DNA of 64,000 nt, from positions 52,470,254-52,534,253 of the forward strand of contig NC_057718.1 of assembly GCF_004010195.1 (NCBI RefSeq), in the 5' to 3' direction. This DNA comes from Chiloscyllium plagiosum. Its lineage: Eukaryota. The notes under the pieces were generated by a model that did no database searches, was not told where the DNA came from, and saw only the letters and a list, made by a program, of their open reading frames with translations. The position numbers were made by a program, and so were the translations under genes. Positions 1 through 64,000 of the stretch are shown piece by piece (within the stretch, counting starts at the first letter, position 1; every line of letters starts with the position of its first letter).

Positions 1-639
1 TGTCTTAACACATGGACTCCATTTGTGAGTAACGTGAGCCTCTTCAAGTGGTAAGCGTATTAATCAGGCACTTATACAGTGCAGGTTAAAGACATTTATA
101 CTCATAGCATGCTACGTGTGAAATGCATGCAGTGATCGACTAAAAGAGACACAAATCCTGTCCACAATCCATCTTGACCACATCACTGGTCATTATTGTC
201 ATCTCTGTGAATCAGAAATAATCACAGGTGGTCTTAAAGTTGTTCACTATGGCCAGAAATAACAAAGGCAATCCCTGGTCTCAATGTGTGTGGGCTTGAA
301 GCTGGTTTCCTTTCCAAGCACTCACTGACACACTCTGATATGCAATGCTGTCTTTCTTGTACAATGTGAGGGGTGGGAGGACAAGACATCAGTAATCATG
401 CAGCATTTACAATCTCCTATTGGATTTATACAATGTGATTTGTGCTGCATACATCAGAATAAAGCCCGATATGTAAAAGTTCCATATACATGCCCTCCTT
501 GTCAGAGTCGTCCATCTCTCACTGTATCGAGGATCATGATAAAATCTTATTTATGTATGATGTGAATACTGCTCATATTAATAAGGACATCCTCTGTTTC
601 TGATATTCCACCCACAAGTTGGTTGGAACAGATTTATAT

Positions 640-960
640 TCAGAAACGATTAGTGTTACTGTGGCTGTGTGCAACAATTGTGCAGAGAAAGTGAGGAGGA
701 ACAAATGTGCCCACAAGACTAGAACCAGCAGTAACCTCCAGTGACTCCAGCCTCTACATGATGGACTCAGAAGTGAAAATACCCTCAGGATGCAGAGCAG
801 GCACAGGAAGCTCAGAGTCTATTGTGATCAATGCTATTTCCTCCTGATGAGCAAAGAACATTGCCATTGCAGACTGAGGATGCCCTGGGACATCTTCACA
901 GAACTACCAGCTGATGGAGTGGGCCCTGTGACATGAAGTTGGCAACCATCTTGTCTTGGG
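640..960 (+). mobile_element. Possible Harbinger/PIF transposase N-terminal relic
   Basis: 835-910 translates YFLLMSKEHCHCRLRMPWDIFTEL, resembling the 'YLxMSExQCRRRLRxSRETVTEL' start of fish Harbinger transposases; heavily decayed. Confidence 0.3.
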
Positions 961-1135
961 GGCCATCAAGTTAGGACAGATGCACTTGTTTTAAATTGTG
1001 AAATAGAGCATGTAATTTATATACATAAATGTAATTAATTTTGAGTTTGGGTTTTGAACTCATGGCATGTGGATTTTGGTCTACAAGGGAGATAAATAAT
1101 TAAGGTGCCAGTCTTTTTGAAGCCATGATTTTTTA

Positions 1136-1450
1136 TGGGGAGGTGATGGCCTAGTGGTATTATTGCTGGACTGTTAATTCAGACCCAGGTGACATTCTGG
1201 CAGATTGCAGGACTTGAATTCAATAAATATGTGGAATTAAGAATCTAATGATGCCCATGAATCCATTTTTGGGAAAAACCCATCTGGTTCACGAATGTTC
1301 TTTAAGGAAGGAAACTGCCATCCTAACCTGGTCTGACCTACATGAGATATACATCAATTTGGCTGACTCTTAACTGCTCCCTGGGCAATTAGGGATGGGC
1401 AATAAATGCTGCCTTGCCAGTGACACCCTCATCCCATGAATGAATAAAAA
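1136..1450 (+). mobile_element. tRNA-derived SINE (non-HE1 family)
   Basis: A-box-like TGGCCTAGTGG head; 3' tail GGGCAATTAGGGATGGGCAATAAATGCTG...CCCATGAATGAATAAAAA similar to the LINE tail at 55033-55097. Confidence 0.75.
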
Positions 1451-1499
1451 CAACAGTATGTATCAAAGAGAATCATGCTGGGATCCTCCTAAAGTGATA

Positions 1500-2145
1500 A
1501 TGTCAGCTTGTTTGTACTGTCAAGAGTTGTAGGATTAGGGAGTGCAAACATTGAAAGGCATTACCTTGCTTTAGAAGCATCAAGAATTAATTTGTTTTTG
1601 CTTAGAAAAATGTTGGTGTCAGTTCACAGATGACCTGACTATTGACAAATGTAATAAATTTGTTTTGAAGAAAGGAGTCGGTTCATAATAGTTCAGGAAC
1701 AGCTCACCTCTGTGTGATGGTTCAGTTTGAAAATTGCAGACTCAAAGGGTGATTTGAAGTTAAGAAATTTGAAGCTCAATTGAATGAAGAATCAAGAAAA
1801 AATCTATCAAGCTCTCAAGACCAGGAATTAAAAGAAAAAAGAACTCTCTCTCTGTGGAAGCGAGTGCTATAAACCTTTAGCATTGAGCTAGATAGGGTTC
1901 TGTTCTCGAATGTTTAAAATCATGCAAATTGTGTTATAAGTAAATAGTTATTTTGTTCTTGTTTACTGTCATTTCTTTTGTGAGATCAACTTCTGATTTC
2001 TGGTTAAAAGAAATCTGCAGCATTATATACTTTTGTTTCCATGAGAGACCACCATAGTAAAATCAATACAAAACATGATCTATGAAGCCAGATTTCAGTC
2101 TGGGATCTCAATCCTTGTTATAACATTAGCTGGAATGTTATGCAA
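1500..2145 (+). mobile_element. Probable decayed solo LTR
   Basis: LTR-like layout and a 3' end (GCCAGATTTCAGTCTGGGATC...ATAACA) resembling shark Gypsy LTR ends; no TSD verified. Confidence 0.35.
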
Positions 2146-2964
2146 CTGGCCACTTCCAAATGATCCAATGGGATTTGTGTGGGATATCTCAATCCCCCTC
2201 AAGAGAATTAAGGCTGTCACTGACACAGTTTGTGACAGATTAGATCACTTTGGCTCATCTTCCCGTAAACTTTCACACAAGTCAGAGCAGATGGATAGGA
2301 GGCAAAAAGGCCACCCACTGGATCTATCTCACATTTCACTCTCAAACCAGCTGCAAGGTGTGCATAAATCTCAGCCCTTTAAGTCAAACTGTTTATTGTG
2401 CTTCTGCATTTAATGAGAGGCATTCTTTTACAACAAAACTGTGGACATTTCAGTATTGCACAGAACTGTGATGCTTATCTTTAATTGGAACCTTATGTTG
2501 CTTCAAGTCTTTTTTTAAATTCTCCTGTAATTTGGAGACTTAAGACTTTCTGGAACTGATAATATTACTGTATTGTATTGTAAACATAAAGATCCTGCCA
2601 TGAAGGTGGAGCACAAATTGGCATAAATGTCATGTTATGTCTGCCAGCAACCAATGCTGATCTCAATTTTCCAGAACTGGCCATTAAATTGTAAACTATT
2701 TAGTAGTCTATTCTCAATTAACCTCATCAATTTATGTCAATCTCAGAGGTAAATCTATAGTCAACAAGGAATAATCATGATACAATTGAATTGTCTGTGC
2801 ATTCCCTCAAATTTATTTTTGTCAATTATCAAAGTTATTAATTATTTGTATTTTCAATGTTCAAGTGCTGCTAACTATAATAAATTAATTGATTTTTTTT
2901 ATTTCTTGACTCTTGTCTGACCTCTTTGATAACAAAGAGTTCAGTTATTCGTTATCTTCTGTAG

Positions 2965-3009
2965 GTTCTAATGGCAGGGTAGTAGAATGCACGATCATAC
3001 AATGGTTTG
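2965..3009 (+). CDS. Candidate 45 bp internal exon (phase 1-1), SNGRVVECTIIQWF
   Basis: Acceptor ttcgttatcttctgtag, donor TTG|gtgagt; one stop-free frame; unique flanks. Confidence 0.3.
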
Positions 3010-3739
3010 GTGAGTCAAATTTAGGCATCATTCACTCAAGTGTACAAATTTGTGTTTGTACAGATTGCATGGGGCTAGATGTTAATGGAGTGGGAAGACA
3101 ACTCAGAGGGGTGAAAATGCCAACCAGATTTCACGAAGAGCTCAAATTTTCAACAGAGGTTTGAAGTGCGTGAACCCCAGGGAAAAGACTATTTGACAGC
3201 TCAGGCTTTGCTTTAAGGATGTGGAAAGTTATGATTTTTAAAACTCATTACTTAACACATCCTATTGTCACTATATTTCCACTGATTCTGTACAGTGGGT
3301 AAATAGGCATGGATTTGCTATAGCTTGGCAAGGACAGGATGAGGTGCCATGGATATTGGATGATGCAGGGAAACATATGGCATGGATCACATGAGGGTTG
3401 TGGCGAGCAAGGGTGCGAGGGGTGAGGATTAGAATGCATTGTATTTTCAATATAACTTGGACCAAGTCCCACAGCAATCCCCCTACCCTTCTCCTGAGGC
3501 TGGTGGACCAAGGGGTTATTTTCCTAAAGCAAGCTATCCACCCTGAAGATGAAAATCCATCCTATTTCTCGACAAAGAGGTTAATTTAAAGATTAAATGT
3601 TTCATCTCTATGTTCTTGTTGAACATGCTTGTCAGTTTTTTCTCAGTGTTCTGATAAACTATGGGTCAGGGAAGGAATTTTCTGAAAAATGGTGGTGACA
3701 GCATCGGACAAAGCTGTAATTTGTTACTGTTCATGTTTC

Positions 3740-4250
3740 CTTGTTCACTTCAGAAACTGTCTCTTTCTCCTGGTGCCATCACCAAACATCTCCTCAAAAA
3801 CATCCTTGGTCACACCACTCTTCCAAATTATTACCCAATGTCCAACCTCCTTTCCCTCTCTCAAGATCTTGAATATGTTAGTTTCTGTGAAAGTCATGCC
3901 CATATTCCCAGAGCTCCATGTTTGAATCCCTAAGATCAGGCTTCTGTCCCTGTCATGGGACTGAAACAGCTCCCATCCAAGTTATAAATGACATCCTCTG
4001 TCACTGTGAGAAAGGTCAAAAAGGTATTTCTGCTTGTTCTTCTTACCCTGCCAGTAGTCTTTAGTATGACTGACCAGAACAGTCTGTTCCACCACTGTGG
4101 AATTACTCAAGTATAGTTCTACTCTTAATTACCTAATCACTACCAGCATATCAACCACAATCGACATCTCTTCCTTCTCCTCTGATGACCCTCAAGGATC
4201 TGTCCTTGCTTCCTTATGTTCTGCCCTCATTGTCATCAACTAAATTAAGG
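3740..4250 (+). mobile_element. L2 LINE RT, 5' piece (decayed)
   Basis: Decayed RT motifs NYYPMSNLLSLS (cf. NYRPISNLPFLS), TETA..VxNDILC and PQGSVL. Confidence 0.7.
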
Positions 4251-5328
4251 CTGAAACTTTCCATATCATGCTTAAGTATAATTTTCATCCACTTTCACAG
4301 AAGGTTCTCTCTGTGAGGCCAAGCCTGTTTTCTTGCATCTCAAACTTGCACCAGGGTGTTTCCTCTCTTTTGCCTCCTGTAGGCATGAGCAGCATAACCA
4401 TGGTGGTCACAGTCAAGAAAGCCACTTTGTAAACCACCTTGTGACTCAGCATTCCTCCTCTACCCTACCTGCCATTCTCAGTTTTGTGGGAATTCAAGCC
4501 AAGAAGAAACACCTGATTATTTGCAGGACACACTCAGCATGTCTGGTCCATCTAGACAAAAACATCCCTGGGCTTAACTGACGTCCAAGGCCAACGGGCT
4601 CCAGTTTAGGAGAGGTTCCCTCCACTCCAGCTGAGGAACATAGAAATGCTTTGAGCTATAATGGGAGGGCACAGAGGTGGTATCAGTGAGACATCCCTGT
4701 AAATAGGATTCACGTTTTGTAAATATATGTTCACTTTCTACCATCAGCTATGTGTTCAAGTCTCTGTCTAACCACAAGTACAACAATGAAGATTCAGAGC
4801 CGGCACATCCTTAACGCTACGCAATGTTCCAGGGTCTAAGGTGTGAAATGAGCAACTCTTGCACATTATACTGGCACTGGGTAAATCACAGGTAATTGCT
4901 ACTTCTACAATTAGACTCCATCTATACCAGATAGACAAACATACCTACTGCCTCATTGGAATTAATGGGATTCATTTTGTATCTTGCCAGATATCATCAG
5001 GATATTCTTGGGACGAGAAACTGGACTGCACACAAAAGGCTCAAGCCTAAGGTTCACAAAGCACGGATGAGTCACTGGTGTGTTTCTGGTGCTGTCGATG
5101 CACGTCTGAGTAATTCTGTTTATCCTTGAGGGGTCTCATATTTCTCAAAATTGAAACCCCCTCCCTCACAGAGCAAAGCACTTACCCCCCTCCACACTTG
5201 GTGTTGTCAAAGTCACTTTCATCGCTGATGTGCACATATTACTTATAGCATGATGGTAGGCAATATCAACAATCCCATAACAGGCTCCATCTCTCCAGAG
5301 AACACCAAATATAAACATCCCCTTCCTG

Positions 5329-6030
5329 AAGTGTATCAGTCCTGCTAAGATTTGCTTTCCCAAAATGCAGGTAGATAGGATAGTGAAGAAGGCATTTGGT
5401 GTGCTTTCCTTTATTGATCAGAGTATTGAGTACAGGAGTTGGGAGGTCATGTTGCAGTTGTGCAGGACATTGGTTCGGCCACTTTTGGAATATTGTGCCC
5501 AAATCTGGTATCCTTCCTATCAGAAGGATGTTGTGAAACTTTAAAGGATTGAGAAAAGATTTACAAGGATGTTGCCAGGATTGGAGGATTTGAGCTGTGG
5601 GGAGAGATTGAATAGGCTAGAGCTGTTTTCCCTGGACCGTCAGAGGTTGAGGGGTGACCTTATCGAGGTTTATAAAATTATGAGGGGCATGGATAGGGTA
5701 AATAGACAAGGTCTTTTCCCTAGGGTGGGGGAGTCCAAAACTAGCGGATATAGGGTGGGTGAGAGGGGAAAAATATAAAAGAGACCTAAGGGGCAACTTT
5801 TTCACGCAGAGGGTGGTGCATGTGTGGAATGAGCAGCCAGAGGAAGTGGTAGAGCCTGGTACAATTGCAACATTTAAAAGGGATCTGGATGGGTATATGA
5901 ATAGGAAGGGTTTGGAGGGATATGGGCCAGGTGCTGGCAGGTGAGACTAGATTGGGTTGGGATATCTGGTTGGAATGGACAAGTTGGACCAAAGAGTCTG
6001 TTTCTGTGCTGTACATCTCTATGATTCTAT
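5329..6030 (+). mobile_element. 5'-truncated CR1 LINE with inverted 5' 42 bp
   Basis: ORFs 5569-5778 and 5759-5944 give the CR1 ORF2 C-terminus (RLRGDLIEVYKIMRGMDRV, FFTQRVVHVWN); CTCTATGATTCTAT tail; 5329-5370 is antisense CR1. Confidence 0.95.
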
Positions 6031-7099
6031 AATCAATCATGACCAATTGCTTGAGCTGCTTAGCTAGTCAGCTCCAAATGATGAGTGACCAGACCCCTGA
6101 CTAATCTCTGTACATTGATCTCTCTCTCCCCCCTCTTCCCATGACTCCATGGACTGGTTGCATTGGACCCACTGAGCTGACCATGGCTCAGTCAGAGGCA
6201 GAGATTCTGTCCGCCCTGATTAACTGTGCTCAAGCCCCTGAACTAATATCAGCGATTGACCTTGGCTTGCTGTAAGTTGAGAATGCCTGCCTAAAGGATA
6301 ACTCCATGGACTTGATTGAGGGCTACTCCCCTTAGGCTTTGAGGCACATAAATTCAGTTGATGCAGTGCTTTCAGCATGTACACTGCTGGCACTTACTGC
6401 AGATGTGAGATTGACATAAGACTGTGGCATTTGCTTTGTGTGCATGCTAAATTACAAGCAAGGCAGATGTACAGTGAGCCTTTAAGATGCAGCTGAGAGA
6501 GCAAAGCACTAAAATGAATTGCAAGGCAATATGAGCATCCAGATATGCATGAAGCGATTGAATGATAAGACAGCGAGCCAGCAGCCCTGAGATGCCACCT
6601 GGTGTCCGAACCATGGTCACAAAGTGCCCTTGCAACAAAATTGCAATGAGAGGTGTCTGTGCACCCAATTATTTAATTGCAGAAGTATATTGTGAATAGA
6701 TCAGATGTGTGGCATGATGATGCCGAGAGACTGGTACATGTTGGATGCCAATGTCCGTGGAGGTGGGCTGCAAGTGATGTTGGTGCTCAGTATCCAAGAT
6801 GGAAGTCCGCAGGAGGAAGCAAAGACTTGGAGTCACCAGGTACCCAATCTGACTTTCATGTCACCAGTTCTCAGTATCTTATGATGGGCTGGAGGATGTG
6901 TCCTTGCATACCCATGAAATGAGATTAGATTGCAATGAAGGTGATAACGAGAAAAATCCCCAGTTATAGACTTCCAGTCGCAGACTAGCAAGAACTTAAT
7001 CTCAGCATCTGGGGCAACATTAGAAAGTAAGGCCTGATGACACCAAGAAATGCCTCTATCAGCATCTCACACTATTCCCCCAGGTTTCTCAACCTAACC

Positions 7100-8350
7100 A
7101 AGGTGTTCAGGGCCTAAAAATATTCAGTTCATTATGCTAATGTTGGAATGCCTTACTGATAGCACTCAGCTTCATACTGACGTCATCTCTTTTGTCTCCT
7201 CCCCTGTCACTAGATTATCACAGTGCTTTTTCAATATACAGTCCAGGATGGACAGTAAATTCCTTCAATTAAATACTCGGAATGGTGAAAATGGTGTCTT
7301 CAGTCCCTTCTGCAAACTTTGCTCCATACCTGTTTACTCCATTGCTCTCCCTGGCAACTGTCGAAGATTTAGCCAGACTGGTTGCAACCAGAGCCTTATA
7401 CTTGAAAGCAAAATGAGTTTCTGATGGCATATCCATTCCATCAGTAAGAACACCAATTTCTTTGTCTGTATCAGCACCTGACCCTACACCACATTAGCTC
7501 ATCTGTTGACAAAAACTATGCTTGAGTTACCTCTGGACATGCCTTCCTGTCAACATTACCACATCCTTTTCTCCACAAAATTGAGCCCAGTCAAAACTCT
7601 GCTGTTATATCCTTAGTCACACCAAGTTTCATTCAGCTTTCTCCCCTGTATTTTCTGATTTACCCCAGCTCAGACTGAAGAAATGTCTTAACTTTTCAAT
7701 GTCTGATCTCGTCTCCATGGTCTATGATCTTGCCCTCTACGGTCTTGCCCTCCTTATTTCTGTTATTGCTTCCAACATTAAAAGCTCCACTAATTTGGGT
7801 GTACCAGACTAGTTCTGGCATCTTGAATATCCCTAATTTCAGCTCCAGCATTGTTGGTCATGCCTTTAGCTGCCCATAAAATAAGCTCTTGAATCCATCC
7901 CTAAATCTGTCTCTCTGCATATCTTATCTCCTTTAGACATTTCTCAAGACTTAACTTATTTGACCAAGTGGAGAAAGTGAGGACTGCAGATGCTGGAGAC
8001 CTGGAGATGGATATCTGGTCGGAATGGACAAGTTGGACCAAAGAGTCTGTTTCTGTGCTGTACATCTCTATGACTCTATAACCGATCATGACCAATAGCT
8101 TGAGCTGCTTAGCTAGTCAGCTCCAAATGATGAGTGACCAGACCCCTGACTAATCTCTGTACATTGATCTCTCTCTCCATCTGCACTTTTCCAGCAACAC
8201 ATTTTCAGCTTATTTGACCAAGTTTTTGCCATCTGCCTTCATTTGGTTCATTGTCAAATGTTGCTGTAGTACACTTATGTGATGTGCCTTTAAATGTTTT
8301 ATTACATCATATCAAATTATTATTGTATCAAATGTCATTATGTTAAAAAC
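7100..8350 (+). mobile_element. L2 LINE RT C-terminus and 3' UTR (continuation of 3740-4250)
   Basis: ORF 7134-7424 LTDSTQLH...SKFLQLN (cf. YADDTQLY...NFLQLN); L2-type 3' end TTTGACCAAG...ATGTTTTATTAC; interrupted at 7970-8208. Confidence 0.7.
7970..8208. mobile_element. Composite insertion: Penelope pLTR ends enclosing a copy of 5960-6129
   Basis: Perfect 15 bp direct repeat CTTATTTGACCAAGT at 7955-7969 and 8209-8223; both ends match the pLTR family at 33591, 47553 and 51771. Confidence 0.85.
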
Positions 8351-11300
8351 AGTATAAAAACAAATTGTTAACTGTAATGACATGTTATATCTGGAAAGAG
8401 AATCATGTTAATATTAATACAAAACAAATATTCAAAGTTATTAGGGTGTAGTTAGTCATTTTATCACAAATGCATATTTAGTTCAATATTGTTCCATAAA
8501 GCATGATCAGATTACTTTATAATAAAGCATTTATCACAAATATTTTGACACTTCACTTCTGATCTTTTATATCTTGGCTATTTTGATCCACTGGAAGATA
8601 ATGCAAGTACTAAACAAATGTGACATGATCTTTATTTTTCATGAATGAGATGGTACAACTGACAAGTGATTAAAACAGTAATTTACATTATCTCTTAAAC
8701 AGATTAAATATAATGATTATTTCTCATGATTTCTTGGATCTTCACCATTAAACACTGGCAGAAATTTACAGGAGTTGGTGAAATCCCGACAGAAACCCCC
8801 CTCCATTATCTGAATGTTAGTGGACTTGATCTGAGAACAAATGTGGCTTTAGTTTTCCTCACAGGCAATTTAGGTTTCCATCACATTTGCACAAGACTTT
8901 GCTAACATGATAATGAATAAACTGTCTTCATGGGATTTTTACCAGCTCCAGTTTGCTTTACTTAATCTTGTATTCAATTCATAATTTGGCAGACAAAAAG
9001 CTATCCATGCAGAATGAGTTTTAGGTGTAGATCCAGTTACAAGGAGCTAAAGAAATCAGAGGTGGTATAAAATATGCTCTACTAGAAAAGATTATGCTGG
9101 TTTTCAAATGATGGGAAAGCTTTCTACACATATTTGTCTGGAAATAATGTTTGCTTACTCTCTGGACTGACATTTAAACTGTTGGTTATATGTTTGGACA
9201 AACCATTGCATGTTAATTTTGTAGAAAAACTATACGGGCAAACAAAAAAGCAAATTATTACATGCAAATATTTTTCTTGTGCGTACCTAAGCAAATGCAG
9301 TTTACAAATCTTTCATAACATGAAGTATTACCACAGTCAATTATGATTCACATCATACATACAATACATATGACTTATGTTAAATGTTTTGCATTTTTAA
9401 AATGTCCTGTTCAATTTTCTGACATAACTAGTTTCATAACGTCCAAATTCATTACACCTTAATAAGTAAGCAGTTGTTGCATAAAATTAACTAAAACCAT
9501 GTGAAAAAGTGCTTCTATATTACAATGTTACTCATTATCAACACATATGAAAGTAACTTAAGAAAATAAATTATGTGAAGCACCCACCTTCAACATAGTT
9601 GTCTTCTGTGTGCACAGACAGGAAAGGAGAAAAAGGAAAAAGACTCATTAAGCGGCATGCAGACTGGAATCTGCCTCTGCATGATCTTGTCATGCAAGGC
9701 ATTAAAACACAACATGCAAGTGTTCCATCACCAACATTCATGGCGAACAAGTGCCAGGGAAGCAGTGCTCTTCAAATTGTGGCATCATGTGAAGAGTTTG
9801 AATTTATGAAGGGAAAGTAATTTCTGATTCCATGTGAGTTGTTAAATTATGATTCTTCATTAACACAGACTCCTCTATGGGTTTAAGTCCGTAAATATTT
9901 TTTTTTTAAATACATGATGGAAATGGGACTAGCTGGTATGGTAGGCATAAGGTTATCATTCTAGTTTTTTCCCATTTGAATTAATTCTTAATCAATCTTT
10001 GTAAACTTAGCTGAAGGGATTATAAAATTATGCATTCTAAGCTTTTAAAAATTATTCTCCAATGCACAGAAATTACAAATAGTGCATTTGCAAAATGTCA
10101 TGTCAAAAAGTCAGAGAAAGGCATTGTGCAAAACTATATTTTATTCAAAATCAAAATCAATAATTTAGCATTTACTGCCTCCTTCATATTCCAAGTTTTC
10201 ATACAACTACCAACCCCTATTACAGCACACGTTATTGAAAAAGTATTAGAATTTGTTTTTTGCCTGAGCAGTACAGTTTCAATAACAAAATCTTATTGAA
10301 ATATGTACTTTGCACTAATGCAAAACTGTCAGTAATACTCTCATCATAATTGTTATTGCAATTATTAAGCACATGCAATATTATGACTAACAAAATTAAA
10401 TTGAACTATTTTTACTCTCACATACAAAATTTTAACCTTGATTAAATTTCAAATCTATTCATTATTTTATGTTAAAAAGGAAACTTATTTGTTAGAAGTT
10501 AACAAAATGCTCTTTAGATTACATTATTTTGGACATAACTGATGAAGCATTTTAAGTTATATGCCAATTGTAAGACACTGGGTGAATAATGGCAAACATA
10601 GATTCAGCAACTCATTCTTTCACAGTGGATTTGTCACAAATTAAATTACATTTGGTGCAAAAGAAAAAGGGAAGCATTTAAATTATAAACAATAAACAGA
10701 TATCATGAAGGTGGAAAAATATCCGACTGAAATCTAGTGTCACAGTTCACATGCAACTGCTTACTTTTTCAGCCCTTACATCTTATATTTAAAATTAATT
10801 TTGAATTGAGAGAACATTTGAATAGTTGTGTCTTAACAACTTAAACTCTCTTATTAACCTGGTGTTCTTTCTGACACACTCAATCATTCAGTACATTTTC
10901 AGTTGCACAGCTTCCATTGTGTTGTCCATGTTGAAATGCTTCAGGAGGTGTTGGGTACCAAATGTTAGAATTTTCTGGTTTTTAGTGTTAAAATCTATGT
11001 ACAGTGCACATAATCTGTATCTGATGTATACCTCTCAAACTTAATTACCAACAAGAGAAATATTTGTTACTTATCAAGATTCAAGCCAAGCCACAATCAC
11101 TGCATCAGAATAATTCATTCAATGATTCACTTAATGACCTTGCAATTAATAAAACTTCATAGATTATTTTTTAAAATTGAGAAAAAAACATTATTTGGCA
11201 ATTATAGATGTTTACATTGCTGTTGATGCATTATAAAGTTAAATAGAACTTATATTTAGAACATAAATTAATTTTAAGATTTAAGAAACACATTCTAACA

Positions 11301-11879
11301 GGAATAAAAAATCTTCTTTTCAGCTACTTATCTGGATTTTGAGAATTACAGCATATTTTCTCAACTAAGATGATTGCAATGTGTTGTTTTTAGACGATTC
11401 TCACTTGCCTATGTTTAATAGAGGAACAAGCATTGTGTAATGGACAGAAAATAATTATTCATTCTTCTTCTCTTTCTGCAAGAGAATTTGCTCCAATATG
11501 TAAATGAAGGAACCTTTATTTTCACCAATATGGACACTTTAGGACTTGCCTGGGCATACAGAGGGGCAATATTGAACATTCCCTGAGGTTGGGGATCAAG
11601 ACAGGAAGATACACTTTGGTTGGAGCAGGTGCCATTCTGAGAAATAAAGAGGGTGAATTAGGATACAGGGAAGGAGTGTGGTCCAAAGTTCTCCTGACAC
11701 CATGTTGAATTTCTTGGTGGAGGTGTTGGTGTGGAGGTGAAATATTTACAGGGACTGCAGCTAGCCTCACATTTGCATCTAACAGCTTGTACATGCTGCC
11801 TGTTATTCCATCAAGACTGCCACATCACCAGATTGTTCCTCTTTCAGGACAAACTGGTGCTAAACCAGAGGCAATGATT

Positions 11880-12500
11880 GGAACAGAACAGCAGGAGGAA
11901 CTTTGTTTGCTAACTGTCATTGTTAACTGATTAAATTCAAACAAGGCAAACTGGCTCTGATTGGTCAGGTGATTAGATGTTTCCAAATCTCTTTACTCAG
12001 TGATAAAGGTGCAATGAGTTGTCATTTTATCTTTGTGTCCATGAACAAGGTCCTATGTGTGAATAAATGGGGCTGCTAATTTGTGCAAATCAGTCACACT
12101 GCAAGTCCAACTGATGATCTTAAATTGTTTTCTGGTGTAATTCTTGGTACAGTTAGGGTTGTTCAGTAAATGCTGTCCAAAAGTATAGTTGCATGTACTA
12201 AATTCTGCAAGCACTGGCTGATTGTGTTCGGATAAGACTTTGCAGATAATTGAACAAATACAGTCTGCCTGTGGTTGTGACATAACCTATGTGTTTGCTT
12301 TCACACCACCATTACAACTCATTGTTGATTGTGTGGTAAGCGGAATATTTGATGTGGTTAGAGCAAGCTGTCAGTGCAGTTCACAAATTTACTGCAATAT
12401 AGTAATGTAACTTCACTAGTTTGTTCAGATTGTCAGGACAACTTCCCTTTTCAGGGTAAACTTGAGATTGGCTAGACAACTTTCAAGATAAAAATGTGTT
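11880..12500 (-). mobile_element. Old Penelope-like element, endonuclease C-terminus
   Basis: ORF 12053-12283 contains GQHLLNNPNCTKNYTRKQFKIIS...LHKLAAPFIHT, typical of the PLE GIY-YIG C-terminal region. Confidence 0.7.
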
Positions 12501-12621
12501 AGTATTAAGCCCTTCCACAAGTTTGCCTGATATGTAGCAAATGAACAGGGTCACAATTAATGCACAGGACACACTTGTGTGTGTTTGAAGTCACATTGAT
12601 TTGCACACTGGACACTGTTTT

Positions 12622-12913
12622 ATTAGATTCCCTACAGTGTAGAAACAGGCCCTTCAGCCCAACAAGTCCACACCAACCCTCCAAAGAGTAACCCACCCAT
12701 TTCCCTCTCAATAATACACCTAACACTATGGGCAATTTAGCATGGCCAATTCACCTCACCTGCACATCTTCTGAATTCTGGGAGGAAACCGGAGACTGGA
12801 GGAAACCCACGCAGACTCGGGAAGAATGTGCACAGTCACCTGACGCAGGAATTGAATCTGGGTCCCTGGTGTTGTGGGGCTGTAATGTGAACCACTGAGC
12901 CACTGTGCCACCC
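12622..12913 (-). mobile_element. HE1/V-SINE-type SINE
   Basis: tRNA head GGGTGGCACAGTGGCTCAGTGG, central V-domain, CR1-like tail ending in AATCT repeats. Confidence 0.93.
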
Positions 12914-13347
12914 CTAAAGCAAAAAAAATACGTTCAAACCCTTTTTTTTCCACTAGTGACAGGGCTATGGATACAGTCGCTGTCTCCTGTATTTCCATGA
13001 CAAAGCCCTGGTCAATCAGAGTTGAATTTAATCAGCTAAGTCAGTGAACGACGACAATTAACAGTTCTTGCTGCTTCTCCATGCTGCTTTTCAAACAAAT
13101 ACCATCCTCTTCTCAAATTGTTAAAAATTGTTTCCTTTCTAAGCTGCATTGTCGTAACAAGTTTTAATGACTGGATGCAGCAGGAACTAACTGGTGGAAG
13201 TAGAGACTGTAACCTCATACATAAAATTTCTTCTTACATTCCATTTGTTCTACATCTCACAATCACTTTACAAGCTGCAGATGGTGTAAGCATGCATAAT
13301 TTGTTCATCCCTTCTCTATCCCAACCCTTGTAACTTTTTCCTTTCAG

Positions 13348-13415
13348 ATCCTTAAGACTCCAACTTTGCCAGGAAATTGTCGATGAGCAAGAACAGGAAC
13401 AGATGGAAAATAGTG
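13348..13415 (+). CDS. Candidate 68 bp exon (phase 2-1), SLRLQLCQEIVDEQEQEQMENS
   Basis: Acceptor actttttcctttcag, donor GTG|gtgaat; one open frame. Confidence 0.4.
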
Positions 13416-13689
13416 GTGAATACAAACACAGGGCTTAATGTTGGACTGTCCACCTCAGTCCCCATTCAGGTTAAAAACTAATGGGGAGAGGGATTCTTCT
13501 CAGGCTACACCAGCTCGCCTGTAACCAGCCAATGGTCAAGTCATTAATAAACTAGAGGTGGAATTTCTAACCCTCAGGATTTGGAAGTCATACCTCAGAA
13601 CTGCTAGTCAATCAGGAGTTAATAGTGTCCAACACTTTGAGTATGTAATGTTGTGCAATTTAGGTATGTTTGAGGATCTCACCATATGT

Positions 13690-14220
13690 TAAACTGTCAA
13701 GCACACCCTGGTGAGAGTCTGCAGAAAGAGGATTGTGAGGAAGTGTAATGGAAATCACTATGGGATAGCCTATACCCAGAAACAGAAACAGAGATGTAAA
13801 GGAAAGAGAGGGAAGAGTCAAACCAGATGAAGGTGAGAGAAGGTTGAAAATTGGAGGCAAATGTAATTATTTTTTACAATTCCGGATGAGGGCAGGAAAC
13901 AGCAACAATGACACGTCAATGTGTCAGAGAAAGTGCTGCGGGTAGGGGCCAACGAGCACTAGAACAAGAATGCTCTACTTACCTCACAAACAGACAAGCA
14001 TAGACATAGCCACATCATTGATTGGGAGAAAATGAAATGCATGAAAGGTGAAGATGTTTGAAAATGAGAAAATGCTCAACCAGGTGAAGGAGGGTGGTGG
14101 AGGAAGAGACAGTTTAAACTCTTTGAAGGAAGAGGCAGATTGCTTTCAGATAATCCTGATGGGGGAATGGAGGTGCAGAAGGATTGCACATCCAAGGTGA
14201 TGAGGGGTTAGTTAAGGCCA
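13690..14220 (-). mobile_element. Ancient Penelope-like RT fragment
   Basis: Collinear, diverged similarity by eye to the Penelope RT DNA at 52560-52870. Confidence 0.5.
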
Positions 14221-14857
14221 CAAAAGAATAAGGAAGATCCAATTCTCTGGTTCTAGCCAGGTTTTATTTTGAAACAGAGACAAATGTGGACTAGGGTATG
14301 GTACTAGTAAGTGATAAACATGACAAAACACCAGGTTCTGTACCACAATGAGAAATGGCACTGAAAATTGTAAAGGGGATTTGCAGGTGGCAGATATATC
14401 TCTTACTGTCTTAAGTGAACTGATATAAAACAGGTCCTTTGAATTGGCGCATACATTGGAGTTGGATTTGCCTATTAAAAAAAATCTAAAGAGACAGAGA
14501 TAATTGAAGTATGAGCACAGCTTTTGTATCCAGTGGAAATATAATGGAACAGATACTCCAGGTAGTGAAATGTTGGGACCATGTGATATGCAGCCATGGT
14601 TGAAGCAGCATGAGCATGATGAAAAATTAAATCAAATTTAAATAAAAAGGTGGAGAGGGATTTTGAAGTAGAAGAAAATTAAGAGTCAAAAAAAAGGAGA
14701 TGGAATTAAAAACAACAGGAATGAAAACAACAGAAAGCAAGAATGAGAACTTCATATGGAAAATGAAGAGAGGGAATTTAAGCTGAAAATGTTGTAGTTG
14801 AGAAAAGACATCAGATACTGATACAGGCTCTGAAGAGGAGAATCCAAGTTATAATCT

Positions 14858-16710
14858 AGTCATAGAGTCATAGAGATGTACAGCACGGAAACAGACCCTT
14901 CGGTCCAACTCGTCCATGCCGACCAGGTAACCCAACCCAATCTAGTCCCACCTGCCAACACCCGGCCCATATCCCTCCAAACCCTTCCTATTCAAATACC
15001 CATCCAAATGCTTTTCAATGTTGCAACTGTACCAGACTCCATCACTTCCTCTGGCAGCTCATTCATACACGTACCACCCTCTGTGTGAAAACATTGTCCC
15101 TTAGGTCACTTTTATATCTTTCCTCTCTCACCCTAAACCTATGCCCTCTAGTTCTGGACTCCCCCACCCCAGGGAAACGACCTTGACTATTTACCCTATC
15201 CATGCCCCTCATGACTTTAGAAACCTCTATAAAGTCACTCTTCAGCCTCCAACGCTCCAGGGAAAACAGCCCTCGCCCATTCAACCTGTCCCCACTGCTC
15301 AAATCCTCCAACCCTGGCAACATCCTTGTCAATCTTTTCTGAACCCTTTCACGTTTCACAAAGAAGACTAGAATTGCACGCAATATTAAAAAGTGGCCTA
15401 ACCAATGTCCTGTACAACCACAACATGACCTCCCAACCCCTGCACTCAGTACTCTGACCAATAGAGGAAAGCATACCGAATGCCATCTTCCCTATCGTAT
15501 CTATCTGCTACTCTATTTTCAAGGAGCTATGAACCTGCACTCTCTTTGTTCAGCAACACTCCCTATGACCTTACCATTAAGTATATCAGTCCTGCCAAGA
15601 TTTGCCTTCACAAAATGCAGCACCTCGCAATTATCTAAATTAAATTCCATCTGCCACTCTTCACCCATTGGCTCCTCTGTTCAAGATCCTGTTTTTATCT
15701 GAGGTCACCTTCTTCACTGTCCACTACACCTCCAATTTTGGTGTCATCTGCAAACGTACTATCCCCCTTAAGCTCACATCCAAATCAGTTATATAAATGA
15801 TGAAAAGTACTGGACCCAGCACTGATCCTTGTGGCACTCCACTGATCACAGGCCTCCAGTCTGTAAAAACAACCTTCTACCCCCACCCTTTGACTTCTAC
15901 CTTTGAGTCAGTTCTGTATCCAAATGGCTAGTTCTCCCTGTAATCCATGAGATCTAACTTTGCTAACCACTCTCCCATGGGGAACCTTATCAAACATTTA
16001 CTGGAGTCTATATAGATCGTGTCTACCACTCTGTCCTCATCAATCCTCTTTGTTACTTCTTCAAATCAAGTTTGTGAGGCATGATTTCCCATGCACAAAA
16101 ATCATGTTGACTATCCCTAATCAGTCCTTGCCTTTCCAAATACATGTACATCCTGTCCCTCAGGATTCCTTCCAACAACTTGCCCATTATTGACATCAGG
16201 CTCACTTGTCTAAAATTCCCTGGCTTGTCCTTACCACCTTTCTTAAACAGTGGCACCACGTTAGCCAACCTCTAGTCTTCCACTACCTCACCTGTGACTA
16301 TTGATTAGATTAGATTACCTACAGTGTGGAAGCAGGCCCTACGGCCCAACAAGTCCACACCGACCCTCCAAAGAGAAATCCACCTCCTGACTAATACACC
16401 TAATGCTACGGGCAACTTAGCGTGGCCAATTCACCTAACCTGTACATCTTTGGAGAGTGGGAGGAAACTGGAGTACCCGGAGGGAACCCACGCAGGTACG
16501 GGGAGAATGTGCAAACTCCAAACAGACAGTTGCCCGAGGCGGGAATTGAACCCGGGTCCCTGGCACTGTGAGGCAGCAGTGTTAACCACTGAGCCAGTTA
16601 ACTCAGCAAGGGGCCCAGCAATCACTTTCCTAGCTACCTACAGAGTTCTAGGGTACAACTGATCAGTCCTGGGGATTTTTCCACTTTTATGTGTTTCAAG
16701 TCGTCCAGCA
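14858..16710 (-). mobile_element. 5'-truncated CR1 LINE (RT region)
   Basis: ORFs 15063-15461 and 16053-16268 (ANVVPLFKKGGKDKPGNFRQVSL); CATAGAGTCATAGAG tail. Confidence 0.96.
16303..16594 (-). mobile_element. HE1/V-SINE-type SINE nested in CR1
   Basis: Consensus-like body with (ATTAG)n tail; CR1 sequence resumes on both sides. Confidence 0.95.
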
Positions 16711-17489
16711 TATCTAAAGTCTGGTGGGAAGTGTTTAACTATGTATATGCCCTGTCTCAACTTGAGGAAATGATGTGGAGATGTTTACCCTTTATGCCTC
16801 ACTGTAGAAGGAATTGATAGGGATCGTAATGCTTTAAAGTAGAACTATATTGGTTGCGTATGATTTAGTGCCTGAGGCATATCAGTTACAATATTTAAGG
16901 AAACAGCCTTAGCAAATCTATAGTGAATTTGAAAGAATTAAGTGACTCTGACAAGTGGTTATAAGCATCAAGACCTGAAATGGTATACAAAGTTGGTACA
17001 GTGATTATTCTGATAGATGAAATTAAAATTCACTATCTTCTGCAATATGAACCCATGCTGTGGATACAATCCAAGGGGATGCCACTGCTAGATGGGCAGC
17101 AGAAATGACTGACGACTATGAGCTATAAAAAGATAATCTTTTTCTGTCACACTCATAAATTTGAAAGGGTTAGAAAGTGGAAGGTGAAAGAAAAGCAAAT
17201 AGCCAAGCTTAAAGAAAAGGCTGAGAACTCCAATCCCACGCCCCCCCCCATCCCAACCCAAAGATCTCCTCCTCGGATCTGAAAGTACAAAGGATGGAGA
17301 TACAAATCAAAGTCCAAAGGTTTTCCTTTGTTACCAAGTGTGACACGAACACTCAGATTACTGGAAGCTGCAAGGAAAACAGGGAGTTAATGGAGTACAT
17401 AAGAAAGGATACATAAAGGGACCTCAAAAGCTAAATGCCACCAATCAAATTGTAACTGTAACCACAGAGAAGTGTCTGAAGGAAAACAC

Positions 17490-17635
17490 TGAGATAGGGT
17501 GAGGTAGATTTTTAAAATATCTGGGAATTAAGGTTTATGTGGAAACGGTTGGAAAATGATGCGAGCAGAGCGCCACGATCCCATTGATGGCAAGAAGACT
17601 CGATGGGCATCTTCTGTTCCTATGTCTTATGGTTG
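17490..17635 (+). mobile_element. Old CR1 3' end
   Basis: TAGATTTTT...GGGAATTAAGGTTTATG...CTTCTGTTCCTATGTCTTATG, CR1 3' UTR-like. Confidence 0.6.
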
Positions 17636-18489
17636 TATTTGGGTCTGACAATGGTCAAATAGTTCCCTTCTGGGTTGTAAAGGCAATATGGGTGGATGTT
17701 TCCCAGTCCCTGAATAGTGTGTGCCATGGCAAGAAACTTGGAGAAATTGGGTGAAATAATCATCTTCCTGACAGAGAAATCACAAAATCCTATTTAGCAA
17801 TCATGTGTTGGATGGTGCGATCAGACTCTCGCTAGCGAGTGGTAAGAGACATGTCTGTATGAATTATCACACATTATCACTCTCTTTAGCACCTTATCAT
17901 TAATTAAGCTGCAATTTCCCATTCACCCATCTGCTGGAAGTAAACAGTGAGAGTTCACAACATAGTAGTCAGAGCTGTTAGCTCTCAAATCCAGCTCGTC
18001 GCTGCTCCACCAGAATTCCACGTTGGACAACTGCACAAACATCTCAAGGCATATTCCATGCGCAGTGACCACATGCACTCCCCCATCTACAGGTATTGGC
18101 CCCCAACACATACCAGCCTCACTGAATCATGGCGCGCCCTGATCCACTTACAGTACCCTTCCACACGTCACTTCGAAATGCCCCAGCACCTCTTTTGGAA
18201 TGCTGCTGTAAGAAGGTTTTGTACACAGACAAGAGCATCCATCTCATGGTTTAGATAAAGTTGCATGTCACCGCTGCTCACCCATTCTCCTAGTGTTCAC
18301 TCACAGTGATGCTCACAGCATTCCTGCCTTGTATTGTACTTTACGCCCTCAGCTGCACCTTAAAGGCTCACAATTCTTCTATCTTGCCTTGCCGTTGAGC
18401 ACAGAATCAATGCCAGGCAGCCTGTTCATGGTTGTCAGCAGCTCTCAGTTATGGGCTTGAATACAAGCAATTGATTGCTTGAGCGCTTA

Positions 18490-18605
18490 GAGGGACCATA
18501 ATGCTATAAAGTTGAAATATATTGGTTACATATGAGTTAGTGTCTGAGTCATAAAGGCAAAGGTTACGATATTTAAGGCAACAGTTTTAGCAAACCTAGA
18601 GTGAA
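18490..18605 (+). mobile_element. Second copy of the gag fragment at 16820-16925
   Basis: Diverged direct repeat (TATATTGGTT..TATGA.TTAGTG.CTGAG.CATA...ATATTTAAGG.AACAG..TTAGCAAA.CTA.AGTGA). Confidence 0.75.
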
Positions 18606-19244
18606 GGAGTCTGTCTCACTACAGGCCAAGGAATGGGTCAAAGTCAGGTTCAATACAGACAGTCAGAGATTTCATGGCTCTTCATTCGGGGAGCTGCACA
18701 GACACCAATCAAGTGTTCAGTCAATCAGCAGTCTCTCCATCCAAGTCAGTCAGTGGGTATCTGCCAAAGTCAGTCCTAGGGGCCAGCAGAATGAAAACCA
18801 TGGACACTGCTGTGGTACAGACATTGCCTTGACAGGGGGCATGTGTATCACAGTGGTTGACAGGACTAAAGTAGAGACTCATTGGGTAAGGGTGAGAGCT
18901 GCAGCCGTAATTGCAGTTTTGAGTCAGAACATGTGAGAGATCAGTAGTGATTGGCTGTCCAGCAAATGCAGCTGGAAAGGGATGTCGAAATTCAGGAGAA
19001 GATTTGCATTCTAAAATACCAGGCTGAGCCTGAGACGTACTACGTGGGGTATAAATCCTGGTCACAAACAATCTTGACTAACTCTTTGGTCACTGCAGAT
19101 TAAAGATAGTCATCTCTGTAGAGCATGAATAATGACATGCGACCTTGAAAGCAGCACCATGGGTCATTACGCACAAAGCTAATGCAAGACCTCATAGGCT
19201 GCAGATACACAGAATTAATTTGCTTTCATCTTCAACTGGAAGTG

Positions 19245-19475
19245 TAAAGGCAAAGGAACCATAGTCCCAGAGGACTGTTCTCTCAATGCAGATGATTGTG
19301 GCTTAACCTGATGGTCACCATACGTTAGGTGAGAGGGGACAGGAGGGTGTAGGGGGGCAAGATTGAGAACATAGGACCTCCATGGTGACCTCCCCCAGTA
19401 TAGAAATTGAACCCATGCTGGCGGGCATCACTCCATTTTACAAACCATCCAGTCAAGTGAGCTAACCAATCCCAA
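19245..19475 (-). mobile_element. tRNA-head SINE (third family)
   Basis: Minus-strand head GGTTAGCTCACTTGACTGGATGG..GGGTTCAAT; same family as 48333-48508. Confidence 0.6.
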
Positions 19476-19561
19476 CGCAACTGCAATACAACATGCTCTT
19501 ATGTGTAATGATACCTTTTCTGGACAATATAGGGCTGGGAGGGGAAGGTTTCTGTACTCAC

Positions 19562-19676
19562 TCCGCACCATTGCAGCATGCAAAAGGACGATGTGATGGA
19601 CACTGAAGAACTGAGAAAGCAGCAGCAGTCTTCTTAGGAGGAAAGTGAGGATATTCAGCAAAAGGAATGTCACCTT
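19562..19676 (-). other. Candidate 115 bp exon on the minus strand
   Basis: Acceptor tttgttgctttatacag, donor GGA|gtgagt; two open frames, neither recognised. Confidence 0.3.
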
Positions 19677-22074
19677 CTGTATAAAGCAACAAATTTGGTA
19701 CTACAAGTCAGCAAAGCCTTAAATGACGCGCAGACCAGGAGATGACAGCTGGGTGCAATGATTGTTTTACCGTAAAACTGTTGATGCTTGAAAGACAAGC
19801 AGTCCATTTCTGTTCTGAGATGCAAACACAGCTTCTATTTATTTGTTTCTTTTTTTTTGCTGCTGTTGAATAAAAGTGCATGGTTTGAAGCATTTGAAGG
19901 CTTTCCTGTATGTGATGGCCCCACATTGAACAATAGCAAGATATTGAGCTACCAATGGGCACTGGGGAAGGAGTATTAATGTTGAGATGGATGTAAGATG
20001 TGGCTAAAGATAGGTAAACTCTTTGACTTTATGTTGAAACAACAATTGTTGTTAGAACGTGCTGTTCTATCTGAAGGAAGTATCAACTGTGACACCTATG
20101 TGCCCTGAGGAGCATTTATTTATGGATCCAGTTGTAGATGTCCCACTACACACACGATGAAGAGCTATTCTACACTGCCAACGTTCAAACTGGTGGGACT
20201 CAAAGATAGTGGCAGTACCAGTGATCCCAGAATATCCTGGCAGAAGTGGGTACCCCTGCCTGCAGTAAGTGGAAGTATCGGGTTAACATCAGACGAGTGG
20301 GGTATTATAGGGGTGTGGTAACACATTAATGAGCAATGACAGTGCAAGAAAACATGCAGAGCCTCACAGAGAGAAACTCTCTGTGAAACTTAATGAAAGT
20401 GACACTTCACCAGTATCTGGTAAAACTCATAGACTCTTAAAGAAATAATGACTTTAGAAACAAGAAATTTGTTGTAATAAATAACCATGAAACTATGTGC
20501 GCAATTTCATTCAAGAATAAATTGGAAAGCAACTTCTGGCATCTGCACACATGTAGATAAATATGGAAATCATGAATCTGACTGAACAAGCAGTCCTTCT
20601 CCTTTAGAAGTTGCAATCTTATAGTATCTACCAATAGACTTAGTCTTGAAATACATGAAGCAACTTAACCTGCAGAACTTAAATGAACACTGAACACACA
20701 GTGGAACATCAATACTTACCCATTCAAGTAACTACGCAAAGCTATGAAATGACTTTTAATGCATGTCAAAATGCCTCTCTGGCACTATAAATTAACATTT
20801 GGAAGTGTGGTATTTCATTCTTTCTGACTTTAATTATTGCTGGAGATTTAAACTAAATTAAGTACTTTTTAAACTTCTTCTACATCTTTTCATCCCAGTT
20901 TTCTTGCCTTTTTTGTTTACATGATTTAGAATTCAATTCAAATATTCTAACTTGAATTTCCTGTTTCCAACTCTGCATGATTCCGTAGGAATTCCTCAAA
21001 GGATGTCCGCAGCTGCTTGCCCCATTCACACTGGTCCCAGATCCGTGAAGAAGGTGCTGTGCTGTTTAGAATATCTAATTGCAACAAGTTTCAGTGGAAA
21101 TAATTGAAGGTTTGTGAGCAAGTTTCCGTGTAATGAATATCACATAGAGTTTACCTGCTATTCATGTAAAATCCAGGTCAATACTTTGAGCTACAGTCAA
21201 TGATGAAATGAGACATGGCACAGTTTGGCACAAGCCAATGGTTTTGGACCCAGGCTTCCCAAAGCTTTCCAAGACTGATTTCCTTATTTCATGGCTGAAT
21301 CTGCTTCAGATTATTTGATAGAAATTGATTGCAGCAAATAGTCCAACATTTCATTAATATTTTATCATTTGACCACCAAGAGTGTAGCAAACGCAGTAGA
21401 CTTGGTTTCTATTGTCAGACACATCTTGCGGTCATAAACATCTTCTAGAAAGCAAGTTGGCGGGGTGGGGGAGGGAATAACTGAAAGCATAAAGAGGCTA
21501 AAAAGGCAGTTTTTATGAAAGCTTAGCACCCATAACATAAAAGGAGGAATCAACACTTGCAGGAAATATAAATCTCAATTTAATAAGCGTCAGAAAAAAT
21601 CGCTGGACTGTTCCTCATATTGTGTTCTCTATTGGAGAATCACATAAACCTTGCTGTTAAAAATGAGCAGAAGTAAAATTTTATTTTTCTATGTTTCCAA
21701 AATAGCTGCCTGAGGGGTAGAATAAAAGGAATTCTACATAGAACAACGGTAACAGAAGAGCAGGTAAACCATGCAATGAGAAAGAAAGATAAATCCCAAA
21801 ACAGAAAAATTAATATTCTGAAAACTTGTGCAAAAAAACCGATTCAATAAGAGAACATTGCTTTTCTTTTCTTTCCAGAGGCCGACAAAAACCAGCACGA
21901 CCAAGAGGGAGCTCAAGTTTGTTTGGATTCAGAAGGGGATTTTATTGAATTCCAAATTCATAACACAGGAGCCAGTGTAACCTTGAAAAGTGAGGACACA
22001 AAACCACCAAAGACATTTTCTGATTGCGGTCAGAAAACTCAGTTCACTGCAAATCGTTAGAACCTGCGGCATTC

Positions 22075-22740
22075 AAAAGTACAGACAAATTAGGAGCAGA
22101 AGTAGACCATTTGGCCCCTCTTGTCTGTTCTGTCATTCAATAAAATCATGGCCCATATGAACATGGCCTTAACTTCACGAATTCTGAACTACTTCCCACA
22201 GCCTTTGACTTCTTTGTTAGTCAAGAATTTATCTACCTTTGTTTATAAACTACTCAATGATTCTGCCTCCTCAGATTTTGGGAAAGAGAATTCTAAAAGA
22301 TGTGTCAAAGCTTCAAAGTAAGGGGTCACATATTTAAAACATAGATGAGAAGAATTATTTTCTTGGAAGGTTGAGAGTCTTTGAAATGGTGATGAAAGCA
22401 CAGTCTTTGAATATTTTTAAGGCAGAAGCAGATGGATTATTGATAAGCAAGGGGTTGATAGGTTCTCCAGGGTAGGAGGGTTGGCAGGAATGTGGAGAAA
22501 TCAGGTCAGCCATGGTCTTATTGAATGGCAGAGTAGTCTTGAGGGACCAAATGGGCAGCTTCTGTTTGTAATTCATATGTTCGTCTGACTCATGATCCTT
22601 TATGGAAAAATTCTCCTCATCTCCATTGCAAACAAAAGACAGCTTATTTGTAAACTGTTTTCTCTAGTTCACATTGCACCTACAAGGGTTAACTCCCTTC
22701 CACCATTCATGCTGTCAAGCTCTCTCAGGATCTCTGAAGA
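22075..22740. mobile_element. Two old CR1 3' ends, nested (+ copy ~22320-22585 inside a - copy)
   Basis: CR1 3' UTR motifs in opposite orientations (GGAGCAGAAGTAGACCATTTGGCCC; GGTCAGCCATG..CTTATTGAATGGCAGAG). Confidence 0.65.
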
Positions 22741-22744
22741 GCCT

Positions 22745-23430
22745 GTCAGAACCAAATCCTAGAGAGAATCAACCTGTGATGGAATGTGTTGTGAGCAATT
22801 AGAGAAGAAATTGCTGTAGGGGAAGGAAACGTCTGGGAAGTGATGAGACTTTTAACACCAAGGTCTGGGTGGCAGGGACCAGCAGCCAGCCGCCCCTTCT
22901 CAGAAGTCATGAGGAGTGGGACTCACATTTGGCCAAACACTACTTTTCGCCAGAGCCAGGAGCCGGGAGCCAGTCTTCTTGATGCTGAGACAGGGAGCCA
23001 GCTACCTTGTTGCCACAGCCATGAGGCAACTTCCAAGGTTGCCAGGGCTGGATACTTCCCTTTTGTCAGGCCATCCATCTGCAGTTCTGAGACTTGGGGT
23101 TTGAAGGAAAGGATGAGTCTGCAATTAGGAGTGGAGGAGAGAGAGGGAGGCTGTAGTAAGGGGTGACTGGAGAGCAAAACAAAACTGCAATTAAAGTGGG
23201 TGGGAGACAGCAGGAAGCTGAAGTGGGCGGGGTGTTTTGGGAGAGACTGGGAGCCTGTAACAGTCAAGGAGAGAAGAGAGAGTACAGATGGCAGAGACAG
23301 AGAGACTGCAAGTCTGAAGTGGTTGGAAGAGGGAAGCTGCATGAAGGGGAGGAGTCATTAAGGCTGCATTTCGGCAATGATTGGGCTGCAGTAATGGTTG
23401 CAGACTGCAAAGTGAAGAGAATGGGGTTAA
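22745..23430 (-). mobile_element. Probable old L2-type LINE fragment
   Basis: Purine-skewed + strand with an L2-like texture; no clean motif. Confidence 0.3.
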
Positions 23431-23537
23431 ATCTGCCAACAAAGAAAGACTTAATTTACTGGAAGCCAGGAAAACTTGAAACGACCAAAGTAATGAATTA
23501 CTTCAAAGTGAATGGCAATCTCTACCTGAAGGCTGCA

Positions 23538-23845
23538 TAGATTAGATTAGATTACTTACAGTGTGGAAACAGGCCCTTCGGCCCAACAAGTCCACACCAC
23601 CCCACCGAAGCGCAACCCACCCATACCCCTACATGTACCCCTTACCTAACACTACGGGCAATTTAGCATGGCCAATTCACCCAACCTGCACATCTTTGGA
23701 CTGTGGGAGGAAACCGGAGCACCCGGAGGAAACCCACGCAGACACGGGGAGAACGTGCAAACTCCACACAGTCAGTCGCCTGAGGCGGGAATTGAACCCG
23801 GGTCTCTGGCGCTGTGAGGCAGCAGTGCTAACCACTGTGCCACCC
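23538..23845 (-). mobile_element. Young HE1/V-SINE-type SINE
   Basis: CpG-rich, near-consensus body; (ATTAG)n tail. Confidence 0.96.
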
Positions 23846-25502
23846 ACAAACGTTCAGGAGCTACTATATAGGAAGAAATGCAATGGATGCTATCACAATA
23901 AACACTGTGTCAAATATTAAATTTGAAATTCAGATCTGAGATGCAGTTAAAAAAAACTACCTGGTTAAAATAATCCAGCTTTGTGAATATGTGACAGAAA
24001 TGCATTATCTGAGATCTCACCAATTTGGAAGGTGTGTTTTGCTGATGGCTTTTTGTGTGTCAAAATGTGAGTCAGTTAGTTTGAACAAAAACTTGAGTTG
24101 TCAACCTGTGCTTGCAGTATTGTCCCAAATTAAGTATGCAGTGTCAAGAAAATCAATGGTTTCCTCAAGTGTTATGGCTTAAATTTAATGGAGGGTTGAT
24201 AATGATTGAAGATCAAAATTAATTCTTCTAATTCTGCTTCTGTATGAATCTAAATACCCCAATATTAACCTAAGTGCAGAAGACAATGTTGCAAAGTGAC
24301 TGTATCTGCAATAAATAAATTAGTGAGAATGAAAATGACTCCTCTGAAAACCAAGAACTAGCCCTCAAAAATCTCAGGAGGATCCTCAGGGGAGAAATAA
24401 AATTGTCATGACCTGGTTGTAAATCCACCTACTTTGTCACAAATTGAGATTGTTAAGTAGGCAAATTAAAGTTCCCTTAAGAGCCTCATCCTTCTGCTGC
24501 TAGTACTAATCTAGTGTTCTCAGGTTCAGGATGTGGAAAGTACTACAAGCAAACCAATGCAGGTTGCTTGCAGGGTCTTAGAAGGGAGGGTGAGGTCCTT
24601 TAGTCAAAGATCATGCGACAGCATATTTAGAAATGAAGCCTGTGCTTGTTGTTAAACCTCTACCCATTCCCCCCTACTCTTGCCTGGCATCCTCATCCCA
24701 TGAACCTATTGCCATCACTCACCTGTGACCTGGGATCCAGTGACAGCACAGGCCTTGTGTGACTGTCTAATCTACAGCAGCAACTCTAGTGTTGCATTAA
24801 TTAGCCAGCAATTCTTGCAAGATGTGCCTTCCCTTCCTGAGTTTCCTGATTTCGGGAAGTTCAGCCAAGTGGTTGAGTGGCACTTAATATGGTGGTCTTC
24901 CCTAGAAGCGGTGTCATACAGGTGGTAAGCAAGATACCCATCTCTTCTACATTAACTACCATCTACTGTCCCTTATTCCAGCATTAACAAATTGAACAGC
25001 CATGCATTTTGGAAAGTTTCCACAGTTCTTACAAAAACATATAACAAAAACCTTGCTGACTCCTTTGGGGTTGAATTCAAACCTTTTGCAATTGGTTTAA
25101 TGCTCACTTGCTTGGATCAATTCTTCACATTTTGATTTTAGATGAGGAAGGAATGAACAAATGCAGAATAATCAATGTCCCTGTGGCAAATAGTAAATAA
25201 GAAAATTCCCTTTTTGGCACATACAGAAAATTAATTTGACACAAAAATAAAAATGAAGTCATTCAAGCTCAATCTCAATTTTTGCAATGTTGACAAGACA
25301 GACAATGACAGAGCAGATCATAAGTATCAAAGGTGTCGATATTCAATCTTTTTAATAATGTGTTGCAATTTGTTGTGTTGCCTCTTCTGCTGAAGAAACA
25401 CTAATTGATATAATAATAGTTACTTTTATTTCCATGCATGTCATCCAGAATATTCCCATTAAAGAATACAAAAATTGAAGAGATTTTCCAACATAATTGT
25501 TG

Positions 25503-25828
25503 ATGGTTAGTATAGTTGCCTCATGGTGCCAGGGACCCAGGTTCAATTCCAGCCTTGTGAGACTGTGGATGTGGAGTTTGCGCATTCTCCCCATGTCTGC
25601 GTGGGTTTCCATCAGGTGCTCTGGTTTCCTCCCATAGTCCAAAGGTTAGGTGAATTGGCCAAGCTAAATTGCCCATTGTGTTCAGGGATGTGTAGGTTAG
25701 GTGCATTAGTCAGGGGAAATGGAGAATAATAAGATTGGGCATTGGGTTTAGGTGGGATACTCTTTGGAGGGTCAGTGTGGACTTGTTAAGCTAAATGGCT
25801 TGTGTCCACACTGTACGGATTCTATGAT
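25503..25828 (+). mobile_element. HE1/V-SINE-type SINE
   Basis: B-box GGTTCAATTCC, V-domain, ...ACACTGTACGGATTCTATGA tail. Confidence 0.93.
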
Positions 25829-26406
25829 AATTGTAACAATGATTTTCCTTCCATCTACTGTTCAGTAAACAACATCTTTTTTCCATTAAAGATAAATATG
25901 TCTTTTTTGCATATGTATCAAGATTAGAGCCGGCGACATAAAAATACTTTAGAGTATTGTGCTCTTTAATGTTTCTTTACAAATTCATTTGAAATGTCAC
26001 TGCATAATTGTGTACCACCAGCACATATATCTTGTCTGGCTGAATTCAAGGAGAACAAATTGAACTTTACACGAACATAAATGTTATTAAAAGTGGAAGT
26101 TCATTTTAATTGTGCAATTCTTTGGTTTAAAAAGCAAACCACAGCATGCAATTCAATGGGTTGGTCAAAGCTAGCCTGTTTGCAAGTGAACAGTGAGAGG
26201 AAAGTCTAAAAATAATTTATTTTTGTTCCTTTCTCAACACATCTTCTTTCACCTAGCTGCTTTTTAGCTAAACCTTTTGAGACTGTGTTGGATTGTCTCA
26301 TAGGTTGGGAATGGCAGATAGAGATTCTAAAATTGCAAAGGCACTGGGTCTGTCACCTGCCTATCCCAAGTGGAAATGGGGTCAAGTGGCCCAAAAGCTT
26401 GTGAGC

Positions 26407-29400
26407 CATAGAGTCATAGAATTATAGAGATGTACAGCACGGCAACAGATTGTTCAGTCCAACCTGTCCATGCTGACCAGATATCCCAACTCAATCTAGT
26501 CCCACCTGCCAGCACCTGGCCCATATCCTGACAAACCCTTCCCACTCACATACCCATCCAGGTGCCTTTTAAATGCTGTAATTGTACCAGCCTCCACCAC
26601 TTCCTCTGGCAGCTCATTCCATACACGTACCACCCTCTGCATGAAAACGTTGCCTCTTAGAAGTCTTTTATATCTTTCTCCTCTCACCCGAAACCTATTC
26701 CCTCTAATTCTGGACTCCTCCACCCCAGGGAAGAGACTTTGTCTATTTATCCTATCCATGCCCCTCATAATTTTATAAGCCTCTATAAGGTCACCCCTCA
26801 GTCTCCGATGCTCCAGGGAAAACAGCCCCAACCTATTCAACCTCTCCCTATAGCTCAAATCCTCCAACTCTGGCAACATCCTTGGAAATCTTTTCTGAAA
26901 CTTTTCAATCAATATTCTGACCAATAAAGAAAAGCATACCAAATGCCTTCTTCACTATCCTATCTACCTGCACTCCAAGGTCTCTTTGTTCAGCAACACT
27001 CCCCACAACCTTGCAGTTAAGTGCATCAGTCCTGGTAAGGTTTGTTTTCCCAAAATGCAGCACCTCACAATTATCTGAATTGAACTCCATCTGCCACTTC
27101 TCAGCAGATTGGCCCATCTGATCAAGATCCTGTTGTAATCTGAGGGAACCCTCTTCACTGTCTATACACTTCCAATTTTAGTGTTATCTGCAAGCTTACT
27201 AACTATACCTCTTATGCTCATATCCAAATCATTTATGTAAATGATGAAAAGTAGTAGACCCAGTATCAATCCTTGTGGCACTCCACTGGTCACAGGCCTC
27301 GAGTCTGAAAAACAACCCTTCATCACCACTCTCTGCCTTCAACCATCAAGCCAGTTCTGTATCCAAATGGCTAGTTCTCCTTGTATTCCATGAGATCTAA
27401 CATTGCTAATCAGTCTCCCATGGCGAACCTTGTCGAACGCCTTACTGAAATCCATATAGATCATGTCTACCGCTCTGCCCTCATCAATCCTCTTTGTTAC
27501 TTTTTCAAAAAACTCAATCATGTTTGTGAGACATGATTTCCCACGCACAAAGCTATGTTGACGTTCCCTAACCAGTCCCTGCCTTTCCAAATACATGTAC
27601 ATCCTGTCCCTCAGGATTTCCTCCAACAACTTGCCCGCCATCGACGTCAGGCTCACTGGTCTTTAGTTTCCTGGCTTGTCCTTACCACCCTTCTTAAACA
27701 GTGGCACCACATTAGCTAACCTCCAGTCTTCCGGCACCTCACCTGTGACTATCGATGATACAAATATCTCAGCAAGAGGCCTAGCAATCATTCTCTAGCT
27801 TCCCCCAGAGTTCTAGGGTACACCTGATCAGGTCCTGGGGATTTATCCACTTTTATGCAATTCAAGACATCCAGCACTTCCTCATCTGTAATATGGACAT
27901 TTTTAAGATGTCACCATCTATTTCCCTACATTCTATACCTTCCATGTCTTTTTTCACAGTAAACTCTGATGCAAAATACTCGTTTAGTATCTCCCCATCT
28001 CCTGCCATTCCACACAAAGGCCACCTTCTGGTCTTTGAGGGACTCTATTCTCTCCCTAGTTACCTTTTTGTCCTTAATGTATTTGTCAAAACCCTTTGGA
28101 TTCTCCATAACTCTATTTGCCAAAAATATCTCTTGCCCCTTTTTGCCCTCCTGATTTCCCTCTTAATTATACTCCAGCTGCCTTTATACTCTTCTAAGGA
28201 TTCACCTGACATGTGCTTCCTTCTTTTTCGCAACCAAACATTCAATTTCTTTAGTCATCCAGCATTCCCTATACCTACCTCCCTTTCCTTTCCACCCTAA
28301 CAGGAATATACTTTCTCTGGATTCTCGTTATCTCATTTCTGAAGACTTCCCATTTTCCAGCCGTCCCTTTACCTGCGAACATCTGCCCCCAATCAGCTTT
28401 TGAAAGTTCTTGCCTAATACCGTCAAAATTAGCCTTCCTCCAGCTTAGAACTTCAACTTTAGATCTGGTCTATCCTTTCTCATCATTATTTTAAAACTAA
28501 TAGAAGTATGTTCGCTGGCCCCAAAGTGCTCCCCCACTGACACCTCAGTCGCCTATCCTGCCTTATTTCCCAAGAGTAGGTCAAGTTTTGCACCTTCTCT
28601 CGTACGTACATCCACATATTGAATCAGAAAATTGTCTTGTACACACTTAACAAATACTCTCCATCTAAACCCTTAACACTATGGCAGTCCCAATCTATGT
28701 TTAGAAAGTTAAAATCCTCTACCATAACCACCCTATTATTTTTACAGATAACTGAGATCTCCTCACAAATTTGATTCTCAATTTCCCTCTGGCTATTAGG
28801 GGGTCTATAATACAATCCCAATAAGGTGATCATCCCTTTCTTATTTCTCAGTTCAACCCAAATAACTTTTCTGGATGTATTTCCAGGAATATCCTCCCTC
28901 AGTGCAGCTGTAATGCTATCCCTAATCAAAAACATCACTCCCCCTCCTCTCCTGCTTCCCTTTCTGTCCTTCCTGTAGCATTTGTATCCTGGAACATTAA
29001 GCTGCCAGTCCTATTCATCCCTGAGCCATGTTTCTGTAATTGCTATGATATCCTAGTCCCATGTTCCTAACCATGCCCTGAGTTCATCTGTTAGGCCCCT
29101 TGCATTGAAATAAATGCAGTTTAATTTATTAGTCCTATCTTGTTCTCTGCTTTGTCCCTGCCTGCCCTGACTGTTTGACTCGCTTCTTTTCTCAACTGTA
29201 CCGGTCTCAGATTGATTTCTTTCCTCACTATCTCCCCAGGTCCTATGCCCCCCCCCCCCCTCCCCCACCCCGATCTTACTAGTTTAAATCCTCCCGAGAA
29301 GCTCTCACAAATCTCCCTGCCAGTATATTCATACCCTTCCAATTCAGGTGCAATCCATCCTTCTTGTACAGATCACTTCTATCCCAGAAGAGATTCTAAT

Positions 29401-31210
29401 TATCCAAAAATGTGAATCCTTCGCCCATACACCAACTCCTCAGCCACGTATTCATCTGCTCTATCCTCCTATTCCAACACTCACGAGCTTGCAGCACTGG
29501 GAGTAATCCAGATATTACTACTCTCGAGGATCTCCTTTTTAAATTCCTGCCTTACTCTCTACATTCGCCCTTCAGAATCTCATCCTTTTGATTTTCTACA
29601 TCATTGGTTCCAATGTGTACAATGACCTCTTGCTGGCCCCACTTCCCCGTGAGAACATTCTGCACCCTCTCTGAGATATCCTTAATCCTGGCACCAGGGA
29701 GGCAACACACCATTCTGATGTTTCGATGCTGGCCACAGAAACCTCTATCTGTGCCTTGGCCTAGAGAGTCCCCTAACACAATCAATCGCCTGGAACCCAA
29801 TGTGCTCCTCATTGCATAACAGCCTGTCTCAACACCAGAAACTTGGCTGTTCATGCTACATTCCCCTGAGAATCCATCACTCCCTACATTTGATCATGCT
29901 AAATTGCCCGTAGTGTTAGGTGAAGGGGTAAATGTAGGGGAATAGGTCTGGGTGGGTTGCACTTCGGTGGGTCGGTGTGAACTTGTTGGGCTGAAGAGTG
30001 GGCGGCATGGTGGCACAGTGGTTAGCACTGCTGCCTCACAGCACCAGAGACCTGGGTTCAATTCCCACCTTAGGCGACTGACTGTGTGGAGTTTGCACAT
30101 TTTCCCCGTGTCTGCGTGGGTTTGCTCCGGTTTCCTCCCACAGTCCAAAAATGTGCAGGTTAGGTGAGTTGGCCATGCTGAATTGCCCGTAGTGTTAGGT
30201 GAAGGGGTAAATGTAGGGGAATGGATCTGGGTGGGTTGCGCTTCGGAGGACCGGTGTGGACTTGTTGGGCCAAAGGGTCTGTTTCCACACTGTAAGTAAT
30301 CTAATCTAATCTAATTTCCCAAACAGCATACTTGTTTGAAATGGGGATAGCACAGAAGACTCCTGCACTTCCTGCCTACCTCTCTTACCTTTCCTGGAGT
30401 TAACCCATCCATGTGACCGTATCTGCAACTTTTTTCCCTTCCTATAACTGCCATCCATAACATCCCCTTGCTATTGTAAGTTCCTCATAGCCTCTAACTG
30501 TCTCTCCAACCAATCCACTCAAGCCAATGGCATTTATTGCAGATGTAATCCTCAATAACATGTAAACTCCACCTAAACTCCCACATCTGACAAGAAGAAC
30601 ATATCAGTTAACTAGGAGCTATTTTTGCTTCTTCCAATCTACAGACCCAGAAAATAGTGCTATCTTATTCCTCTACAAAACAATGCTCCAGGCTAACTTA
30701 ATATTTATTTTAATTCTAATCAAGAGACATATCTCAATAAAACATATAATCAAGCAAGAACCCACTCTATTCAATACTGCAGACTTTCTGTAAGGGCACA
30801 CTTAAAACTATTCACTTATCTGTTTCTGTGCTGTGACCTCTCCCAAACAGGTTCCTCCAAGATCAGTTGTGAATTTCACTGTTTGTTAATTTTCCCAGAC
30901 GCACTCCAATGTCCAGCACTATGTGAGTTCAAACAGCAAAGGCAGTAACTGCGCAGGTTTACTGCTGTGTCAGTTAGCAGTGTGGGTTTTTCTCTCTCTC
31001 TCTCCTGCACTGACCCGACCATGTGCTTCCTTTGTCTGTTCCTCTTCCTTTTAAAAGAGCTGTTGTTTTGACTTTTTTAATTTCCAAAACAATACAACAT
31101 ATAAAGCAGTAATTGCTCCTCTTGTAATTCGAGGAAATCACCTCCAACACCTAAAATACCTCAAAAAAGGAGCAGCCTGTTACAGCCAGAAACTTTTCCC
31201 ATCCTCTATC
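26407..31210 (-). mobile_element. Near-full-length decayed CR1 LINE (5' UTR, ORF1 Zn-finger + SGNH esterase, ORF2 APE + RT)
   Basis: ORF1: CxxCQMWEF..DYICNKC (~30510-30600) and IVLGDSL..CLPGARIKD..VHIGTND (29552-29854). APE: CIYFNARGL, GLYYRPPNS, EDFNF. RT: KSCLTNMIEFF..IYMDFSKAFDKV. Tail at 26407. Frameshifts and deletions throughout. Confidence 0.96.
29892..30315 (+). mobile_element. HE1-type SINE preceded by a partial copy of its own 3' part, inserted in CR1 ORF1
   Basis: 29892-29997 repeats 30170-30275; full SINE at 30000-30315 with (AATCT)n tail. Confidence 0.93.
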
Positions 31211-32329
31211 CTCTGTTTTTGAAACCGAGAGGAAATTTCAGGCAGTGTACTTTTACTCCCAGTCTATAATTCTAACCCATCATGCGTTCTGTGTTGTGTA
31301 TGTAAAAACTGCTATTTTGTATTATGCAATTATAAAGGGCCCATTTGGGTTCTCAGAACATTGTTGCTCAAATGAATGGTGTGGATATTGAGCAGCTCAA
31401 TAATGGCCTGTCAAGAGCTCCTCCTATCAACTGAGGACATTACCTGCAGTGAGGGAGAGCAGGACTTTCAAGGTCCTCCACAACTATTTGATCATAGCTG
31501 CTGTCACACGACCCAGGTCTTCCTTGGAGATATTCTTCCTCCACAATACTGACCCACTTCCAGAGAACATGTCAAAATATACATGCCTGCTCTCTCTCTC
31601 AACTGAAATGGTGGGCATCATCTTCTCAACTGAAGAACCTTCTAATGGATTTCCATTTGTGCTAACCTACTTTCCATACTTAACTGGATGGTAAACATAC
31701 CTTCTTGACACTAATTAATGACTTAAGGGAAAAACATTGTTATCTCACTGTTCCTTCCACAGTGTAGGGTTGTGACCACTGTTAATCTTTCTGCTGGGGT
31801 CCTAACCACAAACCTAAAATAACATCTGTTAACTCCATTTCTCAGCACACAGATACTGTCAAAGGTAGAGTTTTCTGTTTTTATTTTATGTTGGATCTCC
31901 TTTAGATTGGGTCAGAGTGCAACACGATTCACCACAGCCAGCCAACTGGAACTCATGCAGACCCAAAGTTCACTGCTCCCTCATTATTCTGGCAATTTCC
32001 ATCTAAGTAATTTCATTATGAACAATACTCAATTGGAGTATTGTCAATAGGGCTAGTCAAACACAAGAAGATATTAATAAGTGAACACATCAGGCAAGTA
32101 AATTGCAAATTAAATCCAGTATAGTGAGTGTGGAATCACACATTTTTAGCAGGAGAAATAACATACCAACTGGCCTGACTGCATCATGTTGGGTTAAAGA
32201 GCAAAAGCAGATGGAGACTGAAAGTGCTTGCAGAAACCAACAGGGACAAGCATGTCAGTTTCCAAAATGCCATTCTCAGCACATACAAGTTTCATTAGAG
32301 CAGGAGAGTAGAGATTTTCCCCACTACTG

Positions 32330-32658
32330 GACGCAATATGCCTCAATGGTTAGCACTGCTATCTCACAGCGCTAGGGACCTGGGTTTGATTCCTGCCTCT
32401 GCGACTGTCTGCATAGAGCTTGCACATTCTCCCTGTGTCTGTGTGGGTTTTTTATAGGTGCTCCAGTTTCCTCCCACAATCCAAAGATGTGCAGGTTAGG
32501 TGAATTGGCCATGCTATCGAGCCCATAGTTGTTAGGTGCATTAGTCAGTGGTAAATATCGGCTAGGGGAATGGGTCTGTGTGGGTTACTTTTTGGAGGGT
32601 CGGTGTTGACTTGTTGGGCAGTAGGACCTGTTTCCATTCTGTAGGGAATCTAATCTAA
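32330..32658 (+). mobile_element. HE1/V-SINE-type SINE
   Basis: Head, V-domain and CR1-like tail. Confidence 0.93.
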
Positions 32659-33590
32659 AAATTGCATCCAATTCATTGTACAGGCCAATTAACATTGGTC
32701 AAGAGCTCATTAATGAGATGTTGGGATTTTCATATGGATGCACAGGCTGCAGGCACTGTCTGGGACACACCAGCTGAATGGAGACAGGTACACAATTGAT
32801 TAACATGTTATGGTCATCCAAGAGAATTAGTTGGATCCCATGAAAAGGTGAATTGTGTGGAAAAGGTCTCAGCCCTTGGGAGATGGGTGCCATTAGCTCA
32901 GCATGGTGATGCAGAGAGTGTGCAGTAAGTGCTGAGTTATTGTAGAGGCACAAGAGAAGTCAGTAAGGCTGCTAAAAAACAACTGGGCTGGCAGAGTTGC
33001 TGTCTAAGTACTCAGGAAATTATAGGTGGCTCTCAGATTTCAGACACAGTGGTGAAGAGGAACATTACCCTCTACAGGAAGGGGAGTATTCCAGTCATCA
33101 GAGAGGCAGAAGAGAAGACAAGGGAAATGGAAGACACAAGCCTACCTTCAGCAATGGATCTACTGATGAAAACTGAGCTTCCTTGAGGTGATTGAAAGTC
33201 AGTGACATAGGCAACTGTGACTCTCTGGACAGAGTCAGAGTCACCACTGCCCTTGCTGCAGATGATCTCATGCCTTGTATTATTGGTCTTGCACTGTAGC
33301 CTGTTGGTAACTGTCAAAGACACTGTGGCCAAAAAATTATTTGCTTCTGCTCTTTTCAACATCATTTCAACCTTTTGGAGCATCATGCAAACAAGTACAC
33401 ACCACTGCAGGTCACTGAGACATTCCTTCCCGGAACTGGATGGTCCATTCAATTCCAGACAATGCAGGATGAGAGAGTGAGAGGGGATTTAAATGCCAAT
33501 TCTATTTTTTACCATCCTTTGATTAACAGAACCCTCTTAGAAAGCATCTCCATGGTGTCATTATGACAGCCTACTACATACAAGAATTAG

Positions 33591-33723
33591 AGGGGCTTTT
33601 GAAGGGCTTTTGCCCGAAACGTCGATTTTCCTGCTCCTCGGATGCTGCCTGACCTGCTGTGCTGTTCCAGCACCACTCTAATCTAGAATGTGGTTTCCAG
33701 CATCTGCAGTCCTTGTTTTAACC
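33591..33723 (+). mobile_element. Penelope pLTR mini-insertion (family B) with 15 bp TSD
   Basis: ACATACAAGAATTAG at 33576-33590 and 33724-33738; GAAGGGCTTTTGCCCGAAACGTCG is the 3' half of a hammerhead core. Confidence 0.85.
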
Positions 33724-33982
33724 ACATACAAGAATTAGCCTAATTGTCACATGTACTCACATGAGTTTACAAATTTACAAGTTGCCACGAACGTCACTAT
33801 CTTAGGTACCAAGATACTTATGGGCAGATTCTTAAGTATAAACTCCTAAGGAAAAAAAAAGAAAAATAAAGAAATAAAAAGTCCAACAATAAATTATGAG
33901 AAGAGAAATAAGAGTTCACAATAACAGTCCTTCCAACCCAGACTACTTTGGACTTCACCTCAACCTGGGAATACAACTCACT

Positions 33983-34171
33983 GCTGAGGCTGGGAGTCCG
34001 AGTCCATGCTGAGGCTGGGGGGTCCGAGTCCACACTGAGGCTGGGAGTCCGAGCCCATGCTGAGGCTAGGAGTTTGAATCCACGCTGAGGCTGGGAATTT
34101 GATCCACGCTGAGGCCATGTGTTTGAGTCCACACTGAGGCCAGGAGTTCAAGTCTATGCTGAAGCTTGGAG
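33983..34171 (+). repeat. Minisatellite, ~7.5 x 24-26 bp (GCTGAGGCTGGGAGTCCGAGTCCAT)
   Basis: Units start at 33983, 34008, 34034, 34059, 34084, 34108, 34133 and 34158. Confidence 0.92.
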
Positions 34172-35107
34172 ATTGCGCTGGCTTTCAGCCCAGACATCTC
34201 TGATGTCGCCCGAGCACAGAGGTAAAAAGAAAAAGAATGTGAAAAGAGAGGGAAAAGAAGTAAAGAAATGATGGAGCTGAGAAACTCATTCACTCGTTCT
34301 CCTTCTGTCAAAGGAATCCAGGAGAATAAAGTTAGTTAAGGCATTCGGTGAGGTGTGGCCCACTCATCCTCCTTGCTGTTATCTTCGGATTTTGTTTCAA
34401 GCTCTGAAAGACTGGAGTGAAGCGCCAATCCTGGAATCTCTTCCAGACACCCATATTCTACCAGCGCTGCTGACCCAACACTGTTATGGCTACAAAGAGT
34501 AGCATGCATCCTGTGAGTAACTGTGCCCAATTGCTCAGGGTACACATATGTGCCCCTGGCTGTGTCTGTCCACTATCCTCAGAGAGGGATTATCCAGAAC
34601 CACCTCTGCCTCTGGTACCTTCTCATGCACACCAACCTCATACCCCTTATGCAGTAGCACCCTATCTCACTTTATGTCAACACACCAAGGTAACTGTGTC
34701 TACGCTAGTGAATAGTGTTAAACAACCAGAGGTTAAATATGGGTTAGACAAAGTCCAGATATTTGCTTTTACAGTCAGAGTTTCACACAGACACCTCTAA
34801 CTCTAATCCTTTGATTACCTATTACTCATATATGCAAACACATACAGTTCTCACCCAATTATCCCTCAATTAACGTAGAATAAATATGTGTTTCTGAGTT
34901 CCTCAGGCATTCCTACCAGATTCTATTGGATAACAATGGAGGGTGTGTTTGTAAGATATTAGAGTATACTTCAGACATTTGCTGTTGCTTCCCTTGCTCA
35001 GAGGTAGTGAGTGAGGAATAAGGCTGAGCTTGTTCCTAGTGCAGTGCACAAGCATAAGGGGTTACTTGATTGAAGTAGACAAGATCCTGAACATTGTTGA
35101 TAAGGTG

Positions 35108-35293
35108 ATTTGGAGATGCCGGTATTGGACTGGGGTGTACAAAGTTAAAATTACACAACACCAGGTTATAATCCAACAGGTTTAATTGGAAGCACTAGCT
35201 GTCGGAGCACCGCTCCTTCATCAGGTGGTTGTGTAAGCTAGTTCTTCCTATTAAACCTGTTGGACTATAACCTGGTGTTGCGTGATATTTAAC
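35108..35293. mobile_element. Penelope pLTR inverted pair (family A) with 13 bp TSD
   Basis: TGTTGATAAGGTG at 35095-35107 and TGTTGATAGGGTG at 35294-35306; antisense long arm followed by sense short arm. Confidence 0.85.
35188..35224 (-). ncRNA. Minimal hammerhead ribozyme motif (core mutated GAAA>GACA)
   Basis: CUGAUGA-A-GGAGC(GGU)GCUCC-GACA-GCUAGUGCUUC. Confidence 0.65.
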
Positions 35294-36599
35294 TGTTGAT
35301 AGGGTGGATATTATGGCAGAGTCCTGAACTGGGGACACTGTTTAGAAATCAGTGACCACTCTTTTAGGACAAAGATGAGGAGCTTTTCTCTCAGAGATTA
35401 ATTTGACTTTGATACTCGGCAACAGGAAATGTGGTCACCGTAAATTTTTAAGACAGGCATAGATCAATTTTTATTCTTAGCTGAGGGAATCAAAAGTTAT
35501 TGGAGATAATTAGAAATGTAGAATTCACGATATTTACAGATCAGCCATGATTTTACAGAATAACAGAGGAGGCTTGAGGAGCTAAATAGCCTGGAGTTGT
35601 TTTTAATTCGCATGTTGGTATGTAAATGCTGCCTGCTTCTGTCCTCCACAGCTAATGCCAACTGCTACCTTCATTGGATGCGACATATTTTAGTATTTAT
35701 AGATCCTTAGCAGTGTGACTGGTCAAAGCTATTAGTAAGTAGTCTGAGCAAACACTGCACTCTGAGGGCCCTTAGCTGATGTGTGTGCTGTGTGGAAAAT
35801 ACAACGGCTATCCTGAAAGTTGGTTATACACTCACCTGGCCGGAGTGCACCTTTGAATATCTTATGACACTGTAACCAACTTCTGCAAACTACACTTTTG
35901 TCAGCTACACCTATCCAAGTCTGTTTCATCTGGACAGGCAGCCTCCTGCAGGAAGAGAACATTTCTCCTGTCTCCAGCTTCCAGATTTGAATGAGAGAAT
36001 GACAGAATTGACGTATTGCCATGTGTCAGGAAGAGGGCTCAAGCTCGGCTGAGATATTCTGGAATTCAAAACTTCTATCCTCATTCAATCCTCCTCTTAC
36101 ATCAGTGAAATGGTAGCCCTTGGAAACAGTTTGGGCCTGTATTGTGAGGCCTACTTACGTTGTCACCAATCTCAATCTCCACATCTATTAAGGTGACACC
36201 CATATGAAACTCTGAGCTAACGATTGCACATCCCCAGTCCTGACTTCTTTACTCCAACCCAAAGGGAAAATTCGAAAAAATGTGAAGCAGAGGTGAAAAC
36301 GATCTGGGATTACAAAAGCATACACAGTCACCTGAAGTAGCAAGGCAGATCAATAATGTGTGAAAGGAAAGTGAATATATTATTAAGATTCATTTTTAGA
36401 GGAAGGAAACTGAAAAATAGTTAAGTTTGCATATCTTGGTTCAGAACACGGTATATTGTAAACAGGATGTAGAGGCACTATTCAGGGTTAAAAAGTAAAT
36501 TTGCAAGGATAATTCTAGAACCGAGATGGCTTCTCTATCAGGAAAGAATGGATAGGCAACAAGTTGTCTTCTTATCTCCAGAAAACAGAAAATTGACAG

Positions 36600-36818
36600 T
36601 CATAGAGCCATAGAGATGTACAGCATGGAAACCGACCCTTCGGTCCAACCTGTCCATGCCCTGGACTCCCTGACCCCAGAGAAAAGACTTTGTCTATTTA
36701 TCCTATCCATGCCCCTCATAATTTTGTAAACCTCTATAAGGTCACCGCTCAGCCTCCGACTCTCCAGGGAAAACAGCCCCAGCCTGTTCAGCCTCTCCCT
36801 ATAGCTCAAATCCTCCAA
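36600..36818 (-). mobile_element. Young CR1 3' fragment with internal deletion, inside an older CR1 relic (~36450-36960, +)
   Basis: ORF 36600-36818 joins RLSGDLIEVYKIMRG directly to the terminal 3' UTR. Confidence 0.92.
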
Positions 36819-37155
36819 TGAGAGAGGTCAACAAAATTATTGAAGTGTTTAATGGACATATAGAGAAAATATTTCTGCTTGTGCAGTAGGCAAACTCTGG
36901 GGCCACAAGTTCATATCAATAGCATAGGTACATTAACAAGCAACGAGATAAGCATGTGAGATGGACAGAGAAAAACATTCACGTCGGTGAGGCTGAATGA
37001 AGAGTGAACTATGAGGAGCGTTATATGAATCGTAAACATTATGGAAAATGGTCTGCCTTTGTGCCATACATTTGCTGTTAGAATTTTCATGATTCTCAAC
37101 AACTTATTGAAAAATATGGTAATCATTCATTGAGCTCCTGCTATTTCTTTTTCAG

Positions 37156-37187
37156 AAGATGCACAAAGCAGGAAATCACGTTCAGAA
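37156..37187 (+). CDS. Candidate 32 bp micro-exon (phase 1-0), (E)DAQSRKSRSE
   Basis: Acceptor ctatttctttttcag, donor GAA|gtgaga. Confidence 0.3.
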
Positions 37188-37614
37188 GTGAGAGAGCACC
37201 TCAGGGGTAGAAGCTCCAGTTGCTTGTCTCTTCCATGGCTCAGCCTGTCCCCTACGGCCTTGGTCAAGAAGTACATCATGTTTGCTTGGTATTGGGACTA
37301 CAGACACCAGAGGGAAAAGTTGGCATAAGCAATGATATTATTTAATTTTATTTCTTTTTTCTTTTATACTTATTCTTTTATCATTTTGAAATGCAGTCTA
37401 GTATCTCTCTACCATTTAATTAAAGAAAAGGCTTACAGACCAAAGGACTGATAGCTGGCCTCACAGTACAGTTATAAGATTGTAACCACACCAAATCAAA
37501 TGAGCATGACTAATACAAAAGCTAATGATCTCCCCTCACAATGTCAGTTGGTATAGCAGCTTAACAAGAATTTGTCACCATGGTTAGAAAAAATTTGTAT
37601 CCACCTGAGTAACC

Positions 37615-39390
37615 TGAAACATAGAAAATAGGTTCAGAATTTGGCCCTTTGAGCCTTTTCTGCTCTTCAATATGATCATTGCTGATCTTCCAACTCATTA
37701 CTCTATTCCCACTTTCTCCCTATATCTTTTGATTCCTTTCGTCCTAAGAACTACATCTAACTCCTTCTTGAAAACATTCCATGTTTTGGATTCCATTGCT
37801 GTCTGTGCCAGAGAATTCCATAGGTTCTTAATCAAGGTTGTATACAAATTGAACACAACTTGCCTGCTTTTCAATTCCCTTCCTCTAGAACTGAATCTTA
37901 ATGATTTATATTCACTTTCCTCCTGGCGTTATTAACCTGCTTCACTTCACCTCTCTGGGTAAAGAAAATTCTCCTTGTCTCAGTCCAAAATGGACCACCT
38001 CATATTCTTAAAGAGTAAACTCTCTTTTTGGACACCACAATCATAAGAACATCCTTCCAATGTTTACCCTGTTTAAATTTCATAGGTTTCTATGAGATCT
38101 GCCCCATTCTTGTAAACTCCAGTGAATGTAGTCCTAAGTCTCTCTTCATACAGCAGTCCTATCATCCCAGGGATAAGCCTGGTAAACCTTTATTGAACTA
38201 TCTTCATAGTCGGAACATCCTTCCTCAGATAAGGAGACCAAAACTGCATAAAATGCTCCAGGTATGATCTCACCAAGGCCCTGTACAATTGCAGCAAGAT
38301 ATCCCTGCTCCTGTAACATGGATCTTCTACTTATGAAGGCTACATATTATTTGCCATCTACTTTGCCTGCTGCATCTGCTTGCTCACCTTCAGCAACTGA
38401 TCTTGTACAGCCTGATCTCATTTTCACCTTCCCATCCCAATTTATCACCGTTCAGTTAATAATCTGCTTTTTTGCATCTGCTCACAAAATGGATAACCTC
38501 ACATTGGTCCACCTTATACTTCATCCATCATGCATTTGCACACTCATACAACCTGTCCAAATCACACTGAAACATAGAACATGGAACACTATAGCGCAGT
38601 ACAGACCCTTCAACTCTCGATGTTGTGCCGACCTGTGGAACCAATCTGAAGTCCATCTAACCTACACTATTCCATTCTCACCCATATACCTATCCAATGA
38701 CCATTTAAATGCCCTTAAAGTTGGTGAGTCGACAACTGTTCCAGACAGTGTGTTCCATGCCCCTACTACTCTCTGACTAAAGAAACTACCTCTGACATCT
38801 GTCCTCTATCTATCATCCCTCAATTTGGAGCTTAGAACCGTCCTGCTAGCCATTACCATCCTAGGGAAAAGGATCTCACTGTCCACTCTATCTAACCCTC
38901 TGGTTATCTGAAATGTCTCAATTAAGTCACCTCTCAACCTTCTTCTCTCTAATGAAACAGCCTCAAGTTCCTCAACCTTTCCTCATAAGACCTTCCCTCC
39001 ATGCCAGGCAACATCCTGGTAAATCTCCTCTGAACCCTTTCCAAAGCTTCCACGTCCTTTTTATAATGCAGTGACCAGAACTGTACACAATACTCCAAGT
39101 GCGGCCGCACCAGAGTTTTGTACAGCTGCAGCACGACCTCGTGGTTCTGAAACTCAATCTCTCTACTAATGAAAGCTATATGCCTTCTTAACAGCCCTAC
39201 CAACCTCGGCGGCAACTTTGAGGGATTTTTGCATCCTCCTCACAAGTCACCCTCCCACCCAGCTTTGTATAAATTTGGAGATATTATAATTAATTCCCAC
39301 GTTTAAATGACTAATACATGTGATTTCAAGCACCGACTCCACTAGTCACTGCCTGCCACTCAGAAAAAGATGTTTATTCTGTTTATTTGT
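37615..39390 (-). mobile_element. Old CR1 LINE with a younger CR1 (38572-39230) nested inside
   Basis: ORF 38949-39215 LQLYKTLVRPHLEYCVQFWS..LERVQRRFTRMLPG; CATAGAACAT tails at 37620 and 38572. Confidence 0.88.
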
Positions 39391-40874
39391 TTCCTGCAAA
39401 GCATGAGGTGAAGTGTATAGGTTTATGCAACTAAATGTAATAAAAACAAGCGCTGGAATTTTACCAGTCTTATTGTGTCATTGAATTTAATCAAAACATT
39501 AACTTGCAAAATCTTTTTTACCCGTTTACTAACTTTAATTCATCGTCACATCAGAAAGTACATGCAGATAAATGGGCTCTAATATTGAGAATGATGTGGA
39601 TAGCTATTATGAAAGGATTTCTTAGGTTAATATTGAAAAATAATTTCTTAATTGTTAGTGACAATGCATTATGACCTCCAGATATACAAGCACTATAAAT
39701 AATCCTTTCTTTGCCAATTTTAAAAGGAACACAATCTTAAAAACCATACAGAAAAACCGGGCAAAATACTGTCAACTTATGCTTCTGACAGTTATGAACA
39801 TGGCCATTGTTGAAAACTACTCAATGATTTCGACACTAGGCTTCAGCCTGTTGTTATATCGTGAAAGGTGACAAGCCCTGGTGTAGGCAGGCCACTTAAG
39901 TTTGCAGCGCTGTAAAACTCAAGTAAATGCAAGTGTGAAAATAATGAAGTTACTCAAATAACAGAAATTCCTGTTTCTGTAATATGAGAGCTCAACTATA
40001 CAATGGAGCACCAAGGCACGATTGTAAATAAAACAGGGAAATGGAAATCCTTTAATACATAAAGTCCTGTGTTCTTAATTCTGCCACTTTTCTCTCTGAA
40101 CCTAATTGCTAATGTCAGCTACACTTTATTTATTTAATCCAAAAAAATCACTTCCAAGTCTTCTGCTTCCTCATTTTCAGATCTGCTGGACTCCAAACAT
40201 TTATTTTCAGGAATGACTTTGAAGTGCAGCTTCCAAGGCAATTTAAAGCTCCGAATCTCAAGATTTGCACAGTGCCAGTCATTCTGATAAACAACAAAAA
40301 GAAATAGGTTCTGTAAGCTCAGCATAGCACTCTCTGGAGTCCAGTAATGCCTTGATGAGTAAAATTAACCATGCTAAGCATTAAGAAACTTAGTCAAAAT
40401 CTGGTCAAACATTTTAAACTACAGCAGTAAGTTAGTATTTGGTATAAAAATAATGATGAGCTGTGTGCCCCAGATCGTTCAGACATAACTGAGAAATTAA
40501 ATGAACAAGCATAACTTACATTCCTTGCTGTTGCAAAGGAACCAAAATATATATCATATATTGAGACAAATTTGATAACTGGGACATGAAACTTTAAGAT
40601 GGTGACACCCAACAAATAAATTAGTATCCCTATTACAGAGGCCACTTCTGCCAAATCTATAAATGAGGCAAGATGGGCAGAAAAGATGCATTTATTAACT
40701 CAATGGGGAACAGTAAATATTGAAGGAAACTGTTTATTTCCTTTCATGACCTTTAATCATAAAAGCTCATGTCCACAATTACACTGAAAATTGTATCTAA
40801 TTTTGTGCCAGTTAATGTTTCATCAAAGCAAATACAAGAAAACCTTTAAAAAATGAACAAAATCAAACTTAGAC

Positions 40875-41046
40875 TTAAAAATCACACACCAGGTTATAGT
40901 CCAACAGGTTTAATTGGAAGCACACTAACTTTCGGAGCGATGCTCCGAAAGCTAGTGTGCTTCCAATTAAACCTGTTGGACTATAACCTGGTGTTGTGTG
41001 ATTTTTAACTTTGTACACCCCAGCTCAACACCAGCATCTCCAAATC
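40875..41046. mobile_element. Penelope pLTR fold-back palindrome (family A)
   Basis: Arms 40875-40938 and 40942-41008 around a 3 nt loop, then a one-sided tail TTGTACACCCC...CTCCAAATC. Confidence 0.88.
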
Positions 41047-41519
41047 AAATTTAGAGTTGGTATTCATTTATGATTGCATAAAAAGTAAACTGTTCCACCC
41101 TGAACTCATGATCAAGCTAAGGCAAGAACCCAAGGGATTTCTTGATCAGGAAGTTGAAAATAGGGCAGAACCTGTTCCTACTGGGAATTCTGCCCTATTC
41201 TTAAAATATTTTCAAATCAACCTGCTCAGACATGTTGTGCACTACCACAGCAGGTGGGACTTGAACCCAGGTCTCCTGGCTAGCAGGTAGGGACATTACT
41301 ATTTCATTATAAGGTTTTTGCAATTGTTTGCCCACAACAGCAAATAAATATGTCTGCCAGGCTGCATCAGGAATTCTGCCTAGTCAATCCATTAAAAGGT
41401 TTAAGTCGAACACAAGCCAGTATGTGATCTGGACAGGATTATTCAGCAGACAAAGAAAGCCGATCCTCGAGACAATTAGCTTGAATTGAAAATCACCTCA
41501 ATCCATTAAGACTGAAGAA

Positions 41520-41655
41520 ATAAAAAAAAGCAAAATACTGTGGATGCTTGAAATTTAAAATAAAAACAGAAAGTGCGACAAATACTCAAGAGATCTAGCA
41601 GCATCTGCTCAAATCAAAACAGAGTTCATGTTTCAAGTCTGTGAGTTTCATTAAA
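41520..41655 (-). mobile_element. Old Penelope pLTR relic
   Basis: AAAGCAAAATACTGTGGATGCTTGAAAT...GCAGCATCTG...GTTTCAAGTCTGTGA; degenerate hammerhead-like end. Confidence 0.55.
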
Positions 41656-42003
41656 GCATAAAATATACAATGTCCTCTGGGTCATTCACACCTGTCTTAC
41701 ATTCCATAATGCGTTGAATCATTCTGATTTTATGAGTCTCCATCAAGGTGGAATCAGTTGTTGTGTGACTGCACACCAAGGCAAACCAACAAGATGTCTC
41801 TCACAAATATTGACTTGAAATCTGCATTATAGCATCTGGAAGGTGAGGATGAATGCTACCTTCAATCTTGTACAACAGAGTGAAATTATTAGCATTTCAC
41901 ATCCTTTAGAGATTTTGTAGTCTTTAAAAAACATTTATAATTTACCATATGACTTTAACAACGACCTTGAATTTGTGTTGCTTCCCACTCACCCTGATTA
42001 TTT

Positions 42004-42318
42004 GGGGTGGCACAGTGGCTCAGTGGTTCACACTGCTGCCTCATAGCACCAGGGTCCCAAGTTTGATTCCAGCTTCGGGTGACGGTCTGTGTGGAGTTAG
42101 CACATTTTCCCTGTGTCTGCGTGGGTTTCCTCTGGGTGGTCTGGTTTCATCCCACAGTCCAAAGATGTACAGGTCAGGTGAATTGGCCATGCTAAATTGC
42201 CCCATAGTGTTAGGTGTATTAGTCAGAGGGAAATGGGTCTGGGTGGGCTACTCTTCAGAGGGTCAGTGTGGACTTGTTGGGCCGAAGGGCCTTTTTCCAC
42301 ACTGTAGGTAATCTAATC
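42004..42318 (+). mobile_element. HE1/V-SINE-type SINE
   Basis: Full head-to-tail copy. Confidence 0.95.
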
Positions 42319-42961
42319 AATATTGGCTTGCTTCAGCAAGATAAGTTGATAATATATACCCTTTTATTGTGCTGTGACAAGGTATCTTAACTGACTGTGA
42401 AAATTATCTCACTCTTGTTTGTATCAACGTAAAATGCTCCATTTTGCATATAAACTATCCTTTCTCCATTCAGTACTACACTGTGTGTTTTGAACCATGA
42501 GGCCACTAGAAAGAAGGCTACCCAAATTTATTTTATATTATAAATGATTTTCAAATGAGTTTATGTGCTATTCCAATGTACCTGGACACATCACACAAAC
42601 ACCATAAATTGCTTACATTGATGCATTATGTGGCATGTGCAACAACTGGATCAAATCAGAGTGGTACACTATTCTGAATGCACACGCTAAAGACATCAGA
42701 TGATGTCCATAATGATAGGAAAAATAATGGCCTTGGCATTAAGGAGTGTTGCACTAGTGGTGCACCTAGGGTGTCGGAAAGCTTAAGCAGCAAGATGGGC
42801 AAGGCTTCATTATGAATGAAGACATTCCATCATAGCGTCACAGAACTTTGCACAAATGCACGAAAATCATGAAAAAGTAGTTATCATAGCTTTCTCCATT
42901 AAAAATCAGGTTGATTATGATTTTATGCATTTACACCTGTTTTCTCTCTTCTGTTTCACAG

Positions 42962-43014
42962 ACTAAAAGACAACGGGTGATATCTTCGAAGAACCTGAGT
43001 GACGTAGGGTACTG
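42962..43014 (+). CDS. Candidate 53 bp exon (phase 0-2), TKRQRVISSKNLSDVGY
   Basis: Strong acceptor ttttctctcttctgtttcacag, donor CTG|gtaaga; single open frame; three CpGs retained in CpG-poor surroundings. Confidence 0.55.
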
Positions 43015-43154
43015 GTAAGATTTGTCACAGACTCATGCAGACCAGTGAGGCTGATCTCAATGCTGGGAGCATCTTACACTTTGGACATATAGCATATGGT
43101 GCTTCTCACTAGGCAGTGGTGAGTTGTCAATTATGGAGGATTCTTGCTTGTTAG

Positions 43155-43350
43155 TCATAGAATCACACAGTATTCAAGAGGCCTTTTGGCCCATCGAGTA
43201 TACACCAACAAAAACTAGTCTATATCGACACTAATTCCTTTTTCCAGCACTTTTGGTCCATAGACTTGAATGTTATGACACTTCAAATGCTCATCTGAAG
43301 ATTTCCAGCCTCAACTATCATCTCAAGCAATGCTTTCAGATTCCCATTAC
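43155..43350 (-). mobile_element. CR1 3' end fragment
   Basis: GTCATAGAATC...GAGGCCTTTTGGCCCATCGAG tail motif. Confidence 0.7.
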
Positions 43351-44424
43351 CTTGCCTTGTTAATGACTCAACTTGCTTCATTTATATTCAGCTTCATATC
43401 TTACCAAATGCATCAAACAAGCTAAAAGTCAAAAAAAAAAATTGTGACATGGAAGCCAGAGTAGGTGTCTGGCAACTTCAGTTCACCACTTGCTTTAAAT
43501 GACCTCCATGTTGGATATTGGGCACCAACATCTCAGCGCACATTCCATGAGCATCAGACATGTGCACCCCGAGTCCACAAACATTAGCATCCAATACAAG
43601 CCAGCCTCTAAGAGCCCTCATGTCACATCTTCAATTCACATACAGGATGGTTTTAGGTTATATCGGCAATTATCATTGTAATGCTCAACAAAGACACTTT
43701 ACACTCAGAGGCACCCAGCTCTGGACTGGACCAGGCTGCCTCTCTGAGCTCTTCACTCATTGCCACAATGTGACTCACTCTGAGCCTACCTGGATGCTCA
43801 CAGCACCCCAGTCTTACATTACCTTGTAATTGTGAACTTTGCCCCCTTAGACAGCACTATTGGGCTCATTTTACTTCTGTTTTGTCTTAGTATTTAGCAC
43901 AGACAAAGGGCAGGAAGCTTGTCATGGTTGTCAGCAGTCCTCAGTCAACTCAAGGAGGCTAGTCTTCATTCAGGGGTCCTGGCACACTATGTTAAGGGAA
44001 GCCTCTGAAACCAGTCCAAGGGCTTGGACACTGTCAAATCAGCCACATTGGGCAGTCATAGTCAGGATACTGTCCAGATAGGAAATGAGGAGCCTAATGC
44101 CAGGCAGTACACCATTCACCTCAAGTCTGTTGGGTTGCTTTTCCCTAGATTGAGAGACAGGCAGGTATCATAATGACAATTGATGGCATTGTTAATACTT
44201 TATGTAGAAAAAGAGGCGAGCTGATTGAGGGAGTTGGCAGTGTGGAGATTATGCAAAGTTAATGACGTCAGTGAAGAGGTAGGTGACAGTGAGTGAAGGA
44301 AGATATTGTAGGCAATAATGAGCCATGGTGGAAGGTGGAGCATGAGTCATGCTCCTTCCAGCTGGAATTCCAAGTCCTTGCTTATAAAGCAGAGAGCCAA
44401 TTTCTCTTCTCTGTCCATCTAGAG

Positions 44425-45205
44425 CAGCATGTTGGCTCAGTGGTTATTATTGCTGCCTCACAGCACCAGAGACTCTGGTGATTCCACCCTCGGACGACTG
44501 TCTGTGTGGAATTTGCACATTCTCCCCGTGACTGTGTGGGCTTCCTCCAGGTGCTCTGATTTCCTCCCATAGTCAAAAGATATTTTACAAGGATGTTGCC
44601 AAAATTGGAGGATTTGAGAGGCTAAACAGGCTGGGGCTGTTTTCCCTGGAGCGGTGGAGGTTGAGGGGTGACCTTATAGAGGTTTACAAAATTATGAGGG
44701 GCATGGATAGGATAAATAGACAAAGTCTTTCCGTGGGGTCGGGGAGTCCAGAACTAGGGCATAGGTTTAGGTTGAGAGGGGAAAGATAAAAAAGAGACCT
44801 AAGGGGCAATTTTTTCATACAGAGTATGGAATGAGTTGCCAGAGGAAGTGGTGGAGGCTGGTACAATTGCAACATTTAAAAGGCATATGAATAGAAAGGG
44901 TTTGGAGGGATATGGGCCGGGTGCTGGCAGGTGGAACTAGATTGGGTTGGGATAGCTAGTTAGCATGGATGGATTGGACCGAAGGGTCTGTTTCCATGCT
45001 GTACATCTCTATGACTCTATGACTCTACGCGCAGGTTAGGTGGACTGGCCTTGCATTTAGTGTCCAGGGATGTGTAGGCTAGGTGGATTAGCCATGCAGA
45101 ATACAAGGTTACAAGGTGGGTCTGGTGGTGGAATGCTCTTTGGACAGTTGGTGCCAATTTGATAGGCCGAATGTCTTGCTTCCACTTGCAGGGATACTGT
45201 GGATC
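44425..45205 (+). mobile_element. V-SINE split by a CR1 insertion
   Basis: SINE 5' half ends ..AGTCAAAAGA at 44580; 3' half resumes GCAGGTTAGGTGG at ~45030. Confidence 0.88.
44581..45027 (+). mobile_element. 5'-truncated CR1
   Basis: ORF2 C-terminus and (CTCTATGA)n tail. Confidence 0.95.
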
Positions 45206-45994
45206 TGAGGTAATTGTCAGCAACCATACAGGGCAGCTCTGGGCTGACAGTATTTGATTGAATGCACAAAGGGGCTTTTAAAAATAACCCCAGATACAAG
45301 TGACGCCAGTTAATTCCAGGATATCCTGGCAGTGATGAGGTGCTCCTCGCATGGTGCCAGGTAAAATACGGCTGGAATAAGACATTGGGGATGCTATTAA
45401 TCAGGGTTTCGATTAATAAGGCAAGTTTGGTAAGATACAGCAAGCAAACTCACTGATTACCTGGCAAAAATCTCTCTGATAACATTGGTACAACTCATAA
45501 ATAGTCAAAAAGAGAAGATTCAGTCTAATGGTGCTGTGGATTGGCAGTGGAGTGAATGCCTGCTGTGATTTCATTCGAATGATCAATGTGTGAGATTACT
45601 TGTTGAAAAATTGACTCTTAAACCATTACAATATCATGAATAAAAATATCATTACTTGCTTTTTGGGGAATATTATGGTTGAAACAATAGCACAAACACT
45701 TGGTCAAATAAATTAGGATTATAAACAATATTGATCATTAAGATCAAAAAAACAAAAGGTTGCCTTCAGCATTCCTCTTGTATTTAGCCTGCATCTAAAT
45801 AAAATAGCAGTTTAATCGACTTCCTCTGCTAAACAAATTTGTTTAATCATGCTCAGTGTTAGAAAATATTTCAAAAATGTCTTTGCCAATCAAAGTTGAC
45901 TTCACAAACCATCAGCACTTTCTCTCCCTTGTCTAAGTTGCTGTAATTGTTTGGAAAATAGCATTCATACATTTTATGCAATAAGCTATTATTT

Positions 45995-46885
45995 AATATA
46001 CCACAGGAACAGGCCCGTCGGCCCACCAAGCTGGTGTCGATTCAAATCCTTATTTAGACCTGCTACTTGTTGCTCATTTGTGGTTTCTATTGCACTTTTC
46101 ATCCTGTGTTCATGTGCCTATCAAGATATGCCTTATAAACTGTCAACATGTCTGCTTCCACCAGCTCCACTGGCAGTGCGTTCTAGGCACCCACCACCCT
46201 CTGTGTGAAATATTTTCCCTGCACCTCTCCCCTAAACTTACCCCTCTCTCACCTTAAACCTGTGCCATCTTATAGTTGACCTTTCCACCTGGGAAAAAGC
46301 CCCTGACTATCCACCCTATCTATACCTCCTAATTTTATAGAACTATCAGGTTGTCCCTCAGTCTCCGTCTTTCCAGTAAAAACAATTCAAGTTTTTCCAA
46401 GCTCTCCTCATAACTAAAACCCTCCAGACCTGACAACATCCTGGTAAATCTTCTCTGCACCCTCTATGTGTCCAGGTCCTTTTGGTAGTAAGGCCACCAG
46501 AACTGCAAACAATATTTCAAATGTGTTAACAGAAGTTTTATACAACCATAACATATGTTGCCAACTTTTATATTTGATGGTCTGGTCGATGAAGGCAAGC
46601 ATGCGGTATGCCTTCTTGACCACCTTATCCACCTATGCTGCCACTTTCAGGGATGTGTGGACTTGTATGCCCAGATCCCTCTGTTTGTCAATGCTCCTAA
46701 GGGTTCTGCCATTTATTGTATAATTCGCACCTCATTTTGATCTTCCAAAATGCATCACCTCACATTTCTCTGAATTAAACTTCATCTGCAATTTCTCTTC
46801 CCAAATCTGCAATCTATTTATATCCCACTGTATCCTTTGACAATCTTCCTCACTATCTGCAATTCCTCCAGTTTTGCTGTCATTG
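45995..46885 (-). mobile_element. CR1 LINE 3' fragment (different subfamily)
   Basis: ORF 46414-46632 DKVVKKAYRMLAFI..MLWLYKT. Confidence 0.9.
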
Positions 46886-47552
46886 TGCTGGTGAGTGCAG
46901 GACCTTTAGCAGTGCGTCTCACTTTTCAGCAACATTCAAAATTTCTGGAATTAATTTCTGGCCAACTTTACTCAGACTAATTTTTTTTTGTCCCTCAATC
47001 ATTAACTGCGAACATAAAGAAGCTCTGGCAGAACTTCGTCGTTACTTCAAGCATCTAATCCCAACACCCATAAAAATACTTCCCATATCATTAAAGAAGA
47101 TCAAATCACTTCATGCTCACTTAAAACACAGGATAATAAAGAGTAAGTTATCACCAGCAAGATCAGTGGCCCAAATGGTTAAACTTATCTCGTTGTTGCA
47201 GGAAACTCCAGGTCAACTGTTCTGTTGCAATTAGCACAATCCAAAATATCTTACAATGAAAATATTCAGGTTGGCTGAGCCCACAGTTTGAGGAGCTTTA
47301 TATACAATTAAGCATTCAAGAGTTGTTAGTGATGACTAAGACGATAAACAGCTAAATAAAGCCCAACTTTGCTGTCAAAATAATGGCAAAATGAATAACA
47401 ATGATAATTATTTATGTTCAAGTTCCACAGCTGCTTCTGGAAAGAGCAAATGTTTTACTAAATATGGAAACCAGTCTGTTATTGCTTGAGATGTGATAAT
47501 CTATCATTAGTTTTGTAGGAAAAGGCATGTTGCTGTCTACCTCCCCTTCCAG

Positions 47553-47670
47553 GAGAAAGTGAGGACTGCAGTGATCAGGAATTCAAGATGAAGGGCTTAT
47601 GCCCAAACTCTCCTGCTCTTTAGATGCTGCCTGATTTGCTGTGCTTTTCCTGCGCCACACTTTTTAATTA
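47553..47670. mobile_element. Penelope pLTR mini-insertion (family B) with 9 bp TSD
   Basis: CCCTTCCAG at 47544-47552 and 47671-47679; inverted tail GAGAAAGTGAGGACTGCAG followed by sense GATGAAGGGCTTATGCCC. Confidence 0.8.
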
Positions 47671-47897
47671 CCCTTCCAGTATATTAAATAGTGTGCAAGT
47701 TTCTGTATTTGCACGTAAATACGAACTAAACTTTCCGCAGAAAGTGAAATCAGTTTATTCCAAGTCAAAGGAATCTTTTCATGATATTTGTAGCAAATAA
47801 TGCTTGGCAGCTTCTCTGATATTGAAAATTAAGATACAAATGCAAAGAATCAATCCTTGACCTTTTATTTCTTCGAAGTTACTTTTTCCCATTCCTG

Positions 47898-48230
47898 CTG
47901 CTCAGTGATTAGCACCGCTGCCTTACAGCATCAGGGACCTGGGTTCGATTCCAGCCTCGGGCGACTGTCTGTGGACAGTTTGTACATTCTTCCCATGACT
48001 GCATGTGTTTCCTCTGGGTGCTCCGGTTTCCTCCCAGAGTTCAATAATATGCAGTTTAGATGAATTGGCCATGCTAAATTGCTCACAGTGTTCACAGTGT
48101 AGGTTAAGTGCATTAGTCAGGGGTAAATATAGGGTAGGGGGAATGGGTCTGGGTGAGTTATTCTTCAGAAGGTCATTGTGGACTTGTTGGGCCAAATGGC
48201 TTGTTTCCACACTGTAGGGATTCTATGAGC
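47898..48230 (+). mobile_element. HE1/V-SINE-type SINE
   Basis: B-box GGTTCGATTCC, V-domain and tail. Confidence 0.93.
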
Positions 48231-48332
48231 TATGAAAATTGTCGATTTACTTTACTTTCACTTTCTTTTTTGTGTTTGTCATACCTGATTGGATATTGAA
48301 TCACAAATCCAACTTCCTACCCTGGCCAAACA

Positions 48333-48508
48333 TGAGTTTAGCTCAGTTGACTAGATGGCTGATTTGCTCAGCGTAATGCCAACAGCATGGGTTCACCAGC
48401 TGAAGTTACTCTCTTTCTCAAACTCTCTCCTTGCCGGAGGTGTGGCGTCCCTCAGGTTAATACCATCACCAGTTGTCTCTCTAATGAAAGTTGTTTCTCC
48501 CTGTAGTC
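48333..48508 (+). mobile_element. tRNA-head SINE (same family as 19245-19475)
   Basis: TTAGCTCAGTTGACTAGATGG head; CCTCAGGTTAA body. Confidence 0.6.
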
Positions 48509-48509
48509 C

Positions 48510-48606
48510 AGTCGAGAGTGTGGTGCTGGAAAAGCACAGCAGGTCAGGCAGCATCCGAGGAGCAGAAGAAGAATCAACATTTCAGATATAAGCCCTTCAT
48601 CAGGAA
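48510..48606 (-). mobile_element. Penelope pLTR fragment (family B) with hammerhead core
   Basis: Minus strand CUGAUGA-AGGGC-UUAU-AUCU-GAAA-UGUUGAUUC at 48571-48603. Confidence 0.8.
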
Positions 48607-48749
48607 ATCAGGACAGAGATTTTAACAAGTAAAGCTAAAAGAAAGGAAAGGAATGTGAGTGGGTTCACAATCTGAAGGTGTTGAATTCAATGTTAGGTCC
48701 AGAAGGTTATAAAATGCCTATCCTGAACATCCGTGAGACGGTGGTAGTG

Positions 48750-49050
48750 GGCAAGCACAGTGGCACAGTGGTTAGCACTGCTGCCTCGCAGCGCCAGAGA
48801 CCTGGGTTCAATTCCCACCTAAGGCGACTGACTGTGTAGCGTTTGCACATTCTCCCCGTGCCTGCGTGGGTTTCCTCTGCATGTTCCGGTTTCTTCCCAC
48901 AGTCCAAAAATGTGCAGGTTAGGTAAATTGGCCATGCTAAATTGCCCGTAGTGTTAGGCGAAGGAGTAAATATAGGGGAATGGGTGCGGGTCGGTGAGGA
49001 CTTGTCGGGCCGAAGGGCCTGTTTCCACACTGTAAATAATCTAATCTAAT
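48750..49050 (+). mobile_element. HE1/V-SINE-type SINE
   Basis: Same subfamily as 30000-30315; short internal deletion. Confidence 0.94.
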
Positions 49051-49432
49051 GAGATTTTGCTTGACCAGTTACTACTGTGATTCACTGCAGCATTTGCTCC
49101 TATACTGCAATCTTTTAATGGGCAAGGGCAAGGGCGATGATATCATCAATGGTAGGTGCTGTTCATTACCCTGTCCAGGAATCATGTGATATAATTAACT
49201 TGGGTTCAAAGCACACCATTGAACGTGCCACAGAGAGTAAAATGTTGAGAACCTAAGTTTTAAAATAAAGTTGGCTCACCAGCTAAAAACATACCATATA
49301 TGAAATGTGATTGCATCGTGTAAGTCCAACATGTGAAGGTCAGAATATAGTTTCTCCTCAACTCCATAAATGTTTGAGTGAAATATATATATTTTTAAAA
49401 ATATTTGATAACTTGCATTGCTGTCATGATCA

Positions 49433-49524
49433 CTACTACCTGATGAAGGAGCGACACTCCAAAAGCTAGTGTGCTTCCAATTAAACCTGTTGGACTATAA
49501 CCTGGTGTTATGTGAGTTTTAACT
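49433..49524 (+). mobile_element. Penelope pLTR mini-insertion (family A) with 7 bp TSD and hammerhead core
   Basis: ATGATCA at 49426-49432 and 49525-49531; CTGATGAAGGAGCGACACTCCAAAAGCTAG from 49440. Confidence 0.82.
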
Positions 49525-49629
49525 ATGATCATCTAGTTCATCTTAATATTCCATAAGTGACTTTCAGTTTAGGTAAGACAATGAATACTGGACTTTAAAT
49601 ATACTTCAAGCAACGTCAATTTAAAGGGT

Positions 49630-51070
49630 GGCATGTGTTGTTTAATATAGCCAGAACAGAAGACAGAGAAGGCTATAAAACAGCAGGTGGGCTCATTTAG
49701 CTCTCAAACTAGAGAGGAGTGTATTTGTTATACCCTGTCTTTGTCAGAGAGTTGAATTATTCATGTGGAACTCAGGGCCAAAAGACTGCATATTAAACTA
49801 AAAGTTAATTGACCTCAAAAAAATCTATCTGACTTCGAACTGACCTTGTTGCCATAAATGAGTAACTTTGACTGGACATTTTCAGTGGGATTTTTCCAGT
49901 AGCTCTTTAGGAGTAGACCTCAAGTTGGTAGATATAAGAACTGAGTTCAGCAGGAGAGGCAAAGATAGCCAGCTAAGAGTTGTAAAATAGCTGCATACAA
50001 GGAACAAGAAAGTTATCAGAATTCAGGCTTTTCAGGGGTTGAAGCACAAAGGAAGAGTGCAGTGAAACCCAAGTGTAATGACAATGTCCACCATAACAAG
50101 ACACTTACAGAATGGTGTCGGGTCACTTAGGGACCCCGAAACAGCTCATATCTCAGGGAATAGCAGGAAGGCTCATGAGGGTTGACGTGCATTTCAGTAG
50201 CAATGGCATTTTGGTTTGGTACCAGGAATAAAGGAATCACCTGCAAGAGGTTAGATATGTAGCTCCTGGGGAGGCATCGTGGAAAGGTGAGAGGTTTAGT
50301 TCCGGGTTTGAACTTAGGGTGCTTGTCATTATATTTTCTTGTGACATTGCACCTAGGGCTATGCTAAATTAGTGGGTTTTTTGCCTTGTTTAATTTTGTT
50401 TTGTAAACCACAAGGTATGTTTCTATTTTAAGACATAAAGTTTTGTGGTATACTTTCTTCCTGTTAATCACTGACTGTTTAAATTTCTCTTTAAATTAGC
50501 GAGTTTTGAGAAGATTTGTAGCTCAGGTTGAGGTTCTGGATGTAGGTTTGCTCGCTAAGCTGGAAGGTTCATTTCCAGACATTTTGTCACCCTACTAGGT
50601 AATGTCTTCAGTGGGCCTCCTGGCAAAGCACTGTTGATAATTCGTGCTTTCTGTTTATATGTTTGGGTTTCTTTGGGTCAGAAATGTCATTTCCTATGGT
50701 GATGTCATTTCCTGTTCTTTTTCTCAGGGGTTGTAGATGGGGGACTAACTCGATGTATTTGTTGATAAAGTTCCAGTTGGAATGCCATGTTTCTAGGAAT
50801 TATCAGCAGTGCTTCGCCCGGAGGCCCACCACTACATCATTTCTATGGTGATGTAATTTCCTGTTCTTTTTCTCAGGGGGTGGTAGATGGGGGACTAACT
50901 CGATGTATTTGTTGATAAAGTTCCAGTTGGAATGCCATGCTTCTAGGAATTATCAGCAGTGCTTCGCCCGGAGGCCCACCACTGAAGGTGTTACCTAGTA
51001 GGGCGATGAAATGTCTGGAAATGAACTTTCGCTTTAAAAGTTACAGCAATCTCCATGGGGACCACAACAC
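49630..51070 (+). mobile_element. Possible old solo LTR interrupted by the Penelope at 50507-51030
   Basis: LTR-like composition; ends ...GGGGACCACAACA. Confidence 0.3.
50507..51030 (-). mobile_element. Penelope-like 3' end (family C) with inverted pLTR and 150 bp tandem duplication
   Basis: Minus strand encodes FLETWHSNWNFINKYI (cf. REFLEAWHS..INKHI); 50566-50643 is inverted at 50947-51030; hammerhead-like CTGAAG..GTTACC/GGTGAC..GAAA.GTC. Confidence 0.88.
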
Positions 51071-51770
51071 ACTGTCCATTCACTGATGCAAGAAAACATA
51101 TGAAACAAAGATGGTAGAGGAAACAAGTAGAGGAAAAATGCACCATCTCTGGTAGATTTGACAGAATGCTGTTTGCCAAGTTATGAGAGGATACACGGAA
51201 AGTTTATCCAAACCAAAACAGCACCTTGATCACAAGATAACTGAATGCAGCCATCAGTAAACTACCTGCCCTTTTGGCCTGCTCTAACATTCAATAAGAT
51301 CAAGGTTAATTTTCTCAGTCTACGCCAACTTCACACATGATGTCCATATGCCTTGATACCTTTAGAACCTGGAAACTCAATGACTAAATATCCACAGCTC
51401 TGTGGAGTATAGAATTAGAAACACTCACACCTTTGAGTGAAAAGAAATTTCTCTTATCTCAGTCTTAAGTGGCCAGTCTCTAATTCAAGGATTGTGACTC
51501 TTAGTTCTGAACTCTACAGACAAAGGAAACATCCTCCTCACATTTACATTGGTTAATTCCACGAAGAATTGATCTTGTTTCTGAAAGGATTTCCTTTCAT
51601 TTGTCTAAATTCTCGGAAATAAGCTTAGTCCACTGAAACTTTCACCATTGCATAGCCCTATCAACCTACGAAGCAGTCTAGTGAAGCTTTGCTGGAGTCC
51701 GACTGACGAACATATCCTTTTTTAAGGGTCATCATGGACTTGTTGGGCCAAATGGCCTATTTCCACACTG

Positions 51771-52881
51771 AGTTGAAAAATGTGTTGCTGGAAAAGCACA
51801 GCAGACCAGGCAGCATTCAAGGAGCAGGAGAATCAACGTTTCGGGCATAAAGGAATGAGGAAGGTGTGCCAAGCAGGCTAAGATAAAAGGTGGGGAGAAG
51901 GGACTTGGGGGAGGGGGGATTGGGAATGCGATAGATGGAAGGAGGTTAAGGTGAAGGTGATAGGACAGAGAGGGGGTGGGGGCGGAGAGGTTGGGAAGAA
52001 GATCNNNNNNNNNNNNNNNNNNNNNNNNNNNNNNNNNNNNNNNNNNNNNNNNNNNNNNNNNNNNNNNNNNNNNNNNNNNNNNNNNNNNNNNNNNNNNNNN
52101 NNNNNNNNNNNNNNNNNNNNNNNNNNNNNNNNNNNNNNNNNNNNNNNNNNNNNNNNNNNNNNNNNNNNNNNNNNNNNNNNNNNNNNNNNNNNNNNNNNNN
52201 NNNNNNNNNNNNNNNNNNNNNNNNNNNNNNNNNNNNNNNNNNNNNNNNNNNNNNNNNNNNNNNNNNNNNNNNNNNNNNNNNNNNNNNNNNNNNNNNNNNN
52301 NNNNNNNNNNNNNNNNNNNNNNNNNNNNNNNNNNNNNNNNNTTGGAGGTGGCGGAAATGACGAAGGATGATACGATGTATCTGGAGGTTGGTGGGGTGGT
52401 AGGTGAGGACCAGTGGGGTTCTGTCCTGGTGGCGATTGGAGGGGCGGGGTTCAAGGGCGGAGGAGCGGGGAGTAGAGGAGATGCGGTGGAGAGCATCGTC
52501 AACCATTGCTAAGGGGAAAGTGTGGTCTTTGAAGAAGGAATTGGGAACATGGGATGGCGTTTTTACAGGGGGCAGGGTGGGAGGAGGTGTAATCTAGGTA
52601 GCTGTGGGAGTCGGTCGGTTTATAGTAAATGTCCGTGTTGAGTCGGTCGCCCGAGGTAGAAATTGAGAGGTCTAGGAGGAGGAGGGAGGAGTCTGAGACA
52701 GTCCTGGTAAATTTGAGGTCGGGGTGGAAGGTGTTAGTAAAGTGGATGAACTGTTCAACCTCCTCATGGGAGCACGAGTTAGCACCGATACAGTCACCGA
52801 TGTAGCGAAGGAAAATGTGGGGGGCGGTGCCAGTGTAGCTGCAGAAGATGGACTGTTCCACATATCCGACATACTTCCACA
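51771..52881 (-). mobile_element. 5'-truncated Penelope-like element (RT C-half, thumb/linker, pLTR family B)
   Basis: ORF 52499-53068 FLRYIGDC..FHPDLKFT..LDLSI..DIYYKPTDSHSYLDYTSSHP; ORF 51946-52506 RTPLVLTYHP; 13 bp TSD TATTTCCACACTG. Confidence 0.95.
52005..52341. other. Assembly gap (N run)
   Basis: Run of N. Confidence 1.
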
Positions 52882-53479
52882 TATTTCCACACTGTAGGGG
52901 TTCTATGATTCTATGATTCTTAAGTAAGGAGATCAAAACTGTACACAGTATTCCAGGTGTAACCTCATCAATGGTTTTTTTGTAATTGTAGGAAGACTTC
53001 TTAATTTTTTTATTGTCCATCTCCTTGCGAGAAAAGATAGTTTGCTGCACCTGCATTCGCATGGACAAGTATATTGAATTCTCTCAGAACACCAATACCT
53101 TTCTCCATTTTAAACATATTTCGTTTTTCTATTTTTTTTCTTCCAAAGTGCATAACTTCACAATTTTCCACAGTATATTCCATACTTCATGTTCTTGCCC
53201 ACTCATAAAGCCTGTCTACATCCCTTTGCAGTCTTTTTACATCCACATGACTTACTGTTGCATCTAAATGGAATAGTTTTAAAAGTGATCTGGCAGTAAA
53301 GTAGGCTTTCATGAGGCACTGTGGCCGTCAACGCAACATAATTATACTTAATCTGTAACCTCTTACCCTTGCATTTCCTTCACTCCAGCATATCAACAAG
53401 TCAGAGCCCAGGCTCTATAAAGAAGATCATACTTTGAGCAGCACCAGAAATAACAAATAATAATGACATTCATACAACA

Positions 53480-54165
53480 CAAACAGCAGGCAATTATCAA
53501 CTCCAACAAGAGAAAATCTAATCAGATAACCTTGACATTTAATGGCATCACCATTGTGAAAACACCTTTATCAACATCCAAGGAGTCACTATTGATGAGA
53601 AATTGAACTGGACAAGCCACATAAAAAATGGGGTTGCAAAAGCAAATCAGAAGCTAGGAATTTGGCAGCTAATAACTCATGTCCTGTCTCGCCAGAGCCT
53701 GCCCACCATCTACAATGTATCTGTCAGGAGTGTGACGGAATGCTTCACACTTGCCTGGACAACTATAGGTTCAACAACATTCAACAAACTCAACCCTTCC
53801 AAGGGAAGCAACACGATTGGCATTCCATTCAATATTCACAGTGGCAGCCCTGTGTACCGTCAACAAATGAACTGCAGCAATCATCAAGGCTCCTTAGACA
53901 ATAACCCACAAAACCCATGAACGCATGGCAGCACCATCAGCTACACACCATCCTTATTTGGAGTTATATCATCATTTCTTAACTGTCAGTAAATGAAAAT
54001 CTTGGGACTCTCTCCCTATCAGCACTTGAGAGTATACCTATACCCATAGACTGCAGGAATTAAAGAAGGTAGTTCTTTACCAACCTTTCAAGGATATTTA
54101 AATATAGATAATAAGCTTTGGCTTACTCAAAATCTTCCACACCATGTGATGTAAAACTTTAAAAA
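53480..54165 (+). mobile_element. Old CR1/L2-group LINE 3' fragment
   Basis: ORF 53603-53920 LNWTSHI..KANQKLGI..LPTIYN..VRSVTE. Confidence 0.75.
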
Positions 54166-54199
54166 AACTAGCTGCACTTAGCTAGCTTACTCCAGCTAA

Positions 54200-55097
54200 T
54201 GATAGAAACATCAGCTCAACAAAATGGAAAAGTAGTCTGTCCTGGTCATACAAAAAAAGATAAATCCAATCCAGCCAATTATTGCTCTGTCCTCATCAAA
54301 ATGATGGAAGGTGTCATGAACAGTGCTGTCAAACAGCATATTCTCAGATATAATCTGCTCAGTGATGCTTAATTTAGATTTAATTAGGACCATCCAACTA
54401 CAGACTTCATAAGAGTCTTGGTCCAAATATGGTTAGGACTTCAAAGCAGCATCTGTCCCACTGTAGCAGAAAGGTGCCTTTAAAAAATTGGAGTCATCGA
54501 GAATCAGGTGGAAAACACCTCCTCTCGTTTGTGGAATAGCTAACACAAAGATTGATATCCGTGGTTATCGTAGGGCAAGCATCTCAGCCCAAGGGCATTG
54601 TTGCAGAGTTACTCATGGTTGTGTCATTGGCCTCACATGTGCAGCTATATCATCAATTACTTCCTATCATCATCAGATCAAAGGTGGGTGTCCTCACAGA
54701 TGAGTACACAATGTTCAATTACATTTGTAATTCCTCAGATGATGAAACAATCCATGCCCGTACATGCAACAAAACCTGGACAAGATTTAGAAGATAGCCA
54801 CTAAGTAACACTTTTCTTTGTTACATATGCACCAGGCAATGACCATTTCCATCAAAAGAGAGTTTAACCACTTCAATTAGGAATTCAACACTATTACCAG
54901 CACCAAATCCCCCACCATCATCACCTTGGGGAACATCATTGATAAGAATCATAACTGGAGCAGCCACATAAATACAGTTGTTACAAGAGTAAGCCAAGGC
55001 TGGGTGTTCTGTGGTGTTCCATATTTTCAAGTGCAGTTATGGATGAGCAATAAATGCTTGTTTTGCCTTCAAAGCCCATAGCTCATGAACAAACAAA
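54200..55097 (+). mobile_element. Second old LINE of the same family (RT relic and tail)
   Basis: Decayed RT (CCAATTATTGCTCTGTCCTCATC.., CCCAAGGGCATTGTT, ACAGATGA) and tail GGATGAGCAATAAATGC. Confidence 0.65.
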
Positions 55098-55154
55098 TTA
55101 ATTGACACAGTACTCAGTGCTTTCTGCCCTTGGGTATTGTACAATTTGATAAAT

Positions 55155-55345
55155 ACTTCATCTGGTCCATATCTCTCTAAACCCTTCTTGTTCATATATC
55201 CACCTAGTCACCTTTTAAATGTTCTAATTATCCCAGCTTCGACCACTTCCAGCTCATTCTATACATGCACCACCATCTGCATGAAAAAGTTGCCCCTTAG
55301 GTCCCTTTTAAATCTTTCCCCTCTCACCTTAAACCTATGTCCTTG
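55155..55345 (-). mobile_element. CR1 fragment
   Basis: Antisense to the CR1 ORF2 end (AAAAAGTTGCCCCTTAGGTCCC). Confidence 0.85.
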
Positions 55346-56446
55346 ATTTTTGATTGTGAAGCGCATTACACTACACAAGATTCATCATAGTTAATTAGGA
55401 ATGTCATTTCCTCAAAAAATGAAGTCATGATAACTGACTACACAGAACATTTCCTGTTGACTTCTGATGACATGATGGCCACGCTGATAAATCATCAATT
55501 ATATTACTGATAATTAATTCCATCATTTTATATGCATCTATCTTTGGGGTTAAATTACAGGCAAATTGTGGGGACTCCACTCTTATTGTGCCTCTCAACT
55601 GAATGGTATAGCACACAGTAGGGGGCGCTGATCATAGATGCCTCTATTCGTTGTATGCCCAGACCCTCGACAATTGCACATTGTTCCATTCGCCTGGAGG
55701 GCTTACAAGCCCCTGTCTTTGTCAGCATCCATTGTTCAATTAAGAGTTTCAGTAAATGTAGATTAAGACAACTCATGGGCAAAGGTATGCACAAAATTCT
55801 TCTATTAATTCTATTAAGAATTTTAAATGGGTAAATAACTGAATTGAAAAATGGGTTAAAGAAAGCAATGTTTTCATAGTACTTTTCTGAGCTTTGGTTT
55901 GAAAACTGAACAAAAATCCATGCACTCATCAGAGCCGGTGGAATTTTGTGAATAACATTTTTCATTTGAATACAAAAGTGTCAAGCAAGCGAGTTGGGAT
56001 GAACTTGAGCTTTGTGCTTCTCAAACTTATGTGTTATGCTTTAGATCTCCATTTATTGCATTCCAATATTTTCATCATCTCTATTCAATGCTGTGATTCT
56101 ATTTTGTACAAGTCAGTGGTGACATTTATGAAATCCTGATAGCTCTATTATCTTACTCAGAGATTTCAATCTATGCATGTGGTTAAGTATGGATTTTGTG
56201 CCAACAGAATCAGCTCTGTGTTTCTGGGACCGTTCCATTAACAATGTGGATCTGCTTACAGAAAACAAGTTGAATTTAATCTTTACTTTTGTGTTGAGAT
56301 CCTTGCTGGAGCAATTCATATTACATTAATTAACATTTCTTATGCTTCATCCTGACTCAGAGACAATGTAAATTTCAATAATTCCAAGTACCCTTTAATT
56401 AGCTGTCTCGACACCCACAATAATTCAAATGAGTTTAAGTTATAAT

Positions 56447-57197
56447 AGAGTCAAAGAGTCATAGAGATGTACAGCACAGAAACAGATCCTTCAGTCCAAC
56501 TCTCCATGCTGACCTGATATCTTAAATTAATCTGGTCCCCTTTGCCATCATCTGGCCCATATCCCTCTAAACCCTCCATATTCACATACCTTCCAGATGC
56601 CTTTTAAATGTTGTAATTGTACCAGCCTCTACCACTTCCACTGTCAGCTCATTCCAAACACGCATAACCCTCTGTGTGTCTTAGGTCCCGTTTATATCTT
56701 TCCACCTCACCTGAAACCTGTGCCCGGTAGTTTTGGACTCCCTCACCCTGGGAAAATGACTTTGCCTATTTACCCTATCCATGCCTCTCATGATTTTATG
56801 AACCTCTATAAGGTCATCCCTCAGCCTCTGATGCTCCAGGGAAAACAGCCCAGTCTAAAACCTCTGTCCTTATAGCTCAAATCCTCCAAACCTGGCAACA
56901 TTCTTTAAATCTTTTCTGAACCCTTTCAAGTTTCACAACGTCCTTCCGACAGCAGGGAAACCAGAATTGCATGCAGTATTCCAATGTTGTCCTAACCAAT
57001 GTCCTGTACAGCTGCAAAATTACCTCTCAACCTCTATACTCAATGAACTGACCAATAAAAGCAAACATACCAAACGCCTTCTTCACTATCCTATCTATGT
57101 GCGACTCCACTTTCAAGGAGCTATGAACCTGCACTCCATGGTCTCTTTGTTCAGCAACAGTCCCCAGGACCTTACCATTAAATATATAAGTCCTGCC
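56447..57197 (-). mobile_element. 5'-truncated CR1
   Basis: ORF 57027-57275 GVQVHSSLKVESHIDRIVKKAFGMFAFI; tail at 56447. Confidence 0.95.
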
Positions 57198-58087
57198 ATC
57201 TGAGGTTAAATGTACGTTATTCATTTCCAGAAAAAAAAATAGAATGGCCACATCCTGAAGTGGAAACCTCAACACAGTTATTAAACAATTTTATTACAAA
57301 ATATCAACCAGTGTATCTTAAAATGTTTCCTTTGAAGAATTTTATTTTTAGCCTTTTTACATTTTAAGCTGCTTCAGGGATGGAGCACATCACTTAAATC
57401 CCTTCGTTCCCCATCTGTCAGCAGATTTAGGGATTGACTCAATTCAACAAAAAATACTTGCTGGCTGCTTCAATTTGTTAAGATGTAACATAACTTTGCA
57501 GAGTGAAGTTGAACTCTATACTCTGTTAAAGTGTGTACAGACTGAAGGCATATGATCATTGCGTAGAAGGCATTTCACAGAAATTATTTAAAAGCAAGGA
57601 TGGAAAGAAAACACAGAAATTAATAAGCAGAAAATGAGTCGGTGACAATCTTATCTTAAATGTGTACATTGTGTATTTCACTCACTCTCAACATCCTACT
57701 AATTTTTATTTGTCACTCGTGAAATATGCAACTCAACTTTTACTGACTCAGTTTCACAAAGATTACTGCTCAGCACTTCGCATTTTTTGAGTCATAAAGT
57801 CATCTTAACATTCAGGGAAAGGACTCTGCATAGAATATGCAAACTGCTTACGAGTAATGTTGGTATGTTTAAGCCATTATTTTCTGTTATACCTCGTAAT
57901 CCTCCCATTGATCAAGGTGATTTTTATTATGCAACATCATTGATCAATAAATTAGGTTCACCACGCAAGTGTCCAAAATGACAGGCTTCATGACAGAACT
58001 AATTCATGCTTTATCTTTTATTGTGGAATAGTTAATTTTTCTTCCAACTGTACTAATTTGTTTAGTTGCACAAGACATTGAAAGATC

Positions 58088-58765
58088 TGGTGTAGTGGAC
58101 AGCGAAGAGGGTTACCTCAGATTACAACAGATCTGGACCAGATGGGCCAATGGGCTGAGAAGTGGCAGATGGAGTTTAATTCAGATAAATGCGAGGTGCT
58201 GCATTTTGGGAAAGCAAATCTTAGCAGGACTTATACACTTAATGGTAAGGTCCTAGGGAGTGTTGCTGAACAAAGAGACCTTGGAGTGCAGGTTTATAAC
58301 TCCTTGAAAGTGGAGTCACAGGTAGATAGGATAGTGAAGAAGGCATTTGGTATGCTTTCCTTTGTTGGTCAGAGTACAGGACACTGGTTAGGCCATTGTT
58401 GGAATATTGCATGCANNNNNNNNNNNNNNNNNNNNNNNNNNNNNNNNNNNNNNNNNNNNNNNNNNNNNNNNNNNNNNNNNNNNNNNNNNNNNNNNNNNNN
58501 NNNNNNNNNNNNNNNNNNNNNNNNNNNNNNNNNNNNNNNNNNNNNNNNNNNNNNNNNNNNNNNNNNNNNNNNNNNNNNNNGATTGGTGGAGGCTGGTACA
58601 ATTGCAACATTTAAGAGGCATTTGGATGGGTATATGAATAGGAAGGGTTTGGAGGGATATGGGCCGGCTGCTGGCAGGTGGGACTAGATTGGGTTGGGAT
58701 ATCTGGTCGGCATGGATGGGTTGGACCGAAGGGTCTGTTTCCATGCTGTACATCTCTATGGCTCC
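58088..58765 (+). mobile_element. 5'-truncated young CR1 (contains a gap)
   Basis: ORF 58142-58687 WAEKWQMEFNSDKCEVLHFG. Confidence 0.96.
58416..58580. other. Assembly gap (N run)
   Basis: Run of N. Confidence 1.
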
Positions 58766-60169
58766 ATATGTAAGGAGCTGTGAGAAATTCGTAAGTGGAT
58801 GTTATAATTTGCCAAAGAAAAGAATTAATTAATCAGCCAACCACCAAATACATAAAACTACATGTTTGCAATTAACTTAACTTTACAATACTCTTGAATT
58901 CTTGTCTTAACCCATTACCAAACAACATAATATTATGCATTTGCACTGTACGGTCCTTTTAATGTGAAAAAAAACTGGAATCAAATGTAGCAATTATGCT
59001 ATTATTTGTTTTACAGATTCCTAAGAGGAGCCTTGACACTTAATACATAAGATCATTTTGGCCTAATCTTTGGTGGGAGGTTACAACACGGCTGTGACTG
59101 AAGTGTGCAGAAAATGTTTTAATATTCCAAGTAGATCAAAATGATATAATTACAGACCACAACTACTTGTCAAGGTACAACATTATATCTTCTTTTAGAG
59201 GGATTTTCTTGAGTAACTACATTTGATTTTCAGGACTCCTCTTCATTAACCCATTTATGAAGTTATTCTGTTGCACAGTAATAATACTTCCTATATCTCT
59301 GTTCATGCACAATAATTGGGTTCATACAGAAGGAGAATGATAAAGTTTATCAATACCCTTAATGAGTTTCAAACTTCAATAAACTTAAAGTCACAACACA
59401 CAAGAAAAGCATTAATTTCTTAAAACTATAGAAAGCAAATCGTTACAAGTCGACAGACATAAGGTGGCAACAAAAATTGTTTTTCAAAGTAATTGATGCA
59501 TTTCTACACACAAAAAGCTATCAGCTTAAACACACCTTCCACAGACTAGTGTAATCATTGTTATTTAATTTCCATTTCATAAGTGTAGCAGATGTTAACC
59601 AGTTACTAACGTTTTTACTACATCTCAGATCCCAATCTCAGATTTAAGTTGAACAACTGGCAAAGTATTCGTTATGATAGCATTCAGAACTTTTTCTCCC
59701 ATTCAGCAGTTTGTGAATGTATTTAAGCTCGAGATTCCACATTAATTCACAGGGCATTGTTGTATTTCAAGATTGATTTTGATTCATTCATATTCTGAAC
59801 TGAGTGATTTCATGTTTTCTTGGCTGACTATTCTTTTGCTGACTGGTTTAAAACTGTTATATCTCCTTTACAATCTCCCATACACACTTCCACCTCACTC
59901 TCACTCATGCAGCCTCTAACCCCTCTCCTGAAACTGTCCTTTCTTACACTCTCAGTCTCCTCTCACCCTCCTTGCTGCCACTCCTCATACCCGTGCAGCC
60001 TTTTCTCCCCAAAGCCTCATTTTGGCCTCCCTCTCCCTTTTCTAAGGAATTTTGGCATCTCCCTATAGCCTTTCATTTTCACACCCCTTGCAGCAATACC
60101 CTTTCCCCAGTTCAGTCTCCTTGTAGCCCTGTGCAGCCTTCCCTCTCACCCTTGCAGCTTACATCACAT

Positions 60170-61630
60170 GATGTAAAAGCAGAAGTTGACCACCCTGGCA
60201 TTCAATGAGATCATGGTTGATTTGAAAATCCTCAACACCATTTTCTTGCCTCTTCCACATAACATCAGACTCCTTCAATGATTATAAATTTGTCTCAGTC
60301 TTGACTATGCTTAATGATGCAGTGTCTAAGCTCTCTGGTAAAGAATTACACTCATTGACTACACTCACACTCTCCTCCACCTTGCAGCACTCCTTTCCCT
60401 CTTACAGCCTCCCTCTTCCCATCTTATGGCTTTGTGCTCTCCCCAACACTTTGAAGATCCTGTTGTTCTCATTTCCTTGGCTGTCACTGTGTTTTCCACC
60501 CACATTGCAGCATGTTTCATCCCACCCAATCCCAATCCTCATGCAGTCTATTTCTCCCCTCTCTAGTACACATCCCACATCTTGGACTAGGCAAAGGAAA
60601 CCCATAATGGATGGCTTCTGAGTTTTCACATCCTCAACAAAGAGATTCCCAGCTATAGAGTCACCCTGCACCCTGGGTGAATACCAGCAAAAGCTCTCCC
60701 CAGTAACCTCAGTGTTGCAACATCTCAGCGTCAGACTCCAGGCAGCCAAAACCCTTACCTTAGCAACACCCCCAGCCCAGCCAATCCTCCAGCCTAAGCA
60801 ACATCACCAGTCTTCACAGAATTGTTACGGCTCTTTGGCCTAATGTGCCAGTAGTTGTATTGACTATAGCAACATCCTGCCTTTTGATCCTGATCCACAC
60901 TCAGCACTTTTACCTAAGTAACCATTCAATGCCCTTTTAAGTGCCTCAACTGAATCTGCCCCAGCACATTTCCAGGCAATACATTCTAAAACCCAGCTAC
61001 TCACTCTCTGAATTTTTATTTCTCACATCACCCTTGCTTTCTTTGTCCAACCCCAGCACAATATGACAAAAGGCTTCCACGGTGTTTCTCTCACATAGTT
61101 TTGTTCTTTTAGTTCATTCTTCGCTATCCTGCTTGCTGCTCCTCCGATCATGGCTGACAGTTTCTTGTATTTACTGTTGAAAGGTTCACAGTCAACCTAT
61201 CAGCAGCAAGCATGCAAGAAAACCAGCCTGTGATTGTCAAAGGATATCAATACCAATTGCAGCCACTCTCTTTGATGAACCAAAGAAAGTGTACAAAACA
61301 CAAAAGAGGCCATTCATCCCATTGTGTTTGCAGCAGCTGAATAAATCAGCTGCCAATTCTAATCTCACTTACCAGCACCAAGCCTTTGGTTTGCCAGGTA
61401 CAACACTTCAGGGGCAGATCTCGGGTCGATTTCAATTGAATTGAGGGCTTTTGCCTCAACCACCAGCGAATCCAGTCACCCAACTTTGCCTGGGTGAAAA
61501 TATTTCTCCCCAAATTCCTTCTAATCCTTCTATCTTAATCTATGCCCTGTGGAAATTTACCTCACCGCTAGGGGAAACAGGTCTTTCCTATTCACTCTAT
61601 CATAGCCCCTCACTATTTTGTACACATTAC
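60170..61630 (-). mobile_element. Cluster of three old CR1 3' fragments (~60170-60360, ~60810-61040, ~61290-61630)
   Basis: CR1 tail motifs (CATTCAATGAGATCATGG; GAGGCCATTCATCCCATTGTG). Confidence 0.6.
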
Positions 61631-62640
61631 AGGGGAACCATTCTCTGATTGATCGCTCGCCATTGTTGCATTATGTGTCACACTCAGTATATCAATATAC
61701 CTTTAACAGACACTGCAATTCAATACACCCTTTAAAATACATGCTCATGACAATATTACTGTATCATACCATATGACATGATGGTATAAAGTTCTCAGAC
61801 TTTGTTTTAATGGGATTACTTGAAGCTTGACATGTCACAAGGAGTATGTTGTTTTGTGTAACTTTGTAGCTTAATGCGAGGTCACACATTGATATCCATG
61901 TGAATGTAGTGTCATTAGTGCCAGTCGTAATAAACGTCTGTTGGATTATTCAATACCATGTTATTAATGCCCAATTTCTAACATTACAAGGGATAAAATA
62001 AACAATGCCACATCAGATAAAGCACCCATTTGAACATAAAAAATGATCATGGTAAGCTGGGGTGAGCACCTATAAAGAAGACTCCAAAATCTCAGTGGTA
62101 AGTGTTTGGAAAACGAATTGAAGACCAAACAGGCAAACAATGACATCCATTTCTGTGAGGTCAGACAGTTGTACAGATCTGTAAGTTGGGCACTGACCAA
62201 CGAGAAGATTTCATCTGATTAGAATGTAATATTCTCTAAGATTGCGTCTTATAGCATTTATAAGATTACCTCAATTAAAACATTTTAAAAGGGGCATTCA
62301 ACTTTTCCACTAAGGTAGAGAGAGCTAGAAATTTAGTTTGGTCTTCTTCTCACCGTGACTTAAAAGTAATAATCTCTCTCAAAACCATAACTGGAAAATA
62401 TTCTGATTGTAGGGAAGGATAATTTTTATTTACACTGACACAAAGCCAGAGACCTATGGTTTAACAGGTACAATCCAATGTTTTTAAACCCAAATCATGG
62501 ACAGCAGAAGCATGAAATGGAATGGGCATCTAGTGACTCCTTTATTGAACTACAACTGTTTTAACAAGGTATGTAATTTTACTTTACAGATCAAATGATA
62601 AATTAATTCAAGAGCTTCAAAAATGTTACTTGTCTTGCAG

Positions 62641-62708
62641 TTTTAACAATTCCAATCTTCCTGTCAATGATCAAAAAGATCCAGCAAAGATCAGGAAAAT
62701 TCACAAAG
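62641..62708 (+). CDS. Candidate 68 bp exon, FNNSNLPVNDQKDPAKIRKIHK (phase 2-1) or LTIPIFLSMIKKIQQRSGKFTK (phase 1-0)
   Basis: Acceptor ttacttgtcttgcag, donor AAG|gtaaga. Confidence 0.45.
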
Positions 62709-63604
62709 GTAAGAAGTAGCTTCAGGATTAACAAAGCTACAACTTATGTCATGCACAGCGAAGAGGCAATTGATCAGTTTGTTGGAAGATGGTGCAGGAG
62801 GTATGAGTGTGACTTTTCCAAACAGAAACTGTCAAAGAGACTCATGCAGTTAGTCATTGCCTCGACACTATTTTGGGATTGATTAGTTGGATAAGAAAAA
62901 AGGGCCACATCATCAAAGCACCATTTGCAGATTGTACCAGTATTAAGTCTTAATAACAGGTCAACGCAATTACATGGTTTAGGTGCAGCCAATATTGTTG
63001 CTATGGTCAGCAAAGTACAACAAAACTATGGAATAAATATAGTTTGATGTACCTACCCAAAAGCTGTCCAACCTTCCTTGATATATGTAATCTATGTGTC
63101 ACCAAAGAATACTGGGCTTTTATGTGCAGGAATTCTGCTTCCAAAGACCAAAACCCAACCCACAACAAAACACAGAAGATTTACAGGCTGGTACAAAGCC
63201 ACAATACTGACAGCAAGGAAAGAATTAAGAAGGTGCACAAACACATATATTGAGGTTGAAAGTCAACCAAACAAACCATATTGTTAACTTTATGCACCAT
63301 GTCAATATAGAATGATCAAAAGCTTTTACAACCATCAATATCTTAAATCCTGAAAAAGCAGGGCAACATACACTAAAAGTTAAAATCACCAGAGCCGCTC
63401 GTGCCAATATGTTGCATCCAATAACAATTCAGAAAGGCATGTATCTCAGGAAGTGGCTCCATGGTAAACGTCCACCAGAGACTGTCCCCTGGGTCACAAC
63501 TTCCGTGCATTGGCAGGATCCTATCACAGTGCCAATACAGAAGTTCATCTTGATTTCTGACAAATCTTCCACATGATAGAGATGGATATTCCACATGGAG
63601 ACAT

Positions 63605-63917
63605 GGGGCGGGACAGTGGTTCAGTGGTTAGCACTGCTGCCTCACAATGCCAGGGAGCTAGGTTCAATTCCAGCCTTGAGTGACTGTCTGCGTGGAGTTT
63701 GCACATTCTCCCCCTGTCTACGTGGGTTTCCTCCAGGTGCTCTGGTTTCCTCCCACAATCCAAAGGTGTGCAGGTCAGGTGAATTGGTCATGCTAAATTG
63801 CCTATAATGTTAGGTGCATTAGTCAAGGGAATGGGTCTGGGTGGGATACTCTTCAGAGGGTCGGTGTGGACTTGTTGGGCCAAATGGCCTGTTTCCATAT
63901 TCCAGGGAATCTAATCT
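63605..63917 (+). mobile_element. HE1/V-SINE-type SINE
   Basis: Full head-to-tail copy. Confidence 0.95.
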
Positions 63918-64000
63918 GATCTTCTCAAGATCTCTCAGGATCTTATTAACTTCAATCAATGCACATCCCAATCTTCTGAAGCTCATCCAATCCTTACTCA

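What the first reader, a model, noticed from the sequence alone, without database searches (positions are those of the whole stretch)
7955..8223. Penelope-bracketed insertion that captured ~170 bp of DNA from 2 kb upstream
Seen: a perfect 15 bp direct repeat (CTTATTTGACCAAGT) encloses three parts. (i) The inverted pLTR tail GAGAAAGTGAGGACTGCAGATGCTGGAGA (7970-7999). (ii) A copy of 5960-6129 at 8009-8178, covering the CR1 3' end plus ~100 bp of its non-CR1 flank, with that CR1's private variants (GGAATGGACAAG, CCAAAGAGTCTG). (iii) A sense pLTR end, CACTTTTCCAGCAACACATTTTCAG. The two copies differ at about five sites, and the copy keeps CpGs (GTCGG, ACCGAT) that the source has lost, which argues for a real old event rather than an assembly artefact. 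The insertion at 47553-47670 has the same end architecture without cargo. Inference: during Penelope integration, synthesis switched to nearby chromosomal DNA or nascent transcript, giving a retroelement-mediated local copy-and-paste of host sequence. I do not know whether this has been described for PLEs.
Basis: partly seen in the sequence, partly recalled or inferred. Interest (0 to 1): 0.75.

Follow-up and report, generated by a model that had tools for sequence, protein, structure and literature searches.

The report
Penelope insertion patched with nearby DNA
A 239-base insertion in a shark-type genome has the two tips of a Penelope-like jumping gene around a 170-base copy of DNA from 2 kb upstream, is absent from a related species, and was likely patched together by ordinary DNA-break repair as the element landed, which makes it a well-dated example of processes already known.

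Summary
The structure is real. A perfect 15-bp duplication encloses 30 nt of inverted Penelope-like tail, a 170-nt copy (165/170) of 5960-6129, and 28 nt of sense pLTR end. Public contigs of a related species skip exactly 254 bp, an empty site. Two species carry both element tips. One run of the sister species holds two versions of the filler, each at single-copy depth. Five source/copy differences fit the 5.0-6.9 expected for that interval. No listed contig spans a filler junction.

Most likely one aborted, doubly primed integration left a gap that repair synthesis filled from nearby DNA (0.6). Rivals are later replacement of a hairpin centre (0.2) and a switch onto RNA (0.13). The filler's size and distance match known repair-mediated duplications (PMC2671141). 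Host DNA between pLTRs is already described (PMC3846280), as are templated insertions in L1. My ten paper searches found no report of a local donor for Penelope elements. The scan noted this pattern before on other DNA of this genome (five unchecked notes). The locus is a modest new variant; the recurrence, if confirmed, is the interesting part.

The parts
7955..7969 (+). Target-site duplication, left copy
   Evidence: 15 of 15 identical to 8209-8223; one contig of organism C skips 254 bp = insert plus one copy
7970..7999 (-). Inverted 30-nt 'tail' of a Penelope-like pLTR
   Evidence: Matches the 3' extension of the sense pLTR at 33692-33713 (21 of 22) and 47552-47571 (20 of 20)
8000..8008 (+). 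Left junction filler, 9 nt; 8001-8007 repeats 7993-7999 exactly
   Evidence: 7-nt repeat of the preceding letters; 0.2% of 100,000 random 9-mers reach this
8009..8178 (+). Filler: direct-orientation copy of 5960-6129 (74 nt CR1 3' end plus 96 nt of flank), 2,049 bp downstream of its donor
   Evidence: 165 of 170 identical, ungapped; the flank part has one other match in the window
8179..8180 (+). Right junction filler, 2 nt
   Evidence: Belongs to neither donor nor aligned pLTR; an 8-nt inverted match spanning it is not significant (8% of 3,000 trials)
8181..8208 (+). Last 28 nt of a sense pLTR without tail
   Evidence: 20 of 20 with 51777-51796; ends within 2 nt of where that element ends
8209..8223 (+). 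Target-site duplication, right copy
   Evidence: contigs of organisms A and B run from 8189 through it into the flank
5960..6129 (+). Donor of the filler: 3' end of a truncated CR1-type LINE and its flank
   Evidence: the name CR1 is recalled, the family has RT and endonuclease hits at 27.3 and 28.6 kb
51771..52881 (-). Reference element outside the finding: 5'-truncated Penelope-like body ending in the same pLTR end, 13-bp TSD
   Evidence: TSD; RT piece 82% to shark proteins and 46% to a protein with RVT_1 then GIY-YIG
47553..47670 (+). Comparison insertion without cargo: inverted tail, short fold-back centre, about 85 nt of sense pLTR, 9-bp TSD

Best explanation
The 239-bp insert between a 15-bp duplication consists of two Penelope-like element tips around a copy of DNA from 2 kb upstream, and was likely made in one aborted integration whose central gap would have been filled by repair synthesis on nearby chromosomal DNA. 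Steps: (1, inferred from the TSD and empty site) the element's endonuclease made a 15-nt staggered cut. (2, inferred from PMC11167929) both 3' ends primed reverse transcription on the element RNA at its two start sites; the right end copied 28 nt from the no-tail site and the left end copied the 30-nt tail, which therefore lies inverted. (3, inferred) both stalled without complementary ends. (4, the copy is shown, the agent is inferred) one end slipped once, leaving the 7-nt repeat, then copied 170 nt from the donor on the same, sister or homologous chromatid, as in synthesis-dependent strand annealing or alternative end joining, and was joined to the other end. The product is an inert scar with no ORF and no hammerhead core.
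For: Empty site in organism C: one 4,110-nt contig runs 7970 to 8225 at adjacent record positions 2244/2243, a skip of 254 = 239 + 15. Both tips are present in organisms A (1 of 1 run) and B (2 of 2 runs): contigs end at 7993-7994 and start at 8189. Run X5 of B has two 77-nt contigs over 8052-8130, each at depth 12.9 where single-copy contigs have 10.8-12.7; C has one contig there. Insertion and duplication therefore map to the same branch. Divergence A-B 83/2822, A-C 109/2703 predicts 5.0-6.9 differences; 5 seen. Filler length 170 and distance 2,049 bp fit repair-mediated duplications: mean 162 bp, 824 of 1,136 donors within 5 kb, junction fillers common, TSDs in 6 of 39 proximal cases inspected (PMC2671141). 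A purified PLE protein cuts and extends both strands and starts at two RNA sites that bracket the tail (PMC11167929). L1 insertions take in short nearby templates (22 cases; bioRxiv 2024.08.27.596794).
Against: No listed contig spans a filler junction, so the filler's position between the tips rests on the assembly and on copy number (163,202 pieces not shown). Only 1 of 2 B runs shows two filler versions; X7 shows one contig at 8099. In run X1 of A one contig carries the copy's letters over 8057-8178 (0 differences) but runs on into the donor's flank; I read this as graph simplification, but donor = copy in that animal is not excluded. All 3 sites polarised by other CR1 ends, and a fourth by CpG decay, changed in the donor (4:0, p = 0.125), which a symmetric clock does not predict. 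There is no exact microhomology at either junction. Nothing here identifies the polymerase or separates one step from two steps on the same branch. The tree ((A,B),C) is estimated from 39 of the 40 visible rows of a 155-row table.
Confidence: 0.6

Rival explanations
1. Two steps. A normal fold-back PLE stub inserted first. Its hairpin centre was later cut out and replaced by a repair-mediated duplication from 2 kb upstream, with no role for the integration itself.
For: The left arm stops near where the self-complementary part of a fold-back would begin. Fold-back forms exist in the window (47.55 kb, and a second family at 35.1, 40.9 and 49.4 kb). Repair-mediated duplications of this size arise without any retroelement.
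Against: Both events must fall on one short branch, about 0.5-0.7% divergence per lineage. No intermediate was seen in 4 runs of 3 organisms, though contigs break inside the tips and could not show the centre. Twin priming also predicts a stop near the tail boundary.
Confidence: 0.2
2. The element's reverse transcriptase itself jumped from the element RNA to a nascent or read-through RNA covering 5960-6129 and back, or was joined to the other cDNA, as in U6/L1 chimeras.
For: The filler covers a LINE 3' end plus downstream flank in sense orientation, as a read-through RNA would. Template jumps are proposed for Penelope (PMC3846280) and for L1 chimeras (PMC13174262). The 7-nt slip could equally be RT re-priming.
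Against: The donor LINE is about 700 bp and 5'-truncated, so it likely has no promoter. 224 of 224 non-repeat open frames of 58 codons or more gave no Pfam hit above cut-off, and the only meaningful weak hit was a LINE endonuclease; short exons would be missed. No poly(A), no splice.
Confidence: 0.13
3. The filler came from a dispersed composite repeat or a third locus, or the join is an assembly artefact.
For: The donor carries all polarisable changes. No junction-spanning contig is listed. The window holds two N gaps. An earlier scan note describes a multi-copy PLE cargo in this genome (e1-7858329, unchecked).
Against: At 90% likeness, summed depth at 8099 is 9.1, 25.8, 8.1 and 13.1 in the four runs, i.e. 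one or two loci (table 4). The copy's own letters occur in a public run of organism A. The empty site is exact. The copy keeps ancestral letters that the assembled donor lacks, which mis-assembly of donor reads would not produce.
Confidence: 0.05

Closest known systems
Repair-mediated duplications by capture of proximal DNA (Pace et al. 2009, PMC2671141; parts 1-5 of 8 read)
   Same: Donor within 5 kb, length near the 162-bp mean, short junction fillers, no poly(A), neutral divergence, empty orthologous site, TSD in a minority of cases.
   Different: Here the copied DNA sits between two retroelement tips that share the TSD. That study filtered out transposon insertions and linked its duplications to L1 activity only by correlation.
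Host DNA captured between Penelope pLTRs in Adineta vaga (Arkhipova et al. 2013, PMC3846280; parts 1-4 of 5 read)
   Same: Unrelated sequence between pLTR ends, enclosed by a TSD, with an empty allelic site; inverted pLTR and one-sided tail.
   Different: The NRPS cargo is gene-sized, lies between two direct pLTRs and is explained by mobilisation in trans. Here the tips are only 30 and 28 nt, no direct upstream pLTR exists, and the donor is 2 kb away with no pLTR beside it. Donors of the paper's non-coding cases are not given in the parts read; its supplements were not read.
L1 twin priming with templated insertions (bioRxiv 10.1101/2024.08.27.596794; passages read)
   Same: Two priming events give an inverted 5' piece; non-element templates under 250 bp are copied in during integration, with an SDSA-like model proposed.
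   Different: Different retroelement class; the text places those templates within 15 bp of the site, against 2 kb here (its Supplementary Fig. 4d could not be seen).
Canonical EN+ Penelope-like insertion units (PMC8557442 passages; PMC11167929 parts 1-2 of 4)
   Same: 5'-truncated sense end, adjacent inverted piece, 30-40-bp tail at one end only, TSD.
   Different: Both arms are extremely short and are separated by non-element DNA.

Membership tests
EN+ Penelope-like insertion unit | Ends derive from an element that encodes RT with a C-terminal GIY-YIG endonuclease | tested here: met
   Indirect: the sense end matches the 51.8-kb element (20 of 20), whose RT piece has 91 homologues; P0087 (46% identity) has RVT_1 at 104-252 and GIY-YIG at 497-581. 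The window piece itself got no Pfam hit.
EN+ Penelope-like insertion unit | Target-site duplication created at insertion | tested here: met
   15 of 15; exact empty site in organism C
EN+ Penelope-like insertion unit | Inverted 5'-truncated piece at the 5' end, with a 30-40-bp tail at one end only | tested here: met
   Inverted 30-nt tail at left; sense end lacks it; the tail continues the sense pLTR in the 33.6-kb copy
EN+ Penelope-like insertion unit | Hammerhead ribozyme motif in the pLTR | tested here: inconclusive
   Not in this insert, which is truncated downstream of it. Sister copies match a recalled core with 1 mismatch (48.6 kb) and 2 (33.6 kb). Rfam found no hammerhead among 7 weak matches.
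EN+ Penelope-like insertion unit | AT-rich target | tested here: inconclusive
   TSD 67% AT, flanks 64%, window 59%
Repair-mediated duplication (Pace 2009) | Donor within 5 kb, length 50-619 bp, present at one other place only | tested here: met
   2,049 bp and 170 nt; one or two loci by contig depth at 8099. No whole genome was available.
Repair-mediated duplication (Pace 2009) | Breakpoints with microhomology, filler or deletion, and no poly(A) | tested here: met
   Fillers of 9 and 2 nt, no poly(A); no exact microhomology at the junctions
Repair-mediated duplication (Pace 2009) | Made by SDSA on a DNA template | not testable with these tools
   Mechanism inferred from anatomy only
pLTR-mediated mobilisation of host DNA (Arkhipova 2013, NRPS type) | Cargo between two direct pLTRs, moved to a new locus in trans | tested here: not met
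   Only an inverted tail precedes the cargo; no pLTR match lies beside the donor; donor is 2 kb away
LINE 3' transduction | Transduced flank ends in the LINE's own 3' tail or poly(A) at the TSD | tested here: not met
   The filler ends in a PLE end, and both TSD copies abut PLE sequence

The most novel reading that the evidence does not exclude
Penelope-like integration routinely leaves two cDNA ends that cannot pair, and the gap is regularly closed by copying DNA from within a few kb. PLEs would then be a steady source of short local duplications in shark genomes, and these scars would record the unresolved joining step of PLE integration. Five unchecked scan notes from this genome (cargo 137 bp to 1.7 kb, donors 0.4-3 kb away, upstream and downstream) point this way; in this window 1 of 5 copies of the pLTR family carries such cargo.
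Probability: 0.4. Interest if true: 0.55.

Novelty: new variant of a known kind. Interest (0 to 1): 0.3.

Why it matters
The locus itself is likely neutral. Its value is mechanistic. How PLEs finish integration is stated as unresolved in PMC11167929 and PMC8557442. A dated insertion with tips of only 30 and 28 nt, ending at what look like the two reverse-transcription start sites and bridged by local DNA, fits priming from both target ends followed by host gap repair. If such cases are common, they would tie some repair-mediated duplications directly to retroelement cuts, which PMC2671141 could only correlate, and give a genome-scale test of DNA versus RNA templates.

Tried and rejected
No whole genome is held for this window, so no genome-wide census was possible. 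Rfam gave 7 weak matches, none above its gathering score and none a hammerhead. Pfam gave no hit for 3 of 3 element fragments and no host exon among 224 of 224 open frames. The ESM Atlas put the RT piece near HTH_animal/RVT_1 clusters, a lead only. An inverted match across the right junction, which might suggest snap-back synthesis, was rejected as evidence (8% by chance). Clustering of the five differences in the first half of the filler is not significant (p = 0.14), nor is their one-sidedness (p = 0.125). Joints from the tail to 8181-8188 are marked 'between: not known', so I did not count them as cargo-free stubs. I dropped the idea that the letters after the tail at 47.57 kb show the tail's continuation; they match a fold-back centre. 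No TSD of 7 nt or more was found for the donor LINE. Scan look-ups for relatives of this stretch found nothing. Of 23 runs listed, 4 were laid; raw-read and RNA runs were not. Missing junction contigs are not counted as absence. Paper searches that returned no report of a local donor for PLE cargo; the library lacks most subscription papers.

Full report
OBSERVATION. The structure is in the sequence as described. Positions 7955-7969 and 8209-8223 are identical over 15 nt and do not extend. Between them lie 239 nt: 7970-7999, 8000-8008, 8009-8178, 8179-8180 and 8181-8208. The 170-nt middle matches 5960-6129 at 165 positions without gaps, 2,049 bp upstream and in the same orientation. Its first 74 nt are a LINE 3' end (the name CR1 is recalled). 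It is closer to the 5960 copy (71 of 73) than to any of six other such ends in the window (best 66 of 74), and two variants, 8023 and 8040, are absent from all six. The other 96 nt have one further match in the window, the donor's flank. The five differences are at 8020, 8074, 8082, 8084 and 8097. Three of three that other LINE ends can polarise changed in the donor; two of five are CpG decay.

THE TIPS ARE PENELOPE-LIKE. The right tip matches the 3' end of a 5'-truncated element at 51771-52881 (20 of 20) that has a 13-bp TSD, and stops within 2 nt of where that element stops. That element's RT piece has 91 homologues, the best 82% identical in carpet sharks, and one homologue at 46% carries RVT_1 followed by GIY-YIG. 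The left tip matches, inverted, the extension that follows the sense pLTR in the 33.6-kb copy (21 of 22), which has its own 15-bp TSD. This is the one-sided tail described for PLEs (PMC8557442, passages). Five members of this pLTR family lie in the window, two with an inverted tail and one with cargo. The 47553-47670 copy is similar but longer, with a fold-back centre.

PUBLIC DATA. Of 23 runs listed for 6135-10500 I laid four on 6130-9129 at 90% likeness: one of organism A, two of B from different studies, one of C. All are contigs. In C one 4,110-nt contig aligns to 6150-7970 and 8225-9129 at adjacent record positions, a skip of 254 bp, which is the insert plus one TSD copy. In A and in both B runs, contigs run from the left flank through the TSD to 7993-7994 and from 8189 through the TSD into the right flank, so both tips are present. 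At 8099, in the non-LINE part of the filler, summed depth is 9.1 (A), 25.8 and 8.1 (B) and 13.1 (C), against single-copy contigs of about 6-16. The filler is therefore not a dispersed family. Run X5 has two different 77-nt contigs there, each at 12.9, as expected for donor plus copy. Results against a clean reading: no listed contig crosses a filler junction (163,202 pieces are not shown); X7 shows only one version; and in X1 one contig has the copy's letters over 8057-8178 but continues into the donor's flank. The last is what bubble removal in a graph assembler would give (my inference); zero differences over 122 nt would have probability 0.03 at the A-B rate. X1 may or may not be independent of the window's assembly.

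AGE. Flank divergence from the window is 4 of 2,829 for A, 83 of 2,822 for B and 109 of 2,703 for C. From 39 of the 40 visible rows of a 155-row table, B-C is about 4.4%, so A and B are sisters. A copy made between the two splits should differ from its donor at 5.0-6.9 of 170 sites; five are seen. Insertion and duplication thus fall on the same short branch. Ancestral polymorphism could make the insertion somewhat older.

MECHANISM. Shown: TSD, empty site, PLE origin and orientation of the tips, local donor, matching age. Inferred: the order of events and the polymerase. A purified PLE protein cuts and extends both strands and starts reverse transcription at two RNA sites that bracket the tail (PMC11167929, parts 1-2 of 4). 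Priming from both target ends explains a tail-less sense tip on the right and an inverted tail on the left. Two such short cDNAs have no complementary ends, so a gap remains. The left junction repeats the last 7 tail letters, which 0.2% of random 9-mers do, the mark of a polymerase that slipped and re-primed. There is no exact microhomology at either junction, and an inverted match across the right one is not significant (8%). The filler's length and distance sit in the middle of repair-mediated duplications in vertebrates: mean 162 bp, 824 of 1,136 donors within 5 kb, fillers common, TSDs in 6 of 39 proximal cases (PMC2671141, parts 1-5 of 8). I therefore favour DNA-templated repair during integration (0.6). 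A later replacement of a fold-back centre (0.2) cannot be excluded, but must fit on the same branch. An RT jump onto RNA (0.13) has no positive sign: the donor LINE is truncated and 224 of 224 open frames gave no host exon, though short exons would be missed and no RNA run was laid. Artefact or a dispersed donor is unlikely (0.05).

COMPARISON AND NOVELTY. Each ingredient is known. Host DNA between pLTRs with a TSD and an empty allele is reported in a rotifer, including 'a few other cases' of non-coding capture (PMC3846280, parts 1-4 of 5; supplements not read). Templated insertions during L1 integration are reported, with templates much nearer the site (bioRxiv 2024.08.27.596794, passages; supplement not seen). 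L1-RNA chimeras are catalogued (PMC13174262, passages). Ten searches found no paper giving a kilobase-range local donor for PLE cargo; most subscription papers are outside the library. The scan has noted the same pattern on other DNA of this genome five times and a related one in another genome. These are unchecked AI notes that I could not test. They raise the odds of a recurrent process but do not support this locus.

VERDICT. A real, dated, probably inert scar: a PLE insertion unit by the features tested, whose centre works like a repair-mediated duplication. New variant of a known kind, interest 0.3. If a census shows the pattern is routine, interest would be about 0.55.

Noticed in passing
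window 5329-5370 next to 5367-6033: The donor LINE is about 700 bp, 5'-truncated, and carries a 42-nt piece of its own family in inverted orientation at its 5' end, the usual twin-priming pattern; no TSD of 7 nt or more found.
   Followed up: partly
joint 8079 to 7969: In all four runs, 7-26 contigs from other loci join a LINE 3' end to this pLTR tail (letters between not known), hinting that this PLE family often lands in LINE tails.
   Followed up: no
window 35103-35293, 40868-41041, 49433-49524: A second family of short palindromic insertions with 7-8-bp direct repeats at their edges; likely another fold-back PLE family.
   Followed up: partly
window 50563-51030: Rearranged repeat: a 147-bp block repeated at 96.6% (50687-50833, 50837-50983) and an 81-bp piece repeated inverted at 84.5%; looks like serial template switching.
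   Followed up: no
window 36365-36427 and 37857-37921: A 65-bp inverted match at 83%, 1.5 kb apart, with no TSD found; may be an older local duplication.
   Followed up: partly
window 51758-52894: The truncated PLE body sits inside a short interspersed repeat, with a 13-bp TSD and a 337-N gap in its middle.
   Followed up: yes
window 5960-6129 versus 8009-8178: All four differences that can be given a direction changed in the donor, none in the copy (p = 0.125), and the last 81 nt are identical; unexplained.
   Followed up: partly
window 6730-6929: Contig depth rises to 170-510 in all four runs, so part of the donor's downstream region is a moderately repeated element that has no second copy in this window.
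   Followed up: no
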